DNA from: a bacterium
GTDB lineage: Bacteria > Patescibacteriota > Minisyncoccia > Phycocordibacterales > DATDWN01
DNA length: 58,523 nucleotides
Direction of reading: 5' to 3'
NCBI GenBank assembly: GCA_037134875.1
Contig: JBAXLH010000005.1
Coordinates: 1 to 58,523 of the forward strand
The translations under genes were made by a program, and so were the position numbers. The number at the start of each line of letters is the position of its first letter. Position 1 is the stretch's first letter. This document shows, in pieces, positions 1 through 58,523 of the stretch. Below the pieces are notes generated by a model. It worked only from the letters and a program-made list of their open reading frames with translations. It searched no databases and was not told where the DNA came from.

Positions 1-40
1 GTGTACACATTAATTAACTCTACTAAAAAGTGACATATGT

Positions 41-847
41 GTGTGCACATTACCACATGTATTTGACAATATTAATTTGGAGGCAAAAGCTGCATATGTT
101 TTTGATATACAAAAAAATCAGGTTGTGTATGAAAACAATCAAAACACACAACTCCCACTCGCATCTCTTACAAAACTAATGACAGCACTCACCGCAATCA
201 AACTCATTCCTACAAATTCAAAAATAACAATAAAAAAGGAATTTATTGACTACAATGGAGATGAGAAGGGAATAACAGCTAATGAATCATGGACACTCAA
301 AGATCTTCTCGATTTTTCTCTTATTACATCCTCAAACGATGGAATGCGTTCTGTGGCTTCAGCTATTGGTTCACAAATTTTAAATAGTACCGACTACAGT
401 ATGGGACGAAAAGAGTTTGTGACAAAGATGAACGAAAATGCAAAATCTCTTGGACTCACTCAGACATATTATATTAACGAAAGCGGACTCGATGAAGGTA
501 AAGTAAATGGAGGATATGGTTCGGCGGAAAATATCGCACAGCTTATGGAATATATGCTCAAAAATTATCCACAGATTCTTGAGGCAACTAAATATCCGGT
601 GACAAAAATTAATTCTCTTTCAAAGACTCACACGGCAGTAAACACCGACACAGCAATAGAAAAAATCCCAAATCTTATCGCCTCAAAAACCGGATACACT
701 GATATTGCCGGCGGAAACTTGGCTGTAATTTTTGATGCTTCTATCGGCAGACCAATTGTTATTGTAGTACTCGGTTCTTCAGAAAATGGCCGATTTGAGG
801 ACGTAAAAACGCTCGTACAGGCAAGTTTGGCATATAGTAAAGAATAA
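41..847 (+). CDS. dacA: D-alanyl-D-alanine carboxypeptidase (peptidase S11); N-terminus uncertain
   Basis: SxxK (ASLTK), SxN (SSND) and KTG (SKTGYT) motifs. An in-frame stop at 11-13 means no N-terminal anchor is encoded in this frame. Confidence 0.85.
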   Translation: MCTLPHVFDNINLEAKAAYVFDIQKNQVVYENNQNTQLPLASLTKLMTALTAIKLIPTNSKITIKKEFIDYNGDEKGITANESWTLKDLLDFSLITSSNDGMRSVASAIGSQILNSTDYSMGRKEFVTKMNENAKSLGLTQTYYINESGLDEGKVNGGYGSAENIAQLMEYMLKNYPQILEATKYPVTKINSLSKTHTAVNTDTAIEKIPNLIASKTGYTDIAGGNLAVIFDASIGRPIVIVVLGSSENGRFEDVKTLVQASLAYSKE

Positions 848-861
848 AGTATACTGGAAAT

Positions 862-2823
862 ATGTGTGGAATTGCCGGGGTTATTGACCCAAATCTAAAC
901 GAAAAGGAAAAGGTAATAGGAGATATGGTCTCCAGTATTATTCATCGAGGACCTGACGATGACGGTTTTTTTGTTGATGGATATGTTGGTCTCGGAATGA
1001 GACGACTTTCTATTATTGACCTCTCCTCTGGTAGACAACCTATCACATCAGCAGACGACAGATTTCTAATATTTTTCAACGGAGAAATTTATAACTATCA
1101 GAGTCTTCGAAAAGAGCTTATTGAAAAAGGATACAAATTTAAAACACAAACTGATACCGAAGTTATTCTTCATATGTATAGTTTGTACGGAGAAAAAATG
1201 CTTCCGAAATTGCGTGGAATGTTTGTATTTTGTATTTATGATACACAAGAAAAAACTGTATTTTTGGCGCGAGATTTTTTTGGGATAAAACCTCTGTACT
1301 ATCTTGTCCAAAAAACCGTAAGTTCTCCGAGAGATGAGGCAAGTATTGTAGCCTTTTCATCAGAAATAAAAAGCTTTCTCACATATCCGGGGTTTATTCC
1401 ACAGGTAAATGATAGCGCAGTCTATAACTATCTTTCATTTCAATACAATCCACTCACAGAAACTTTTTTCAAATCTGTCTACAAACTCCCTCCGGCACAT
1501 TGGATGAAATTGGATCTCAAAAAGAGTACCGCAGAAATAAAACAATACTGGTCATTTGAGTTTGGTGAGAAAAAAATATTACCCAAAAAAGCTGAATTGA
1601 AAGAAAATAAAGGTGTTGATTATGATGTTGAAATTGATCCAATTGATCCAAACAAAAATAGACTCGTACTACCCAAAACAGAAGAAAAGGTTGCTGAGGT
1701 TGTATACGAAACCATAAAGGATTCTGTGAGTCACCATATGATTGCCGATGTTCCAGTAGGTTCATTTCTCTCCGGAGGAGTTGATAGCAGTATTATTGCT
1801 ACACTTATGCAGGAAATCCGAGGGGACAAAAAAATCAAAACATTCACTGTAGGCTTTGAAGGACTTACCGAAGGAAATGAATCAAAAGAAACATCTGATT
1901 TTCTTGGTACCGACCACACAGAGATCACAGTTGGAGCAGATGAATATTTTAATATATTACCTAAAGCCGTCTGGCATTTTGACGAGCCAGTTGCTGATCC
2001 ATCAGCTATTGGACTCTATTTTGTGGCTCGTGAGGCCAGAAAACATGTCAAAGTTGTCCTGTCTGGCGAGGGTGCGGATGAGTTTTTTGGTGGGTACAAT
2101 ATCTATCTCGAGCCATTTGCTCGCAAGAAAATACTCTGGATTCCAAAAGTTATTCTAGAGTTTGTCACAAAAATTCCTTTTGAATTCAGGGGTAAAAATT
2201 ATGCGCGCCGAGCAAGTCAGAGACTCAAAGACTGGTACATTGGAAATGCCTCAATTTTCAAAAAAGACGAAATTAAAAAAATATGGAAGGGAAGTCCGCA
2301 AAACTTGCAATCTCTCAACCTACTCTACGCACACACCGCGCACCTCAGCGAATCGACACAAATGCAATACATCGATATTCACACATGGCTTGTCGGTGAT
2401 ATTTTGGCAAAAGCCGACAAAATGACAATGGCAAATTCTCTCGAGCTCCGTGTTCCATTTTTGGATACCGAGATTGCTCGACTTGCCTCTGTTTTGCCAG
2501 ACACTCTCAAATGGAACGGGGGGATAACAAAATATATTTTAAGAAAAGCATTTGAAAAAAGAATTCCAGAGACAACACGTAATAGAAAAAAACTCGGCTT
2601 TCCAACACCTCTCCGTGACTGGCTCACTCCAGAGAGAAAAGATATATATGAGAAAATATTGTCCAACGAATATATTTCTTCACATATGGATGTGCAATAT
2701 ATACAAAAAACAATCTCCGATCATACTGAGAAAAAAGCTGATAATTCACGAAAAATCTATCTCCTCCTTATGCTCGCTTTGTGGTATAATGTGTATATTA
2801 AAGGCGAAAAAATATCCGTATGA
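862..2823 (+). CDS. asnB: Glutamine-hydrolysing amidotransferase, asparagine synthase B family
   Basis: N-terminal MCGIAG, HRGPD, RLSIID, FNGEIYN, SGGVDSS, SGEGADE and LRVPFLD motifs. Confidence 0.93.
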   Translation: MCGIAGVIDPNLNEKEKVIGDMVSSIIHRGPDDDGFFVDGYVGLGMRRLSIIDLSSGRQPITSADDRFLIFFNGEIYNYQSLRKELIEKGYKFKTQTDTEVILHMYSLYGEKMLPKLRGMFVFCIYDTQEKTVFLARDFFGIKPLYYLVQKTVSSPRDEASIVAFSSEIKSFLTYPGFIPQVNDSAVYNYLSFQYNPLTETFFKSVYKLPPAHWMKLDLKKSTAEIKQYWSFEFGEKKILPKKAELKENKGVDYDVEIDPIDPNKNRLVLPKTEEKVAEVVYETIKDSVSHHMIADVPVGSFLSGGVDSSIIATLMQEIRGDKKIKTFTVGFEGLTEGNESKETSDFLGTDHTEITVGADEYFNILPKAVWHFDEPVADPSAIGLYFVAREARKHVKVVLSGEGADEFFGGYNIYLEPFARKKILWIPKVILEFVTKIPFEFRGKNYARRASQRLKDWYIGNASIFKKDEIKKIWKGSPQNLQSLNLLYAHTAHLSESTQMQYIDIHTWLVGDILAKADKMTMANSLELRVPFLDTEIARLASVLPDTLKWNGGITKYILRKAFEKRIPETTRNRKKLGFPTPLRDWLTPERKDIYEKILSNEYISSHMDVQYIQKTISDHTEKKADNSRKIYLLLMLALWYNVYIKGEKISV

Positions 2824-3875
2824 TTAATGTTATCAAAATTGTAGTACCAGCAGTCGTGACTTTCTTTTTGGGTATTCTTATTACTCCGTTTTTTACTCAC
2901 TATTTCTACAAGTACAAAATGTGGAAAAAATCCGCTCGCACAGAAGCAGGGGATATTACCACAGATGATTTTGCAAAGGTACATAACACAAAGGGTGAGT
3001 TATCTACACCTCGTCCAGGAGGAATTATTGTTTGGTTTTCTGTAATTCTCACGGTTTTTATTATTTATTTGTTGTCACTACTTTTCCCCGGTGACTTGAC
3101 CCACAAATTAAACTTTTTCAGCCGAAGTCAGACTCTTCTGCCGATAGCAGTATTTATTTTAGGATCACTCATTGGTCTTGCTGATGATCTCCTCCAAGTC
3201 TTCAGCACTGGCTCATATGCAAGAGACAATATCGCAAACAGAAAGGTTAAAATTGGTTGCATTTTTATAATAGGAGTTATTGTGAGTTACTGGTTTTATT
3301 TCAAACTTGCAATGACCACTATTCATATTCCATTTTGGTATGACATTGATTTGGGTATTATGATAATTCCATTTTTCATTATGGTTATGTTTGCAGTATT
3401 TTCTACAAGTATTATTGATGGGATTGACGGACTATCGGGAGGCGTTATGGCATCAATATTTACTGCATATTCAGCCATTGCCTTTTTTCAAAACCAAATC
3501 GATATTGCAACACTTTGTGCAGTTATCGCAGGTGGAACACTCGCTTTTCTTTGGTTTAATATTCCTCCGGCACGATTTTATATGAGCGAGACTGGGATGA
3601 TTGGGCTTACTGTTGTTTTGTCTGTTATTGCTTTTTTGACCAACACAGTTCTCCTTTTACCGATCATTGCGTTGCCACTCGTAGCAACATCTCTGTCTGC
3701 TATTATTCAAATGATCTCTTATAAATACTTCAACAAACATCGCGTATTTCGTGTTGCTCCACTCCATCATCATTTCGAGGCAATCGGCTGGTCAAAAGAA
3801 AAGGTTGTTATGCGTTATTGGATTGTAAGTGTCGTATGCGCAATCATTGGAGTTATTCTTTCTATTGTCAGTTAA
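2820..3875 (+). CDS. mraY: Phospho-N-acetylmuramoyl-pentapeptide transferase
   Basis: TPRPGG, GLADD, DGIDGLSGG, FNIPPARFYM and APLHHHFE motifs; multi-TM; ATGA overlap with asnB. Confidence 0.95.
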   Translation: MINVIKIVVPAVVTFFLGILITPFFTHYFYKYKMWKKSARTEAGDITTDDFAKVHNTKGELSTPRPGGIIVWFSVILTVFIIYLLSLLFPGDLTHKLNFFSRSQTLLPIAVFILGSLIGLADDLLQVFSTGSYARDNIANRKVKIGCIFIIGVIVSYWFYFKLAMTTIHIPFWYDIDLGIMIIPFFIMVMFAVFSTSIIDGIDGLSGGVMASIFTAYSAIAFFQNQIDIATLCAVIAGGTLAFLWFNIPPARFYMSETGMIGLTVVLSVIAFLTNTVLLLPIIALPLVATSLSAIIQMISYKYFNKHRVFRVAPLHHHFEAIGWSKEKVVMRYWIVSVVCAIIGVILSIVS

Positions 3876-3898
3876 TGTGTCTGTGTGTATAAAATTCG

Positions 3899-5008
3899 AT
3901 GAAAACAATCAAAGTTGACATTCCATTTCTCATATCAATTTTTATTTTTGTCGTCGCTGGCTTTCTGATTTTTTCATCTGCATCCCTCGGCCTTTTATCA
4001 AATCCTAATGGGAAATATTCATCGGTGACATTCAGTCAAACATTTTTTGGTCTTGGACTAGGACTCATTTTTTGTTGGATAACGTCGAGAATTGATTATA
4101 GACTTTACAGAAATTACTCTTTCTGGCTTTTTATTCTCTCTATTCTAGCCACATTACTTGTTTTTGTACCTGGAATAGGAGTTCTCCACGGCGGAGCACA
4201 TAGATGGATCTATATTTTTGGTTACTCATTTCAACCATCCGAGCTTTTGAAAATTGGCTTTATATTTTATTTGTCAGCATGGTATGCGGGAGTTAAAGAA
4301 AAAGTAATTACATTCAAAGATGGTTTTCTACCTTTTCTTATTTTGTCAGCAATTGTCAGCGGAATTCTCTTGAAACAACCAGATACCGACACACTGATGA
4401 TTACAATTTTTTCTGGAATTGCAATTTTTCTCTCGGCTGGTGGAAAATGGAAACATCTTATTGCCTTCGGGGCTCTCGTTATTGTTGGATTTGTCGGGCT
4501 TGTTTTTGCCAGACCATACCTTATGAGTCGCGTGACAACATTTTTAAATCCAGCAGACAATGCGCTAGGTAGTGGTTATCAAATACAACAGTCTCTCATT
4601 GCAATTGGATCTGGAGGAATTTTTGGGAGAGGATTTGGTCAAAGTATCCAAAAGTTTGATAATCATTTGCCAGAACCAATAGGGGACTCAATTTTTGCTG
4701 TGGCCGGTGAAGAATTTGGCTTTCTAGGTACCACAGTAATACTCGCCCTTTTTGTTTTTTTTGCCTTTAGAGGCCTCAAAATAGCCAATCAAAGTCCCGA
4801 TATTTTCGGTAGACTAGTGACCGTTGGAATTGTTATAATGATTGTATCCCAGGCTTTTGTAAATATAAGCGCTATGGTGGGTGTTTTGCCTTTGTCTGGC
4901 ATAACACTACCATTTATTAGTCACGGTGGAACATCATTATTTATGACGCTTGCCGAGGTGGGAATTATTTTGAATATTTCAAAACACAGAAAATTGAAAA
5001 AAAACTAA
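3899..5008 (+). CDS. ftsW: SEDS peptidoglycan polymerase FtsW/RodA
   Basis: GAHRWI, FQPSELLK, KQPD, GYQIQQSLIAIGSGG, EEFGF and LPFISHGGTS; lies between mraY and murG. Confidence 0.93.
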   Translation: MKTIKVDIPFLISIFIFVVAGFLIFSSASLGLLSNPNGKYSSVTFSQTFFGLGLGLIFCWITSRIDYRLYRNYSFWLFILSILATLLVFVPGIGVLHGGAHRWIYIFGYSFQPSELLKIGFIFYLSAWYAGVKEKVITFKDGFLPFLILSAIVSGILLKQPDTDTLMITIFSGIAIFLSAGGKWKHLIAFGALVIVGFVGLVFARPYLMSRVTTFLNPADNALGSGYQIQQSLIAIGSGGIFGRGFGQSIQKFDNHLPEPIGDSIFAVAGEEFGFLGTTVILALFVFFAFRGLKIANQSPDIFGRLVTVGIVIMIVSQAFVNISAMVGVLPLSGITLPFISHGGTSLFMTLAEVGIILNISKHRKLKKN

Positions 5009-5009
5009 T

Positions 5010-6149
5010 ATGAAAATACTTTTAACTGGTGGAGGTAGTGGTGGACATTTTTATCCTATTATCGCCATTGCTGACGAAATAAACAACATCACAAAAGAAA
5101 ACCGTCTGGTCAGACCGGAAATTTTCTTTATGTCCAATGATCCATACAACGAAGGATTGCTCTACGAAAACAACATTACATTTGTCCAAGCGATGTCTGG
5201 AAAGGTTCGAGTCAAACCATCATTCACAAGTATTATTCTCAACTTTTTTGACTTCTTCAAAATTGTATTCGGCTCAATTGGCGCACTCTGGTCCGTGTTT
5301 AGTATCTATCCCGATGTTGTTTTTGGAAAAGGTGGATTTTCCAGTTTTCCAGCACTCCTCGCGGCACGGATTTTGAGAATCCCAGTTGTCATCCACGAAT
5401 CCGACAGTGCTCCCGGCAGAGTAAACCTCTGGGCCGGTAAATTTGCGAGGAAGATAGCACTATCCTATCCAGATGCAGCATCATATTTTCCAAAAGATAA
5501 AGTCGCGTACACCGGTAACCCAATCAGAAAAGAAGTTATGGAAGCTCTCTCGGTCGGTGCACACGAATACTTGAAACTCGATCCAAGCATTCCAACAATT
5601 CTCATTCTCGGTGGTTCTCAGGGTGCACAGATTATAAACGAAGTTATTATGGATGCACTTCCAAGACTTGTAGAACAGTATCAAGTTATTCATCAAACTG
5701 GAAAAAATAATATAAAAGTAATACAAGAAACAAGTGCTGTTATTCTCCAAGCAAATTCCCACAAAGACAGGTATCGACCATATGACTATCTGAATATTTT
5801 GACACAGAGAATGTCTGCTGGTGCATGTGACATCATTGTCTCTCGAGCAGGGTCAACTATTTTTGAAATTGCATCATGGGCAAAACCAAGTATTTTGATT
5901 CCCATAACAAATTCAAATGGAGATCATCAACGCAAAAATGCATACTCGTATGCTCGGTCAGGCGCCGCAATTGTCATTGAGGAAAAAAATCTAGTTGCAA
6001 ATGTTCTTGTGGCAGAAATTAACAGAATTATGGGAAATAAAGATGAGATTGAAAAAATGAAAGCATCCGCACAAGCGTTTGCAAAGAGAGATGCAGCTCG
6101 TCTGATCGCCGAAGAAATTGTAAAAATTGCTCTTGAGCACGAAAAATAA
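5010..6149 (+). CDS. murG: Lipid II GlcNAc transferase MurG
   Basis: GGGSGGHFYP, HESDSAPG, TGNPIR, GGSQGA, SRAG and HQRKNA motifs. Confidence 0.96.
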   Translation: MKILLTGGGSGGHFYPIIAIADEINNITKENRLVRPEIFFMSNDPYNEGLLYENNITFVQAMSGKVRVKPSFTSIILNFFDFFKIVFGSIGALWSVFSIYPDVVFGKGGFSSFPALLAARILRIPVVIHESDSAPGRVNLWAGKFARKIALSYPDAASYFPKDKVAYTGNPIRKEVMEALSVGAHEYLKLDPSIPTILILGGSQGAQIINEVIMDALPRLVEQYQVIHQTGKNNIKVIQETSAVILQANSHKDRYRPYDYLNILTQRMSAGACDIIVSRAGSTIFEIASWAKPSILIPITNSNGDHQRKNAYSYARSGAAIVIEEKNLVANVLVAEINRIMGNKDEIEKMKASAQAFAKRDAARLIAEEIVKIALEHEK

Positions 6150-6150
6150 A

Positions 6151-7635
6151 ATGGAACATACAAACAAAAAAGTTGTCACACGTTTTGCACCGTCTCCCAC
6201 AGGTTTTATGCATGTGGGAAATGTGCGTACTGCTCTCTATGCATGGCTTTTTGCGAGGAAAAGTAACGGTGTTTTCATTTTGCGAATCGAGGACACTGAT
6301 CAGAAAAGAGAAGTGGAAGGTTCTAGAGAACATATACTCAAAGCGCTGAAATGGTTGGGTTTAGATTGGGATCAAGGTCCAGATGTTGGAGGTCCTTTTA
6401 CCCCATATGTTCAATCAGAGAGACTAAAACAGCTTGATATTTATAAAAAATATGCAGAAAAACTTATAGAAAAGGGTTATGCATATGCAGATACAAAATC
6501 TGAAGAAGAACTTGATGCTTTGCGAAAAAAAGCTGAGAATGAAAAACGACCTTTCTTATATCGTGAACATAGACCTGAAAATACTCCAAAGTGGGAAGTT
6601 GGAATGCCTTTGCGATTTAAAATAAAAGAATTAAAACGAACAACTTGGAATGATATTGTGAGGGGTGAACTCTCTGCAGGACCGGAAGCTTTGGATGATT
6701 TTATTTTAATTAAAAGTGATAGTTTTCCTACGTATAATTTTGCTCATATTGTGGATGATATTGAAATGGGTGTAACTCATGTCGTTCGTGGACAAGAATT
6801 TATTTCTTCAACGCCAAATTATATTTCTGTGTATGAAGCATTAGGTGCCACAGAGCCTTCATATATAACAGTGCCTCCAATTATGGGAGCGGATGGCAAA
6901 AGAAAACTAGGCAAACGTGACGGTGCAAAAGACATTTTGGATTATGAAAAAGAAGGATATCTCCCTGACACGATGATAAATTTTCTTACGTTTCTCGGAT
7001 TTAATCCGGGTGGAGAAAAAGAAATATACACCAGAGAGGAACTTATTGATGTTTTTGACTTACAAAAAATTCACAAAGCTGGCGCACAATGGAGCGATGA
7101 CAAACTCGACTGGATGAACAAAGAACATATGAAGCTCTTGGATGAACATGAGAGAAACCAGAAAATATATGAGAGACTTTCTGAGAACAAAGAAATTTCA
7201 ACATATAAAAAATTGCAGGATATAAATTTTATGCAAAAAATATATCCGATAATTTTTGATAGAATTTCAAAATGGGGAGATATTGATTTGCTTGTTGGGG
7301 CAGGGGAGTTATCATACTTTTTTGAAGCACCTGAATATGATGAAAAACAGCTTGGCTGGAAAGGGGAGTCCCCTCGCGAAGAAACCAAAAAACATTTGGA
7401 GTGGGTTAAACAAACTCTCGAAAATGCCGACCCAGAATCATTTAGTGATAGTGAAAAGATAAAATCATTGATTTTTGATTATGCAACAGAAGTCGGTCGT
7501 GGTCAAGTATTATGGCCGTTGCGTGTTTCGTTATCTGGAAAAGAAAAAAGTCCTGATCCATTTACTCTTATATACATTCTCGGAAAAGAAGAAACTCTTT
7601 TACGTATAGAAACTGCAATTGCCAAAGTTTCATAA
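6151..7635 (+). CDS. gltX: Glutamate--tRNA ligase
   Basis: TRFAPSPTGFMHVGN, RIEDTD and KLGKRDG motifs; ATG at 6151 just after the murG stop. Confidence 0.96.
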   Translation: MEHTNKKVVTRFAPSPTGFMHVGNVRTALYAWLFARKSNGVFILRIEDTDQKREVEGSREHILKALKWLGLDWDQGPDVGGPFTPYVQSERLKQLDIYKKYAEKLIEKGYAYADTKSEEELDALRKKAENEKRPFLYREHRPENTPKWEVGMPLRFKIKELKRTTWNDIVRGELSAGPEALDDFILIKSDSFPTYNFAHIVDDIEMGVTHVVRGQEFISSTPNYISVYEALGATEPSYITVPPIMGADGKRKLGKRDGAKDILDYEKEGYLPDTMINFLTFLGFNPGGEKEIYTREELIDVFDLQKIHKAGAQWSDDKLDWMNKEHMKLLDEHERNQKIYERLSENKEISTYKKLQDINFMQKIYPIIFDRISKWGDIDLLVGAGELSYFFEAPEYDEKQLGWKGESPREETKKHLEWVKQTLENADPESFSDSEKIKSLIFDYATEVGRGQVLWPLRVSLSGKEKSPDPFTLIYILGKEETLLRIETAIAKVS

Positions 7636-7638
7636 ATA

Positions 7639-8943
7639 ATGAAAATAAACAAACCTGTAATCATAATTTGTATGTTTTTGATGCTAGGTACGACACCGGC
7701 ATCTTTTGTGTCTGCCGTAACCGCCACTAGTACAGCTACAAGTACCGCAGCAGATGAATTAAAGCTCAAAATTGAAGATAGAAACAACCAGATCAAACAA
7801 CTTGAATACGAAATCAGCCAGTATAACAATGAAGTCCAAAAAATAAGTGGCGAAGCAACAACTCTACAAAAAACACTTCAAACCTTGGACTTAACCCAGA
7901 AAAAAATCACCACAGACATCACGCTTACAGACAGAAAAATAAGCAAAACAACTCTGACAATAACTCAAACTCAAAATGAGATTGTGGACATTCAAAACAG
8001 TGTTGCCCAGAACAAAAAAGCAATATATTCTCTCATTCAAAATATCAGGATGATAGAGGATAATAATATCGTCGCTCAATTTTTGTTTAGCAAAAACCTT
8101 GGTGACATATGGACCGATGTTGATACAATGAACCAAGTCCAGAATCAAATAAAGATTAAATCCGACCAGCTTAGGCTCCTACAAGCTAGTTTGGAGAATA
8201 AAAAAAACCAACTAGGTACGCAGAAAAAGAATTTGAGTTCGCTTAAACAGGATCTAAGTGGCAAAAAACAGGCCGTAGAAGTCACAAAACAAGAGAAAGC
8301 AACCATCCTTGCCCAGACAAAAAACAAAGAACAGGTCTACAAAGAAATCGTAAAAACAAAAGAGGAACAGAAAGCTCAATTTGAAAAAGAGCTGTATGAT
8401 TTTGAATCACAACTCAACCTTGTAGTGGACAAGAGTAAATATCCATCAGCACGGATTGGACTCTTTGCATGGCCACTCGACAACGCATATATTACACAAC
8501 GATTTGGTGTGACAGTTGATTCCAAGAGACTATATTTGTCCGGCTCTCATAATGGAATTGATTTCAGAGCAACTGTAGGCACGCGAGTCAAAAGCATTGG
8601 GAGCGGAATTGTTGTGGGTACTGGCAACACTGATATATATCCAGGATGTTATTCGTTTGGAAAATGGGTTATGATTGATCATCAAAATGGACTCTCATCA
8701 ATATACGGTCATTTGTCGGTTATTAGCGTATCAAAAGGTCAAGAATTGCAAGCTGGAGACCTAATTGGATACAGTGGAAACACTGGATACACAACAGGCC
8801 CACATTTGCACCTCGGAATATATGCAACTCAAGGTGTGAGAATCGAACAATTTGTAAACAGTCGGGGATGCAAGCAAGCAATAATTCCACTCGCTGACAC
8901 AAAAGCATATTTGGATCCAATGGCATATATGCCAGCATATTAA
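7639..8943 (+). CDS. Secreted coiled-coil + M23 metallopeptidase (EnvC/CwlO-like murein hydrolase)
   Basis: Signal peptide, long Q/K/L coiled coil, HNGIDF and GPHLHL zinc motifs. Confidence 0.88.
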   Translation: MKINKPVIIICMFLMLGTTPASFVSAVTATSTATSTAADELKLKIEDRNNQIKQLEYEISQYNNEVQKISGEATTLQKTLQTLDLTQKKITTDITLTDRKISKTTLTITQTQNEIVDIQNSVAQNKKAIYSLIQNIRMIEDNNIVAQFLFSKNLGDIWTDVDTMNQVQNQIKIKSDQLRLLQASLENKKNQLGTQKKNLSSLKQDLSGKKQAVEVTKQEKATILAQTKNKEQVYKEIVKTKEEQKAQFEKELYDFESQLNLVVDKSKYPSARIGLFAWPLDNAYITQRFGVTVDSKRLYLSGSHNGIDFRATVGTRVKSIGSGIVVGTGNTDIYPGCYSFGKWVMIDHQNGLSSIYGHLSVISVSKGQELQAGDLIGYSGNTGYTTGPHLHLGIYATQGVRIEQFVNSRGCKQAIIPLADTKAYLDPMAYMPAY

Positions 8944-9005
8944 AAGGTAACTGGAGACGATAAAACAATACTGGGAAAAAGGGAACAAATATTTAGAAGA
9001 ACGAA

Positions 9006-9093
9006 GCCATTATTGTGCGATGAGAACAAAGTGAACATTGCACAATAATGGCAATCTTTTGGTAAGTCGCCCTACGGGCACTTACCAAAAGAT
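9006..9093. repeat. Twin long hairpins
   Basis: 13-bp stem gccattattgtgc/gcacaataatggc (9006-9052) and 14-bp stem atcttttggtaagt/acttaccaaaagat (9054-9093) with inner gccc-tacg-ggc. Confidence 0.75.
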
Positions 9094-9170
9094 ATATTGT
9101 GCGACGTGGTCTGTAGAGAGAGAAAACCACTTCCCTCAACCAAAAATAGACAAAAAAAACAAAACTCGCA

Positions 9171-9581
9171 TTACGCGAGATTTTTAAAATTTTTTATTTC
9201 TACAGAGAATACGTTCATCCTATCCTCCGATTTTTTTCTCTTGGTCATTTGAGATTGTATGATAAGTACATCATCTTCCGAGAACCGGATTTCCATTATG
9301 TACTCCCCTCTTTTGAGTTCATTTTTTGTGATGTGACATACAATGAGAAATGCATCCTGAAAAAGAAGTACGATAATATGTTTGACTCGTTCAAGCATAT
9401 TATTTCTATTTATTGTATGTGTAGGTTCACAACTCTCTTCACAAATGATTTTTATGATATCCAAAAAATGATTGACGACGATATATCCGTTTTTTGTCAT
9501 CCGGAGAATAGTCGGATCAATCATCAAACGAATTTCTTTTGGTGCGAGGGACATAAGACCACATCTTCCAGTACATAGCAT
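9171..9581 (-). CDS. Hypothetical protein (start uncertain, 9581 or 9554)
   Basis: Open frame with A-rich coding-strand bias and no recognisable motif; competes with the + ORF at 9249-9578. Confidence 0.35.
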   Translation of the reverse strand: MLCTGRCGLMSLAPKEIRLMIDPTILRMTKNGYIVVNHFLDIIKIICEESCEPTHTINRNNMLERVKHIIVLLFQDAFLIVCHITKNELKRGEYIMEIRFSEDDVLIIQSQMTKRKKSEDRMNVFSVEIKNFKNLA

Positions 9582-9604
9582 ACCCCCACCACACACCCTG
9601 TCAA

Positions 9605-9635
9605 ACACAACAAAAACCCCTTTCGGGGCTTTTGT
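9605..9635 (-). terminator. Intrinsic terminator of the lysozyme-like gene
   Basis: On the minus strand, aaaagcccc-gaaa-ggggttttt followed by a T-rich tail. Confidence 0.7.
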
Positions 9636-9642
9636 GTAGTTG

Positions 9643-10185
9643 TTACTTATTGAGAGCGATTGTCTGAGAAGCGTCTGTCTGTGCAGTTTGAGTCTGGTAT
9701 TTACCCCAACATGCTCTAGATGAGCTCCATGGCTGTGTGCCCTGTTTCTCATACAATTCGCGTGCGTAGGCAGTATTACCTTCGAGTGTATAGATGTTAT
9801 AATTTTTTTCCTGAGATGTTTCGAGATGATAATGCTCGTTTATCTGCATCACACCAACATCCTCATTATTTACAACTCCTCGATGGATACTTCCATCCTT
9901 ATCAAGCTGTCTAAAGTGAGATTCACATTTTGCAATCTGAATCATAATGGGTATGTCAGAGAAGTACTTTCGCACGTACTCTTCGGTACTCATGATGATT
10001 TCCACTTCTTTTCTCGATATTTCTCTTACAATGTTCTGGTCCTCCAGTTTTGGAGCGTCTGTGACTGTGACTGGACTTGCGAGTCCCCCAGCTGCAGACA
10101 TAACCATAAGCAAACTAATAGCAGTGAAATTTAAAATACGTGTGTGTTTAGATAATAATTCTGAATGTAATGCGGTAGTGGACAC
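9643..10185 (-). CDS. Secreted lysozyme-like / SLT (Rpf-like) transglycosylase
   Basis: Hydrophobic N-region, IAKCES catalytic-Glu motif, GVMQIN, and GTQPWSSSRACW; start uncertain. Confidence 0.75.
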   Translation of the reverse strand: MSTTALHSELLSKHTRILNFTAISLLMVMSAAGGLASPVTVTDAPKLEDQNIVREISRKEVEIIMSTEEYVRKYFSDIPIMIQIAKCESHFRQLDKDGSIHRGVVNNEDVGVMQINEHYHLETSQEKNYNIYTLEGNTAYARELYEKQGTQPWSSSRACWGKYQTQTAQTDASQTIALNK

Positions 10186-10302
10186 CCTAAAAGCGGGTTT
10201 CCAAAATAAAAACTCAGTACTTCTGAGTTCCTTATACTATATCATACTCGACCCCATCTTGTCAATACAACAACACAAAAACAACCTCTTGAAAAGGTGC
10301 AA

Positions 10303-10337
10303 AAAATGGCTCAAATAAAGGATATAAGAGCCATTTT
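10303..10337 (-). terminator. Hairpin downstream of the adhesin operon
   Basis: aaaatggctc / gagccatttt inverted repeat. Confidence 0.55.
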
Positions 10338-10375
10338 CAACACACATTATTTACCCCAAAAATCAAGTAGTTTTT

Positions 10376-12070
10376 CTAGAAATCTTGGTACTGGAGAGGT
10401 TGGAGTGAAAAGAGAGCAGAAACGTTCTTTGCAGCGGCAATGTTTGGCAAAACACAGTCATTTTTGCCTATACAATCACCCTGCCAACCCGAAAATCGCC
10501 ACTGAGCTGAGTCTGGATAGGCTCGGAGTGTCACTGTACTGCCCTGATCATATTTTTTTGTACACGTCGCACCACAATTTATAAGACCATCAGGACTTCC
10601 GCTCGTAATACTCTTTACTGACCCACCATAAGTCTTGGTCACATTCACATTGAGCTGACTGTAGACCGTCACACTGGCAGACTTTGAAGCACTACCCGAA
10701 GCATTTGAACAAGTAATCGTATAGGTTGAATTTGTATTGATTCCAGAGATAACCTTATTTCCTTCCGTCGTCGGAGTCACAGCACCTGTCCATCCACCGG
10801 AAATATTGCAGGATGTTGGTGTATTTGTAGTGAGCCAGTAAAGGTTGGTATTAAATCCAGACGTTCCCGACACTGGATTTGCAGTGAAAGTGGTGATGGT
10901 TGGAGGAGCTGCTGGACATGTGACTGAATCAATAGCAAAACCACCATTTGCAGCATTGGCAGAATTTTTTGTTGCCACCCAAATATAATAGGTTTGACCT
11001 GGAGTAGATGCAAATGACTGGCTTGTTCCGGCACTTGTATTTTGAAATGATGGGTTATATATATCAAAAGTTGGACTTACAGAGAAGTATGATTGCGTAT
11101 ACCCAGCTGGCAGAGTCCATGAAGCATTGACCTGAGTACCTGGAGCTGGACAAGAAAGGACAAGGTTGGTTGGAGTTGGTGGTATTGTAACTTTGACTGT
11201 ATCTGATGTTTTTTGTCCGTTAGCACCAGAACACGTAATAGTACTTGAATAATATGTATATGGATTTGGTATATATGGTGATGCACTTGATGTCCCTCCA
11301 TTTGGATTAATCGCAACACTTGGATTTCCTGTTAATAGGTAACCTGAAGATAGAGTACAGCCGCCAGAAGCATTTGCTATAGCACCCCATGACAAACCAT
11401 ACGTAGCTCCAATTGGCAAGTTATTATATGGCCCCCAAATCTGAGGGACTTCAACTGGTCCGTCTGTATTGGTGTAATAACCGGCAGTAAACCAACCATA
11501 ATTTCCACTACCACTTGGCCACGGAACACTTGTAATTTTGAGATCTGGTGTACCAAGTACAGGTATAGGGTTTTGAACTGTAATTGTAAATGTTGACGTA
11601 ACTGGAACCATTTTACCTACCCCATTGAGAGGATATTCATAAACTTGAAAAGTTACAATATATGTACCTGGTGTAATATTTCCACTAATCGTATAAAGAG
11701 CATCATATCCATAATTTGAATAAATTGTTGCATCGAGACCATTACTGCCGTTATTTGCATACTGAAATGTACATGTACCACCTGTTGGACAACCTGTTAC
11801 GCGCCAGCTAACATTTGTCCATCCTGTTTGACCCATATATTGACTACCCGCCCATGTGGTTATTGTTTTTAAATACAACCAATCACCTTGATTGATTGTA
11901 ATATTTCCAGCTGTACTATAATAATATGGCCACAAAGTTGAATTTGTGTAATACTGTTGAACAGCAAGATATCCGGTAGAAGCACGCACCGACACAGTCA
12001 AAAATAATGAAATAATTAGTACTAGCGCAAAGTATGTACTGTATGAAATAAGTGTAGTTAATTTTTTCAT
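10376..12070 (-). CDS. Secreted S/T/G-rich adhesin-like protein (Ig/PKD-like repeats, C-terminal divergent InlB B-repeat-like domain)
   Basis: Signal peptide from MKKLTT (ATG 12070), Cys-bridged beta-rich modules, CGATCTKKYDQGSTVTLRA...FSGWQGDC, ends PLQYQDF. Confidence 0.75.
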   Translation of the reverse strand: MKKLTTLISYSTYFALVLIISLFLTVSVRASTGYLAVQQYYTNSTLWPYYYSTAGNITINQGDWLYLKTITTWAGSQYMGQTGWTNVSWRVTGCPTGGTCTFQYANNGSNGLDATIYSNYGYDALYTISGNITPGTYIVTFQVYEYPLNGVGKMVPVTSTFTITVQNPIPVLGTPDLKITSVPWPSGSGNYGWFTAGYYTNTDGPVEVPQIWGPYNNLPIGATYGLSWGAIANASGGCTLSSGYLLTGNPSVAINPNGGTSSASPYIPNPYTYYSSTITCSGANGQKTSDTVKVTIPPTPTNLVLSCPAPGTQVNASWTLPAGYTQSYFSVSPTFDIYNPSFQNTSAGTSQSFASTPGQTYYIWVATKNSANAANGGFAIDSVTCPAAPPTITTFTANPVSGTSGFNTNLYWLTTNTPTSCNISGGWTGAVTPTTEGNKVISGINTNSTYTITCSNASGSASKSASVTVYSQLNVNVTKTYGGSVKSITSGSPDGLINCGATCTKKYDQGSTVTLRAYPDSAQWRFSGWQGDCIGKNDCVLPNIAAAKNVSALFSLQPLQYQDF

Positions 12071-12071
12071 A

Positions 12072-12524
12072 TTATTTTTGATATCGAATAGATACAAATG
12101 TTAAATCTGCTTGTTTTGTGAGATCCACAGAAATTCGTTGCTGACCTTTTGAAGCGACTATCTTGCCTGTACCGCCTGTATTGGAACTACTACTTGCCAC
12201 GAGCCACTGTTTATATTCGAGAAAAGCTTTGTACATCGAGAAAACAGAACCTATTTTATTGTTTGTTATATATTCCAAATAATCCCCTTTTTGATCTTCT
12301 GGTGTCTTGATTGAATATGATTTTGAGAGAAGGGTTCGCTCAAATATGAGGTCGTCTGGATAGTCCGATGGGTACTGAGGAATTTCAGGTGGTTTTATGA
12401 AAGTTACTGTTGTTGAGACTGTATTCTTACTTTTTATATTGGTGTACACCATATAAGAAACTCCTACAATAGCAACAACAAGAATGACTATGACGAGTAT
12501 TTTTATTACAGTAGCTCTATTCAT
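12072..12524 (-). CDS. Small membrane-anchored protein, paralog of 16288-16755
   Basis: N-terminal TM helix; YPSDYP, Y..L...QW and KGQQRISV motifs. Confidence 0.8.
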   Translation of the reverse strand: MNRATVIKILVIVILVVAIVGVSYMVYTNIKSKNTVSTTVTFIKPPEIPQYPSDYPDDLIFERTLLSKSYSIKTPEDQKGDYLEYITNNKIGSVFSMYKAFLEYKQWLVASSSSNTGGTGKIVASKGQQRISVDLTKQADLTFVSIRYQK

Positions 12525-12533
12525 TGTGTTTGA

Positions 12534-15500
12534 TTAAAACTCTTGATAATTAAGTGGATCGAGAGAAAAGAGTGCCTTTGCCGTTTTGGCCGCACCTGTC
12601 ACAGAAACAGCACATACATTTCCACTCGTTGGTCGAGTACAATCCCCTTCCCATCCAACAAATTTCCATGCACTCGAGCTTGGTACTGCACGGAGTGTAA
12701 CCGTCGTGCCATTACTATAACTTTTTACACACGATATACCACAAGAAATTCCCCCATCGTCACTCGCTACTGTTCCTCCATATGAAGGTTGGACTGTCAG
12801 GTTGTATGTTGTCAAAATAATTGGTGTGACTGTTACTTGTCTCGTTACACTACCTGCACTGTTTTGACATACGAGGGTAAATGTTGTTGGAGTCGAGAAT
12901 CCTGTGACTGTCTCACTGCCCCCGGCAATTGATTTTGCACCACTCCATCCTCCAGATGCAGTACAAGATGTTGGACTGCCTGTAGTTGTCCATGTGAGAG
13001 TTGTTGTACGTGGCAGAGCACTTGTTGGTGTCGTTGCAGAAAGATTGAGAGTTGGAGTCACAACTGCAGTAGATACTGCGACAGTCTTACTTGCTGTTGC
13101 AGGTGTTGGTATGGAACACAAGTTTGCAAAACCAGTATGGTTGGCTACTGTACATGTATATGTTTTGGTTTGGGCTGACGAGAGCGCTGCACACGAGAAA
13201 TTTGCTGTTGTATTACCTGTACCTGTCCAATTTACAAATGTACACTCAGAAGGATTTAGGGTGACATAAGCATTGTTGACCCCATAATTACAACTAACAG
13301 CAATTGGTGTACCGGTCTGAGCAGTAGTTGGTGCTGTTACTGTACCAGCTGTTGGGGTAATACATGATCCAGAAGCACTTGGATCTACACAAGTCGTATT
13401 TTGCAGAATATATGAACTGGAAGCACCATTTGCACCATATGCTGAATGAACCCACACGCTATATGTTTGTCCTGGTGTGGTTGAAAACGATTGACTTGTT
13501 CCAACACTAGTTGAAACACCAGCAACAGTTGGACTTTCGTAGAAATAGCTGGATGAATAACCTGCGGGAAGACTCCATGTTGCGGAGAGTGTTGTGCCAG
13601 GAGTAGGACAAGAAAGAACAAGGTTTGTTGGAGGAGGAGGTGTGTTTACTACAAGACTGTCAGAGCCAGACCCGCCTGCACCAGTACACGAGAGTGTATG
13701 TGTTTTTGTAAGAGCATTAGTTGTAAATATTGAACTGCCACCATTTACATTCACAGATGCTCCATCCAAAGTACAACTTGTTGCACCAGAAACAGCACCC
13801 CATGACAGAGTATAGTCATAGCCGTAGTGAAGCATTACTGGGCCATCAGTATTTACATATGGTGCCCACCACACAGTGGTATGAGCCTTGTCAGCCCATG
13901 CAGTGAGTTTCAAATCAGGCGCTGGAGGTGTTGGACCGACAACTGTATATGGTGTGGATGCTTGAGAATTAAAATCTACAGTATCCAAATTTACAAATGA
14001 GTTTGCATATGCTCTAGCTGTATATGTACCAGCAGTATTCACCGTCCAGTAATCCTGACTCCATAACGAATGATTACTTGTGAGAGAATACACGCGCGAC
14101 GCATGTGGAGCAAGCATACTTGAATCGGAAGTGTAGACATTTATATCACTCGAAGTATTTTTTGGTATATTGCCAGATTTATTTCCGTAAATACTGTTAT
14201 AGAAAACTGGACCACCGCCAGGCAAAAAAGCTGTGGTGTACGAGCTGTTATTTATAATCGCTAAATATGGGTAAATCTTTTCACCAATATTGAATGTACT
14301 TTTTATATTACCGTTTTGATCGGTCAAATAAAATTGTGTAATTGATAGTGTTGATTTTCCACCACTTCCGCCAGTTGTCGGCAAACAATAATAAATTGCA
14401 CAAGATGTATTACATTTTTGAACAGAAACAGATGATACTGGACAACTATTTGTGTTTTGTGCCCCATTATCACATTGTTCTGTGCTTTGTACTATTCCAT
14501 CTCCACAACTTGCTGGTGCACTACACGAGTTGAGTCGACAACTGATACTACATGTCGAAGGACATGCACCGTTTGCAGACCCACGATCACATTGTTCGCC
14601 TGTTTCTTGTATGCCATTACCACACACCGGTCCGGATGGAGCTGGTGCTTGGAGATTTACTGTGACTTGTGCGAGAGTTCCGGCAGATGTTGTGTCCCCT
14701 CTTTTTTGCAAATAAAATACTGTGCCATTATTTACCCATGCGCCTGATGTGTATGTTCCAGCACCTGGTCCACCCATCATAGCAAGAGTTCCGGATGGAC
14801 TACTGACACGCAAATCATATTCACACGTTGCATTGGTTGAAATAGTTGTCACTCCGACTGGCTGACTTGTGATAATAGGATTTGGATTTGCAGAAATGGT
14901 TCCGGTACATGCTGGAGGGTTTGAGGTTTTAACTGCACTACATGATGCATTTGCTCCACCGTTTGTCCCGGCACACTGCCAAGTCCACGGACCTGTACCA
15001 GAAAAACCGGTTACTACTCCAAGAGCACATAAACCTGCACTTGAGGAACTCAAAGTTGAAAATGATTGACCATTTGAAGATCCACACTGACCGGCCGTAG
15101 AAACAACTGGATCTGAGACTGTTATTGAGGGACACTGAGTTTGTCTTCCAATACCGTCAGTGAGTTTTATTCTATCGTATGTTCCTGAGGTTGAGAAAGA
15201 TGTTGTAAATGTATCACTCCCAACATTTAATGTAGACTTGGATGAAGGATTTCCTCCTTGAGCTGACCAATTAAAATTACCGTCCCCATTTATACCAGTA
15301 AAAGTTACACTTTGATTTGTGTATACAGATGTAGAACCAGAAGTAAGTGTACATTCTGGTGGAGTAGTCACCACTGGCGGTTGACTTATTGTCACCACCC
15401 TATCCTGAGATTCTGAGTTGACGGGAGACGTACATGTCAGACGATATGTCTGTGTTGGATTTGATGGACTGTATGTCAGATTTCCTGTAGATACTTGTCC

Positions 15501-16277
15501 CGATGAATCTGTACCAGATGTTACTGGAGCATATGTACCCCCAGACAATACACTAAGTGTCCATGGAAATGGACCTCCTGTGCCGAAAGCAAAACTGACA
15601 GATGCACTCGTACCAGACTGTACAGATGAAGGAGTTATGCTAAATGCCTGAATAGAACACTTTGGAGCTTGTCGTATTTTTATATAAAAATCCTCATCAA
15701 GAATATTACCTGTCTTTGATGATACGCCTATCCTCCAAGGACCAGCACCTCTTGTAGCATTTGGGTCAACCTGCAAAGTGAAGACTGCTTGATAAGTACC
15801 ATTTCCACCTTGGAATACTCTCTCACAAATTCTTGCGCCATATGCAGGATATGTATACGATGATGCTCCACCATTTATACCGCCAGTTGCAGTACAATTG
15901 CTAATCTGTACAGTCTGACTTGGGTTGGAAGAATTTTGGTAGAAATAACCAAGTGGTGTTCCATTAAATATAGAACCAATGCCCAAAGAAGGTGTATCTG
16001 TTAAAGCCGAAGTTACCTCAATTGTTCCTGTAACAGTAATCACAGCACCAGGATCAACTTCGTATGTATAAATGGGACTACCATCATCATTTTTTTCTCC
16101 AGAATCACTGAATGTCCCACTTGGTGAATACACGTTCATTGAAATACTTCTATTGAAAGTATCTGCACGTACAACTGAAATTATTCCAGAAAAATAATAT
16201 GCACACAGGAAGCTCAAAAATATCATACTACCTATTACCGCCTTTTTCCCAATTTTATTTTTTATTTTTTGTACCAT
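12534..16277 (-). CDS. Large secreted adhesin/S-layer-like protein with Myxococcus-type Cys-rich repeats and a C-terminal InlB B-repeat-like domain
   Basis: Signal peptide; CGNGIQETGEQCD and CGDGIVQSTEQCD repeats; module shared with 10376-12070; ends PLNYQEF. Confidence 0.8.
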   Translation of the reverse strand: MVQKIKNKIGKKAVIGSMIFLSFLCAYYFSGIISVVRADTFNRSISMNVYSPSGTFSDSGEKNDDGSPIYTYEVDPGAVITVTGTIEVTSALTDTPSLGIGSIFNGTPLGYFYQNSSNPSQTVQISNCTATGGINGGASSYTYPAYGARICERVFQGGNGTYQAVFTLQVDPNATRGAGPWRIGVSSKTGNILDEDFYIKIRQAPKCSIQAFSITPSSVQSGTSASVSFAFGTGGPFPWTLSVLSGGTYAPVTSGTDSSGQVSTGNLTYSPSNPTQTYRLTCTSPVNSESQDRVVTISQPPVVTTPPECTLTSGSTSVYTNQSVTFTGINGDGNFNWSAQGGNPSSKSTLNVGSDTFTTSFSTSGTYDRIKLTDGIGRQTQCPSITVSDPVVSTAGQCGSSNGQSFSTLSSSSAGLCALGVVTGFSGTGPWTWQCAGTNGGANASCSAVKTSNPPACTGTISANPNPIITSQPVGVTTISTNATCEYDLRVSSPSGTLAMMGGPGAGTYTSGAWVNNGTVFYLQKRGDTTSAGTLAQVTVNLQAPAPSGPVCGNGIQETGEQCDRGSANGACPSTCSISCRLNSCSAPASCGDGIVQSTEQCDNGAQNTNSCPVSSVSVQKCNTSCAIYYCLPTTGGSGGKSTLSITQFYLTDQNGNIKSTFNIGEKIYPYLAIINNSSYTTAFLPGGGPVFYNSIYGNKSGNIPKNTSSDINVYTSDSSMLAPHASRVYSLTSNHSLWSQDYWTVNTAGTYTARAYANSFVNLDTVDFNSQASTPYTVVGPTPPAPDLKLTAWADKAHTTVWWAPYVNTDGPVMLHYGYDYTLSWGAVSGATSCTLDGASVNVNGGSSIFTTNALTKTHTLSCTGAGGSGSDSLVVNTPPPPTNLVLSCPTPGTTLSATWSLPAGYSSSYFYESPTVAGVSTSVGTSQSFSTTPGQTYSVWVHSAYGANGASSSYILQNTTCVDPSASGSCITPTAGTVTAPTTAQTGTPIAVSCNYGVNNAYVTLNPSECTFVNWTGTGNTTANFSCAALSSAQTKTYTCTVANHTGFANLCSIPTPATASKTVAVSTAVVTPTLNLSATTPTSALPRTTTLTWTTTGSPTSCTASGGWSGAKSIAGGSETVTGFSTPTTFTLVCQNSAGSVTRQVTVTPIILTTYNLTVQPSYGGTVASDDGGISCGISCVKSYSNGTTVTLRAVPSSSAWKFVGWEGDCTRPTSGNVCAVSVTGAAKTAKALFSLDPLNYQEF

Positions 16278-16287
16278 AGTTTTTTAA

Positions 16288-16755
16288 TTATTTTTCTAGT
16301 TGAAATGTTATTTGAATATCATTGACCTTTACGGGTGCGATAATGACAGAAACCTGCTGACTCCCTTTTTTAACCTGTATGAGTGCTGTATTTTTGGCAA
16401 TTGAATTTGAAATAACAACCCAGCCTTTTTGTGGTAACTCCGTTGCGTATAGATTTATTGCATCAAGCATATTTTTGCCTGAAATATATGAAATATTGAT
16501 TTGTTTTCTACCATCAGGCATTTTTACCTCTCCGGAATAGTTAATTTTTTTGTCTTCCAGCATTATTTCTCTCGGAAAATCTGAAGGTAGACCATCATAC
16601 AGGGAAACTGTGGTACCTGTTGCGTAGCCTTCTGGAGTAAGAACTTTGTATGGTTTTTTCTTTGTAAGCTCAGGAATAAAAACGATACCGATAACAATTA
16701 TTAAAATTAAAATAACAACTACTATAAAATAGTTTGAATTAGATTTATTTTCCAT
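16288..16755 (-). CDS. Small membrane-anchored protein, paralog of 12072-12524
   Basis: N-terminal TM helix; LPSDFP, Y..L..KGW and KGSQQVSV motifs. Confidence 0.8.
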   Translation of the reverse strand: MENKSNSNYFIVVVILILIIVIGIVFIPELTKKKPYKVLTPEGYATGTTVSLYDGLPSDFPREIMLEDKKINYSGEVKMPDGRKQINISYISGKNMLDAINLYATELPQKGWVVISNSIAKNTALIQVKKGSQQVSVIIAPVKVNDIQITFQLEK

Positions 16756-16837
16756 ACCAAAATTATACTATATATAAAAAGTAAATGACAGAGAAAGACA
16801 CAAAAATGTGGATAAGATACAGGGTTTAAAGATAAAC

Positions 16838-16879
16838 AAAAAGTCCGCGATGGGTGCCAGAGGCAACCGATCACGGACT
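16838..16879 (-). terminator. Intrinsic terminator of the GC-rich gene
   Basis: Minus strand agtccgtgatcggttgcc-tct-ggcacccatcgcggact followed by tttt. Confidence 0.75.
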
Positions 16880-16886
16880 GTTATAT

Positions 16887-18623
16887 TTACGGGACGTCAT
16901 TCCCATCACCTCCGTCGTCAGATGACTTAGGAGTTTTGGGAGCAATCACCGTGAGATCAATAGCGTTACTCACTGCACTATTGAGCTCAATATAAAGTTT
17001 TGCCTGACCAATCGGCAGATCCGGAACACTCACTGTGATGAGCTCCGAAGCGCACGACTGGATCCCGGCATAGAACTTGTCTCCAAACTCGCTGACGAAC
17101 GCCACACGAGTTTTGCCACCCGAACCCACGCAACCTTCGGTGGGTAGAGGAGCAACATAAGTCGCCGGATCATTATGTGTCACACCCTTTGCGAGGATAG
17201 ACACAGTAGACCCAGACGAAATCGTGGAAACTTTATTGAGTGTAGTCGGGTCGACCGCACTCATTACAAATGTGTCGTCAAACTGCGTCCAAAAATCCAC
17301 TACAGACGAGTTCGACGAGCTGGTAAATACTCGAATCTTCGTGCCATCCGTGATCTCGACGTCGCCAACAGGGTTGTTGACAACAAAGAGCCCAGGATAA
17401 CGCTCGACTTTGTACTTACCAATAGAAGCACCTGACAGATCCAGACGAGTCTGGGTCGACAGGCTATTGTATTCGGGTCCGTTGGTAACAAGGATGAGCT
17501 TGTTACGCGTCCAATCTCCCTCTTTGTAGACCACCATATACTTGGTGTCATAGAGAGACGGGTCGCACGAACCATTATTAACTACGCAGGTCTCCCTCTT
17601 ATACCCGCCAGTCGGAAGAGGGTTAGTCTTCGGATAGAACGGGTATGCGACATCGCCAGAAGACCCATCATCAACCTTGTCCCAAATCACAGTCCTGTTG
17701 ACATCAGTCACCCGATACCAAACTGTGGAAATCTTTGGAAACGTAGTAGAGTTACTTTTTCTTTCTACCAGGTTGACCATAAATCCAGAAGAATTGACAA
17801 CAGCCCAATTTTCTCCGTCAGAACTCCCAGAATCAAAGGTTTGGAGTGACACTCCATCAGTGCTGAAGCCCAGTTTCTGCTTCATTTCTTCGCTTGGAGC
17901 GAAGGCGCACTTAGTCTCACGGAGATACGTCGACGGGAGAACCCCATTGACCTTTCCGGAAACAGTGTCAATCGCATTAATGATATCATCCCGGGTCGTG
18001 AGACCCGTGATAGCCGTATCGATAGCTCGAAAGTCGCCGTTGTTCACAGCACCGAGCAACTCGATCGGTCCAGCCGCGCAGGCGTAGCCAGGCGATGGAT
18101 TATGCCAAAAGTCCGAAGATCCGCCCACAGTCAGCCAGTCGGCCGACTTGAAGACGGGTGCCATCCAGACATTGACAAACGGTTTTATTGATGGATCATC
18201 CTTTGCCATCTCTTTGTAGAGCCAGGCAGCCTTCGCTTTCGCGAAACCTTCTGGCAAAGAGAAGTCATTGGACAAAACAGTGGAGCAAGGGGTAAACCTT
18301 GCCAAAATATATTCATGAATGAGAACCCGATTGCTCGGATCAGTCACGTCATATTTATTGACTGGGCCATATTTGTTTCCAAACATGGTATGACCCTCGC
18401 AGACATAGGTGCCCGCGAACGTGGTCGTATTGTCCCATTCAATAGTAATGGAAGACCTCTGCGGAACAGAGATCCGTTCCAAATACGGAGTGACCTTGTT
18501 GATCACCCAGTCGGCATCAAAATTCGACGCCGAGTTGTTACCTGCATAGTTTATTTTTACCTCCGCCCCGAGTTGGGACAGAAGTGCAAACGTGACAATG
18601 AACAATCTGTTCAGTTTGGACAT
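16887..18623 (-). CDS. GC-rich secreted protein, probably horizontally acquired; degenerate gluzincin-like N-domain and IPT-like C-domain
   Basis: ATG 18623 preceded by AGGAGG and an upstream TGGTATAAT; signal peptide; LIHEYIL...LPEGFA; spot counts of three 60-nt lines gave 38-55% GC. Confidence 0.75.
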   Translation of the reverse strand: MSKLNRLFIVTFALLSQLGAEVKINYAGNNSASNFDADWVINKVTPYLERISVPQRSSITIEWDNTTTFAGTYVCEGHTMFGNKYGPVNKYDVTDPSNRVLIHEYILARFTPCSTVLSNDFSLPEGFAKAKAAWLYKEMAKDDPSIKPFVNVWMAPVFKSADWLTVGGSSDFWHNPSPGYACAAGPIELLGAVNNGDFRAIDTAITGLTTRDDIINAIDTVSGKVNGVLPSTYLRETKCAFAPSEEMKQKLGFSTDGVSLQTFDSGSSDGENWAVVNSSGFMVNLVERKSNSTTFPKISTVWYRVTDVNRTVIWDKVDDGSSGDVAYPFYPKTNPLPTGGYKRETCVVNNGSCDPSLYDTKYMVVYKEGDWTRNKLILVTNGPEYNSLSTQTRLDLSGASIGKYKVERYPGLFVVNNPVGDVEITDGTKIRVFTSSSNSSVVDFWTQFDDTFVMSAVDPTTLNKVSTISSGSTVSILAKGVTHNDPATYVAPLPTEGCVGSGGKTRVAFVSEFGDKFYAGIQSCASELITVSVPDLPIGQAKLYIELNSAVSNAIDLTVIAPKTPKSSDDGGDGNDVP

Positions 18624-18866
18624 GATGTCCCTCCTGCCCGTATTATACCAAGCACATTTTATAAAGTAAAGCAAGTTTACAACTGTGGATAACCTATTTT
18701 TAATAAAATGTAGCCTACAATATAGCTATTTTACCAAAAAATCACATTATTTTATCAAAAATTTGACCCATTTTTAGGTTGATAATTTGCCAAAATATCG
18801 ATACTATGAATATGGAAGCGCCAAGCTTACTACGGCTCGTCACTGAGCTCAATCGGGAGGAAAAAA

Positions 18867-18938
18867 GTGAAAAAAATCAAGCCGATTCGTAAAGCAAACG
18901 GTTGCTCAAGATGTGCAACCCGAAGTTCTAGTCATTAA
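18867..18938 (+). CDS. Possible 23-aa basic CxxC peptide (MKKIKPIRKANGCSRCATRSSSH), GTG start
   Basis: GGGAGG 6 nt upstream of GTG; inside a unit with promoter (TTGATA-17-TACTAT) and terminator. Confidence 0.35.
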   Translation: MKKIKPIRKANGCSRCATRSSSH

Positions 18939-18960
18939 ATCTAGTAATTATTTTTTAATA

Positions 18961-18993
18961 CCGCCTCAGATGTTTCTATAGCATCTTTGGCGG
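18961..18993 (+). terminator. Hairpin terminator
   Basis: ccgcctcagatg ... catctttggcgg followed by atttaatttat. Confidence 0.6.
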
Positions 18994-19027
18994 ATTTAAT
19001 TTATGAAAAATATGATAATATATAATT

Positions 19028-19483
19028 ATGGATAACTCGCATCAAATTTTTATTGAGGTGATTAGTAATCTAAATAAAAACAGTATTGAACCAATTGTTT
19101 ATGGTTCTTTTGGTCTGTACCTACTACTTAAAATGAATAATGAGTCAAATGATCTTGATTTTATTATAGATAAACCCGAACAGTTTACTGTTTGTAAAAA
19201 AGTATTGAAAAAAATGGGATTTGAAATTGATCCGGATCACGATCGAGAACTTGAAAGAAATGGTTTCTACGTATCTTTTATTGACAGATCAGAAATTGAG
19301 ACATTAATTTCCGAACAACTCAAGATAAAAAAGTTTTCTGATAACTTGGGAAATTATTTTAATATTGACATCTCGCAATATAAAAAAATTTATAGTAAGG
19401 GATTAGAAAATAAATACAGAAAAGCAAAAAAAGAGAAAGAAGATCTGGAGAAAATAAGGATGATTGAAAAATCTCAAAATTAA
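19028..19483 (+). CDS. Small nucleotidyltransferase-like protein (Pol beta superfamily)
   Basis: VYGS...NDLDF signature; low GC (25-30% in spot counts). Confidence 0.6.
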   Translation: MDNSHQIFIEVISNLNKNSIEPIVYGSFGLYLLLKMNNESNDLDFIIDKPEQFTVCKKVLKKMGFEIDPDHDRELERNGFYVSFIDRSEIETLISEQLKIKKFSDNLGNYFNIDISQYKKIYSKGLENKYRKAKKEKEDLEKIRMIEKSQN

Positions 19484-19995
19484 TGAAACTATACATTATT
19501 CCAGGATATAAGGAGGATTTGAGAAATAAAGGCTACAAGTCCATCATCGCAAAAACAAAACACACATATGATGTCAGATTTTTGAAATTAAACTATGATC
19601 AGTTATTGTGTGATTTTCCTCATATAGAACCAAATTCAATTGTTATTGGTTTTTCTATTGGGGCTCTTATTGCTTACTATATTTCAACTAAAATCAAACT
19701 GGACAAAGCGGTGATTTGTTCTATGTCCCCTTTGTTAGAAAGTGATTTTAATACATTCGATAAAAAAGATCAGAGAGAAATAATCAAACTCCTAACTCTC
19801 AAAACATGGAATAAATTAAAACAAATGAAGTATACTAAATCATTATCACAATCAAAAAATATTTTTCTATTCGGAGAAAATGAAATTGCAACACTGAAAA
19901 ACAGATCAAAAAAACTGGGAAAATATGTTGAAATAAAAAATACTGGACACGAACTTACTGAGACCTATGTGAAGGAAATATTAAAATATATATAA
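19483..19995 (+). CDS. Small alpha/beta hydrolase
   Basis: GFSIG nucleophile elbow and C-terminal GHE; TAATG overlap with the upstream gene. Confidence 0.7.
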   Translation: MKLYIIPGYKEDLRNKGYKSIIAKTKHTYDVRFLKLNYDQLLCDFPHIEPNSIVIGFSIGALIAYYISTKIKLDKAVICSMSPLLESDFNTFDKKDQREIIKLLTLKTWNKLKQMKYTKSLSQSKNIFLFGENEIATLKNRSKKLGKYVEIKNTGHELTETYVKEILKYI

Positions 19996-20004
19996 TTTTT
20001 TATT

Positions 20005-20505
20005 CTATCCCAATTTTTCTTTAAGCTCAATTGCTCGCTGTATTATTCTCTCCCCTATCTCGCCCCAGTCAAAATATTGTTTGTAATCTTTTGGATCAAT
20101 AAGTTTTATTTCCGTAATACTCCCATCTGGATCAAAAATAAATTCACCATAGGGTTCGACAATACAGACATAACGTAATTGATTGAATACATCACCCTCA
20201 AAATGCACTTCTTGATATCCGATCGGTGCAAATGAAATAACTTTCATATTTGATTCTTCTTGAATCTCTCTTTTTAAACACTCCTCAAATGTTTCTCCTT
20301 TTTCAATACTTCCACCCGGAAGAATCCTATGATTTCCTTTGCCACTGTACACGACTACCATTTTGTCATTCAGAAAACAGACACCGTAACACTGCGTTAC
20401 TTTTTGTGACAGAAGATGGTCAAAAGAATCAGCATCTTCGTATGCAACTTTTGCTACCCGACCTTGTCCGTCGGTAAATTGTGATTGTATGTGTATCATA
20501 TTCAC
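20005..20505 (-). CDS. Nudix hydrolase, paralog of 49986-50477
   Basis: GGSIEKGETFEECLKREIQEESNM Nudix box. Confidence 0.88.
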   Translation of the reverse strand: MNMIHIQSQFTDGQGRVAKVAYEDADSFDHLLSQKVTQCYGVCFLNDKMVVVYSGKGNHRILPGGSIEKGETFEECLKREIQEESNMKVISFAPIGYQEVHFEGDVFNQLRYVCIVEPYGEFIFDPDGSITEIKLIDPKDYKQYFDWGEIGERIIQRAIELKEKLG

Positions 20506-20519
20506 ACTCTAACACACTT

Positions 20520-21017
20520 TTAGAGCAATAACAGAAGTGCCAGTGGGACTAATGTGGCCCAAAATTGTCTGTCTGTACCAACAAAGAAATTTGCCACAAC
20601 TGGAGAGAATTTGTAGATGGAATCAAGACTCACAATGCGATATGAAAAAATGAGGACAAGCACAACTCCGGCGAGCGCATAGCCTGCAATACGAAAATAA
20701 TGCTTTGATCCACCGGAAAACTCAGAGAAAATGTATCTGCCAACCATAATATTTATTGGAATCAAAAACAAAAGGAAAATTGCTGCTTTGTTTAAGATGA
20801 GAAGTGAATCCCCTTTCAGAAACAACAACTTGTCAAAGAAAGGAAAATTTTCGTAGAAAAAATATGCGGGATAAAATGAAATGAGCAAAGAAATTATTTT
20901 GCTTTTTCCAAAGTAGAGCGCGTAAAAGAAAAAGAGGAGAAAAATTGCGCCAAGTACGAAAAGGTCTGTTGTAAACGATCCACTACTTTTTAGAAATTGT
21001 AGGAACGGAGCGAACAT
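20520..21017 (-). CDS. Hypothetical multi-pass membrane protein
   Basis: Four to five hydrophobic segments. Confidence 0.7.
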   Translation of the reverse strand: MFAPFLQFLKSSGSFTTDLFVLGAIFLLFFFYALYFGKSKIISLLISFYPAYFFYENFPFFDKLLFLKGDSLLILNKAAIFLLFLIPINIMVGRYIFSEFSGGSKHYFRIAGYALAGVVLVLIFSYRIVSLDSIYKFSPVVANFFVGTDRQFWATLVPLALLLLL

Positions 21018-21054
21018 ACGATAATTATAAAGTATTCAAAAAATAAATACAAAT

Positions 21055-21197
21055 AAAAAAACCGCTCGCAACACCCTATACTCGAGTCATTGCGAGCGGT
21101 ATCCAACAAAAATGTCGTGGGCTGTTATCCCGCGCAATGCAGCATGTTGGTGGCCTCCTGAACACCCTCGCGGGGTACAACGTTCAGTCGTTACCGG
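21055..21197 (-). ncRNA. Candidate structured small RNA of unknown class
   Basis: TTGACA (21230-21225), 16-nt spacer, TAAACT (21208-21203); GC-rich stems ctgaac/gttcag with ccc-gcga-ggg and ccaaca/tgttgg; 11-bp terminator stem plus T-tract. Confidence 0.55.
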
Positions 21198-21235
21198 TAT
21201 TAAGTTTATCAATTGTTTTATTATTGTCAATATTT

Positions 21236-22342
21236 TTAAATCCCTTCTTTTTTGAGTTGCTCGATGAGTTTTTTTGCCTCTTTTGAGATTTTCTTTGGAA
21301 TGTTGATGTGGAGTTTGATGAGAATGTCGCCTCGTTTATTTTTGTCGTATGGCACACCTTTTCCTTTGACACGCAAAATTTCGCCGATCGCCACTCCCTC
21401 TGGAATTTTGACTGCGATAGTGCCGTCGAGTGTTTGCACAGAATATTCTGCCCCGACAAGTGCGTCAGAAAGTTTGATATTCAAATCCATCACGAGATCA
21501 TTTCCTTCTTTTCGAAACAGTGAATGTTTTTTGACATAAATTCTGATATACAAATCCCCAGCTGTGCCACCCTGGACCGCCTCGCCCATACCAGAAAGTC
21601 GCATCATCTCGCCGTTGTTTATACCGGCTGGAATTTTGACTTTGATTTCTGATTCTTTTTTGTACACACCAGTTCCTCGACACACAGTACATTTTATTTT
21701 TGGAATTTTGCCACTGCCACCACAAGTACCACATGTTACATTGACTTCATACTGACCCAAAATAGTTCGCTTGATTTCGCGAATCTGTCCATTACCGTTG
21801 CATGTCGTACACGTCATCATTTCACTTCCTTTTTCCGCACCTGTACCTGAACAGTTGTCACATTTTGAAACTTTATTCAAAAGCACAACACGCTCGGCAC
21901 CGAAAATTGAATCTTCGAATGAAAGTTCGAGGTCAATGGAAATATCACGACCACGTTTTGCCTGAGTTCGACGAGATCTGCCACCACCAAACACATCTCC
22001 AAAAATATCTCCGAGATCAAATTCAAAATTTGCTCCTTGACCGCCTTGAGTAAATTGTGAAAAGTCAAAGTCGCCAAATCCACCAAAGCCCTGTCCTCCG
22101 TTGAAGCCACTTTGACCGCCACCAAAGCCCGATGGTCCAGCCGAGCCAAATGTGTCGTACTGCTGTCGCTTTTGGTCGTCGGATAGCACCGAATATGCTT
22201 CGTTTATTTCTTTGAATTTGTCGCTATCGCCACCTTTTTTGTCAGGGTGGTATTTGTGGGCAAGTGTACGAAAAGCCTTCTTTATCTCGTCTTTTGAGGC
22301 CTTTTTGTCCACTCCCAGTGTTTGATAATAGTCTTTTGCCAT
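21236..22342 (-). CDS. dnaJ: Chaperone DnaJ
   Basis: J-domain HPD, G/F-rich linker, four CxxCxGxG repeats. Confidence 0.97.
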
Positions 22343-22437
22343 ATGTTTTGTTGGTTGTATTATATCCTATTTTGAACCATATTATACTTGACTTTAATGA
22401 ATTTTCAAGTAATGTTTTGGAGGGAGGAAAAGCTATA

Positions 22438-22617
22438 ATGATTACCAAGATCGTTGAGGTTCTTATCTACAGCATTATGGTAGGTATCATAATGTCGTTA
22501 CTTGATACTTTTGCACAAAAAAAGTTTAAGGTCATGGGACCATCTTTCAAGACTGGTTTGATTATGTACAGTGTGCTATTTCTAATATTTATTTCTTTTT
22601 CAGTAAAATGGAATTGA
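22438..22617 (+). CDS. Small membrane protein (59 aa), antisense to the dnaK-dnaJ operon
   Basis: GGAGGGAGG SD before ATG 22438; two hydrophobic helices; followed by a ctagg-gaaa-cctag hairpin and T-tract. Confidence 0.6.
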   Translation: MITKIVEVLIYSIMVGIIMSLLDTFAQKKFKVMGPSFKTGLIMYSVLFLIFISFSVKWN

Positions 22618-22664
22618 AATATACTAGATTGAGAGCCTAGGGAAACCTAGACTTTTTTATTTAC

Positions 22665-22695
22665 AAAAATTACAAGGTTCGACCTTGTAATTTTT
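22665..22695. terminator. Bidirectional terminator
   Basis: 13-bp stem aaaaattacaagg-ttcga-ccttgtaattttt. Confidence 0.75.
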
Positions 22696-22717
22696 GCTAT
22701 TATTGACTCCAAATATT

Positions 22718-24619
22718 TTACTTATCTTCCGGCTTCTTTTCTGTAAACTCTGCATCTTTTACTGGACCATCAGCTGGTGGAGTTTGCTGAGCTTGCTCCT
22801 GAGACGCTTTATTCATTATCTCACCAATCTTTGAAAGCTCGGTGGAAAGATCAGATGTGTTTTTCTTGATAGCTTCCATATCATCTCCGTCCTTGAGTTT
22901 TTTCAAATCAGTAATTTTGTTTTCAATTGATACTCGCAAATCTGCCGGCACTTTTTCTCCAGCATCGCGCAAAGATTTTTCGGATGTGTAGATGAGTTGC
23001 TCTGCGATATTTTTAACCTCCACCAAATCTTTCTTTTTCTGGTCTTCTGTTGCATGAGCTTCAGCATCCTTTTGCATTTTTTCAATATCTTCTTTTGAAA
23101 GACCCGAGCGTGCTTCAATACGGATAGACTGTTCTTTGCCAGTAGCTTTATCCTTTGCTTTGACGGCCAAGATTCCGTTTGCGTCCACGTCAAACGTCAC
23201 CTCCACCTGTGGCATACCGCGAGGTGCTGGTGGAATACCGTCGAGAATAAACCTACCCAAAGATTTGTTGTCCCCTGCCATAGCTCGCTCGCCCTGCACA
23301 ATGTGTATTTCCACACTAGTCTGGTTGTCCGCTGCGGTAGAGAAAACTTGTGACCTTGACGCTGGAATGGTCGTATTTCGCTCTATAAGCTTTGTAGCAA
23401 CGCCTCCCATGGTTTCTATGCCCAAGGACAGTGGTATTACGTCTAGGAGCAAAACATCCTTTACATCCCCTGCCAAAATACCTCCCTGAATAGCGGCTCC
23501 GAGAGCCACAACTTCGTCTGGATTGATTGACTTGTTTGGATCTTTGCCGAAAAATTCCTTGACCTTTTCTGCCATTTTTGGCATACGAGTTTGACCTCCA
23601 ACGAGAATGACTTCGTTGATTTGAGATGTTGAATAGCCGGATGCTTCCATTGCTCGTTTTGTAATAGCCATTGCGCGGTCGATAAACTCTGCTGTAAGCT
23701 CCTCGAGTTTTGCGCGAGAGAGTTTAATGAGCAAATGTTTTGGACCAGATGCATCACTTGTGATAAACGGAATGTTTATTTCTGATTCCATTGCTGACGA
23801 AAGTTCTATTTTTGCTTTTTCCGCAGCTTCGTCGAGTCTCTGAAGTGCCAGTGTGTCGGAGCGCAAATCAATTCCACTTTCTTTTTTGAATTCATCTGCT
23901 AGAAAGTTTATGATTTTCTGGTCAATATCTTTTCCGCCCAGATGTGAGTCTCCGTCTGTTGCTTTCACTTTGATATCTCCGCCAACTTCGTCCACATCCA
24001 CTTCCAAAATAGACACGTCAAATGTTCCACCACCAAAGTCAAAAACAACTATTTTTTCGTCCTTGCGGTTTTTATCAAAGCCATACGCTAGAGCCGCTGC
24101 TGTAGGCTCGTTTATGATGCGCAATACTTCAAGACCTGCAATCTGTCCGGCATCTTTTGTAGCCTGTCTCTGTGCATCGTTAAAATATGCAGGCACAGTG
24201 ATAATAGCCTGTGTGACTTTCTCGCCCAGTTTTGCTTCTGCATCGGCTTTCATTTTTGAAAGGAGCATTGCTGAAATTTCCTCTGGAGTATACTCTTTGT
24301 CTGCCATTTTTACTTTCACTCCGCCAGTTGCGGATTTCATGACTTCAAAAGGCACAATGGCTTTATCTTTCTGTACACCAGCATCGTCAAAGGTGTGACC
24401 GATAAATCTCTTGATTCCGAAAATAGTGTTTTTTGGATTTGTTACCGCTTGTCGCTTAGCTAGAAGTCCCACTATTCGCTCACCCGTTTTTGAGGTAGCA
24501 ATAATAGACGGCGTTGTGCGAGCACCCTCAGCATTTTCCAATATTTTTGGCTGACCAACTTCCATAACTGCCACAGCACTGTTTGTCGTACCGAGATCGA
24601 TTCCTATTATTTTAGACAT
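22718..24619 (-). CDS. dnaK: Chaperone DnaK
   Basis: [25 protein letters not shown] and NPDEVVA motifs. Confidence 0.98.
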
Positions 24620-24637
24620 ATGTTTTATATTTGTTAT

Positions 24638-24856
24638 TTAGTAATTTGGTGACCAATGATTACCTACTCCATCACAGACACTTTTATCTGGTATAGGCAT
24701 ACAGTCCAGTGCGATAAAATAAATGCACTTTCTTTGGTTTATTAATTCGCAATCAAATTGTGATAAATATTTGTTTTGCTTAATGTATTGGAAATAGTAT
24801 GTTCCAAATAACAAAGCGATTAATAATATAACAAATAAAACAATTTTTCTTATCAT
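24638..24856 (-). CDS. Small membrane-anchored protein with four Cys
   Basis: N-terminal TM helix, four Cys, AT-rich. Confidence 0.55.
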   Translation of the reverse strand: MIRKIVLFVILLIALLFGTYYFQYIKQNKYLSQFDCELINQRKCIYFIALDCMPIPDKSVCDGVGNHWSPNY

Positions 24857-24899
24857 AAATTTAATTTTAGATTTACAAATAAATAAACCAAAACTAAAT

Positions 24900-25250
24900 T
24901 TAAAAAGTTGGGGCCCGTGGAGTTGAACCTAAAATATAATATAAATATGAGGTTGAAAATGGAGAAACAATTTTTGAATTTCTGAAAAGTGTTGTGCTAT
25001 ATGTTTCTTTCGCTTTCAAATCCGCCAAAACTGGAGTCTGGCTTCCAAGAGATGATTCTTCAATGTACACGGCACTCAAAAGTCGAGCTTTGATATGTCC
25101 CCCATTTTCATACACACAAAAAGTAGCACGCAAGAGTCGTCCGTTTGCGTCGCGAATGATTTTTTCTATGAAATTTCCTCGTGGTTGAGCAATCTGTCGC
25201 ATATTTTGTATTGAAATTATATCATACTTTTTCTTTTGTAAAATTGACAA
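24900..25250 (-). CDS. Hypothetical protein
   Basis: Open frame with no motif; start may be downstream (MRQIAQ). Confidence 0.55.
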   Translation of the reverse strand: MSILQKKKYDIISIQNMRQIAQPRGNFIEKIIRDANGRLLRATFCVYENGGHIKARLLSAVYIEESSLGSQTPVLADLKAKETYSTTLFRNSKIVSPFSTSYLYYILGSTPRAPTF

Positions 25251-25270
25251 ACTGTATTTCCAGTGATATT

Positions 25271-25477
25271 ATGTTTTATGGAAAACCCATGCAGACAAAC
25301 ATTTTGTTATGGACATTTGTTTTAACAACATTTGTATTTGGAACCTTTCTTGGAGTTGTTTATATTTTTTCGGTGATAAGGCTGGGGTATGATTCAACTC
25401 CTGCCAAAGCTAGTCTCCGAATGAGCTTGCTACTCTTTGTTATGAGTGTCGTCGCAAAATACCTCTTTGGAGGATAA
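25271..25477 (+). CDS. Small membrane protein
   Basis: Two hydrophobic helices; downstream of a TTGACA-containing promoter; start 25271 or 25289. Confidence 0.5.
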   Translation: MFYGKPMQTNILLWTFVLTTFVFGTFLGVVYIFSVIRLGYDSTPAKASLRMSLLLFVMSVVAKYLFGG

Positions 25478-25478
25478 A

Positions 25479-25739
25479 ATGGCGAGGACAGTCAGAGAAC
25501 TGGTAGTCGAGATTGATGCTATCTTTTTTGGGACAGGTGACTCTCGTGTGTACCACCACACCGAAGTCCTGTGGAATCTCAAAAAGAAATTATTTGATAT
25601 CAGTTATAGATATCACAAGGAAAAATCTGCACTGGGGCAAGTTTGTGCAGACACCAATACTGACACTCCCCTTACCGAAGGGCAGTATCAATCTTTCCTA
25701 AAGGAAGCTCACTGGCTCAAAACCCGTACTTCCAACTAA
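25479..25739 (+). CDS. Small hypothetical protein
   Basis: GGAGGA SD before ATG 25479; terminator hairpin at about 25748-25785. Confidence 0.55.
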   Translation: MARTVRELVVEIDAIFFGTGDSRVYHHTEVLWNLKKKLFDISYRYHKEKSALGQVCADTNTDTPLTEGQYQSFLKEAHWLKTRTSN

Positions 25740-25830
25740 CTCATTATCCGTTTCAGTCACAGAGAAGACTGAGGCGGTTTTTTATTTTGTAAAATTGACA
25801 ATTTTTTAATATGATATACAATATTGCCAG

Positions 25831-26037
25831 ATGGATAGGGTAGCTTTTTATTTAATATCAGTTTCATTTTCGTCCGGAATGTATTACAGCTTGAAAGCCA
25901 TAAGAATATACATTAAAGAAGGAGAGGAGAGTTGGAAAAAAATCGTCGTCTGGGGGGCGATTGCGAACATGTCATTTATATTTGCGATTTTTATCCTGCT
26001 AATCTCAAGATTTTCAATCCCGACAACAAACCACTAA
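25831..26037 (+). CDS. Small membrane protein
   Basis: Two hydrophobic helices; TTGACA promoter upstream; hairpin and T-tract at about 26041-26078. Confidence 0.55.
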   Translation: MDRVAFYLISVSFSSGMYYSLKAIRIYIKEGEESWKKIVVWGAIANMSFIFAIFILLISRFSIPTTNH

Positions 26038-26096
26038 TAGGTCGCCAAATACCAAAAAGGTTATGGCGATTTTTTTTGGACAAATTTATTTTTTCT

Positions 26097-26702
26097 CTAA
26101 ATTTGTGACTTTTCTTTGTATTCTGCAACTTTCACTTTGGGAGCACGGATTAGCTTGTCGTGGAGTTTGTACCCCGATGTGACTACTTCCAAAATTTTCT
26201 GATCATCATTTTCATTTTCAACTGGCACAGTTTCTATTGCTTCATCACGATTATGATCAAATTTTTCACCAAGTGGATTTACGACTGAGAGGCCATGTTG
26301 AGACAGAGCACCAGCGAGCTGAGAGTGAATATATTCCACACCCTTTCGCCAATTTTCATCCACTTTTTCCCAACTTTCTTTATTTTTGAAAGCTGATTCA
26401 AATGAGTCCAGAGTTTGTAAAAGCTCAGTAATAATATCTTCTTTGGCAAATATAGCAAACTTTTTCTGATTTTCTGCGTCGCTTCTTCGTGCATTCAAAA
26501 AATCTGCTTTATCCCTCTGCCACGAGTCCAAAAGCTCCGCATTTTTCTTTTCCAACTCTTTTATTCTTTCCTTCAATTTTTTGACTTGAATCTGTGCATC
26601 CACGCCAGTCACTTCTGTGTTTTCCTCAAACACAACATCGTCCCCTGGATCGGTGTCCACTTCGTTTTCAATTACATCATTTTTAATATCATCATCTTTC
26701 AT
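26097..26702 (-). CDS. grpE: Nucleotide exchange factor GrpE
   Basis: RDKADFLNARR, GEKFDHNRDEA and GYKLHDKLIRAPKVKV. Confidence 0.93.
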   Translation of the reverse strand: MKDDDIKNDVIENEVDTDPGDDVVFEENTEVTGVDAQIQVKKLKERIKELEKKNAELLDSWQRDKADFLNARRSDAENQKKFAIFAKEDIITELLQTLDSFESAFKNKESWEKVDENWRKGVEYIHSQLAGALSQHGLSVVNPLGEKFDHNRDEAIETVPVENENDDQKILEVVTSGYKLHDKLIRAPKVKVAEYKEKSQI

Positions 26703-26775
26703 ATTGAGTACATATTATCACAAAATTATCAATTTTCAATAATGCTTATTATTTGAAGTAAAATCAATTTGAAGG

Positions 26776-26915
26776 ATTTTATTTTTGGAGCATCCGCAAG
26801 GAGCAAGCATGGTTTTGTCAACGACCCCGAGCTTTGCGAGGAGCTCATTGACAAATTGCGACTGAGGACAGAATAAACCCGGCGCTGGCCGGGTTTATGT
26901 CTCCAAAAATAAAAT
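26776..26915. repeat. Palindromic repeat element, copy A
   Basis: Perfect 15-bp outer inverted repeat attttatttttggag/ctccaaaaataaaat; core 26806-26871 aligns with 51892-51953. Confidence 0.85.
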
Positions 26916-26941
26916 AATGAGAATTGATTTTACGAAAACGA

Positions 26942-27346
26942 TTATCGTTTACTCCACTGTGGAGCTTTTCTCGCCTTTTTCAGACCGAATTTTCGTCGCT
27001 CTTTTGATCGTGGATCTCGTTTGAGGTAACCCTCCTTTTTGATATCTTTTCTAAGTTCTGGATTGTAATCTACGAGAGCTCTGGCAATACCGTGTCTGAG
27101 TGCCTCGGCTTGTGAGTGAATTCCACCACCAACTATTTTTGCAGTTACTTTGAATTTGTCAGTGATTTTTTTGTCTTTAAATGGTTCTACAACCAAGAGA
27201 TGCATTTCTTTTGTAGGAAAATAATCTGCAATATCTTTTTCGTTTATTGAAACTGTTGTTTTTGATGCCGGAGTAATACGTACTCGCGCAACTGATGTTT
27301 TGCGTCGTCCAACTGCCTCTATGTATTTTTCTTTTGTGTCAGTCAT
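26942..27346 (-). CDS. rpsI: 30S ribosomal protein S9
   Basis: GRRKTSVARV, GGGIHSQAEA and KKARKAPQWSKR. Confidence 0.98.
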   Translation of the reverse strand: MTDTKEKYIEAVGRRKTSVARVRITPASKTTVSINEKDIADYFPTKEMHLLVVEPFKDKKITDKFKVTAKIVGGGIHSQAEALRHGIARALVDYNPELRKDIKKEGYLKRDPRSKERRKFGLKKARKAPQWSKR

Positions 27347-27359
27347 ATGTCTATAATTA

Positions 27360-27707
27360 TTACTCAGTAATCTTTATATTATTCATCATTTTTGCTCGCA
27401 ATTTATTCTTTGGAAGCATTCCAGAAATTGCTATTCGGAAAATTTCACTGTAGCCTTTTTTTGCTACCACCTGCTTCATTGTTGGTTGCTTGAGTCCTCC
27501 TGGGTAACCAGAATATCGACTGTATGTTTCCTGATCCATTTTTGAATCAGCAATTGATGCTTTTGAAGCATTTTTTATTTCAACAGTGACCTCAGGATAT
27601 GCATTTCTTTTGAAATCAGTCGTGTTTTTGCCCATAAGCAAAACTGCGACTTCTGTAGCAACTCGTCCGACTTTTTTATTTTCTGCATCAATTACGTATG
27701 TTTTCAT
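27360..27707 (-). CDS. rplM: 50S ribosomal protein L13 (short form)
   Basis: IDAENKKVGRVA, YSGYPGG and GMLPKNKL; start at ATG 27707. Confidence 0.95.
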   Translation of the reverse strand: MKTYVIDAENKKVGRVATEVAVLLMGKNTTDFKRNAYPEVTVEIKNASKASIADSKMDQETYSRYSGYPGGLKQPTMKQVVAKKGYSEIFRIAISGMLPKNKLRAKMMNNIKITE

Positions 27708-27724
27708 ATTTTTTACATTATCAT

Positions 27725-27848
27725 AAACTTTCAAATTTGACTAAGGTCGCGTATGAAATTTACAAAAGAATTGGAGCCTGCCTGAGTGTACAGGTGACAA
27801 TTCTTTTGTAAATTTCAGACGATGAGATTAGTCATAATTTGGAAGTTT
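27725..27848. repeat. 124-bp long hairpin filling the rplQ-rplM spacer
   Basis: Perfect 20-bp inner stem 27754-27773/27798-27817 plus an imperfect ~20-bp outer stem. Confidence 0.85.
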
Positions 27849-28195
27849 TATACAAATTCTATTACAGCCATTAACCCTCCATCACTCTTTCGTGCTGGCA
27901 ATTTTGTAATGCGAGTATAGCCACCTTTTCGGTCAGCAAACTTTGGAGCAACTTTTGAAATTACCTGATCTGCACCCTCTACACCAATCTTTGCAATAAG
28001 TGCTCGTCGTGCTGAAAGTGTTGGGTTTTTGCCCTGAGTCACCATTTTTTCTGCATATGAACGAAGTTCTCGTGCTTTTGCTTCTGTTGTCTTTATCTTG
28101 CCGTGCATCATAAGAGACAACGCCAAAGACTTGAGCAATGCATTGCGTACTTTTCTAACTCGTCCAAATTTTCTGATTGACTTATGGTGATTCAT
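27848..28195 (-). CDS. rplQ: 50S ribosomal protein L17
   Basis: KFGRVRKVRNALLK, IKTTEAKA and GGYTRI. Confidence 0.98.
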   Translation of the reverse strand: MNHHKSIRKFGRVRKVRNALLKSLALSLMMHGKIKTTEAKARELRSYAEKMVTQGKNPTLSARRALIAKIGVEGADQVISKVAPKFADRKGGYTRITKLPARKSDGGLMAVIEFV

Positions 28196-28208
28196 ACGTG
28201 TTGTGTTA

Positions 28209-29162
28209 TTATTTCAGTGATATTCCGAATGACTGCAAAACTTCCTTGATCTCTGTGAGACCTTTTGCTCCGAGTCCTTCGATCTCTAATATATCTTTTT
28301 CTTTCTTTCGTGCAAGTCCACCGATTGTTCTAATGTTTGCGTTTGTCAGTGCGTTTTGTGTTCGTGCAGAGAGGTTGAGTGTTTCGATACGAGTCTTGAG
28401 ATAGTCCTCATCGATAGCAACATCTTTTTTTGATTCTTTTTTCTCTTCTGTTTCTGAGAAAATTTCCTCTTCTTTAAATCCAACAATAGATTTGAGCTGA
28501 TTTATCATTGTCTCGATTGATTTTTCGAGAGCTTCTTTTGGAGTGATTGTTCCATCTGTTTCAATGAAAATCTTGAGTCGATTGAAATCTGTTCTATCAC
28601 CAACTCGCATATTTTCTACTTCGTAGCTCACTCGTCGTACCGGAGTAAAGATAGCATCGAGAGTAATATGTCCGATATCAACTCGGTTTTTCTGTACAAC
28701 CTCCTTTGGCATAAAGCCAAGTCCTTTCTCAACAACAATTTCCATATCAAGTTCTGATGACTTGTCTGTGAGTGTTGCAATAACAAGCTCTGGATTAAGA
28801 ATCTCAACTCCACCAGGAAGTTTGATGTCTCCAGCAGTTACTTCTTTGACCCCTTTTACTTTGAGCGAAAGAGTCTGTGCTTCGTCAGAAACCATTCGGA
28901 TTCTAACTTTCTTGAGATTAAGCAAGATATTGACAGCATCCTCCTTAATACCAGGAATAACAGAGAATTCGTGACTCACGCCTTCTATTTTGATAGATGT
29001 TACTGCACATCCAACAAGAGAAGATAGGATGATTCTTCGCAGTGAATTACCGAGTGTATGTCCGTATCCGGGATACAAACCATCGATTTCATATGAACCG
29101 GAGAACTCAACCTCCGATACAATTCTTGGTTTTGATGGCAATACAATTGTATAGTCAGACAT
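28209..29162 (-). CDS. rpoA: RNA polymerase subunit alpha
   Basis: GYGHTLGNSLRRIILSS and FTPVRRVSYEVENMRVG; alpha-CTD present. Confidence 0.98.
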   Translation of the reverse strand: MSDYTIVLPSKPRIVSEVEFSGSYEIDGLYPGYGHTLGNSLRRIILSSLVGCAVTSIKIEGVSHEFSVIPGIKEDAVNILLNLKKVRIRMVSDEAQTLSLKVKGVKEVTAGDIKLPGGVEILNPELVIATLTDKSSELDMEIVVEKGLGFMPKEVVQKNRVDIGHITLDAIFTPVRRVSYEVENMRVGDRTDFNRLKIFIETDGTITPKEALEKSIETMINQLKSIVGFKEEEIFSETEEKKESKKDVAIDEDYLKTRIETLNLSARTQNALTNANIRTIGGLARKKEKDILEIEGLGAKGLTEIKEVLQSFGISLK

Positions 29163-29244
29163 AAAAATTTGTTAAAAATAATTAAATAATGCTTCTAAAA
29201 ATAAGTTAATATATTATACACCAATTCTCAATATATATCAAGTA

Positions 29245-29856
29245 TTATCGACTGTAGAACTCGACAACAGCATTAAGGTCGAATAATGAGTCTGTCTGAA
29301 CGAATTGTGGCACACCAACGATTTCTGCCTCTTTCTTTGCTCCATCGAGCTTTATCCATGCTGGAATTGTTGCATTTGAAATTTTTTCATCGAGAGTTGC
29401 AAAGAGTGGTTTTGATTTTGATGCCTCTCGGATTGAGATCTTGTCTCCAATGTACATTTTCATTGAAGGAATATTAACTCGCTTGCCATTTACCATAATA
29501 TGACCATGTGAGACCATTTGTTTGCTTGCAAGTCGTGTTGAAGCAAAACCCATTCGGTATACAACATTGTCGAGTCGTGACTCGAGACCTTCGAAAATAA
29601 GCTGGACTTTGTTTGGATTTTTCTTTGAGAGAGCATCCTTTATATAGTTTGAAAATTGTCTTTCAGACAAACAATATACAAAACGAGCCTTTTGCTTTTC
29701 ATTCATTTGGAATGCAAATTCAGATTTTGGTTTTGAAAAACCTTTCTTTACTTTGCTCTTTCGCTCCATTCTAAAGGCATACTTTTTTGTTTGTGTCTTT
29801 TCAAACACTGGTGCCCCGAGTCGTCGCGCTATTTTGTATTTTGGTCCGATAATCAT
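29245..29856 (-). CDS. rpsD: 30S ribosomal protein S4
   Basis: LESRLDNVVYRMGFA and VSHGHIMVNG. Confidence 0.98.
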   Translation of the reverse strand: MIIGPKYKIARRLGAPVFEKTQTKKYAFRMERKSKVKKGFSKPKSEFAFQMNEKQKARFVYCLSERQFSNYIKDALSKKNPNKVQLIFEGLESRLDNVVYRMGFASTRLASKQMVSHGHIMVNGKRVNIPSMKMYIGDKISIREASKSKPLFATLDEKISNATIPAWIKLDGAKKEAEIVGVPQFVQTDSLFDLNAVVEFYSR

Positions 29857-29876
29857 ATATGTAAAAATTTATTAAA

Positions 29877-30308
29877 TTATACTCGTCGTGGTTTCTTTGG
29901 CTTTGGTCCGTTGTGTGGGACAGGTGTGACGTCTTTGATCGAAGTAAGATTTACACCTTTTGATACAAATCCTCTAATACTTGACTCACGACCAGAACCA
30001 ACACCTTTTACAATGACAGCAACCTCTTTCATTCCCATTGCGCCTGCCTTGCCACCAATAATTTCGCCCACCTTTGCAGCTGCAAATGGAGTTCCCTTCT
30101 TTGCACCCTTGAATCCGATTGATCCACTTGATGAAGATGCGAGTACATTGCCTTTGCTGTCTGTCAAAACAACCTTTGTGTTGTTGTATGTTGACTGAAC
30201 GTATAATCTACCTGTATCAACTTTCTTTTTTGACACAGTTGAAACCTGAGACGCTTTGGCCTCAGATTCGCTAGCTCCTTCTGTTTTTACAATTCGTTTC
30301 TTTCCCAT
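29877..30308 (-). CDS. rpsK: 30S ribosomal protein S11
   Basis: STYNNT, GFKGAKKGTPFAA and DVTPVPHNG. Confidence 0.98.
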   Translation of the reverse strand: MGKKRIVKTEGASESEAKASQVSTVSKKKVDTGRLYVQSTYNNTKVVLTDSKGNVLASSSSGSIGFKGAKKGTPFAAAKVGEIIGGKAGAMGMKEVAVIVKGVGSGRESSIRGFVSKGVNLTSIKDVTPVPHNGPKPKKPRRV

Positions 30309-30312
30309 AATA

Positions 30313-30693
30313 TTATTTCTTATCTGCTATTTTCTTGCCTGTTGACATTGTTTTTCTGACATTACCTCGGCGTGTTCGGGAATTTGTTTTTGTTCTTTGA
30401 CCTCGTGATGGAAGTCCGCGCTGATGTCGCATACCTCTGTATGTTTTTATATCCTTGAGCTGTTTGATATTTCCAGCAACTTCACGTTTCAAATCTCCTT
30501 CTATTTTGTAACTCTCGATAATTTTTCTAATTGTATTTTCCTGATCAATCGAAATATCTTTTGGTTTTGAACCATATGGAACGTTTGCTTTGTCTAAAAT
30601 AGTGTGTGCGAGTGGTCGGCCAATACCATACAAAACGGTAAGTCCGATTTCAATTCTTTTTTCCTCTGGTATTGTGATTCCTAGTATTCTCAT
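30313..30693 (-). CDS. rpsM: 30S ribosomal protein S13
   Basis: MRILG, YGIG and YRGMRHQRGLPSRGQRTKTN. Confidence 0.98.
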   Translation of the reverse strand: MRILGITIPEEKRIEIGLTVLYGIGRPLAHTILDKANVPYGSKPKDISIDQENTIRKIIESYKIEGDLKREVAGNIKQLKDIKTYRGMRHQRGLPSRGQRTKTNSRTRRGNVRKTMSTGKKIADKK

Positions 30694-30717
30694 TACTTTG
30701 TATAAATATATTAAAAA

Positions 30718-30834
30718 TTAACCCTGTCTCTGCTTGTGTCGAGCATTTGCTTTGCAGGTAACATAAACATAGCCCTTTCTTCGGACTACTTGACATTGTG
30801 AACAGATTTTTTTAACAGAAGATTTTACTTTCAT
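30718..30834 (-). CDS. rpmJ: 50S ribosomal protein L36 (not in the ORF track)
   Basis: Hand translation [38 protein letters not shown]; ATGA overlap with the infA stop. Confidence 0.96.
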
Positions 30835-31052
30835 ACTCTCTTTACGATTCTGCCCTTACCGCCGTAAGGATCAATTTCGACAATAACCTTGTCGCCTACT
30901 AAAACTCTAATCCTGTGCAATCTCATTTTGCCAGAGAGAAATGTCAGAATCTCTTCTGCAGTGTCATCTCTTTTCACTTTAAAAAAAGTATTTGGCAAAG
31001 CCTCAATGACTACGCCAGATACACTCATATCCTTTTTATTTTGATCTTGCAT
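30831..31052 (-). CDS. infA: Translation initiation factor IF-1
   Basis: [20 protein letters not shown] and GDKVIVE. Confidence 0.97.
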
Positions 31053-31146
31053 TACGATTTAATCAACGGGTTATATACTAGCAAAATATAGGCCACTTAG
31101 TCAACCCCCTCGCTCTAGATCGTGGCCTTTTTGCAAAGTACTTGTT

Positions 31147-32637
31147 TTATGGCTTTTCTAATGTGTTAATAAAAGTTACTTTTTTGGAATCCATTGGAAT
31201 AGTAGTATTCCAAAATGGTTTTGTTTCAATCCATGCCTCCTTTATGGACGGATATGTCGAAATAAGGCTCAAAGCCGTGCTTTTTTTGAGTCCAAACAAA
31301 TCTGCCTGTAGTTTATTTTCATCAAAAGTCCATACAAAATTAGCATTTCCTTTGAGATTAAAACTAAGAGAAACTGATGAACCGGGGTTAAACGTAGAAC
31401 CATCCGGTAATGAAAACTGGAAACTGTCGAGATTTGTGATTTTGACAGGATCGTTTGTGGCATCAGGTAACACTTTATTTATGATGCTTCTCGAAAGAGA
31501 ACCCTTGTCAAAAATAATCGCTGTCGCTGTTCCCTTCTTTTGAACAATCGCATCATTTGTACTACTAGCTTCTGCGCCAACCTCTGCAGGAATAAAGCTG
31601 TATGAAATACTTTCCTTGTATAAGATAAAATCTGCGGGAATTTGAGACAAGATTTCGTTTGAAAGCGAAGTTCTGAGCTTGACCTCCAAATCCGTGTCAG
31701 CTTGACTGAGTGCGTCCTGAGAAACTGTTTTTTGCATACCCACAAAACCTCCTGACATTTCCGTTTTTGACCGTGCATAGACTTGAGTAAACTTTGCTGT
31801 GCCTTTGAAACCTGGAATGGTAAAATCTTTCATTCCTATGTTGTATGTGTCACCCGCCTCTTTGGCGACAACCACCACTTCCACACTACCAGCCACGCTT
31901 TTGCCTGATTTCATTTGACTACCCGGAACAGTAACAGCACTTGCGGAGAGAAATATCAGACCTTCTGGTGTTTGAAATCGAGTGTTTGCAACGAGTTTTT
32001 GAGCAGTAGTGTTTGTGTTATAGACAATTATTTTTCCCTGAGCCTTTTTTGAAACTTTTTGTTGTCCTGTTGCACTTACGTCTTCATTGACATCTTTTGA
32101 AACCGTCACAATCTGATATGACAAGCTGTTCCCTGCGCTATCTTTGTTGGCTATGAAAGTCTCATCAAACGGAACATCTTTTGATTGTGGAGTCACACGA
32201 ATTGTTGCACTTTTGAAAAATGCTGAAATTCCAAATGCAATAGCCAAAAGCAAAACACCTGTAGAAAAATATAAAATCTTTTTTGATGGTCGTTTTGGCT
32301 CGTCGTACTCATATTTGTACGTGAGGTGTTCTGGAATATCTGGCTTTTCTGACATATCAATCTCTGGTTTTTTTTCAACAACACGAGGAGTAATATCAAA
32401 AACAGGAGCACTTGTTTTTTTAGGAGCAATCTGTACATCAGGAGTTATTTTTTCTTGTTTTGTGATTTTTGGTTTTTCTACTGGAGGAACAATATCTCTT
32501 GGAGTCTTTCGCACATCAGCACTACCAAATCTACTTGTTCGAGCCGGAACATCGATATTGCGAATAGATCGTTTTCCTGGAACGATATCTTGCACTATTT
32601 TTTTATTTGTATTGGTGGAGTTTTTCATTGTATACAT
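31147..32637 (-). CDS. Single-pass membrane protein with a baseplate J-like extracytoplasmic domain
   Basis: Disordered N-terminus, one TM helix, then AQGKIIVYN...TRFQTPEGLIF...VVAKEAGDTYNIG, a pattern recognised as the CPR baseplate-J-like family. Confidence 0.6.
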   Translation of the reverse strand: MYTMKNSTNTNKKIVQDIVPGKRSIRNIDVPARTSRFGSADVRKTPRDIVPPVEKPKITKQEKITPDVQIAPKKTSAPVFDITPRVVEKKPEIDMSEKPDIPEHLTYKYEYDEPKRPSKKILYFSTGVLLLAIAFGISAFFKSATIRVTPQSKDVPFDETFIANKDSAGNSLSYQIVTVSKDVNEDVSATGQQKVSKKAQGKIIVYNTNTTAQKLVANTRFQTPEGLIFLSASAVTVPGSQMKSGKSVAGSVEVVVVAKEAGDTYNIGMKDFTIPGFKGTAKFTQVYARSKTEMSGGFVGMQKTVSQDALSQADTDLEVKLRTSLSNEILSQIPADFILYKESISYSFIPAEVGAEASSTNDAIVQKKGTATAIIFDKGSLSRSIINKVLPDATNDPVKITNLDSFQFSLPDGSTFNPGSSVSLSFNLKGNANFVWTFDENKLQADLFGLKKSTALSLISTYPSIKEAWIETKPFWNTTIPMDSKKVTFINTLEKP

Positions 32638-32696
32638 TCTGTATATTCATTTTATATGAGTTCTCGCGCTTTGCAAACAAAAAAGTGTTGAAAACC

Positions 32697-33902
32697 CTAC
32701 TTATTTAGAAACTTGCTGAAAAATAATGCGAGTATATCAATAAACTCATCTTGTGGTGCAAGAGGATTTTTTTCTGTAACATGAGTCATAAGCTCACTAT
32801 TCATATGAACAACCTGAATATTTTTTCTAAACAAAGATGTTCGATCACTTTTTGGAAGTTTGAGACTATCTATGAAAAATTTTGATACATCTGTGTCCAC
32901 GGTCAAATACACGTTTGGCGGCAAAATCATCTGCGGAGAAAGAGTTGCGAGTGTGTCTTCTATATATATTGCCCATTCAGTTTCTATATTTGCCAGAACT
33001 TCTTCGATAGATTTTGAAACTGGCTCATCAGCTTCTCCAGAATTAAACATATGGAGCATCGACTCGGCGATTTGTGGTGAACAATCAAATTTTTTGGTTA
33101 TTTGTCGGATGATAAAATTCCTTCCCAGAGGAAATGACATTGTTTTCTTGAGTGTTCCATCAGAAATAAGTGTAATGTCTGTTGTCTCTCCGGCAACATC
33201 CATAATAAGAAAATTATCCTCGTAGTGAAATATGTCTTTGATTACCAAAAATGATACAAGAGGAAAGGCGTGAATACTAATCTTTTCTTCATCTGTATTT
33301 GTATATCGATGCACAGTTGAAATGATTTTATTCAAAGTAATTTCCGGTATTGCAGAGAGACAGAGAAATGCATCGAATGCTTTTGTTTTTTTGCCAATAT
33401 TTATTCGCAGAGTATATCCGTTGAGTTTGCAATGGACTATATTTTTATCGACAATAACATATTTTTCATTTAACCCATTCTTCTTGCTTTGTTCTAATAA
33501 TTCTTTTTTGAACATCATTTCCTCTTTTGTAAGCACATCATCTACAAAAGATTGAGTGATAATAAATGTTTTGTCCTGTTCCAAGTGAATATCCTTTGAC
33601 TGCAAAATAAACCACGGTGAAGAAAAAGATATGAGAATACCATTGAATGTTTTTTTGAGATGATCGGCTTTGAAATTGTATTTCATCAAGTCTTTCAAAG
33701 ACTCGTCCAATGTTTTTAGCATTTCCTCTACGATGCGATTTTCGAAACTTTCACCTGATATAGAAAATGATTTCCGAACGCTGTGCAAGACGACTGGCTT
33801 TGAATTTTCTTTACACAAGACAAGTGCACTTCCAATACTGCCGTTTCCAATATCGATTAAGAGAGACGCTTCATCTTTTTTTTCAAACAGAGAGAAAGAC
33901 AT
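32697..33902 (-). CDS. FtsA/PilM-like actin-fold protein
   Basis: LIDIGNGS phosphate-1 motif, IMDVAGETT phosphate-2 motif, and FPLGRNFI. Confidence 0.7.
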   Translation of the reverse strand: MSFSLFEKKDEASLLIDIGNGSIGSALVLCKENSKPVVLHSVRKSFSISGESFENRIVEEMLKTLDESLKDLMKYNFKADHLKKTFNGILISFSSPWFILQSKDIHLEQDKTFIITQSFVDDVLTKEEMMFKKELLEQSKKNGLNEKYVIVDKNIVHCKLNGYTLRINIGKKTKAFDAFLCLSAIPEITLNKIISTVHRYTNTDEEKISIHAFPLVSFLVIKDIFHYEDNFLIMDVAGETTDITLISDGTLKKTMSFPLGRNFIIRQITKKFDCSPQIAESMLHMFNSGEADEPVSKSIEEVLANIETEWAIYIEDTLATLSPQMILPPNVYLTVDTDVSKFFIDSLKLPKSDRTSLFRKNIQVVHMNSELMTHVTEKNPLAPQDEFIDILALFFSKFLNK

Positions 33903-33967
33903 ACATACATTTTATCACAAAAAAGAAAATAAAAACCACCGGCAAACTTCTGCCAATGGCAATATTT

Positions 33968-35839
33968 TTACTCCAAAATAGCTTTTATGCGTCTCACTCC
34001 TACAGACACCGCTTCTTCTTTGAGAATTTTGAAAACCCCAAGTTCGCCAGTATGCGACATATGAGGTCCGCCACAGAATTCTTTTGACCACGCTGTTTCG
34101 AGAGAGTCGCCGACAAAATACACACTGACCTCATCACCATACTTGTCACCAAACGCATGCATTGCGCCAGTTTTTTCTGCCTCCTCTTTTTTCATAATTA
34201 TTTTTTGCACAGGAAGATTTGCCTGAATTTTTTCATTTACAATATTCTCAACTTTTTTCTTTTCTTCATCTGTCATTTTTGCACCGTGAGTAAAGTCAAA
34301 ACGAAGTCGCTCGGGAGTAATGTTGCTTCCCTTTTGAATCACATTCTCTCCTAGGACTTCCTGCAGTGCCTTGTGGAGCAAATGTGTTGCGGTATGATAT
34401 TTTGTTTCCATTTCGCCTGTACTAGCGAGACCTCCTTTGAATTTTTGCTCACTCCCAGAGCGAGAAAGTTTTTGGTGTTCTTCTAGATCAGCACGGAATT
34501 TATTCTCATCAACTACAATCCCTTTCTCTTTTGCTAATTCTTGCGTAAGTTCAAATGGAAAACCATACGTAGTAAAGAGAATGAATGGATCCACTCCTTT
34601 TTCAAATTGTTTCAAACCATCTTTGAGTGTCTTCCTAAACTTCTCTTCCTCTTTTTCTATTTCCTGTATTATTGTCTCTTTTTTTGAATATGTTTCCGGA
34701 TATGTATCTTTGTAATATTCCAACATCGGCGAAACTAGCACGGAAATCCCTGTTTCTGTTATTCCGAGCTTGTCCCAATATCTCACTGCGCGTCGTAAAA
34801 GCCTTCTTACAAAATATCCTTGGTCTGTGTTTGATGGAACGATTCCGTCACCAATAAGAAAAACTGATGCTCGAATATGATCTGCAACTACTCTGTATGA
34901 AGCTGTAACACTTTCATCTAAATACGCTGTGCCAGAAAGTTTTTCAATTTGTTTTATGAGATGTGAAAAAATATCAATGTTGAAAATATCATTTGTGTTT
35001 TGCACAGCCATTGCGAGTCGTTCAAGTCCTCCACCAAAATCAACATTACTCTGTGGAAGTTTTGAAAATGTGCCATCTGAATTTTTCTTGTATTCCATAA
35101 AAACATTATTTCCAATTTCTAGAAATCTCCCACAATCACAATTTGGGTGACACTCTTTTCCAAACTTTGGATCGTGTGGTGTGCCAAAATCATAAAACAT
35201 TTCAGAATCCGGTCCGCCAGGCTCGCCAGCAGGCATATGTTCTGGTACTCCAGCACGACTCCACCAATTTTTCTTGGCATTATAATAGAAAATCCGACCA
35301 CCCTGCATACCGACATTGTAACCATTTTCTTCACTACCGATCTCTACATCTTTTACGATAATCCCCTTTTCGGCAAAAAGTTGTTTCCAGAGTTCAACGG
35401 ATTCGGTGTCCTTTGGAATATTATTTTTTTCATCACCAATAAAAACACTGACATACAGTTTGTTTGGATCAATACCAATTTCATTTACCAAAAAATCAAA
35501 CATCCATGGTATCTGCTCTTTTTTGAAATAATCTCCGAGTGACCAATTTCCAAGCATTTCAAAAAATGTCGTGTGACGGTTATCGCCAACTTCCTCAATA
35601 TCTACTGCACGAAAAGATTTTTGTGAGTCAGCTATTCGTCTGCCGAGTGGATGTGTCTCGCCGAGGAGATATGGCACCATTGGTTGCATACCCGAGCCAG
35701 TAAAAAGGGTCGTCGGATCATTTTCCGGCACAAGAGAAGCCGAAGGAACAATAGCATGTCCTTTTTCCTTGAAAAATTCAAGATATTTTTGCCTAATTTG
35801 GTCTGCGGTTATCATTGTCATATAATTGCATAAAACCAA
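33968..35839 (-). CDS. alaS: Alanine--tRNA ligase, short form (start may be 35815-35821)
   Basis: FTGSGMQP, RHTTFFEMLGN, DFGGGLER, HTATH and EFCGGPH; ends directly after the editing domain. Confidence 0.96.
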   Translation of the reverse strand: MVLCNYMTMITADQIRQKYLEFFKEKGHAIVPSASLVPENDPTTLFTGSGMQPMVPYLLGETHPLGRRIADSQKSFRAVDIEEVGDNRHTTFFEMLGNWSLGDYFKKEQIPWMFDFLVNEIGIDPNKLYVSVFIGDEKNNIPKDTESVELWKQLFAEKGIIVKDVEIGSEENGYNVGMQGGRIFYYNAKKNWWSRAGVPEHMPAGEPGGPDSEMFYDFGTPHDPKFGKECHPNCDCGRFLEIGNNVFMEYKKNSDGTFSKLPQSNVDFGGGLERLAMAVQNTNDIFNIDIFSHLIKQIEKLSGTAYLDESVTASYRVVADHIRASVFLIGDGIVPSNTDQGYFVRRLLRRAVRYWDKLGITETGISVLVSPMLEYYKDTYPETYSKKETIIQEIEKEEEKFRKTLKDGLKQFEKGVDPFILFTTYGFPFELTQELAKEKGIVVDENKFRADLEEHQKLSRSGSEQKFKGGLASTGEMETKYHTATHLLHKALQEVLGENVIQKGSNITPERLRFDFTHGAKMTDEEKKKVENIVNEKIQANLPVQKIIMKKEEAEKTGAMHAFGDKYGDEVSVYFVGDSLETAWSKEFCGGPHMSHTGELGVFKILKEEAVSVGVRRIKAILE

Positions 35840-35856
35840 ACAAAATTAAAGAGTGA

Positions 35857-36279
35857 TTATTTCCAGATAGTCAAAAATGCACCTACCGCAATGAGTAGGA
35901 CCCCAGCGATTTTGTATATAGTAAATCCTTCTCCCAAAAATAATCCAGCAAGAATTGCCACAAAAACAATGCTGAGACGATCAATAGCAGAGACCACTGT
36001 TGCACTGCCGTATTTGAGAGCAAAAAAATAACAGAGCCACGACAGGGCACCTGCAATACCAGAGAGTGCCACAAAAATCCATTCTCGAGAACCAAATGTT
36101 GAGATGGAAACACCATTAAATTTTTTGAGAGAAACCGAAACAAGAAACAGAAAAACCGCCATAATAATAGCTCGAATTGTCGTAGCAAATGTTGAATCAA
36201 TATTTTTGAGTCCAATTTTTCCAAGTACAGCGACGAGTGATGCAAAGAAAGCCGAACCTAATGCGTATAGTATCCACAT
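35857..36279 (-). CDS. EamA/DMT family small transporter
   Basis: SAFFASLVAVLGKIGL, SWLCYFFAL and LFLGE; about five TM helices. Confidence 0.85.
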   Translation of the reverse strand: MWILYALGSAFFASLVAVLGKIGLKNIDSTFATTIRAIIMAVFLFLVSVSLKKFNGVSISTFGSREWIFVALSGIAGALSWLCYFFALKYGSATVVSAIDRLSIVFVAILAGLFLGEGFTIYKIAGVLLIAVGAFLTIWK

Positions 36280-36283
36280 AAAA

Positions 36284-36895
36284 TTATGTTATATATTTTT
36301 TTAATATTTGAAAATCTTTTAATAATGTTGCTTTGTTAGAACCATTATACAGTGCAACTGCCGGATGGTAGAGGGGTACAATTGTAACCTCTCCATAACT
36401 TGTCTGTGTTTTAAATTCTCCTCCATGCATTTTACTGATTGATCCGAGGACATCCCACAAATCGAATTTGTTGAAAATATAATCCATAGAAAATCGTCCA
36501 AGGGTTGCAATGACTTTTGGCTCTATAATATCAATCTGTCTATCCAAAAATGGTGCATACAATTTTATTTCTTCGGGGGAAGGATCACGATTGTCTTGTG
36601 GACGATCTTTGACTATGTTTGTAATGTACACATCTGTACGCTCGAGACCGATTGACCGTATCATCTCGTCCAAAAGTTTTCCCGACCTACCACAAAAAGG
36701 TCGTGCTTGCTCGGCCTCATTTTTTCCCGGAGCTTCGCCGATAAACATAATATGCGCACTATGACTCCCCTCACCTACCACAGGAAAATATTTGTTTGCT
36801 GTACGATATTCATACAAAGGCGACTCTGTAAAATGCAAAAGTTCATCACGAATCTCTTTCATCTTTTCAAATCGTTCTGCCTTTGTGAGTGACAT
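36284..36895 (-). CDS. udg: Uracil-DNA glycosylase family 4, lacking Fe-S cysteines
   Basis: FIGEAPG, TNIVKDRP and LYHPA motifs. Confidence 0.9.
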   Translation of the reverse strand: MSLTKAERFEKMKEIRDELLHFTESPLYEYRTANKYFPVVGEGSHSAHIMFIGEAPGKNEAEQARPFCGRSGKLLDEMIRSIGLERTDVYITNIVKDRPQDNRDPSPEEIKLYAPFLDRQIDIIEPKVIATLGRFSMDYIFNKFDLWDVLGSISKMHGGEFKTQTSYGEVTIVPLYHPAVALYNGSNKATLLKDFQILKKYIT

Positions 36896-36897
36896 AG

Positions 36898-37347
36898 TTA
36901 TGATCTGTTAATATAAAATTTTCCTTGAAGATAATTTTCTATAACTTCAAAACTTGGAAAATATCTTGGAGATGGCAGATTATCCAAATCAAACCATTCC
37001 CATTGTATAATCTCGTCAGGTTCAGTCACTTTTGCTTCTCCTTTCCATTCTGTAGCAACAAGACCCACAGTCATAAAATGTGCATGTTCATTTTTGCAAT
37101 TATGTACCGATATTACTTTTGGATTTTTTATAGTTATACTCGTTTCTTCTTTGACTTCTCTTATAGCACCCTCTTCAAATGACTCACCCCACTCAAGTTT
37201 TCCTCCAGGCAAACACCACTCCCCACTACTACGAAATGCAGAATCAGCTTTATCTGGATCAGGATGTCTCATTCCCATGAGAATTTTTCCATTATTTTCA
37301 AGTATAACCCCAAATCCTGCCCCTACTTTTTTCTTTTCAGTATTCAT
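36898..37347 (-). CDS. Nudix hydrolase (NUDT15/MutT-like)
   Basis: GGKLEWGESFEEGAIREVKEETSI and EPDEIIQWEWF. Confidence 0.9.
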   Translation of the reverse strand: MNTEKKKVGAGFGVILENNGKILMGMRHPDPDKADSAFRSSGEWCLPGGKLEWGESFEEGAIREVKEETSITIKNPKVISVHNCKNEHAHFMTVGLVATEWKGEAKVTEPDEIIQWEWFDLDNLPSPRYFPSFEVIENYLQGKFYINRS

Positions 37348-37384
37348 AAATAAAATTTATTTTATTAATTTTAAATTGCTATTT

Positions 37385-37822
37385 TCATATATTTCCATCA
37401 ATAAAATTAATGTTGTTTATAAAAGCCGGGATCAATTCTTGGTGTCCTACAAATATATTTTCTGGCAAATTGTTCATATCAAACCATTTCCATTCTGCAA
37501 ATTTATCTGGCTCCGTCACAGTGGGAACACCGTGCCATTTTTTCGCGATAAAATCTATGTGTACATAATGAACATCATCCCTTGGATCATTTACCATATG
37601 TAGATATTCAAATTTTTCTCCAACAATACCTGTCTCTTCCTCCAGTTCGCGTTTGGCACAACCTTCGAGTTTCTCTCCCCATTCAAAATGACCTCCGGGC
37701 AAACACCATGTTCCATATCCTGTTTTTCCAATTCTTTTACCCATAAGCAGTTCTCCTTTTTCATTAAACACAAAAACATTTACACCGATTTTTGGATATT
37801 TTTTATTTAATGTTTCAGTCAT
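37385..37822 (-). CDS. Nudix hydrolase (NUDT15/MutT-like), tandem paralog
   Basis: GGHFEWGEKLEGCAKRELEEETGI and EPDKFAEWKWF. Confidence 0.9.
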   Translation of the reverse strand: MTETLNKKYPKIGVNVFVFNEKGELLMGKRIGKTGYGTWCLPGGHFEWGEKLEGCAKRELEEETGIVGEKFEYLHMVNDPRDDVHYVHIDFIAKKWHGVPTVTEPDKFAEWKWFDMNNLPENIFVGHQELIPAFINNINFIDGNI

Positions 37823-37826
37823 ATAT

Positions 37827-38375
37827 TTATATTATTTTACTAAATTTATTCAAATCTTCCCTTGCTTCTTCATTTGACGTTGGCCTGTGAGCGGCATTTC
37901 TAAAATATTTTAATCCTTGTTCTAATTCCTCTGGAACAAGATCACCATAAATATACCGGATTGTCTCAGGATCACACAGAGCTGGATTTGTTTTAAGTCC
38001 AACTGTATCCAATAATTTCCTTACGACATTATCTCCTTTTACAATAATTATTTCGGATTCACCACTCAAAAAATGTCTGATATGTGCATCTTCTAATGGT
38101 TTGGGCAATGCATCTTTTCCATACATTTCATGTACGACAAAATTTTCTCCGAGCTGTTTGGGAGTTCTCTGTACAATATAGAGACCAGAACTTTCAAGCC
38201 TTCTCACAATATCATCTCTGTGTAAAAAAGCGTCTGGTTTGATAACACAGATTGCAATCGTGTCATCCAGTGTAGGAGAAATCTCTATTGAATTTCCAAT
38301 TGTCTCAATGGCAGTTTCTATATCTCCTGTCGGTCTTTCATTTTTCTCCTTATGTAGCTGTTCTATTTTTTCCAT
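37827..38375 (-). CDS. ndk: Nucleoside-diphosphate kinase-like protein
   Basis: IKPDA, TIRYIYG and RNAAH (catalytic His position; canonical form NxxHxSD). Confidence 0.75.
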   Translation of the reverse strand: MEKIEQLHKEKNERPTGDIETAIETIGNSIEISPTLDDTIAICVIKPDAFLHRDDIVRRLESSGLYIVQRTPKQLGENFVVHEMYGKDALPKPLEDAHIRHFLSGESEIIIVKGDNVVRKLLDTVGLKTNPALCDPETIRYIYGDLVPEELEQGLKYFRNAAHRPTSNEEAREDLNKFSKII

Positions 38376-38380
38376 AGTAA

Positions 38381-39007
38381 TTATTTTTTATTTCTATTGA
38401 CCCACCATGGACTATTTTTGTCGGCAAACCACCAGTCGTTTGAGTCTGTATCCATTATCGCGGACGCAATCGCCTGTGCTGGTTCTGTCTTGAGTCTCTT
38501 TATTGCCGGCTTTATCCATTCCAGAGCGCGTGTGTTACCAGTATCAACCTCTTCTTTGAGAGCCAAAATCCACTCGAGATTGTCGGCATCTTTTGCAAGT
38601 ATTGATTCTTTTGATTGTCTTTCCTCATATTCACTCAATGTATCAAACATATCTTTTCCGAATGGAACTGAGTCTGTGATATCCTTCACAGCACTGTCCT
38701 CCATTCGTGTTACATATTTCTGATGCACATAATTCAAATCAGAAATTCTTGTCTCCGAAATGTCGTGGAGCATACACATTTTGAGTACCTTCAAAACATC
38801 CACCGTTCCATCCAAAAGAGCAAGTGCGTATCCGATAAATGTTGCTCGATTTAAATGTTCAGCAACAGATTGATCTCCGGTACCCAGAAAATTAAATCCA
38901 CTACGTGGTGTTTTTGCCAAAATACCTACTTCAAAAAGAAAGTTCGCTGTCTGTTTGTATCTGATTTCCATTTTTTTCTTGTCACCAGTTGTTTTTGTTT
39001 TTTTCAT
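38381..39007 (-). CDS. HD-domain phosphohydrolase (YfbR-like)
   Basis: SVAEH, LHDISE, SD and DADNLE. Confidence 0.85.
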   Translation of the reverse strand: MKKTKTTGDKKKMEIRYKQTANFLFEVGILAKTPRSGFNFLGTGDQSVAEHLNRATFIGYALALLDGTVDVLKVLKMCMLHDISETRISDLNYVHQKYVTRMEDSAVKDITDSVPFGKDMFDTLSEYEERQSKESILAKDADNLEWILALKEEVDTGNTRALEWIKPAIKRLKTEPAQAIASAIMDTDSNDWWFADKNSPWWVNRNKK

Positions 39008-39017
39008 ATTGTTTAAA

Positions 39018-39857
39018 TTAAAGTAATTCTATTTCCTCTCTGACCTTTTGTGCTTCTTCACCTCTCACCCCGACAGTTTCAAGTATGTCAGGATTTTCCA
39101 AAATCGTTTTACACAGAACAATACCAGCATTCAAAAGCTCCTTTTTGGCGTGACCATCGAGAGTTGTGAGACATGTGAGTGGATGAAGTTTTGTCTCCAA
39201 AATCATATCGTGCAAGTTGCCGTGTGTCGGATAATTCCAACCAATCATCACGAGACGATTGCCTTGATGTGATCCATATTCTATCGCTGTACTCGTAAAT
39301 TTTGTATTTGTCACAAGCCATCCCTCATCGAGCTGTCTACCTTTTTTGCCGTAATCAAATGTTTGAGTACTGAGATCATCAAATCTTTCTTTGACATACA
39401 GTGCAATTTTCAAATCGGATTTAACACCGAGTTGATTGTGAAATTTTGCCTCTACCATAATAAGTTTCTCTGGATTCCATGCCACTACATCTATTTCGTG
39501 TTCAACATACTGACCCTTCACAATCTGACCCGTAAGAGTTTCAAAACCTTTTGTTTTTAAAATTTCAGCAACATAGTCCTCGAATGGAAAACCCGACGGA
39601 CCGAGCTCCATAATCGCTCGCTTGAGAGAATATCGTATTGCAACTGGTCGATCATCTGAATGGAGAAGTTCGAATGCTTTATTATAAATATCCCGAGTAG
39701 TCATTCCATCAGTCAGCGTATCTGTGATAGTACTCAAAATTGACTCTATTATTTTTGAGTTTGCACCAGCGTGCCTGAGTGAGTGTTCGAGCTTTGCTAC
39801 ATCAAACTGCTCTTTTGTCCCATCAAACTTTATAATATAAATTGGTTCCGTATTCAT
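39018..39857 (-). CDS. ATP-cone + Mrr-like PD-(D/E)xK nuclease fusion
   Basis: IIKFDGTKEQFDVAKL ATP-cone; GFPFEDYV...HEIDVVA...VEAK nuclease motifs. Confidence 0.8.
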   Translation of the reverse strand: MNTEPIYIIKFDGTKEQFDVAKLEHSLRHAGANSKIIESILSTITDTLTDGMTTRDIYNKAFELLHSDDRPVAIRYSLKRAIMELGPSGFPFEDYVAEILKTKGFETLTGQIVKGQYVEHEIDVVAWNPEKLIMVEAKFHNQLGVKSDLKIALYVKERFDDLSTQTFDYGKKGRQLDEGWLVTNTKFTSTAIEYGSHQGNRLVMIGWNYPTHGNLHDMILETKLHPLTCLTTLDGHAKKELLNAGIVLCKTILENPDILETVGVRGEEAQKVREEIELL

Positions 39858-39901
39858 ACGGTTATTATCGCATATATACAGTTTGGAGCAAACAGTATAG
39901 T

Positions 39902-41107
39902 TTAGGCTACTTTTTCAATAATTCCCCCACCGAGACAAACCTCTCCGGTATACAAAACAGCAGATTGACCGACAGCTACACCATTTTGAGGCACTTCAAA
40001 ATCAATACAATATTCATTATCTTGTTTTGTAACAGTACACCGTTGTTTTTCTTGTCTGTATCTAATTCGCACAGAACAGACAAAAGGAAAAGCTGGTTCT
40101 TGTCCGGAAATGAAATGCAAATTTTTGACAGTGATTTTTTTGGTTGAAAAAACAGTTTCTTTTTCTGTCTCTTTGTCTGCAACAGTAATCGTATTTTTTT
40201 CCAAATCTTTTGACACCACAAAAAGTTTTGGACTGTTTGCGGTTTTTTTGATTATTTCAAATCCATGACGCTCACCGATGGTAGAAAATATTGCACCGTT
40301 GTGTTTGCCGATGACTTCACCTTTTGTATTTAGAACATCGCCAGGTTTTTCTGAAATATAATGAGCCAAAAATTCCTTCATATCGAGTTTACCCAGAAAA
40401 CAAACTCCTTGACTATCTTTTTTGGTAGCTGTCGGCAAGCCAAACTTCTCAGCGAGCGTTCTGACTTCCGGCTTAGTCATTCCACCAATAGGAAAAAGAA
40501 TATGTGAGAGCTGGTCTTGACTTAGTGTGTACAGAAAATATGACTGATCTTTGTTTTTGTCGACAGATTCGTGGAGCTCAAAAAACTCAAAATCTTTTGA
40601 ATGGGAATGTTCTGACGGAACATTGCGCAGGCCGACGGGCTGAGCACGAAGAAATTTGCCAGCAGGCAAATATTCTGTTTCCGGCAGAATATTCCCTGAA
40701 AAATATTTTGAGTTTTTATGCACCACGGCATAGTGTCCCGTCGCAACATAATCAGCTCCCATTTCAAGAGCTTTTTTGAGAAAAACACCGAACTTTACAT
40801 ACTTGTTACAAAACACGTCCGGGTTTGGTGTGCGACCGACGCGATATTCGTTTATCATATAATCTGCAACCTCTTTTTTATATTCTTCCTGACAGTCCAG
40901 TGTTATAAACGGTACACCGAGCGTCGCACAAACTCGCATTGCATCCCGTCGTTCTTCTCGCCAATTACACTCAAGAAAATCAGGATTCCAAACACGCAAA
41001 AAAACTCCAGTCACATCGTAGCCCTGTCTTTTGAGCAAAGCCAAAGCAACAGAGCTATCCACTCCACCAGAAACTCCCACAAAAACTTTTTTTCCTTTTG
41101 AGACCAT
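39902..41107 (-). CDS. mnmA: tRNA 2-thiouridylase MnmA with a ~40-aa insertion
   Basis: SGGVDS, TPNPDVFCN, ATGHY, KDQSYFL and SQGVCF. Confidence 0.96.
   Translation of the reverse strand: MVSKGKKVFVGVSGGVDSSVALALLKRQGYDVTGVFLRVWNPDFLECNWREERRDAMRVCATLGVPFITLDCQEEYKKEVADYMINEYRVGRTPNPDVFCNKYVKFGVFLKKALEMGADYVATGHYAVVHKNSKYFSGNILPETEYLPAGKFLRAQPVGLRNVPSEHSHSKDFEFFELHESVDKNKDQSYFLYTLSQDQLSHILFPIGGMTKPEVRTLAEKFGLPTATKKDSQGVCFLGKLDMKEFLAHYISEKPGDVLNTKGEVIGKHNGAIFSTIGERHGFEIIKKTANSPKLFVVSKDLEKNTITVADKETEKETVFSTKKITVKNLHFISGQEPAFPFVCSVRIRYRQEKQRCTVTKQDNEYCIDFEVPQNGVAVGQSAVLYTGEVCLGGGIIEKVA
40581..40717. repeat. Palindromic element inserted in-frame in mnmA
   Basis: Perfect 13-bp outer inverted repeat aaaaactcaaaat/attttgagttttt enclosing at least three hairpins. 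Confidence 0.8.
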
Positions 41108-41133
41108 TGAGGAATTTATACCACAAATTTAGA

Positions 41134-42126
41134 TTATTTCAAATACTTTGCTTTGTTTCTTTTATGTTCCTCAAATGTTTTGGCGTAATGTATCGTTCCG
41201 TTTTTTTCTGTCAGATAGTACAAATAATCCGACGTGACTGGAGTTGCAGCCGCAATAATAGCATTGACTCCCGGATTGCCGATCGGTCCCGGCGGTAAAC
41301 CTTTGTGTGTGTATGTGTTATACGGAGAATCAATTTTCAAATCTGCCAGTGTCAGATTGTATGTATTTTTTCCATTTATATACAGAAATGATGAGTCGAC
41401 TTGGAGAGGCATTCCGATAGATATTCTCTTCCATAGTATTCCGGAGACAGTCTGTCGATCTGCAGGCAACACTTCATCTTCCAAAATAGATGCCATTGTA
41501 ATAATGTCTGACAAACTTTTTCCAGATTTTTTTACTTCCGCCAACTGACTCACTTTTTGTTCAAAATTTTGATTCATCATTTGTATAATCTCTTTTGCTC
41601 CATATGATGGAGGAAGAAAATATGTATCAGGAAACAAATATCCCTCACGTGGTTTTGCAAGACTCAAAAATTCCGCTTTATTGAAATTTGTTAAGTTTTT
41701 CTCGAGATAATCCCCGATTTGCGACACAGTCCAACCCTCAGGAATCGTCACTTTGACTGCATTGATTCTAAACTGTCCAGCAACCAGTCGCTCAGCAAGG
41801 ACAAGAACATTTTCTTTTTGATCTAAGAGATAATCACCGGCAATTACCTTTTTTTCTCCTCCAAACAGAATAACGAGCGAACGGAAAAGAAATGTTGATT
41901 TAACAATATGACTATCTTTTAAATTTATACTTATTGACTGCAATGATTCACCAGAATGTATTGTGAGTGTACTACCTATCGGAAAATCAGAAGGAGCAGA
42001 AAAAATAAAAACCACGACAATTGACAGGACAAACGCAAAAGAAAAAGCAATCATTGCTTTTTTCTTTTCAGATGTAAACTCAGAAAAATAATGTCTCAGT
42101 TTTTCGATCCAGATTTTGTAATCCAT
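41134..42126 (-). CDS. mltG: Endolytic transglycosylase MltG
   Basis: TM anchor, IPEG, EGYLFPDTY, ASILEDE, LQVD, SPYNTY and GLPPGPIGNPG. Confidence 0.93.
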   Translation of the reverse strand: MDYKIWIEKLRHYFSEFTSEKKKAMIAFSFAFVLSIVVVFIFSAPSDFPIGSTLTIHSGESLQSISINLKDSHIVKSTFLFRSLVILFGGEKKVIAGDYLLDQKENVLVLAERLVAGQFRINAVKVTIPEGWTVSQIGDYLEKNLTNFNKAEFLSLAKPREGYLFPDTYFLPPSYGAKEIIQMMNQNFEQKVSQLAEVKKSGKSLSDIITMASILEDEVLPADRQTVSGILWKRISIGMPLQVDSSFLYINGKNTYNLTLADLKIDSPYNTYTHKGLPPGPIGNPGVNAIIAAATPVTSDYLYYLTEKNGTIHYAKTFEEHKRNKAKYLK

Positions 42127-42137
42127 TGTTGATACTT

Positions 42138-43373
42138 TTATATAGGCAAATTTTGAGGAGCCTCGGCTTTTCGAGAACCGATTCTCTCAAATGTAGGCGT
42201 TGCTGATACACCACCTGGGAAATGATAGACTGTCGCCAATTCTTCACTATTCAAAACAAAAACTCCCCTTTTGTATGGTTTATAGAAAAACTGTCTGCGT
42301 TTATATGCATCGAACATTACCCCTTTTTCAAAATTGGCAACTTTATCTTTTCTATCTATCCATGGATACTTTTTTGATCCAGCAATTGTTGGTTTGAATG
42401 CATTCAAATTATTTGAATTAAAATGTGTAATACCACCAATCACTCCGCCAATATTACTTCTATCAAATATATCTTTTGGAGCCATATAAATAGCCCTCAT
42501 TCCCACATCAAATCCGGGCTTTGAAATACTTCTCTCGAGTGCTTTTACTGTTTCCATTTCACCGTCTGTCAAAAGTCTACCTTTATCCTCTTTGCCTGTT
42601 GCATCATCTTTTTTACCTTTCGTTCCTTCATAAATTTTATCTATTTCCACCTTGGCTGCTTTCGCCCATGCAAGATCAACAAGTTTACCTGTTACTGGGT
42701 CTTTGTCTGTCGCTTTGTGTGCACGAACGACAATCTGAAACCATGCTTGATGACCTTTTTTGAGAGTACCGAAAAATTCAATGAGAGGAGTGAGTGGATC
42801 AATCTTATATTCTTCTTTTGGATCTTTGTCCATTCCGTAGTCAACATATGTTTTGATAGGAAACACATCAGCTTTAGTCAAACCAAATTCGCATGTCATC
42901 ATTCCTACCGTCGCAGGATCAAAACTCATAGGTAGTGTGTAGTCTGGGACTTCGTATATTTCTATACCTGGATATTGTGAATACAAGTTTGCTTCAATCG
43001 CATTTCTGTAAGATTTTCGTGTCCAGATAAAGAAATGAACCTCGCCACCAATCGATACAATCTCCAGAGAAAACCATGGTCGAGTCGAGCCTTTCCACCA
43101 ATCCAAAAACCAGTTTCCATCTCCAAACGGCTGATTGAGTCCTGCAATCATAAACTCCATTGCTCGTGGAGATTTAAAAATTTCTTTTGGGAGTTTAATC
43201 TCGAGCAAAATATATGTCTGCTTTGCAAAAAACATAGCTCGCCTCCAGTCTACCCACAGCTCAAAAGCAAGAATAAAAAGTAACACAGGCAACCATACAA
43301 AAGATGTGTAATAAAGAATTTTGAATACCTCCACTACATTATGATTGGCAAATATATTAAAAATAGAATTCAT
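42138..43373 (-). CDS. Conserved hypothetical membrane protein (CPR-type)
   Basis: N-terminal TM helix, WFSLEI, YSQYP, YPIKTY-like FPIKTY and EELATVYHFP; resembles N-terminal regions of CPR VirD4-like proteins (by eye only). Confidence 0.65.
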   Translation of the reverse strand: MNSIFNIFANHNVVEVFKILYYTSFVWLPVLLFILAFELWVDWRRAMFFAKQTYILLEIKLPKEIFKSPRAMEFMIAGLNQPFGDGNWFLDWWKGSTRPWFSLEIVSIGGEVHFFIWTRKSYRNAIEANLYSQYPGIEIYEVPDYTLPMSFDPATVGMMTCEFGLTKADVFPIKTYVDYGMDKDPKEEYKIDPLTPLIEFFGTLKKGHQAWFQIVVRAHKATDKDPVTGKLVDLAWAKAAKVEIDKIYEGTKGKKDDATGKEDKGRLLTDGEMETVKALERSISKPGFDVGMRAIYMAPKDIFDRSNIGGVIGGITHFNSNNLNAFKPTIAGSKKYPWIDRKDKVANFEKGVMFDAYKRRQFFYKPYKRGVFVLNSEELATVYHFPGGVSATPTFERIGSRKAEAPQNLPI

Positions 43374-43392
43374 ATAAAAATAATTATATCAC

Positions 43393-43428
43393 AATCAAAA
43401 AACTTCCCAAATGGGAAGTTTTTTGATT
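43393..43428. terminator. 17-bp perfect inverted repeat, probable terminator
   Basis: aatcaaaaaacttccca-aa-tgggaagttttttgatt. Confidence 0.75.
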
Positions 43429-44465
43429 TACGCAATACTGTATTTACCGTCTTTTGATTTCTTGAAATATTTTGTGTTCTGAAGGTTTACCATAATCGTG
43501 TTTTCCTTTACATATCTTTCCTTCAAAACCTTTTCAACAACTTCTTCTTTTGTCAGTGGGCCGTTCTTTTCGATAACACCTTTGATAACATCCTTTACAA
43601 CGCCAGACATATATCCCCATTCTGCGAGTGCATAGAGTCCTCTGCCGACGAGCACAAATCGAGGATCTTTGATAAGTTCATTGTGTGTTGTTGCTACGTG
43701 AGCTTTCTTTTTGAAAACCTCTGTAATGAGTTTTGCAACTTCTCGGAAGTGAATTGGAGAACCGTGTCGTCTGATGACGAGGAATGCATAGTCTCGCATA
43801 CCTTTTGCTTTGATATTTGGAGAATCTGCCTTACCCCATTCGCCGAGTGGGTTTTTGTCGATGAGTTTTGAGAGCGCGAGCCATCGTTTTGCAATTTCCT
43901 CTTTTTTATATTTGTCTGCAACATCTTTGAGATTTTCCAAAAACTTCTCAATCATATCTGCTTCGAGCAAAATCTCATCATCTGACAAGTTTGAATACAA
44001 ATCACGAAGTGACTCATGAATTCTCTTTGAGAGATCCTTGTCAACATGCCATCTGTGTTTGAATTCGTCGTCTTCTTTTTCTTTTATGAAATCTTCACCA
44101 ACAATGAGCAAAAAGTGGAGGTGGTTTTGGATTGATTTGTCTTTTGAGAGATGATTCAAAAGATCTTCTTCGGAAATGACAGCTCCGAGACCCTCAACAA
44201 TAGCTTTGAGCTCATCAAACACAGGTTTTTCTTTTGTGTATTCTTTTGATTTGCGAATACTTGCAATAGAATAGTTTTCTATCTGTCTCACTCGCTCTCG
44301 TGTGATTTTGTATTTCTTTCCGATTGCTTCGAGAGTCATCTTTCGAGTTTCGTTTCCGAGACCGAGACGATTGATCAAAACGTCCTGGGCTCTCTGTGAG
44401 AGAACTGAAAGAAGTTTCTTTGTAACCTGCTTTGGCTTAAATGTTATTGGTGATTTTTCGCTCAT
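43428..44465 (-). CDS. Sigma70 region-4-like HTH fused to C-terminal winged HTH (HARE-HTH-like)
   Basis: TLEAIGKKYKITRERVRQIE; PIHFREVAKLI...HNELIKDPRFVLVGRGLYALAEWG; no sigma region 2 seen. Confidence 0.8.
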   Translation of the reverse strand: MSEKSPITFKPKQVTKKLLSVLSQRAQDVLINRLGLGNETRKMTLEAIGKKYKITRERVRQIENYSIASIRKSKEYTKEKPVFDELKAIVEGLGAVISEEDLLNHLSKDKSIQNHLHFLLIVGEDFIKEKEDDEFKHRWHVDKDLSKRIHESLRDLYSNLSDDEILLEADMIEKFLENLKDVADKYKKEEIAKRWLALSKLIDKNPLGEWGKADSPNIKAKGMRDYAFLVIRRHGSPIHFREVAKLITEVFKKKAHVATTHNELIKDPRFVLVGRGLYALAEWGYMSGVVKDVIKGVIEKNGPLTKEEVVEKVLKERYVKENTIMVNLQNTKYFKKSKDGKYSIA

Positions 44466-44563
44466 AAATAATGTAATAATGTTTTAATAATTTTTATAAC
44501 CTAAATCGTATAGTCTATTTCTATCACTATTAGTCATTTTCGTCAAGTGCCTGTCAAGATTTT

Positions 44564-47464
44564 CTACACCACGACAAAATTAACAAGTCTATTCGCTACA
44601 TAAATGGTTTTTTTGATTTCTTTACCCAAAAGCCACTTGTCTACCTCTGGAAGTTTTTTGGCAATATCTACTATTTCATCCTGTGCAGTTCCTCCAGGAA
44701 CAGAGCATTCTGCCCGTACTTTTCCATTGATTTGAATCATAATTTTGATCTCTGTTTCAACAATTTTTTTCGGATCCGCTTTTGGCCATTTTTCGATGGA
44801 AATCAAGGTTTTGTTTCCTATAGCGTGCCAAATTTCTTCTGTAATATGTGGCGCAAACGGAGAGAGAATTTTGAGAAACATTTCAAAATCCTCTTTGTTT
44901 ATTTTCTCCAATTTTTCAGCCTCATTTAGGAAAATCATCATTCCAGAAATGGCTGTGTTGAATCCCATTTTTTCAATATCATCAGAAACTTTTTTGAGTG
45001 TCTTATGGAGAAGTGTTTCAAATTTTTGATCAGGTGTTGTATTTTTTACAACACGAAACTGAAGTCGCCAGACGCGGTCAAGAAATCTTCGGGCACCAAT
45101 AATATTTTGCTCATCCCAACCAATCGCCTGATCAAATGGGCCCATAAACATTTCGTACATTCGGAGCGTATCGGCACCATATGCTTTTACAATATCATCG
45201 GGATTTACCACATTTCCGCGAGACTTGCTCATTTTTTCCCCACCCTTTGCAAGAATCATTCCATGAGATGTACGTTTTTTGTACGGTTCTGAAAATGGCA
45301 CAAGTCCAATATCAAACAAAAACTTGTTCCAAAATCGTGAGTAGAGCAAATGGAGTGTTGTATGTTCCATTCCACCGTTGTACCAGTCCACTTGCATCCA
45401 CTTTTTCATTTTTTTCATATCCGCAAACTTCTTTGAATTTTTTGGATCTGTGTATCGCAAGAAATACCACGAACTTCCCGCCCAGTTTGGCATTGTGTCT
45501 GTCTCGCGTTTTGCCTTCCCACCACATGTTGGACATTTTATATTGACCCACTTTGAAATACTGGCGAGTGGTGACTCCCCTGTATCTGTCGGCTCATATT
45601 TTGTAACTTTTGGAAGAGTTAGTGGTAAGTCCTTTTCTTTGAGGGGCACAATTCCACAGTCCGGACAATGTACAACCGGAATCGGTTCACCCCAATATCT
45701 CTGACGAGAAAACACCCAATCTCGCAATTTGAATTTTGTTACTGATTTTCCGTGAACAAATTTTGTGATTTCTTTTTTAGCCTTTTCACTATCTGTTCCA
45801 TTAAATCTTCCAGAGTTAATCATCAATCCGTTTCCTAAATAAGATGAACTAACAAAAATATTTTTATCACTCGTTTTGTCAAACCCTAATTCAATAATCC
45901 TGGCTATTGAATTCGTAATAAACCACACCCAATGATCATTATCATGACCACCATTATGTGCAAGTATGTTATCCAACAATTCTTTGCCCGAAACCCAAGT
46001 TAAATCAAAATCTTCATGTTCTTCATGATGTACCTTTTTTTCCTCTGTGCTATTCAAAATAACGAGAAAACAGGTTGCCCAAGCAGAGCGATTAACTTTT
46101 CGTAAACTATTATAATAGTGAGTATATGCTGTGCCAACAAATTCAACTTTTTTAAAATCATACAGACCACTTTCCTCCTCAACTTCACGAAGAATGCCAG
46201 TTTTAATATCTTCGCCACTATCTACTCCACCAGAAAACAGTCTAAAAGCACCGTTTTTTTGGAGGCCGACTGCGTATTTTTGTGTTTTTGGATCAAAAAC
46301 AATTCCACATCCACCATTTCTCTCTTCTTCATTTTCTCTCTTGAGACCAAATTCAGGAGCTATGACTTGTTTTATTGGTAGTTCATACTTCTTTGCAAAC
46401 GCAAAATCACGTTCGTCGTGAGCGGGCACAGCCATTACGCTACCTGTACCATATGTTGCAAGTACATAGTCAGCAATAAAGACCGGAATTTCTTCGTTGG
46501 TTGCAGGATTTATTGCCTGTACACCACGGAGTAGGACTCCTGTCTTTTCTTTTTCATCGGCAGTACGCTCTATCTCAGCTTTCTTTTTTGAATCAGAAAT
46601 ATATGTTTCTACCTCACTCCAGTTTGTAATTTGATTTTTGAGTTTCTGTACAAACTCGTGTTCCGGCGCAAGTACAACATATGTCGCTCCGAAAATTGTG
46701 TCTGGTCGAGTTGTAAAAACTTTTATTTTTTCGGAAATTTTTTTGAGTGCAAATTCAATTTCTGCGCCCTCGCTCCGTCCAATCCAATTTCTCTGCTGAA
46801 GTTTTATTTTTTCCAAATAGTCGACAGTATCCAAATCTCTATCTAATTTGTCTGCATACTTTGTAATCCGAAGCATCCACTGTTCCTTCTCACGTTTTTC
46901 TACCGGAGTACCACATCGCTCACAACAACCGTTTACAACCTCCTCGTTTGCAAGACCGATTTTATCCTTTGGACACCAATTTATATTTATTTTTGCTTTG
47001 TATGCCAGATCATGTTTCAAAAATTGCAAGAAAATCCACTGCGTCCATCTGTAATATTTTGGATCAGTTGTGTTTATTTCTCGTGACCAATCAAAAGACA
47101 TCCCGAGACCTTTAAATTGTTTTCTGAAATTGTCTGTATTTTTCTGTGTGACTTTTGCCGGCTGGATTCCGGTTTTGATAGCATAATTCTCTGTGGGAAG
47201 TCCGAATGCATCCCAACCTATTGGAAATAGAACATTTGCCCCGTTCATTCGTTTCTTGCGCGAAATAATATCCATCGCAGTATATCCGCGAACATGGCCG
47301 GTATGAAGTCCATCTCCTGATGGATATGGAAATTCCATAAGTCCATAAAATTTTTGTTTTTTTGAAGTATCAGAAGCACGAAAAACTTTTTTCTTTTCCC
47401 ATTCTTTCTGCCATTTTGGCTCTATATTACTTGGCTCGTATTCCTTGGATATAGTTTTTTTCAT
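44564..47464 (-). CDS. leuS: Leucine--tRNA ligase with an inserted Nudix domain
   Basis: FPYPSGDGLHTGH, FTTRPDT, RDWVFSRQRYWG and KMSKS; start at ATG 47464. Confidence 0.97.
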   Translation of the reverse strand: MKKTISKEYEPSNIEPKWQKEWEKKKVFRASDTSKKQKFYGLMEFPYPSGDGLHTGHVRGYTAMDIISRKKRMNGANVLFPIGWDAFGLPTENYAIKTGIQPAKVTQKNTDNFRKQFKGLGMSFDWSREINTTDPKYYRWTQWIFLQFLKHDLAYKAKININWCPKDKIGLANEEVVNGCCERCGTPVEKREKEQWMLRITKYADKLDRDLDTVDYLEKIKLQQRNWIGRSEGAEIEFALKKISEKIKVFTTRPDTIFGATYVVLAPEHEFVQKLKNQITNWSEVETYISDSKKKAEIERTADEKEKTGVLLRGVQAINPATNEEIPVFIADYVLATYGTGSVMAVPAHDERDFAFAKKYELPIKQVIAPEFGLKRENEEERNGGCGIVFDPKTQKYAVGLQKNGAFRLFSGGVDSGEDIKTGILREVEEESGLYDFKKVEFVGTAYTHYYNSLRKVNRSAWATCFLVILNSTEEKKVHHEEHEDFDLTWVSGKELLDNILAHNGGHDNDHWVWFITNSIARIIELGFDKTSDKNIFVSSSYLGNGLMINSGRFNGTDSEKAKKEITKFVHGKSVTKFKLRDWVFSRQRYWGEPIPVVHCPDCGIVPLKEKDLPLTLPKVTKYEPTDTGESPLASISKWVNIKCPTCGGKAKRETDTMPNWAGSSWYFLRYTDPKNSKKFADMKKMKKWMQVDWYNGGMEHTTLHLLYSRFWNKFLFDIGLVPFSEPYKKRTSHGMILAKGGEKMSKSRGNVVNPDDIVKAYGADTLRMYEMFMGPFDQAIGWDEQNIIGARRFLDRVWRLQFRVVKNTTPDQKFETLLHKTLKKVSDDIEKMGFNTAISGMMIFLNEAEKLEKINKEDFEMFLKILSPFAPHITEEIWHAIGNKTLISIEKWPKADPKKIVETEIKIMIQINGKVRAECSVPGGTAQDEIVDIAKKLPEVDKWLLGKEIKKTIYVANRLVNFVVV

Positions 47465-47553
47465 AATACTCAGTATGCCAAAAAACCCGCATAAAATCAA
47501 AGTGTCAAGGACTTGCCCTGACACTTTTGATTATTTTAATTTTGTTTTACTTT

Positions 47554-48528
47554 CTACTGTTTTACAGGCATTGCTGGAATGGCTTTTGGCTGAATATATT
47601 GATTTGCTGGAATTGTTTTATCAAAACAATATCGTCCTGCTGGATGTGACCAATCCGTAGCAGTTGTATCATAGTAAAGTGGCACAGCATATTGATTTTT
47701 TTGAGATGCTTTGTTGAATTCTGCACAGAGCTGATATGCCTTTGCACTCTGCCCTATCAAAATATACTCATACATTCTGTTTGTTTGTTTATCAGAACAC
47801 ATACCACTATTGGAGCTCTGAACACAACCGAGATCATTTATAGAGCTAGGTAAACTTGCATGAAGTGAATAATAATTTGTTACAAGATAATCCATATTTT
47901 GAAGATCATTTACTTTTTGTTCATCATATTTGAGAAGTTGTTGTGTGCGAGGTGAACCAAGAACAGAAAATCCCCAAATGATTGAACCGAGTACAATCAC
48001 GAATGCGACAATCATCCAAACTTTTTTTGACATAGATGTAAGCTTTCCTCTGATATCTGAAATGTAGTAGAGAAATACGGCAAGAGCAATCACAAACACA
48101 ACAAGCACTTTGAGCAAAAAGCTCGCAGTGAGTTCCTGACCATCAATAAAGTAATACAAGACAGTCACGAGGTCGCCAGCGAGAGTGAGCCCGGCAATGA
48201 AAAGTGTAATATATGTCAGCCACTTTCGAATACCTATATTCTTGCGTTCTGGCTCGGTAGCATATTCTCTTTCCAAAATCCACATAAGTAAGATATATAT
48301 TGGAAAGAAAATAATAAGAGTTGCTACAGGAAAACTGATTGATGGTGTGTAATATGAATAATATGTATTTACTATTTGTGGAAACGCTGTGTTAATTACA
48401 ATAAACAGGATATTGATAAGATTTCCTATCACAGTAAACAGTGCGACTATCGCGCCAAGATTGAGAAAAAAATCTTTGGGAGATGATTTTGACTTTACGC
48501 TTACATTTTGCATTTGATTTGGTTCCAT
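47554..48528 (-). CDS. DUF5671-like membrane protein with a pilin-like C-terminal region
   Basis: SSPKDFFL, five TM helices, IRKWLTYITLF, GSPR...DEQKVNDLQ and YQLCAEF. Confidence 0.65.
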   Translation of the reverse strand: MEPNQMQNVSVKSKSSPKDFFLNLGAIVALFTVIGNLINILFIVINTAFPQIVNTYYSYYTPSISFPVATLIIFFPIYILLMWILEREYATEPERKNIGIRKWLTYITLFIAGLTLAGDLVTVLYYFIDGQELTASFLLKVLVVFVIALAVFLYYISDIRGKLTSMSKKVWMIVAFVIVLGSIIWGFSVLGSPRTQQLLKYDEQKVNDLQNMDYLVTNYYSLHASLPSSINDLGCVQSSNSGMCSDKQTNRMYEYILIGQSAKAYQLCAEFNKASQKNQYAVPLYYDTTATDWSHPAGRYCFDKTIPANQYIQPKAIPAMPVKQ

Positions 48529-48601
48529 AATAAAAAGTTAATTATTAATTATTAGTATTATACCATTTATTTAAAGAAAAACCCTAGACAGTGTCCGGGG
48601 A

Positions 48602-48838
48602 TTAATTTTTGGATAGTTTAGATTCGATCTGTTTGAATAGTTCCAATTTACGCCAGAAAAGGTACACATCCCATGCGTTGAAACAAAACAAAAGAAACAT
48701 CAAAAAACTTATAAAATATTCTTTCTTAAAAAAAAGAATAGAAGAATAAAAAATAGAACCCACAGAAAGAAGAAGTCTAATATAAAAAAGAATGGTTGCC
48801 TTTCTTTTACTCATATTGGTCTGATAAAAGAATAGCAC
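48602..48838 (-). CDS. Small membrane protein
   Basis: Two hydrophobic helices. Confidence 0.5.
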   Translation of the reverse strand: MLFFYQTNMSKRKATILFYIRLLLSVGSIFYSSILFFKKEYFISFLMFLLFCFNAWDVYLFWRKLELFKQIESKLSKN

Positions 48839-48852
48839 TTTTTAGGGAAAAA

Positions 48853-49950
48853 TCAAATTCTAAACTCAATCACATCCCCATCTTTGACTATGTACTCTTT
48901 ACCTTCCGTACGTACCAAACCTTTCTCACGAGCCTGACCATATGAGCCAGCATTGAGAAGATCAGACCAAAAGACCACCTCTGCTCGAATAAATTTTTCT
49001 TTGAAATCAGTGTGAATTGCCATGCCAGCAACCGGCGCAGTAGATCCTCGCAAAATAGTCCATGCCCGCGACTCATCCTCACCCGTAGTAAAATATGTAA
49101 TCAAATTGAGCAGTGTGTATCCGGAAGTGATGAGACTATTTATTCCATCATCTTTTCCTCCGAGCTCTGTTCGAAACATTTCCTTTTCCTCCCCTTCCAA
49201 ATCTTTTAGCTCCTCCTCGATTTTGGCGTCGACAATCACATACTGAAAATTATTTTGTTTCAAAAACTCCAAAAGTTTTGTAAATCTTTCATCTCCCATT
49301 TCATCCAAATTTCTCCCGCCAGCTTTTTTGTTGAGCGCATACATTATCGGTTTTGCTGTGAGCAGGTGTAAATTTCTAACAATGAGAATTTCTTTTTCAT
49401 CAAAATCGAGTGTGTGTATGAGTTTTCCGCCCTGCAAATGCGATTCTATTTTTTTCAAAACATCATTTTCAAAAATTGCCTCTTTTTTATTTGCTTTGAC
49501 ATCCTTTTGAACACCGCCAAGTCTTTTTGAAACTGTTTCTTGGTCCGCTAGTACAAGCTCGAGGTTGATAACTTCAATATCGGAAACAGGATCAACTTTG
49601 TTGTGTACGTGAATAATATTGTCGTCTTCGAAAATTCTGACAACCTCTACAATCGCATCTACCTCGCGAATATTTTGTAAAAATTTATTTCCGAGACCTT
49701 CACCCTCCGATGCACCTTTGACAAGACCCGCAATATCGACAAATTCCACTACTGCGGGAATGGTTTTTTTGCTTTTTGAAAATTCCGAAAGCTTCCAGAG
49801 TCTTTCGTCTGGAACAGGCACAATTCCCACTGACGGATCAATAGTACAAAATGGGTAATTCTCCGCCGACACTGACTTTTTTGTAAGTGCGTTAAAGAGA
49901 GTCGATTTTCCGACGTTTGGCAGACCTACGATTCCGATGGATAGTGACAT
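48853..49950 (-). CDS. ychF: Ribosome-binding ATPase YchF
   Basis: GIVGLPNVGKST, NYPFCTIDP, DIAGLVKGAS and TGS domain. Confidence 0.97.
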   Translation of the reverse strand: MSLSIGIVGLPNVGKSTLFNALTKKSVSAENYPFCTIDPSVGIVPVPDERLWKLSEFSKSKKTIPAVVEFVDIAGLVKGASEGEGLGNKFLQNIREVDAIVEVVRIFEDDNIIHVHNKVDPVSDIEVINLELVLADQETVSKRLGGVQKDVKANKKEAIFENDVLKKIESHLQGGKLIHTLDFDEKEILIVRNLHLLTAKPIMYALNKKAGGRNLDEMGDERFTKLLEFLKQNNFQYVIVDAKIEEELKDLEGEEKEMFRTELGGKDDGINSLITSGYTLLNLITYFTTGEDESRAWTILRGSTAPVAGMAIHTDFKEKFIRAEVVFWSDLLNAGSYGQAREKGLVRTEGKEYIVKDGDVIEFRI

Positions 49951-49985
49951 AGCTTAAAGATAGCGAAAAAAGTGATGAAAGTAAA

Positions 49986-50477
49986 TCACATCTTGTTTTT
50001 CATTTCGATAGCTCGCTTCACAATATGATCCCCGATTTCTCCCCATTTCACATACTGGTCATACTCTTTGGGATCAATCAGTTTAATTTCTGAAATGTCA
50101 CCGTCCGGATCTGACACAAAATCTCCGTAGGGTTCAACAATACAAAATGACCGAGTTTGTCGTATCGTGCGATCTTTCTCGTATACATCTATATAACCAA
50201 TCAATTCCTGATGGAGAACTTTCATATTTGATTCTTCTTTTACTTCGCGCACTACAGCCTCCTCATACGTTTCTCCTTTTTCTATACCACCGCCCGGAAA
50301 TGTCCAATATCCTTTATCTTGCGCATACACCACAACCAGTTTATCTCCACAAAAACAAAAACCATGTACGGCTTGTAGAATTTTTCCATCTAGCCCTTCT
50401 AGCGGATCAAATCCTTCTCTGTACACATATTCATACATCTGCCCGTCACGACCCTTGAATTGTGATTTGATTTCCAT
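49986..50477 (-). CDS. Nudix hydrolase, paralog of 20005-20505
   Basis: GGGIEKGETYEEAVVREVKEESNM; start at ATG 50477. Confidence 0.88.
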   Translation of the reverse strand: MEIKSQFKGRDGQMYEYVYREGFDPLEGLDGKILQAVHGFCFCGDKLVVVYAQDKGYWTFPGGGIEKGETYEEAVVREVKEESNMKVLHQELIGYIDVYEKDRTIRQTRSFCIVEPYGDFVSDPDGDISEIKLIDPKEYDQYVKWGEIGDHIVKRAIEMKNKM

Positions 50478-50484
50478 ATTAATT

Positions 50485-50616
50485 TTATTGTACCAGAGAT
50501 TTTGGATTTGCTTCTTTTTGATATACAAATGGTTTGATGTTCCCCCACTTTTCCACTATTGGTGTGATGTAGTGCCACTCTGCCAAGATTTCATCTGTGC
50601 TTGTAAAAACAGTATC
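50485..50616 (-). pseudogene. zwf: 3' remnant of glucose-6-phosphate dehydrogenase
   Basis: Hand translation DTVFTSTDEILAEWHYITPIVEKWGNIKPFVYQKEANPKSLVQ* matches the G6PD C-terminal pattern D-x-T-L-F-x-x-x-D-E-V-x-x-x-W-x-x-I-x-P-I-x-x-x-W; no start codon. Confidence 0.65.
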
Positions 50617-50618
50617 AC

Positions 50619-51836
50619 TTACTTTAATACGTTCCAAATGGCCGGATCGGCACCTCCATCAATTTTGAAAATTGAAATTCCTCGAACGCCGAGCTTTTTT
50701 GCCAGAGCAATTTTATCCTTCACTGCCTGTGCGTCACTCCACACGAGCAGTCGAAATGGTGCGGATACCTGTGGAGAAGTCGTCGCTCCACCACTCGAGC
50801 TCGTCACAGCTGACTGACCAAAAAGAGATGTGTCGAGTGAAGGTGTTGTTGTGGCGAGTGTGGTTGATGTTGTCACAAGAGGAGTCGATGTTGGTGTATA
50901 AATAAGATTGAGCTCGCCCGCAACACTTCGTGATGATGCAACACCAAAAGCTGATGCAATACTGAGCGCGTAGTTTGGATTGAATGATGTTTCTCTATCA
51001 TACACATATCCACCCTGGACTGGTGTGACAGTGTATTCGTAGCCGTATGTCGCAACACCGATCGTAATTTTCTTTTTTGATATTGTTTTGGATGCAAGTG
51101 TAATAACCTTTTCCACCCATTTTGGATCAGAGACTGGCACGTACGGACCACTTGAAAGAGCATTGAGTTTCAAATCAACCGTACCTTGATCATATGTCAT
51201 AATACGAACACGATCACAATATTTATTTATCTCAACATAATCATTTGCATATTGAATATCTTTTGGAATCATCACAAAACGTGAGTCAAGCGGAGTGCGC
51301 GCCTCGATTGTACACGAAACAATTTTATTGCCGATTGAATTCCACAACTCTTTCAGAAAAAGTGAAAAATATTTTTTTGTTTCTGCTGATTTTCCCTCGT
51401 AGTCAATATCGACTCCATCAAAATTGTTGCTTTTTACCATTGTCACAATAGCCTGTATATGAGCTTTGCGTTTTGTTGGACTCTTGAGCGTTGCGTATAT
51501 ATTGTCTGCATTGCTCCACATTACTGTTGGAATTATTTTGACTTTGTTTGCCTTTGCAGTCTGAATAAGTGTTGTCCATGGTTCCTGTCCAATATTCATC
51601 GGATCATACAACGTCCCATCGAGCTTGACCGTGTAGCCAAACGGACTAAGTTCTTTAAAAACAGAAATATGATTTATTGCTTCGGCTGTTCCCGTAGCAG
51701 TACGCCAATATGGTATCCAGCCAGAAATTTCTAGCGGAATCACCGCGACTTTTTTTGTTGTCACAGCAGAAACAGTACTCGACATACATACGAGACAGAG
51801 GAGTAAGAAAATTTTTAGGAGAGATGTTGATTTCAT
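50619..51836 (-). CDS. Secreted glycoside hydrolase family 18
   Basis: Signal peptide; intact FDGVDIDYE (DxxDxDxE); IMTYD; S/T-rich insert; start at ATG 51836. Confidence 0.9.
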   Translation of the reverse strand: MKSTSLLKIFLLLCLVCMSSTVSAVTTKKVAVIPLEISGWIPYWRTATGTAEAINHISVFKELSPFGYTVKLDGTLYDPMNIGQEPWTTLIQTAKANKVKIIPTVMWSNADNIYATLKSPTKRKAHIQAIVTMVKSNNFDGVDIDYEGKSAETKKYFSLFLKELWNSIGNKIVSCTIEARTPLDSRFVMIPKDIQYANDYVEINKYCDRVRIMTYDQGTVDLKLNALSSGPYVPVSDPKWVEKVITLASKTISKKKITIGVATYGYEYTVTPVQGGYVYDRETSFNPNYALSIASAFGVASSRSVAGELNLIYTPTSTPLVTTSTTLATTTPSLDTSLFGQSAVTSSSGGATTSPQVSAPFRLLVWSDAQAVKDKIALAKKLGVRGISIFKIDGGADPAIWNVLK

Positions 51837-51845
51837 ATGATTTGA

Positions 51846-52015
51846 ATAAAAGGACAACCTAAAATAATTTTTGGAGACTCCGCAGGCCGTGAGCATGGTC
51901 TTGTCAACGACCGAGCGAAGCGAGGCTCATTGACAAGTTACGGTCGAGGACAGCCGAGAATGCTCGCAGGAGCATTCGAGGTTGCTCCAGAAATTATTTT
52001 AGATTGTCCTTTTAT
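51846..52015. repeat. Palindromic repeat element, copy B
   Basis: 31-bp outer inverted repeat with 2 mismatches (51846-51876 / 51985-52015); core aligns with 26806-26871. Confidence 0.85.
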
Positions 52016-52027
52016 CTATTTAATTTC

Positions 52028-52252
52028 TCACACCAACTTCTTCAAATCCACCTCATACCTTTTCACAACTTCCATAGTAGCAGACATTTGGTCCTTGCCT
52101 TTTTTCATCTCTTCCTGTACTTCAAGACCAATTTTTTGAAATAGTTCTGGATCTTTTTCGAGCATAGCAAACACTTTGTCCTGTTCGGCTTGTGGTACAC
52201 CCTTCATCTGGTTTGATAACATTTTTCGCATTAAGAAATTTTTTATGGACAT
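52028..52252 (-). CDS. Small helical hypothetical protein
   Basis: Clean ORF with a K/E/M-rich helical pattern. Confidence 0.7.
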   Translation of the reverse strand: MSIKNFLMRKMLSNQMKGVPQAEQDKVFAMLEKDPELFQKIGLEVQEEMKKGKDQMSATMEVVKRYEVDLKKLV

Positions 52253-52296
52253 ATATTTATTTACAACTTTTTATTTTTCTATGGTATCATAAATTT

Positions 52297-53097
52297 ATGA
52301 AATGGAGAATCATATTATCACTTTTTGCAGTCCTCGGAATTGTAGGCTGTGGCCTTGTTGGAACTGTCCTATACTATCATTTTGACTGGAGTGACTTGGC
52401 AGATATTTCTTTCTACGAAAATCTTGCAAACCCTTCTATGCGCATAGTCCGTGTACAGGAAGGACTTCGAAAAGAACAGGTTGCAGATGTGCTTGGTAGT
52501 AAGCTCGGATGGGATGATGCAGAAAAAAATCAATTTGTGAATGCACACCTCGCCCTCAATACAACAAACTCAGAAGGATACTACTTCCCAAAGAGCTATA
52601 TCATTCAAAAAGACGAGGGACCAATAACTATTAGTAATTTGATGTTTGATGAATTTCAAAAGCAAACAAGTAAAATCATAAAACCAAAGAAAACAAAAAT
52701 TGTAAACGAAGACACCGCACTCAAGATTGCCTCTATTATACAACGAGAAGCGGCTGGTAAAAATGACATGCGACTTATTTCAGGTATTATTTGGAATCGT
52801 ATTTTCAAAGGTATGAAGCTCCAAATGGATGCCACTTTGCAATATGCCAAAGGAACCGAGAATGATTGGTGGCCACAGGTTGATCCAAAAGACAAACAGA
52901 TTGATTCTCCATACAACACATATATGTATCCATCACTTCCTCCATCTCCTATTGCTAATCCTGGCCTTGCAGCTATCGAGGCAGCATATAATCCCCAACC
53001 AACAAATTGCCTCTTTTATTTACACGATAAAAAAGGACAGATCCATTGCTCGGCAACGTACGAAGGTCACAAAGCAAATATCGCAAGGTATTATTAA
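52297..53097 (+). CDS. mltG: Second MltG-like endolytic transglycosylase
   Basis: TM anchor, EGYYFPKSY, ASIIQRE, LQMDAT, SPYNTY and LPPSPIANPG; start at ATG 52297. Confidence 0.88.
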   Translation: MKWRIILSLFAVLGIVGCGLVGTVLYYHFDWSDLADISFYENLANPSMRIVRVQEGLRKEQVADVLGSKLGWDDAEKNQFVNAHLALNTTNSEGYYFPKSYIIQKDEGPITISNLMFDEFQKQTSKIIKPKKTKIVNEDTALKIASIIQREAAGKNDMRLISGIIWNRIFKGMKLQMDATLQYAKGTENDWWPQVDPKDKQIDSPYNTYMYPSLPPSPIANPGLAAIEAAYNPQPTNCLFYLHDKKGQIHCSATYEGHKANIARYY

Positions 53098-53100
53098 AAT

Positions 53101-53496
53101 CTAGTTAAATGTAATTTCAAATGGGTACATTCCCATTCCACAGGTTCCTCTGAATACTCCGACAGGTTGCGAACCGATATCAATATCTGTTGAGCTTGAT
53201 GATTGAAGAATTTTTGATAGATTCATACTTGGAATTCGAATAGAAGCGGAACAATCAAATGTTCCGTTTGTTGTTACCCGCAAAATAGTTGGAACACCTG
53301 CCTTGGCTACACTTTTTCTCGGAGAATATCCTCCGCGGGCAGTCAGCTCCACAATCTGTGTACCATTCTGGATTGTCACATTGTTTTGTTGCTCGAGATT
53401 TGTATTATTTCCAGTTCCACCAGAGTTTCGCGACAAGAAAACAGCACCAAAAATGAGTAAGAGAGAAATAATAATGGAAATAATGGTGGCTTTCAT
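53101..53496 (-). CDS. Membrane-anchored cupredoxin-domain protein
   Basis: GGYSP, FDCSA and GTCGMGMY. Confidence 0.85.
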   Translation of the reverse strand: MKATIISIIISLLLIFGAVFLSRNSGGTGNNTNLEQQNNVTIQNGTQIVELTARGGYSPRKSVAKAGVPTILRVTTNGTFDCSASIRIPSMNLSKILQSSSSTDIDIGSQPVGVFRGTCGMGMYPFEITFN

Positions 53497-53505
53497 TGAA
53501 GTTTA

Positions 53506-54534
53506 TTAGAAATTAAAAATAGGTGGCAATACATTGATCACAACCAAACTGTTTATTATTGTGAACACCGCAAAAAATATAACAATGAGTCCGGCACTTT
53601 TGAAAAAGATGCCTGCTTTTGAATTGTTTTTGAAACTAAAAGAGCTGAAACTGACGAGAGCAAGAATAGGCAGTGTACCGAGAGCAAACGTAAGCATAGT
53701 TAGTCCCCCATTCCAGAAATTTCCGACCGAGAGTGTATAAATCTGCATTGATTGAGTAAATCCACACGGTAAGAAAAATGTAACCGCACCAACAAGAAAC
53801 GGAGTGAGACTATGATTGAGTTTGGAAATTCCGAGAGCATGCCGAGAAATAAATTTTGGCATACTTGGCTGAATTTTTTTGGTTATATGAAAAACATCAA
53901 GGAGGTTGAGTCCCATAATGAGCATCACAATGCCTACGATAAATCCCAGAATAAATGTCATCGTTCCATTTAGCTGAAATGCAGAGCCAATAACACCGAT
54001 CACTCCACCGAAAATAAAAAAAGAAATGAGTCGTCCGATATGGAACAAGGACTGCGGTTTAAACTTTTCGCCTTCCTTTGCAAATGTTGCAGACATTGAA
54101 AGCAAGAGTCCACCGACGACAGCCATACAGCTCGAAAGAGACGCGACAACACCAATAAGAAAAATAGAACCAAATGACATATGTTTGCCACTCACAATAT
54201 TCACGAGTCCCAGTTTTTGGAGCAATATAAAAATAACAATAAACGCTAGTGCCACAGGAACGGCAATTTTAAAATCTGAAAAATCTTTTTGCGCCACATC
54301 GAATGGATGAGCAGAAAAAGAATATTTTTGTTCATACAACAAAATAGAAAAATCTTCGGCAATCTTTTCGGCAGGAATTCCTTCAAAATCTCCTGTCACA
54401 GTTACAATCTTTGTATCAAAATTAATCTGAACACCCTCGACATACGAAAGATCAGATAATTCCTTTTCTATAAGTAGAGCACAGGATTTGCAATTCATTC
54501 CCTGCACATAAAATTTATATGTAACACTTTTCAT
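53506..54534 (-). CDS. HMA domain + DsbD_2/TauE-like membrane protein
   Basis: GMNCKSC metal-binding motif; SLSSCMAVVGG; FFLPCGFTQ; LGTLP. Confidence 0.85.
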   Translation of the reverse strand: MKSVTYKFYVQGMNCKSCALLIEKELSDLSYVEGVQINFDTKIVTVTGDFEGIPAEKIAEDFSILLYEQKYSFSAHPFDVAQKDFSDFKIAVPVALAFIVIFILLQKLGLVNIVSGKHMSFGSIFLIGVVASLSSCMAVVGGLLLSMSATFAKEGEKFKPQSLFHIGRLISFFIFGGVIGVIGSAFQLNGTMTFILGFIVGIVMLIMGLNLLDVFHITKKIQPSMPKFISRHALGISKLNHSLTPFLVGAVTFFLPCGFTQSMQIYTLSVGNFWNGGLTMLTFALGTLPILALVSFSSFSFKNNSKAGIFFKSAGLIVIFFAVFTIINSLVVINVLPPIFNF

Positions 54535-54795
54535 TTATTTTCTTTTTAATTTATATACCTTGAGAATTTCATCTTTTGTTGTTTTTTCTTTGCCTTTTTT
54601 TATCTGATCAATAACACACGTATCTAAATGTGACTCCATCAAGGAATCCTCTATACTCGAAAGTGCATTTCTTATTGCTGATGTTTGGGTAATCACATCA
54701 ATACAATATTTTTTCTTTTCTATCATTTCTCTTACTCCTCTCACCTGACCTTCTATAATATGTAATCTTTTTAATAATTTTTCCTGTGTTGTCAT
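54535..54795 (-). CDS. csoR: Copper-sensing repressor, CsoR family
   Basis: RLHIIEGQVRG, YCIDV and SHLDTC (Cys-His-Cys ligands intact). Confidence 0.92.
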   Translation of the reverse strand: MTTQEKLLKRLHIIEGQVRGVREMIEKKKYCIDVITQTSAIRNALSSIEDSLMESHLDTCVIDQIKKGKEKTTKDEILKVYKLKRK

Positions 54796-54834
54796 AATAT
54801 GTAATTATAATATAAAACCCTATATAAAAATAAT

Positions 54835-54868
54835 GGCGCTAGGGACGATCTCTTTTGTCCCTAGCGCC
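54835..54868 (-). terminator. 12-bp perfect hairpin in the csoR leader
   Basis: ggcgctagggac / gtccctagcgcc followed on the minus strand by attattttt. Confidence 0.7.
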
Positions 54869-54872
54869 CGGC

Positions 54873-54932
54873 CTAACAGCCGTTCTGACAGTGAGCAACC
54901 GCTCGCAACATCCAGCGACGTCGAATGTACAT
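54873..54932 (-). CDS. 19-aa CxxxC leader peptide MYIRRRWMLRAVAHCQNGC (not in the ORF track)
   Basis: AAAGGAG SD 9 nt upstream of ATG; directly downstream of the CsoR-operator promoter. Confidence 0.6.
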   Translation of the reverse strand: MYIRRRWMLRAVAHCQNGC

Positions 54933-54956
54933 ATGCTTGCTCTCCTTTCTGTAATT

Positions 54957-54985
54957 ACTATATACCCCTAGGGGGTATATGTCAA
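54957..54985 (-). promoter_or_regulatory. Sigma70 promoter with a CsoR-type operator in the spacer
   Basis: TTGACA-17 nt-TATAGT; palindrome ATATACCCC-TAG-GGGGTATAT at 54960-54980. Confidence 0.9.
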
Positions 54986-55377
54986 AACAACTTATCCACA
55001 ATTTTTTCTAGCTTGAGAGAAAGATACCCAAGAAGTCCGAGCTGGATTGTGGGAGTAAGTCCAGTGCCGAGAAATGGAAGAATCGGCATATACGAGTTAT
55101 ACACCCACATCCCCGTAGCAAGTGCAAACCATTCAATGAAAATTGATATGAGTATACCAACAAAAATAATTATCCAGCTGTGTTTTTGAAAAAAAGATTG
55201 TTTTAAAAACAACACTGACAGTATTGTAATAATGAGAGCATCAATCAGACTTGCTTCAAATAGGACCAGAAAGGTGATATCACCTCCCATATAGTGCGCA
55301 TATAAAAACGAGTGAAAATATTCCCAGACAAGATTGAGAATAAAAGAAATTACAAAAATAGATAAAAATTTTTTCAT
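54982..55377 (-). CDS. Small multi-pass membrane protein
   Basis: Four hydrophobic helices, NLVWEY and IEWFAL...WVY; start at ATG 55377. Confidence 0.7.
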   Translation of the reverse strand: MKKFLSIFVISFILNLVWEYFHSFLYAHYMGGDITFLVLFEASLIDALIITILSVLFLKQSFFQKHSWIIIFVGILISIFIEWFALATGMWVYNSYMPILPFLGTGLTPTIQLGLLGYLSLKLEKIVDKLF

Positions 55378-55445
55378 ACAATAATAGTAGCATATTAAAA
55401 TCGCCTTTCGTTTCCTACTCAGCGATTTATTAGAAATATGCCACC

Positions 55446-55718
55446 TCAATTAATATGAATAGGAACTCTGGCCGTGACAAACTCAGCCACGATCACAGTT
55501 TCTTTTCCGTCACCACTTTTTCCACCTACCAACAAGCCTTCCACGTGTCCGTAGACGACGACTTCCGACTGTCCGTCCGAGAGACGCACAGTACCGAAAT
55601 GAACGACGTCCGGCACATGTCCAGTAAGCCAAAACTTGATGCGGGTGATTGCTCCATCCCACAAAATTTCCTCTCCGACGGGAGTGAAAGTTTGGTTATC
55701 CGCAATGATTAGGTGCAT
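55446..55718 (-). CDS. Small hypothetical protein, visibly GC-rich
   Basis: GAGAGG SD before ATG 55718. Confidence 0.5.
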   Translation of the reverse strand: MHLIIADNQTFTPVGEEILWDGAITRIKFWLTGHVPDVVHFGTVRLSDGQSEVVVYGHVEGLLVGGKSGDGKETVIVAEFVTARVPIHIN

Positions 55719-55780
55719 GGTAACCTCTCTCGACTCATTATACATTAAACACTACAATCAACTAACTTTCTGTGGATATC

Positions 55781-57742
55781 TTATTTCACAGAATCATATG
55801 TGTGTTTATTTATTTTTAAATTATATATTTTGAACACGTTGAATATTGGGAGAAAATCTGTGAGAAAGTTAAAGACTGATGCGCCCACTGGACCAACAAA
55901 CCCTCCAAAGGCCAGAAAGAGGCCTACTCCATTTGTAATTGCCCAAATAACAAAATTTTGTCGAACAATAGAGAGAACTTCTTTACTCAAATAAATTGAC
56001 TCCGGTACTCTGCGCAAATCATCGTGAATGAGTGTAATATCAGACGCTTCAATAGACGCATCAGCGCCTGTTCCTCCCATCGAGAAACTCACATCAGCGA
56101 GAGCAAGTGATGCCGCATCGTTGACACCATCTCCCATCATCGCAATAGCGCCGTGTTTTCTTTTTAATTTTTTGATGTGCTCAAGTTTCTCGGCCGGTTT
56201 CAAGTTTGCATAAAATTCATTGATACCAGTTTCTCTCGCAACACGAGACGCAACCTGCTCATTGTCTCCGGTCAGCATTATCCAATCTTTAACCCCAAGT
56301 GTTTTTGTCTCAGCAATGGCATCGTGTGCATATTTTTTTACTTCGTCCGCAAGTACAAAAAATCCTGCGAGTTTTCCGTCAATTGCAACAGCCGTAATAC
56401 TCGCACCATTTTGTTTTTCCTCCGAAATTTGTTTTGTAACTTCGTGAGAAATCATAACTCCCTTTTGTTCCAAAAACGAAACTCGGCCGTGTAGATATTC
56501 GTGTCCTCCGTGTTTTGCATAGACACCGTCACCTGGATATTCCATTACTTCATCAGGTGAATGGACTTTGACTCCATTTTTTTCGGCATATTGCACAACC
56601 GCTTTTGACATTGGATGTTTTGAATCTATCGAACATATCGCACCGGCGATTACAAATTCGTTTTCAGGTCTTCCGTCCACTGAAACCGCTTTTGAAACTG
56701 CAAACACACCTTTTGTCAGTGTACCCGTTTTGTCCGTAACAAAAATTCGGATATCTTTGAGTCGTTCCATCACCGCCGCACCTTTGACAATAATGCCGTG
56801 TTTGGCAGCTTTTGATATGGCTACCGTAAACCCGAGAGGAATTGCCACCGCAAGATCATCTGCGCAGGTCACAAGCAAAATGCTGAGCACAAGATTTAGA
56901 TTCCTCGTGACAATATAAATAACAAAAACTCCCACAAGTGAGATGAGAATGTACCATGCACTAAATTTGTTTGCCAACGTTTCTGTTTTTGTTTTTGCGC
57001 GACTTGCCTCGTCCACGAGTGCAATCATTTTTGAAAGTGTTGTGTCTTCGCCAACTTTTTCTGCACGAACAAAGAGTGAGCCAGACAAACAGAGTGTAGA
57101 ACTAAGCACCTGACTACCCGGAGTCTTGCTCAGTGGTTTACTTTCGCCAGTGAGAGATGATTCGTCCACCATTGCCTGACCCTTTACAACACTGCCATCA
57201 ATAGGTATCCTGTCGCCCGATTCCACCACAACAACATCACCGACAACAACTTCCTCTAATGTTTTTTCTTTTGTATATTCACCATCCTGAACTCTCACAG
57301 AAACTGGCCGTAGTTTGAGTAGGCTGGAAATAATATGCTCTGTGCGTCTCTCTGTAAATGCTTCAAAAAGTCTCGCCGAGGAAAGCATAAGATTTATAAA
57401 CACAGCTGATACCCATTCGCCCTGAATAATGGTGAACGCAAGTGCAATACTCGCGAGAAGATCTATTGTAATACTCTTTTTTACGAGAGCCCTCACAGCG
57501 CTCCAGACAACAGGAGCAATACCGAGAATAGACACGACGACAATAGATATATTTGAAATCTGCCCCGCAAGTGATGAAAATGAAAACAAATGTAAAACAC
57601 CGAGCCCGTGATAGACGAGTGTAATAAAGAGCAACGCAATGAGACCTTCATTAAAATAAATCTGACGTGTAATCGCTTTGTCATTTTCCTCGGCTTTGAT
57701 CACGACACTTTTTGCCTTTCCTACTGTTTTAATTTTTTCCAT
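55781..57742 (-). CDS. Heavy-metal P1B-type ATPase with a non-canonical CAD transmembrane motif
   Basis: TGES, DKTGT, HP, TGDN and GDGVND motifs; CADDL where CPC is expected; no N-terminal HMA domain. Confidence 0.93.
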   Translation of the reverse strand: MEKIKTVGKAKSVVIKAEENDKAITRQIYFNEGLIALLFITLVYHGLGVLHLFSFSSLAGQISNISIVVVSILGIAPVVWSAVRALVKKSITIDLLASIALAFTIIQGEWVSAVFINLMLSSARLFEAFTERRTEHIISSLLKLRPVSVRVQDGEYTKEKTLEEVVVGDVVVVESGDRIPIDGSVVKGQAMVDESSLTGESKPLSKTPGSQVLSSTLCLSGSLFVRAEKVGEDTTLSKMIALVDEASRAKTKTETLANKFSAWYILISLVGVFVIYIVTRNLNLVLSILLVTCADDLAVAIPLGFTVAISKAAKHGIIVKGAAVMERLKDIRIFVTDKTGTLTKGVFAVSKAVSVDGRPENEFVIAGAICSIDSKHPMSKAVVQYAEKNGVKVHSPDEVMEYPGDGVYAKHGGHEYLHGRVSFLEQKGVMISHEVTKQISEEKQNGASITAVAIDGKLAGFFVLADEVKKYAHDAIAETKTLGVKDWIMLTGDNEQVASRVARETGINEFYANLKPAEKLEHIKKLKRKHGAIAMMGDGVNDAASLALADVSFSMGGTGADASIEASDITLIHDDLRRVPESIYLSKEVLSIVRQNFVIWAITNGVGLFLAFGGFVGPVGASVFNFLTDFLPIFNVFKIYNLKINKHTYDSVK

Positions 57743-57796
57743 ACATATATTTTACACTATTTGTTTTTTAAAATCTTTTAAACAATTTTATACGAA

Positions 57797-57820
57797 AAAC
57801 CGGACACCGAAGTGCCCGAT
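57797..57820 (-). terminator. UUCG-loop intrinsic terminator
   Basis: cgggcac-ttcg-gtgtccg followed by gttttt. Confidence 0.75.
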
Positions 57821-57827
57821 TAGACAT

Positions 57828-57998
57828 TTACCGCGGAAGAAATCCTGCAGTCATAGACGTCTTGGCTGAGCCAAGTATCGTCTGCAATGCGTCAAAGAAC
57901 ACGAGAAGCGTTCTCTGTAGTCCCGCAAATATTTCCGGGACCAGGAACTTAAGCAGGACGATTAGCAAACCGAAACCTAAAACTCGAAAAATATTCAT
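57828..57998 (-). CDS. 56-aa membrane protein (not in the ORF track)
   Basis: Hand translation MNIFRVLGFGLLIVLLKFLVPEIFAGLQRTLLVFFDALQTILGSAKTSMTAGFLPR; followed by a terminator. Confidence 0.7.
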   Translation of the reverse strand: MNIFRVLGFGLLIVLLKFLVPEIFAGLQRTLLVFFDALQTILGSAKTSMTAGFLPR

Positions 57999-58259
57999 AT
58001 CTTTTTTATTTTAAGAGAAGCGGAGACTGTGTGTGGACGAGACACACAGCGCCGGCTAATCGCCAGACTGCCCCTCTCTTCCCTTTTTACCTGCTGTGAC
58101 AAAAAGAGAAGAAGTGAGGTTCCAGCGCATTTTCAATGATCTTTCCTTACTTATATTATATCACTTTTTTATTAAAAAAACAGCCCTGATTTATATACCA
58201 AACTTGCATAGAATAAAAAATAATGTAAAATAGAATTTGTCATTTTGAGTAGTAAATAA

Positions 58260-58487
58260 GGGCCCTTAGCTTCCGGTAGAGGCCCGAATGAGTTTTGAAA
58301 ATTTAATATGGGCCCTTAGCTTAGTTGGTGGAGTGAGATTGGGGTGGGACCCAATCGCAAGACCGGAGCGCGACGGCGCGAGGTGGGGTCGAGAGATTTT
58401 TCAGCAGAAAAATACTCGTGACACTCATTTGCCAAATGAGGCTAGTGGGTTCTAAAATAAGTTCAGTGAAGTTTGAAAATTTAATAT
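58260..58487 (+). pseudogene. Two decayed tandem copies of the tRNA-Ala 5' region, the second carrying an ~88-bp structured insertion
   Basis: gggcccttagctt starts at 58260 and 58310; tttgaaaatttaatatgggcccttagcttagttggt is repeated before 58310 and 58488. Confidence 0.75.
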
Positions 58488-58523
58488 GGGCCCTTAGCTT
58501 AGTTGGTAGAGCGCCTCATTTGC
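58488..58523 (+). tRNA. tRNA-Ala(TGC), 5' part; truncated by the window end
   Basis: GGGCCCT-TA-GCTT-AGTTGGT-AGAGC-G-CCTCA-TT-TGC; G3 fits Ala identity. Confidence 0.85.

Follow-up and report, generated by a model that had tools for sequence, protein, structure and literature searches.

A structured RNA module within partial tRNA gene copies in a family of CPR bacteria

Introduction

Genomic islands and prophages that occupy tRNA genes leave a characteristic signature, a tDNA together with a displaced fragment of that tDNA, and in the Islander rules a fragment of the 5′ end has to lie upstream of the gene (PMC4383910). Such 5′ fragments account for about 4% of known islands (159/3919), and in tDNA islands crossover takes place in the anticodon loop, in the T-loop or at the T/acceptor junction (PMC4383910). 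The window analyzed here, which is the whole stretch of 58,523 nt (contig C5), ends in a locus that resembles these islands. A working tRNA gene is accompanied by co-oriented end fragments of itself, with foreign sequence in between, in a tandem array. These fragments, units 1 and 2, begin at tRNA position 1 on the same strand, upstream of the gene. Unlike the islands, the locus lacks both an integrase and any ORF, and insert and spacer together amount to 154 nt, whereas islands are at least 2 kb long. The breakpoint also differs. It lies in the D-arm, at the end of the D-stem, where tRNA sequence stops at position 24 and resumes at position 27 (24|27), and the insert sits within a longer duplicate.

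Rickettsia palindromic elements (RPEs), of which Rickettsia felis has 728 (PMC1166351), are similar to the insert in being about 100 nt long, protein-less and hairpin forming, in inhabiting a reduced genome, and in occurring in noncoding DNA, RNA genes and reading frames (PMC1166351). Compared by description, the insert, an 89-nt module, differs from RPEs in having 2 full copies in the source genome and in being found almost only in spare tRNA copies. It is also always in the sense orientation relative to the tRNA and has three independently covarying hairpins (P1 to P3) with many invariant loop bases. The RtT or tyrT-linked repeats of Escherichia coli (RF00391) are short structured units that are cotranscribed with a tRNA, as the module would be, and bracketed by partial copies, as it is. 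Unlike RtT, the module lies on the 5′ side, in the D-arm breakpoint of a spare copy, and has a P1 hairpin of its own; its fold closes without an antisense piece of tRNA, and it gives no Rfam match to RtT.

With REP and REPIN sequences the module shares a short, structured, repeated form without coding capacity, and the source genome has one RAYT-like gene. We take tRNA D-arms to resemble REP sequences (GTAG and then a short hairpin), and the commonest module breakpoints lie just after (G)TAG and TAGAG. Unlike in REP/REPIN-RAYT systems, many genomes with the module have no RAYT, and the module is not a simple palindrome or doublet. PATEs, which derive from IS200/IS605 elements, have subterminal hairpins at both ends, insert strand specifically 3′ of a short target without target duplication and use a Y1 transposase supplied in trans. 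In the module, hairpins (P1 and P3) occupy the two ends, no target duplication is seen (2 nt are lost), the orientation is strictly sense and the upstream flanks end in AG or GG. No consistent transposase partner was found for it, and TnpB is absent from the source genome. Full-text literature searches found no description of such elements, and the folded-RNA module is apparently undescribed.

Results

One working tRNA-Ala gene follows two decayed partial copies of itself

The source genome (G000) comprises 771 kb in 18 contigs and is 100% complete. Its closest relatives among genomes with names are Candidatus Zambryskiibacteriota and Taylorbacteria MAGs, which makes the organism a CPR bacterium of the Parcubacteria group. 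The last 55 nt of C5 are identical to positions 1 to 55 of contig C2, and the assembly break at this junction falls exactly at a repeat of about 40 nt, inside the third unit of the array. A window that stops within unit 3, at such a repeat, is what a collapsed or misjoined repeat at a contig end might look like. Against this, an independent public metagenome contig, Ga0194054_10042084 (1675 nt), is 100% identical to units 1 to 3 and to 1389 nt of C2, thus spanning the whole array and 1.4 kb further, and the same layout is assembled within contigs of many other genomes. Neither the array nor the C5-C2 join is therefore a scaffolding artifact, and we give an assembly error practically no weight. 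The features of the array, in window coordinates, are as follows.

58203-58233, + strand: promoter-like block CTTGCATAGAATAAAAAATAATGTAAAATAG (TTGCAT, 16 nt, TAAAAT directly preceded by TG), with unit 1 beginning 26 nt further on
58260-58309, + strand: unit 1, a decayed, module-free tRNA-Ala copy (from the sequence and alignment to leader plus tRNA)
58310-58333, + strand: unit 2, part a, tRNA-Ala positions 1-24 (acceptor 5′ strand and D-arm), with one A>G change (GGTGGAG)
58334-58422, + strand: 89-nt module in unit 2, replacing tRNA positions 25-26
58423-58441, + strand: unit 2, part b, degraded anticodon arm, tRNA-Ala positions 27-43 (from alignment)
58429-58458, + strand: putative promoter-like site, TTGCCA, 18 nt, TAAAAT (consensus scan, 10/12 matches)
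58442-58452, + strand: degraded piece CTAGTGGGTTC, which pairs with the unit 2 acceptor 5′ strand using G-U pairs
58471-58487, + strand: second leader copy GTTTGAAAATTTAATAT, directly before the working tRNA
58488-58523, + strand: unit 3, nt 1-36 of the intact tRNA-Ala(UGC), a single-copy gene whose remainder lies at C2:56-93

Positions 20 to 93 of C2 form an intact tRNA-Ala(UGC) with the G3:U70 identity pair. This gene, unit 3, is the only tRNA-Ala gene that ARAGORN detects in the 771-kb genome. Run with and without introns, ARAGORN makes no tRNA of unit 1 or unit 2, even on the contiguous contig.

Unit 1 reads GGGCCCTTAGCTT-CC-GGTAGAG-GCCCG-AATGAG, followed by an 18-nt copy of the leader (58292-58309). 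It covers tRNA-Ala positions 1 to about 29 and 38 to 43, with internal deletions, and comparable short module-free units are present in two related genomes (G012 and G076). Unit 2 consists of positions 1 to 24, the insert, ACTCATTTGCCAAATGAGG, a degraded GCTAGTGGGTTC, a spacer and a 17-nt leader copy. Its A>G change in the D-arm recurs identically in spare Ala, Ile and Asn copies of relatives. In the anticodon arm, ACTCATTTGCCAAATGAGG, the loop is TTTGCCAAA in place of TTTGCAA, with 2 extra nt; G012 has the same expanded pseudo-anticodon loop, and in genus g8 four genomes show an expansion by 3 nt. The TTGCCA hexamer of the putative promoter-like site at 58429-58458 arises from the 2-nt expansion. 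The degraded GCTAGTGGGTTC is able to pair with the acceptor 5′ strand, and the piece at 58442-58452 is probably a remnant of the acceptor 3′ strand left with the T-arm deleted. Leader and tRNA positions 1 to 24 together form a direct repeat of about 41 nt that unit 3 shares with unit 2 and that is a substrate for unequal recombination.

The three apparent tRNA-Ala starts are thus one working tRNA-Ala gene after two decayed, nonfunctional partial copies of itself. The 5′ leader of this sole tRNA-Ala gene makes up the locus and has been enlarged by tandem partial copies of the gene's own leader and 5′ region. An earlier note on this DNA had called 58260-58523 a triplicated tRNA-Ala 5′ end, with unit 1 keeping the 5′ acceptor strand and a shortened D-arm, unit 2 interrupted by about 88 bp of hairpins and unit 3 apparently intact. 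All three units bear out that description, down to the completeness of unit 3 once the sequence is extended into C2. The insert measures 89 nt, and its three hairpins are real and covary across relatives. The note also got the damaged anticodon arm of unit 2 right; its statement that unit 2 has no acceptor 3′ strand needs a small correction, because GCTAGTGGGTTC can pair with the 5′ acceptor strand. The mis-scaffolded or collapsed repeat that it had named as a refutation is contradicted by the public contig.

A conserved promoter-like block precedes the array

The block at 58203-58233 recurs 21 to 78 nt before the first unit at the tRNA-Ala loci of three relatives (G003, G005 and G058). At the empty tRNA-Ala locus of G002, the same block lies 59 nt before the tRNA itself. 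Its consensus at tRNA-Ala loci is CTTGC[AT]T ... TGTA[AG]AAT. A consensus promoter scan missed it in the window because its first hexamer matches at 3/6 positions only. Judged from the sequence, the block may act as a promoter. Since it stands before the first unit at occupied loci and before the tRNA at the empty one, the array appears to lie between the native promoter and the gene, in the pre-tRNA leader, and would be transcribed as part of that leader.

The insert belongs to a structured RNA family

Covariance over module copies placed three hairpins in the insert.

58334-58359, + strand: P1 hairpin
58362-58384, + strand: P2 hairpin, with a GACG loop and a GA-rich internal loop
58388-58422, + strand: P3 hairpin, with an AGCA loop

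The hairpins were already evident in a first, MAFFT-based alignment of 11 copies, in which 14 of the 30 pairs change on both sides. A covariance model was built after this alignment, and 35 copies were then collected. In the 35-copy alignment, which was fitted to the model and so favors the structure, 98.6% of pair cells form standard pairs, compared with about 44% when the partners are slid. Compensatory change was found in 27 of 30 pairs, and none of 500 column shuffles reached the observed values. Given the slid controls and the earlier MAFFT-based result, the covariation signal is real despite the model-fitted alignment. The module also has many invariant unpaired bases, and one G-U pair is retained in 31 of 35 copies. 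Because this pair works on the tRNA-sense strand only, the fold belongs to that strand. The stretch from 58310 to 58452 folds at −62.3 kcal/mol in the sense direction (z = −5.2) and at −42.0 kcal/mol in the antisense direction.

The model matches 58334-58422 with a best score of 112.8 bits. Searching the window against Rfam 15 gave nothing at the gathering score, and relaxing the cutoff to E ≤ 10 added no more than unit 3, as a truncated tRNA, and chance matches. We also considered the pseudo-tRNA 5′ strand as a conserved closing helix for the module. Unit 2 fits this idea (z = −3.6), but across loci the median z score is −0.35, with 5 of 28 below −2, and the idea was rejected; the partial tRNA flank has no conserved pairing role across loci. 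The 89-nt insert therefore belongs to a family of structured RNAs with three hairpins kept by compensatory changes on the tRNA-sense strand.

The module is present in nearly all genomes of the family

The model matches 60 of the 63 genomes of the family, with 1 to 15 copies each. Of 150 other genomes sampled from the class, only 12 were matched, more weakly and mainly by a 3′-side type located behind tRNA genes. The tRNA-Ala gene of the source genome also has a 3′-side element, at about C2:114-255, whose hairpins carry the same AGCA and GACG loops. A pattern scan of the 2.9 million viral contigs of IMG/VR did not find the module, and a phage origin was set aside.

Full matches in the source genome (about 112 bits) are confined to the Ala copy and an Asn copy. 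There are also three intermediate matches behind or between tRNA genes and about 20 weak, dispersed relatives (23 to 55 bits), which are long-hairpin repeats with P2 and P3 motifs; one weak relative lies inside a 401-codon frame of the window. The Asn copy forms a twin locus on contig C1, where tRNA-Asn positions 1 to 23 are followed by an insert 93 to 95% identical to that of the Ala locus and by a degraded remainder. The intact tRNA-Asn lies 84 nt further on and has a 279-nt intron in its anticodon loop.

An Ala module with its junction at position 24 occurs in 11 of the 63 genomes, representing 6 of 14 genera. The Ala module of the source genome is closer to Asn modules (identity 0.93, and 0.97 to that of G008) than to other Ala modules (0.79 to 0.89). 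Over all copies, module identity is 0.78 within a genome and 0.73 between genomes. The copies are therefore old and diverged, with no sign of recent transposition, and we rejected a recent intragenomic burst. At the tRNA-Ile locus, module plus spacer are 0.84 to 0.85 identical across genomes and the tRNA 0.87, against a background of 0.52 at which the upstream DNA also stands. Conservation of module and spacer almost like that of a tRNA, and unlike that of decaying junk, points to selection at the level of the host.

Modules sit in partial tRNA copies, always in the sense orientation

We examined the context of 34 nonredundant full-length module copies in the loci studied. Twenty-nine of them lie in a partial tRNA copy with a same-strand tRNA, nearly always of the same identity, within 400 nt. 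Across the family, modules adjoin intact tRNAs of the same identity in this way and are always co-oriented with them. The host tRNAs represent at least nine amino acid identities. The copies that do not conform lie at contig ends or in non-tRNA contexts, and one is nested in another module.

In about 14 copies (Ala, Asn, Ile-GAU and Ile-UAU) the tRNA sequence upstream of the module stops at position 24, and in 7 (Phe, Ile, Asn and Arg) at position 10 or 11, with a further case in Val. In the others it stops at position 4 (Gln), at 15 (Thr), at 19 (Gln/Glu) or at 51 to 52 in the T-loop (Gln and Glu). Downstream of the module, tRNA sequence restarts at 27/28, 13, 20 or 56. The module therefore replaces nucleotides 25 to 26 (24|27) or 11 to 12 (10|13) or occupies the D-loop or T-loop. 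Most often the intact gene follows the module-bearing copy after 18 to 220 nt; in some cases it is found upstream. Neither an ORF nor an integrase was found between fragment and tRNA, in the interval of 154 nt here or in those of 18 to 220 nt at about 30 loci of relatives.

Every tRNA-linked context, and there are at least 14 distinct ones, is co-oriented with its tRNA, an outcome unlikely to arise by chance from a process blind to orientation. Where the sequence reaches far enough, no module-bearing copy was found to be the sole copy of its tRNA, and the flanks of such copies decay freely in relatives (for example, at locus L032). Target-site duplications and terminal inverted repeats of the kind typical of DNA transposons are absent.

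Evidence for insertion into spare copies and for tandem duplication

Empty tRNA-Ala loci exist within the family (G018, G002 and G004) and beyond it. The tRNA-Ile locus is the most informative about the order of events. In G043, a spare partial copy of tRNA-Ile covering positions 1 to 35 is module free. In other species, the spare tRNA-Ile copy carries the module at either 24|27 or 10|13, and the other site is free of any scar. Where the unoccupied copy has CA or CT behind AG, occupied copies have the module in place of this dinucleotide, which gives a target of roughly AG^CN^C. From the module-free copy and the occupancy of two sites, it follows that at tRNA-Ile the duplicate came first and was invaded more than once. 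Repeated invasion is also indicated by a case in which one module lies within the P1 loop of a second, and by a spare tRNA-Gln that holds two modules.

Arrays of two to four tRNA-Ala units occur in several genera. G012 has four units, short module-free ones among them; G076 has three, the first of which is module free; and G014 has two identical occupied units. The pseudo-5′ part follows the local tRNA sequence in each genome. Unequal recombination at the repeats of about 40 nt made up of leader and tRNA 5′ region would explain the triplication, this tracking of the local sequence and the assembly break alike.

The earlier note had proposed that an element inserted into the tRNA and that tandem duplication then rescued it. 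Insertion into a tRNA copy is upheld by the empty tRNA-Ala loci behind the same promoter block and by the unoccupied spare tRNA-Ile, and tandem duplication by the multiunit arrays, above all the two identical occupied units of G014. The proposed order, by contrast, is reversed at tRNA-Ile, where the G043 copy and the alternative occupancy of 10|13 and 24|27 show that duplication came first.

Candidate mobilizing enzymes

The source genome encodes one Y1 transposase of the RAYT-like type, which has HUH and Tyr motifs and scores 68.9 against an NCBIfam cutoff of 80. No module lies next to this gene. RAYT was rejected as the mobilizer, being present in 35 of the 63 family genomes against 60 with the module; G016 has 12 modules and no RAYT. 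The sole reverse transcriptase of the source genome was also rejected, as it belongs to a diversity-generating retroelement (DGR) with an adjacent Avd gene. A small GIY-YIG nuclease, suggested by the tRNA-Ala locus of G020, has no counterpart in the source genome, and TnpB is absent from it.

Discussion

Our preferred reading, which we hold to be moderately probable, is that the insert is a structured RNA module, mobile now or in the past, that settled in a spare tandem copy of a tRNA gene and is transcribed in the pre-tRNA leader. Such a module would have a preference for tRNA D-arm and T-arm sequence, roughly AG^CN^C. Insertion into an essential single-copy tRNA would be lethal, and survivors would therefore be expected only in redundant tandem copies. 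These copies would arise, multiply and be homogenized by unequal recombination between the leader-plus-5′ repeats of about 40 nt. Transcription would start at the conserved promoter-like block before unit 1 and take the whole array into the pre-tRNA, from which RNase P, cutting at the tRNA 5′ end, would release a leader RNA containing the module.

The evidence on mobility is mixed. The variety of host tRNAs, the patchiness of the loci, the several insertion sites and the similarity between modules at different loci speak for it. The module might instead be a resident small RNA gene that benefits the host rather than a selfish insertion, profiting from the strong constitutive transcription and the free RNase P 3′ ends that pre-tRNA leaders and trailers provide, with the partial tRNA copies as by-products of recombination in repeat-rich leaders. 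A very strongly conserved structure with many invariant unpaired bases would suit such a gene, as would the presence of at least one copy in 60 of 63 family genomes, the tRNA-like conservation of the tRNA-Ile module and spacer next to upstream DNA at background, and copies that are always sense and are old, with no burst. The module has also been kept in streamlined genomes of 0.5 to 0.9 Mb, though the flanking direct repeats should permit its deletion by pop-out. But a resident gene would hardly vary in copy number (1 to 15) and host tRNA between genomes, without any universal locus, the Ala junction at position 24 being found in 11 of 63. Nor does it account well for different insertion sites in the same spare copy, for nested and double insertions or for related modules inside a protein-coding frame of the window; the partial tRNA flank has no conserved structural role, and no expression platform or partner gene is evident. 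We therefore rank a resident RNA second, as a real possibility of distinctly lower probability, behind a mobile module. Most of the anatomy and transcription is common to the two readings; they disagree about the reasons for the module's presence and retention.

Two further explanations start from the tRNA rather than from the insert. The partial copy and the intact gene could be attL/attR-type remnants of an integrase element that restored the tRNA with a 5′ part that it carried, the 89-nt module and spacer being what was left after deletion of the cargo, as in a cis-mobilizable remnant. The island signature fits, with a co-oriented tDNA end fragment that is a 5′ fragment lying upstream as the Islander rules have it, and islands with 5′ fragments do exist; the promoter block remains beside the first fragment, and G020 has another insert, a small GIY-YIG-like ORF, between tRNA-Ala positions 1 to 17 and the intact gene. 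We nevertheless find this account improbable. The fragment-tRNA intervals of about 30 loci, 65 to 220 nt long, hold no integrase or ORF, the D-stem breakpoints (10|13 and 24|27) fall outside the known anticodon loop, T-loop and T/acceptor crossover sites, and the scan of 2.9 million viral contigs turned up no module. In addition, tRNA sequence resumes past the module (positions 27 to 43 here and 13 to 35 in L037), which places the module inside a longer copy rather than at the edge of a repeat. The remark in the earlier note that a duplicated 5′ end is atypical of integrase att sites is upheld: with no integrase, an interval below 200 nt and a D-arm breakpoint, the locus is not a classical att scar. 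Still harder to credit, in our estimate, is that unit 2 works as a split or intron-containing tRNA-Ala, with the 89 nt excised at the RNA level. The insert is compact, structured and at a defined tRNA position, and tRNA introns do occur elsewhere, of 279 nt in tRNA-Asn here and of 196 nt in tRNA-Arg in G013. But unit 2 has no T-arm, a 9-nt anticodon loop and a degraded acceptor 3′ strand, which together with ARAGORN -i, run on the contiguous contig as well, contradict the idea; the match to a known intron-containing tRNA that the note had wanted checked did not materialize, in ARAGORN or among Rfam introns. The flanks of module-bearing copies also decay freely in relatives such as L032, and an intact copy of the same identity lies alongside wherever the sequence extends far enough.

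A more speculative form of the mobile-module reading, which we put forward tentatively, is that the module is a new kind of RNA-level genetic element, or of noncoding RNA, in CPR bacteria: an autonomous three-hairpin fold from pre-tRNA leaders that spreads into tRNA sequence. It would recognize tRNA D- and T-arms as RNA or as single-stranded DNA, with spare copies as the sole viable landing pads. It would then parallel the cotranscribed elements inside rRNA genes, but with no protein gene of its own. Sense orientation, a fold that depends on G-U pairing, targets related by structure and the lack of a linked enzyme are all compatible with such an element; none of them proves it.

What is new here is a well-defined RNA family among known kinds, namely, small noncoding repeats and insertions bracketed by tRNA fragments. 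It is a structured RNA family without an Rfam model that is found in nearly all genomes of one CPR (Parcubacteria-group) family, and it offers a concrete target for RNA sequencing and biochemistry in organisms whose noncoding RNA is almost unknown. Its 5′-side and 3′-side tRNA-linked elements draw on a common set of hairpin building blocks. For annotation and assembly, the arrays matter because they create direct repeats of about 40 nt that break assemblies, as at C5/C2, and because their tRNA fragments are open to being mistaken for att sites, introns or pseudogenes. The family also shows a tiny element without a protein tied, by a regular relation not described before, to D- and T-arm positions of redundant partial tRNA copies, always beside the essential working gene. 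Such a tie is relevant to the persistence of selfish or domesticated elements in genomes of less than 1 Mb in which almost every gene is single copy.

Module-bearing and protein-coding inserts at other tRNA genes

The 89-nt three-hairpin module that lies within unit 2, the decayed partial tRNA-Ala copy of the window, has a twin locus at tRNA-Asn in the window's own genome, G000. We also found a protein-coding insert at the tRNA-Ala gene of a relative, G020. The two loci are as follows.

G000 contig C1, 50139-50687 (locus L002): partial tRNA-Asn, module and intact tRNA-Asn(GUU)
G020 contig C2, 17900-19400 (locus L058): insert with a GIY-YIG-like ORF at tRNA-Ala, with a partial copy (positions 1-17) upstream

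At the twin locus, tRNA-Asn positions 1-23 are followed by the same module, the decayed remainder of the copy and then the intact gene. The anticodon loop of this gene is interrupted by an intron of 279 nt, and ARAGORN called the gene only when introns were allowed. In G020, the partial tRNA-Ala copy precedes two small hairpins together with a GIY-YIG-like ORF that is about 80 codons long; the stop codon of this ORF falls within the intact tRNA-Ala. The G020 insert codes for protein and has the same layout, a 5′ fragment plus an intact gene.

At tRNA-Ile loci of genera g8 and g2 (e.g., L023, L024, and L045), the module is followed by the motif CTCCTTACAGGAG-CTGTACACCTTTTGG. This motif is a multicopy repeat that occurs in many other places in the g8 and g2 genomes and is 92 to 97% conserved across genomes; G000 lacks it. 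At tRNA-Ile, the distal part of the repeat pairs with the tRNA trailer, which places the tRNA atop a long stem.

Module relatives outside spare tRNA copies

Window 40609-40676: weak module relative (28 bits with the covariance model), within ORF 39902-41107, minus strand

This weak relative has the P2 and P3 motifs in common with the module and sits within a 401-codon open frame. In G012, another relative's genome, four loci in non-tRNA contexts (L094 to L097) form a module subfamily, with 83 to 93% mutual identity, that ends in GTGGGG in place of GTGAC. The flanks of these copies are alike (…GTCATTCCCGTGCAGACG, the module, and then AATCCAGGG…), and the copies may have been inserted within another repeat.

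Other genes of the genome

G000 contig C7, 7860-8510 (loci L050/L052): RAYT-like Y1 (HUH) transposase gene, 217 aa, single copy
G000 contig C10, 17932-21540 (locus L051): diversity-generating retroelement with reverse transcriptase, Avd and two ORFs
G000 contig C9, 117-204, minus strand: tRNA-Ser, anticodon ACU (ARAGORN call)

The RAYT-like gene is tightly wedged among housekeeping genes; across the genomes of the family, the number of RAYT-like paralogues ranges from 0 to 9 per genome. The reverse transcriptase of the retroelement is 327 aa long, and the Avd gene adjoins it. The two ORFs have a near-identical C-terminal segment in common; the two copies of this segment would correspond to the template region and the variable region. 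The tRNA-Ser with the unusual anticodon ACU adjoins tRNA-Ser(GCU).

Elements flanking the working tRNA-Ala gene

G000 contig C2, ~100-255, just past the window end (also L088): terminator hairpin and second small structured element, 3′ of the same tRNA-Ala gene
Window 58429-58458: promoter-like site, TTGCCA, 18 nt, TAAAAT (10/12 match)

Downstream of tRNA-Ala, the terminator hairpin is followed by the structured element, which has AGCA-loop and GACG-loop hairpins. The element starts with an inverted T-arm copy, AGAGATTCGAAC, and its terminus is a direct copy of the last ~20 nt of tRNA-Ala. The copy ends in ...GGGTCCACCA, whereas the gene itself ends in ...GGGTCCACAAAT; CCA is therefore carried by the copy and not encoded by the gene.

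Upstream, the TTGCCA hexamer arises from a 2-nt expansion in the pseudo-anticodon loop of unit 2, and the expanded loop, TTTGCCAAA, is common to G000 unit 2 and G012. The promoter-like site lies about 25 nt upstream of the working tRNA, unit 3, and may be a co-opted internal promoter.
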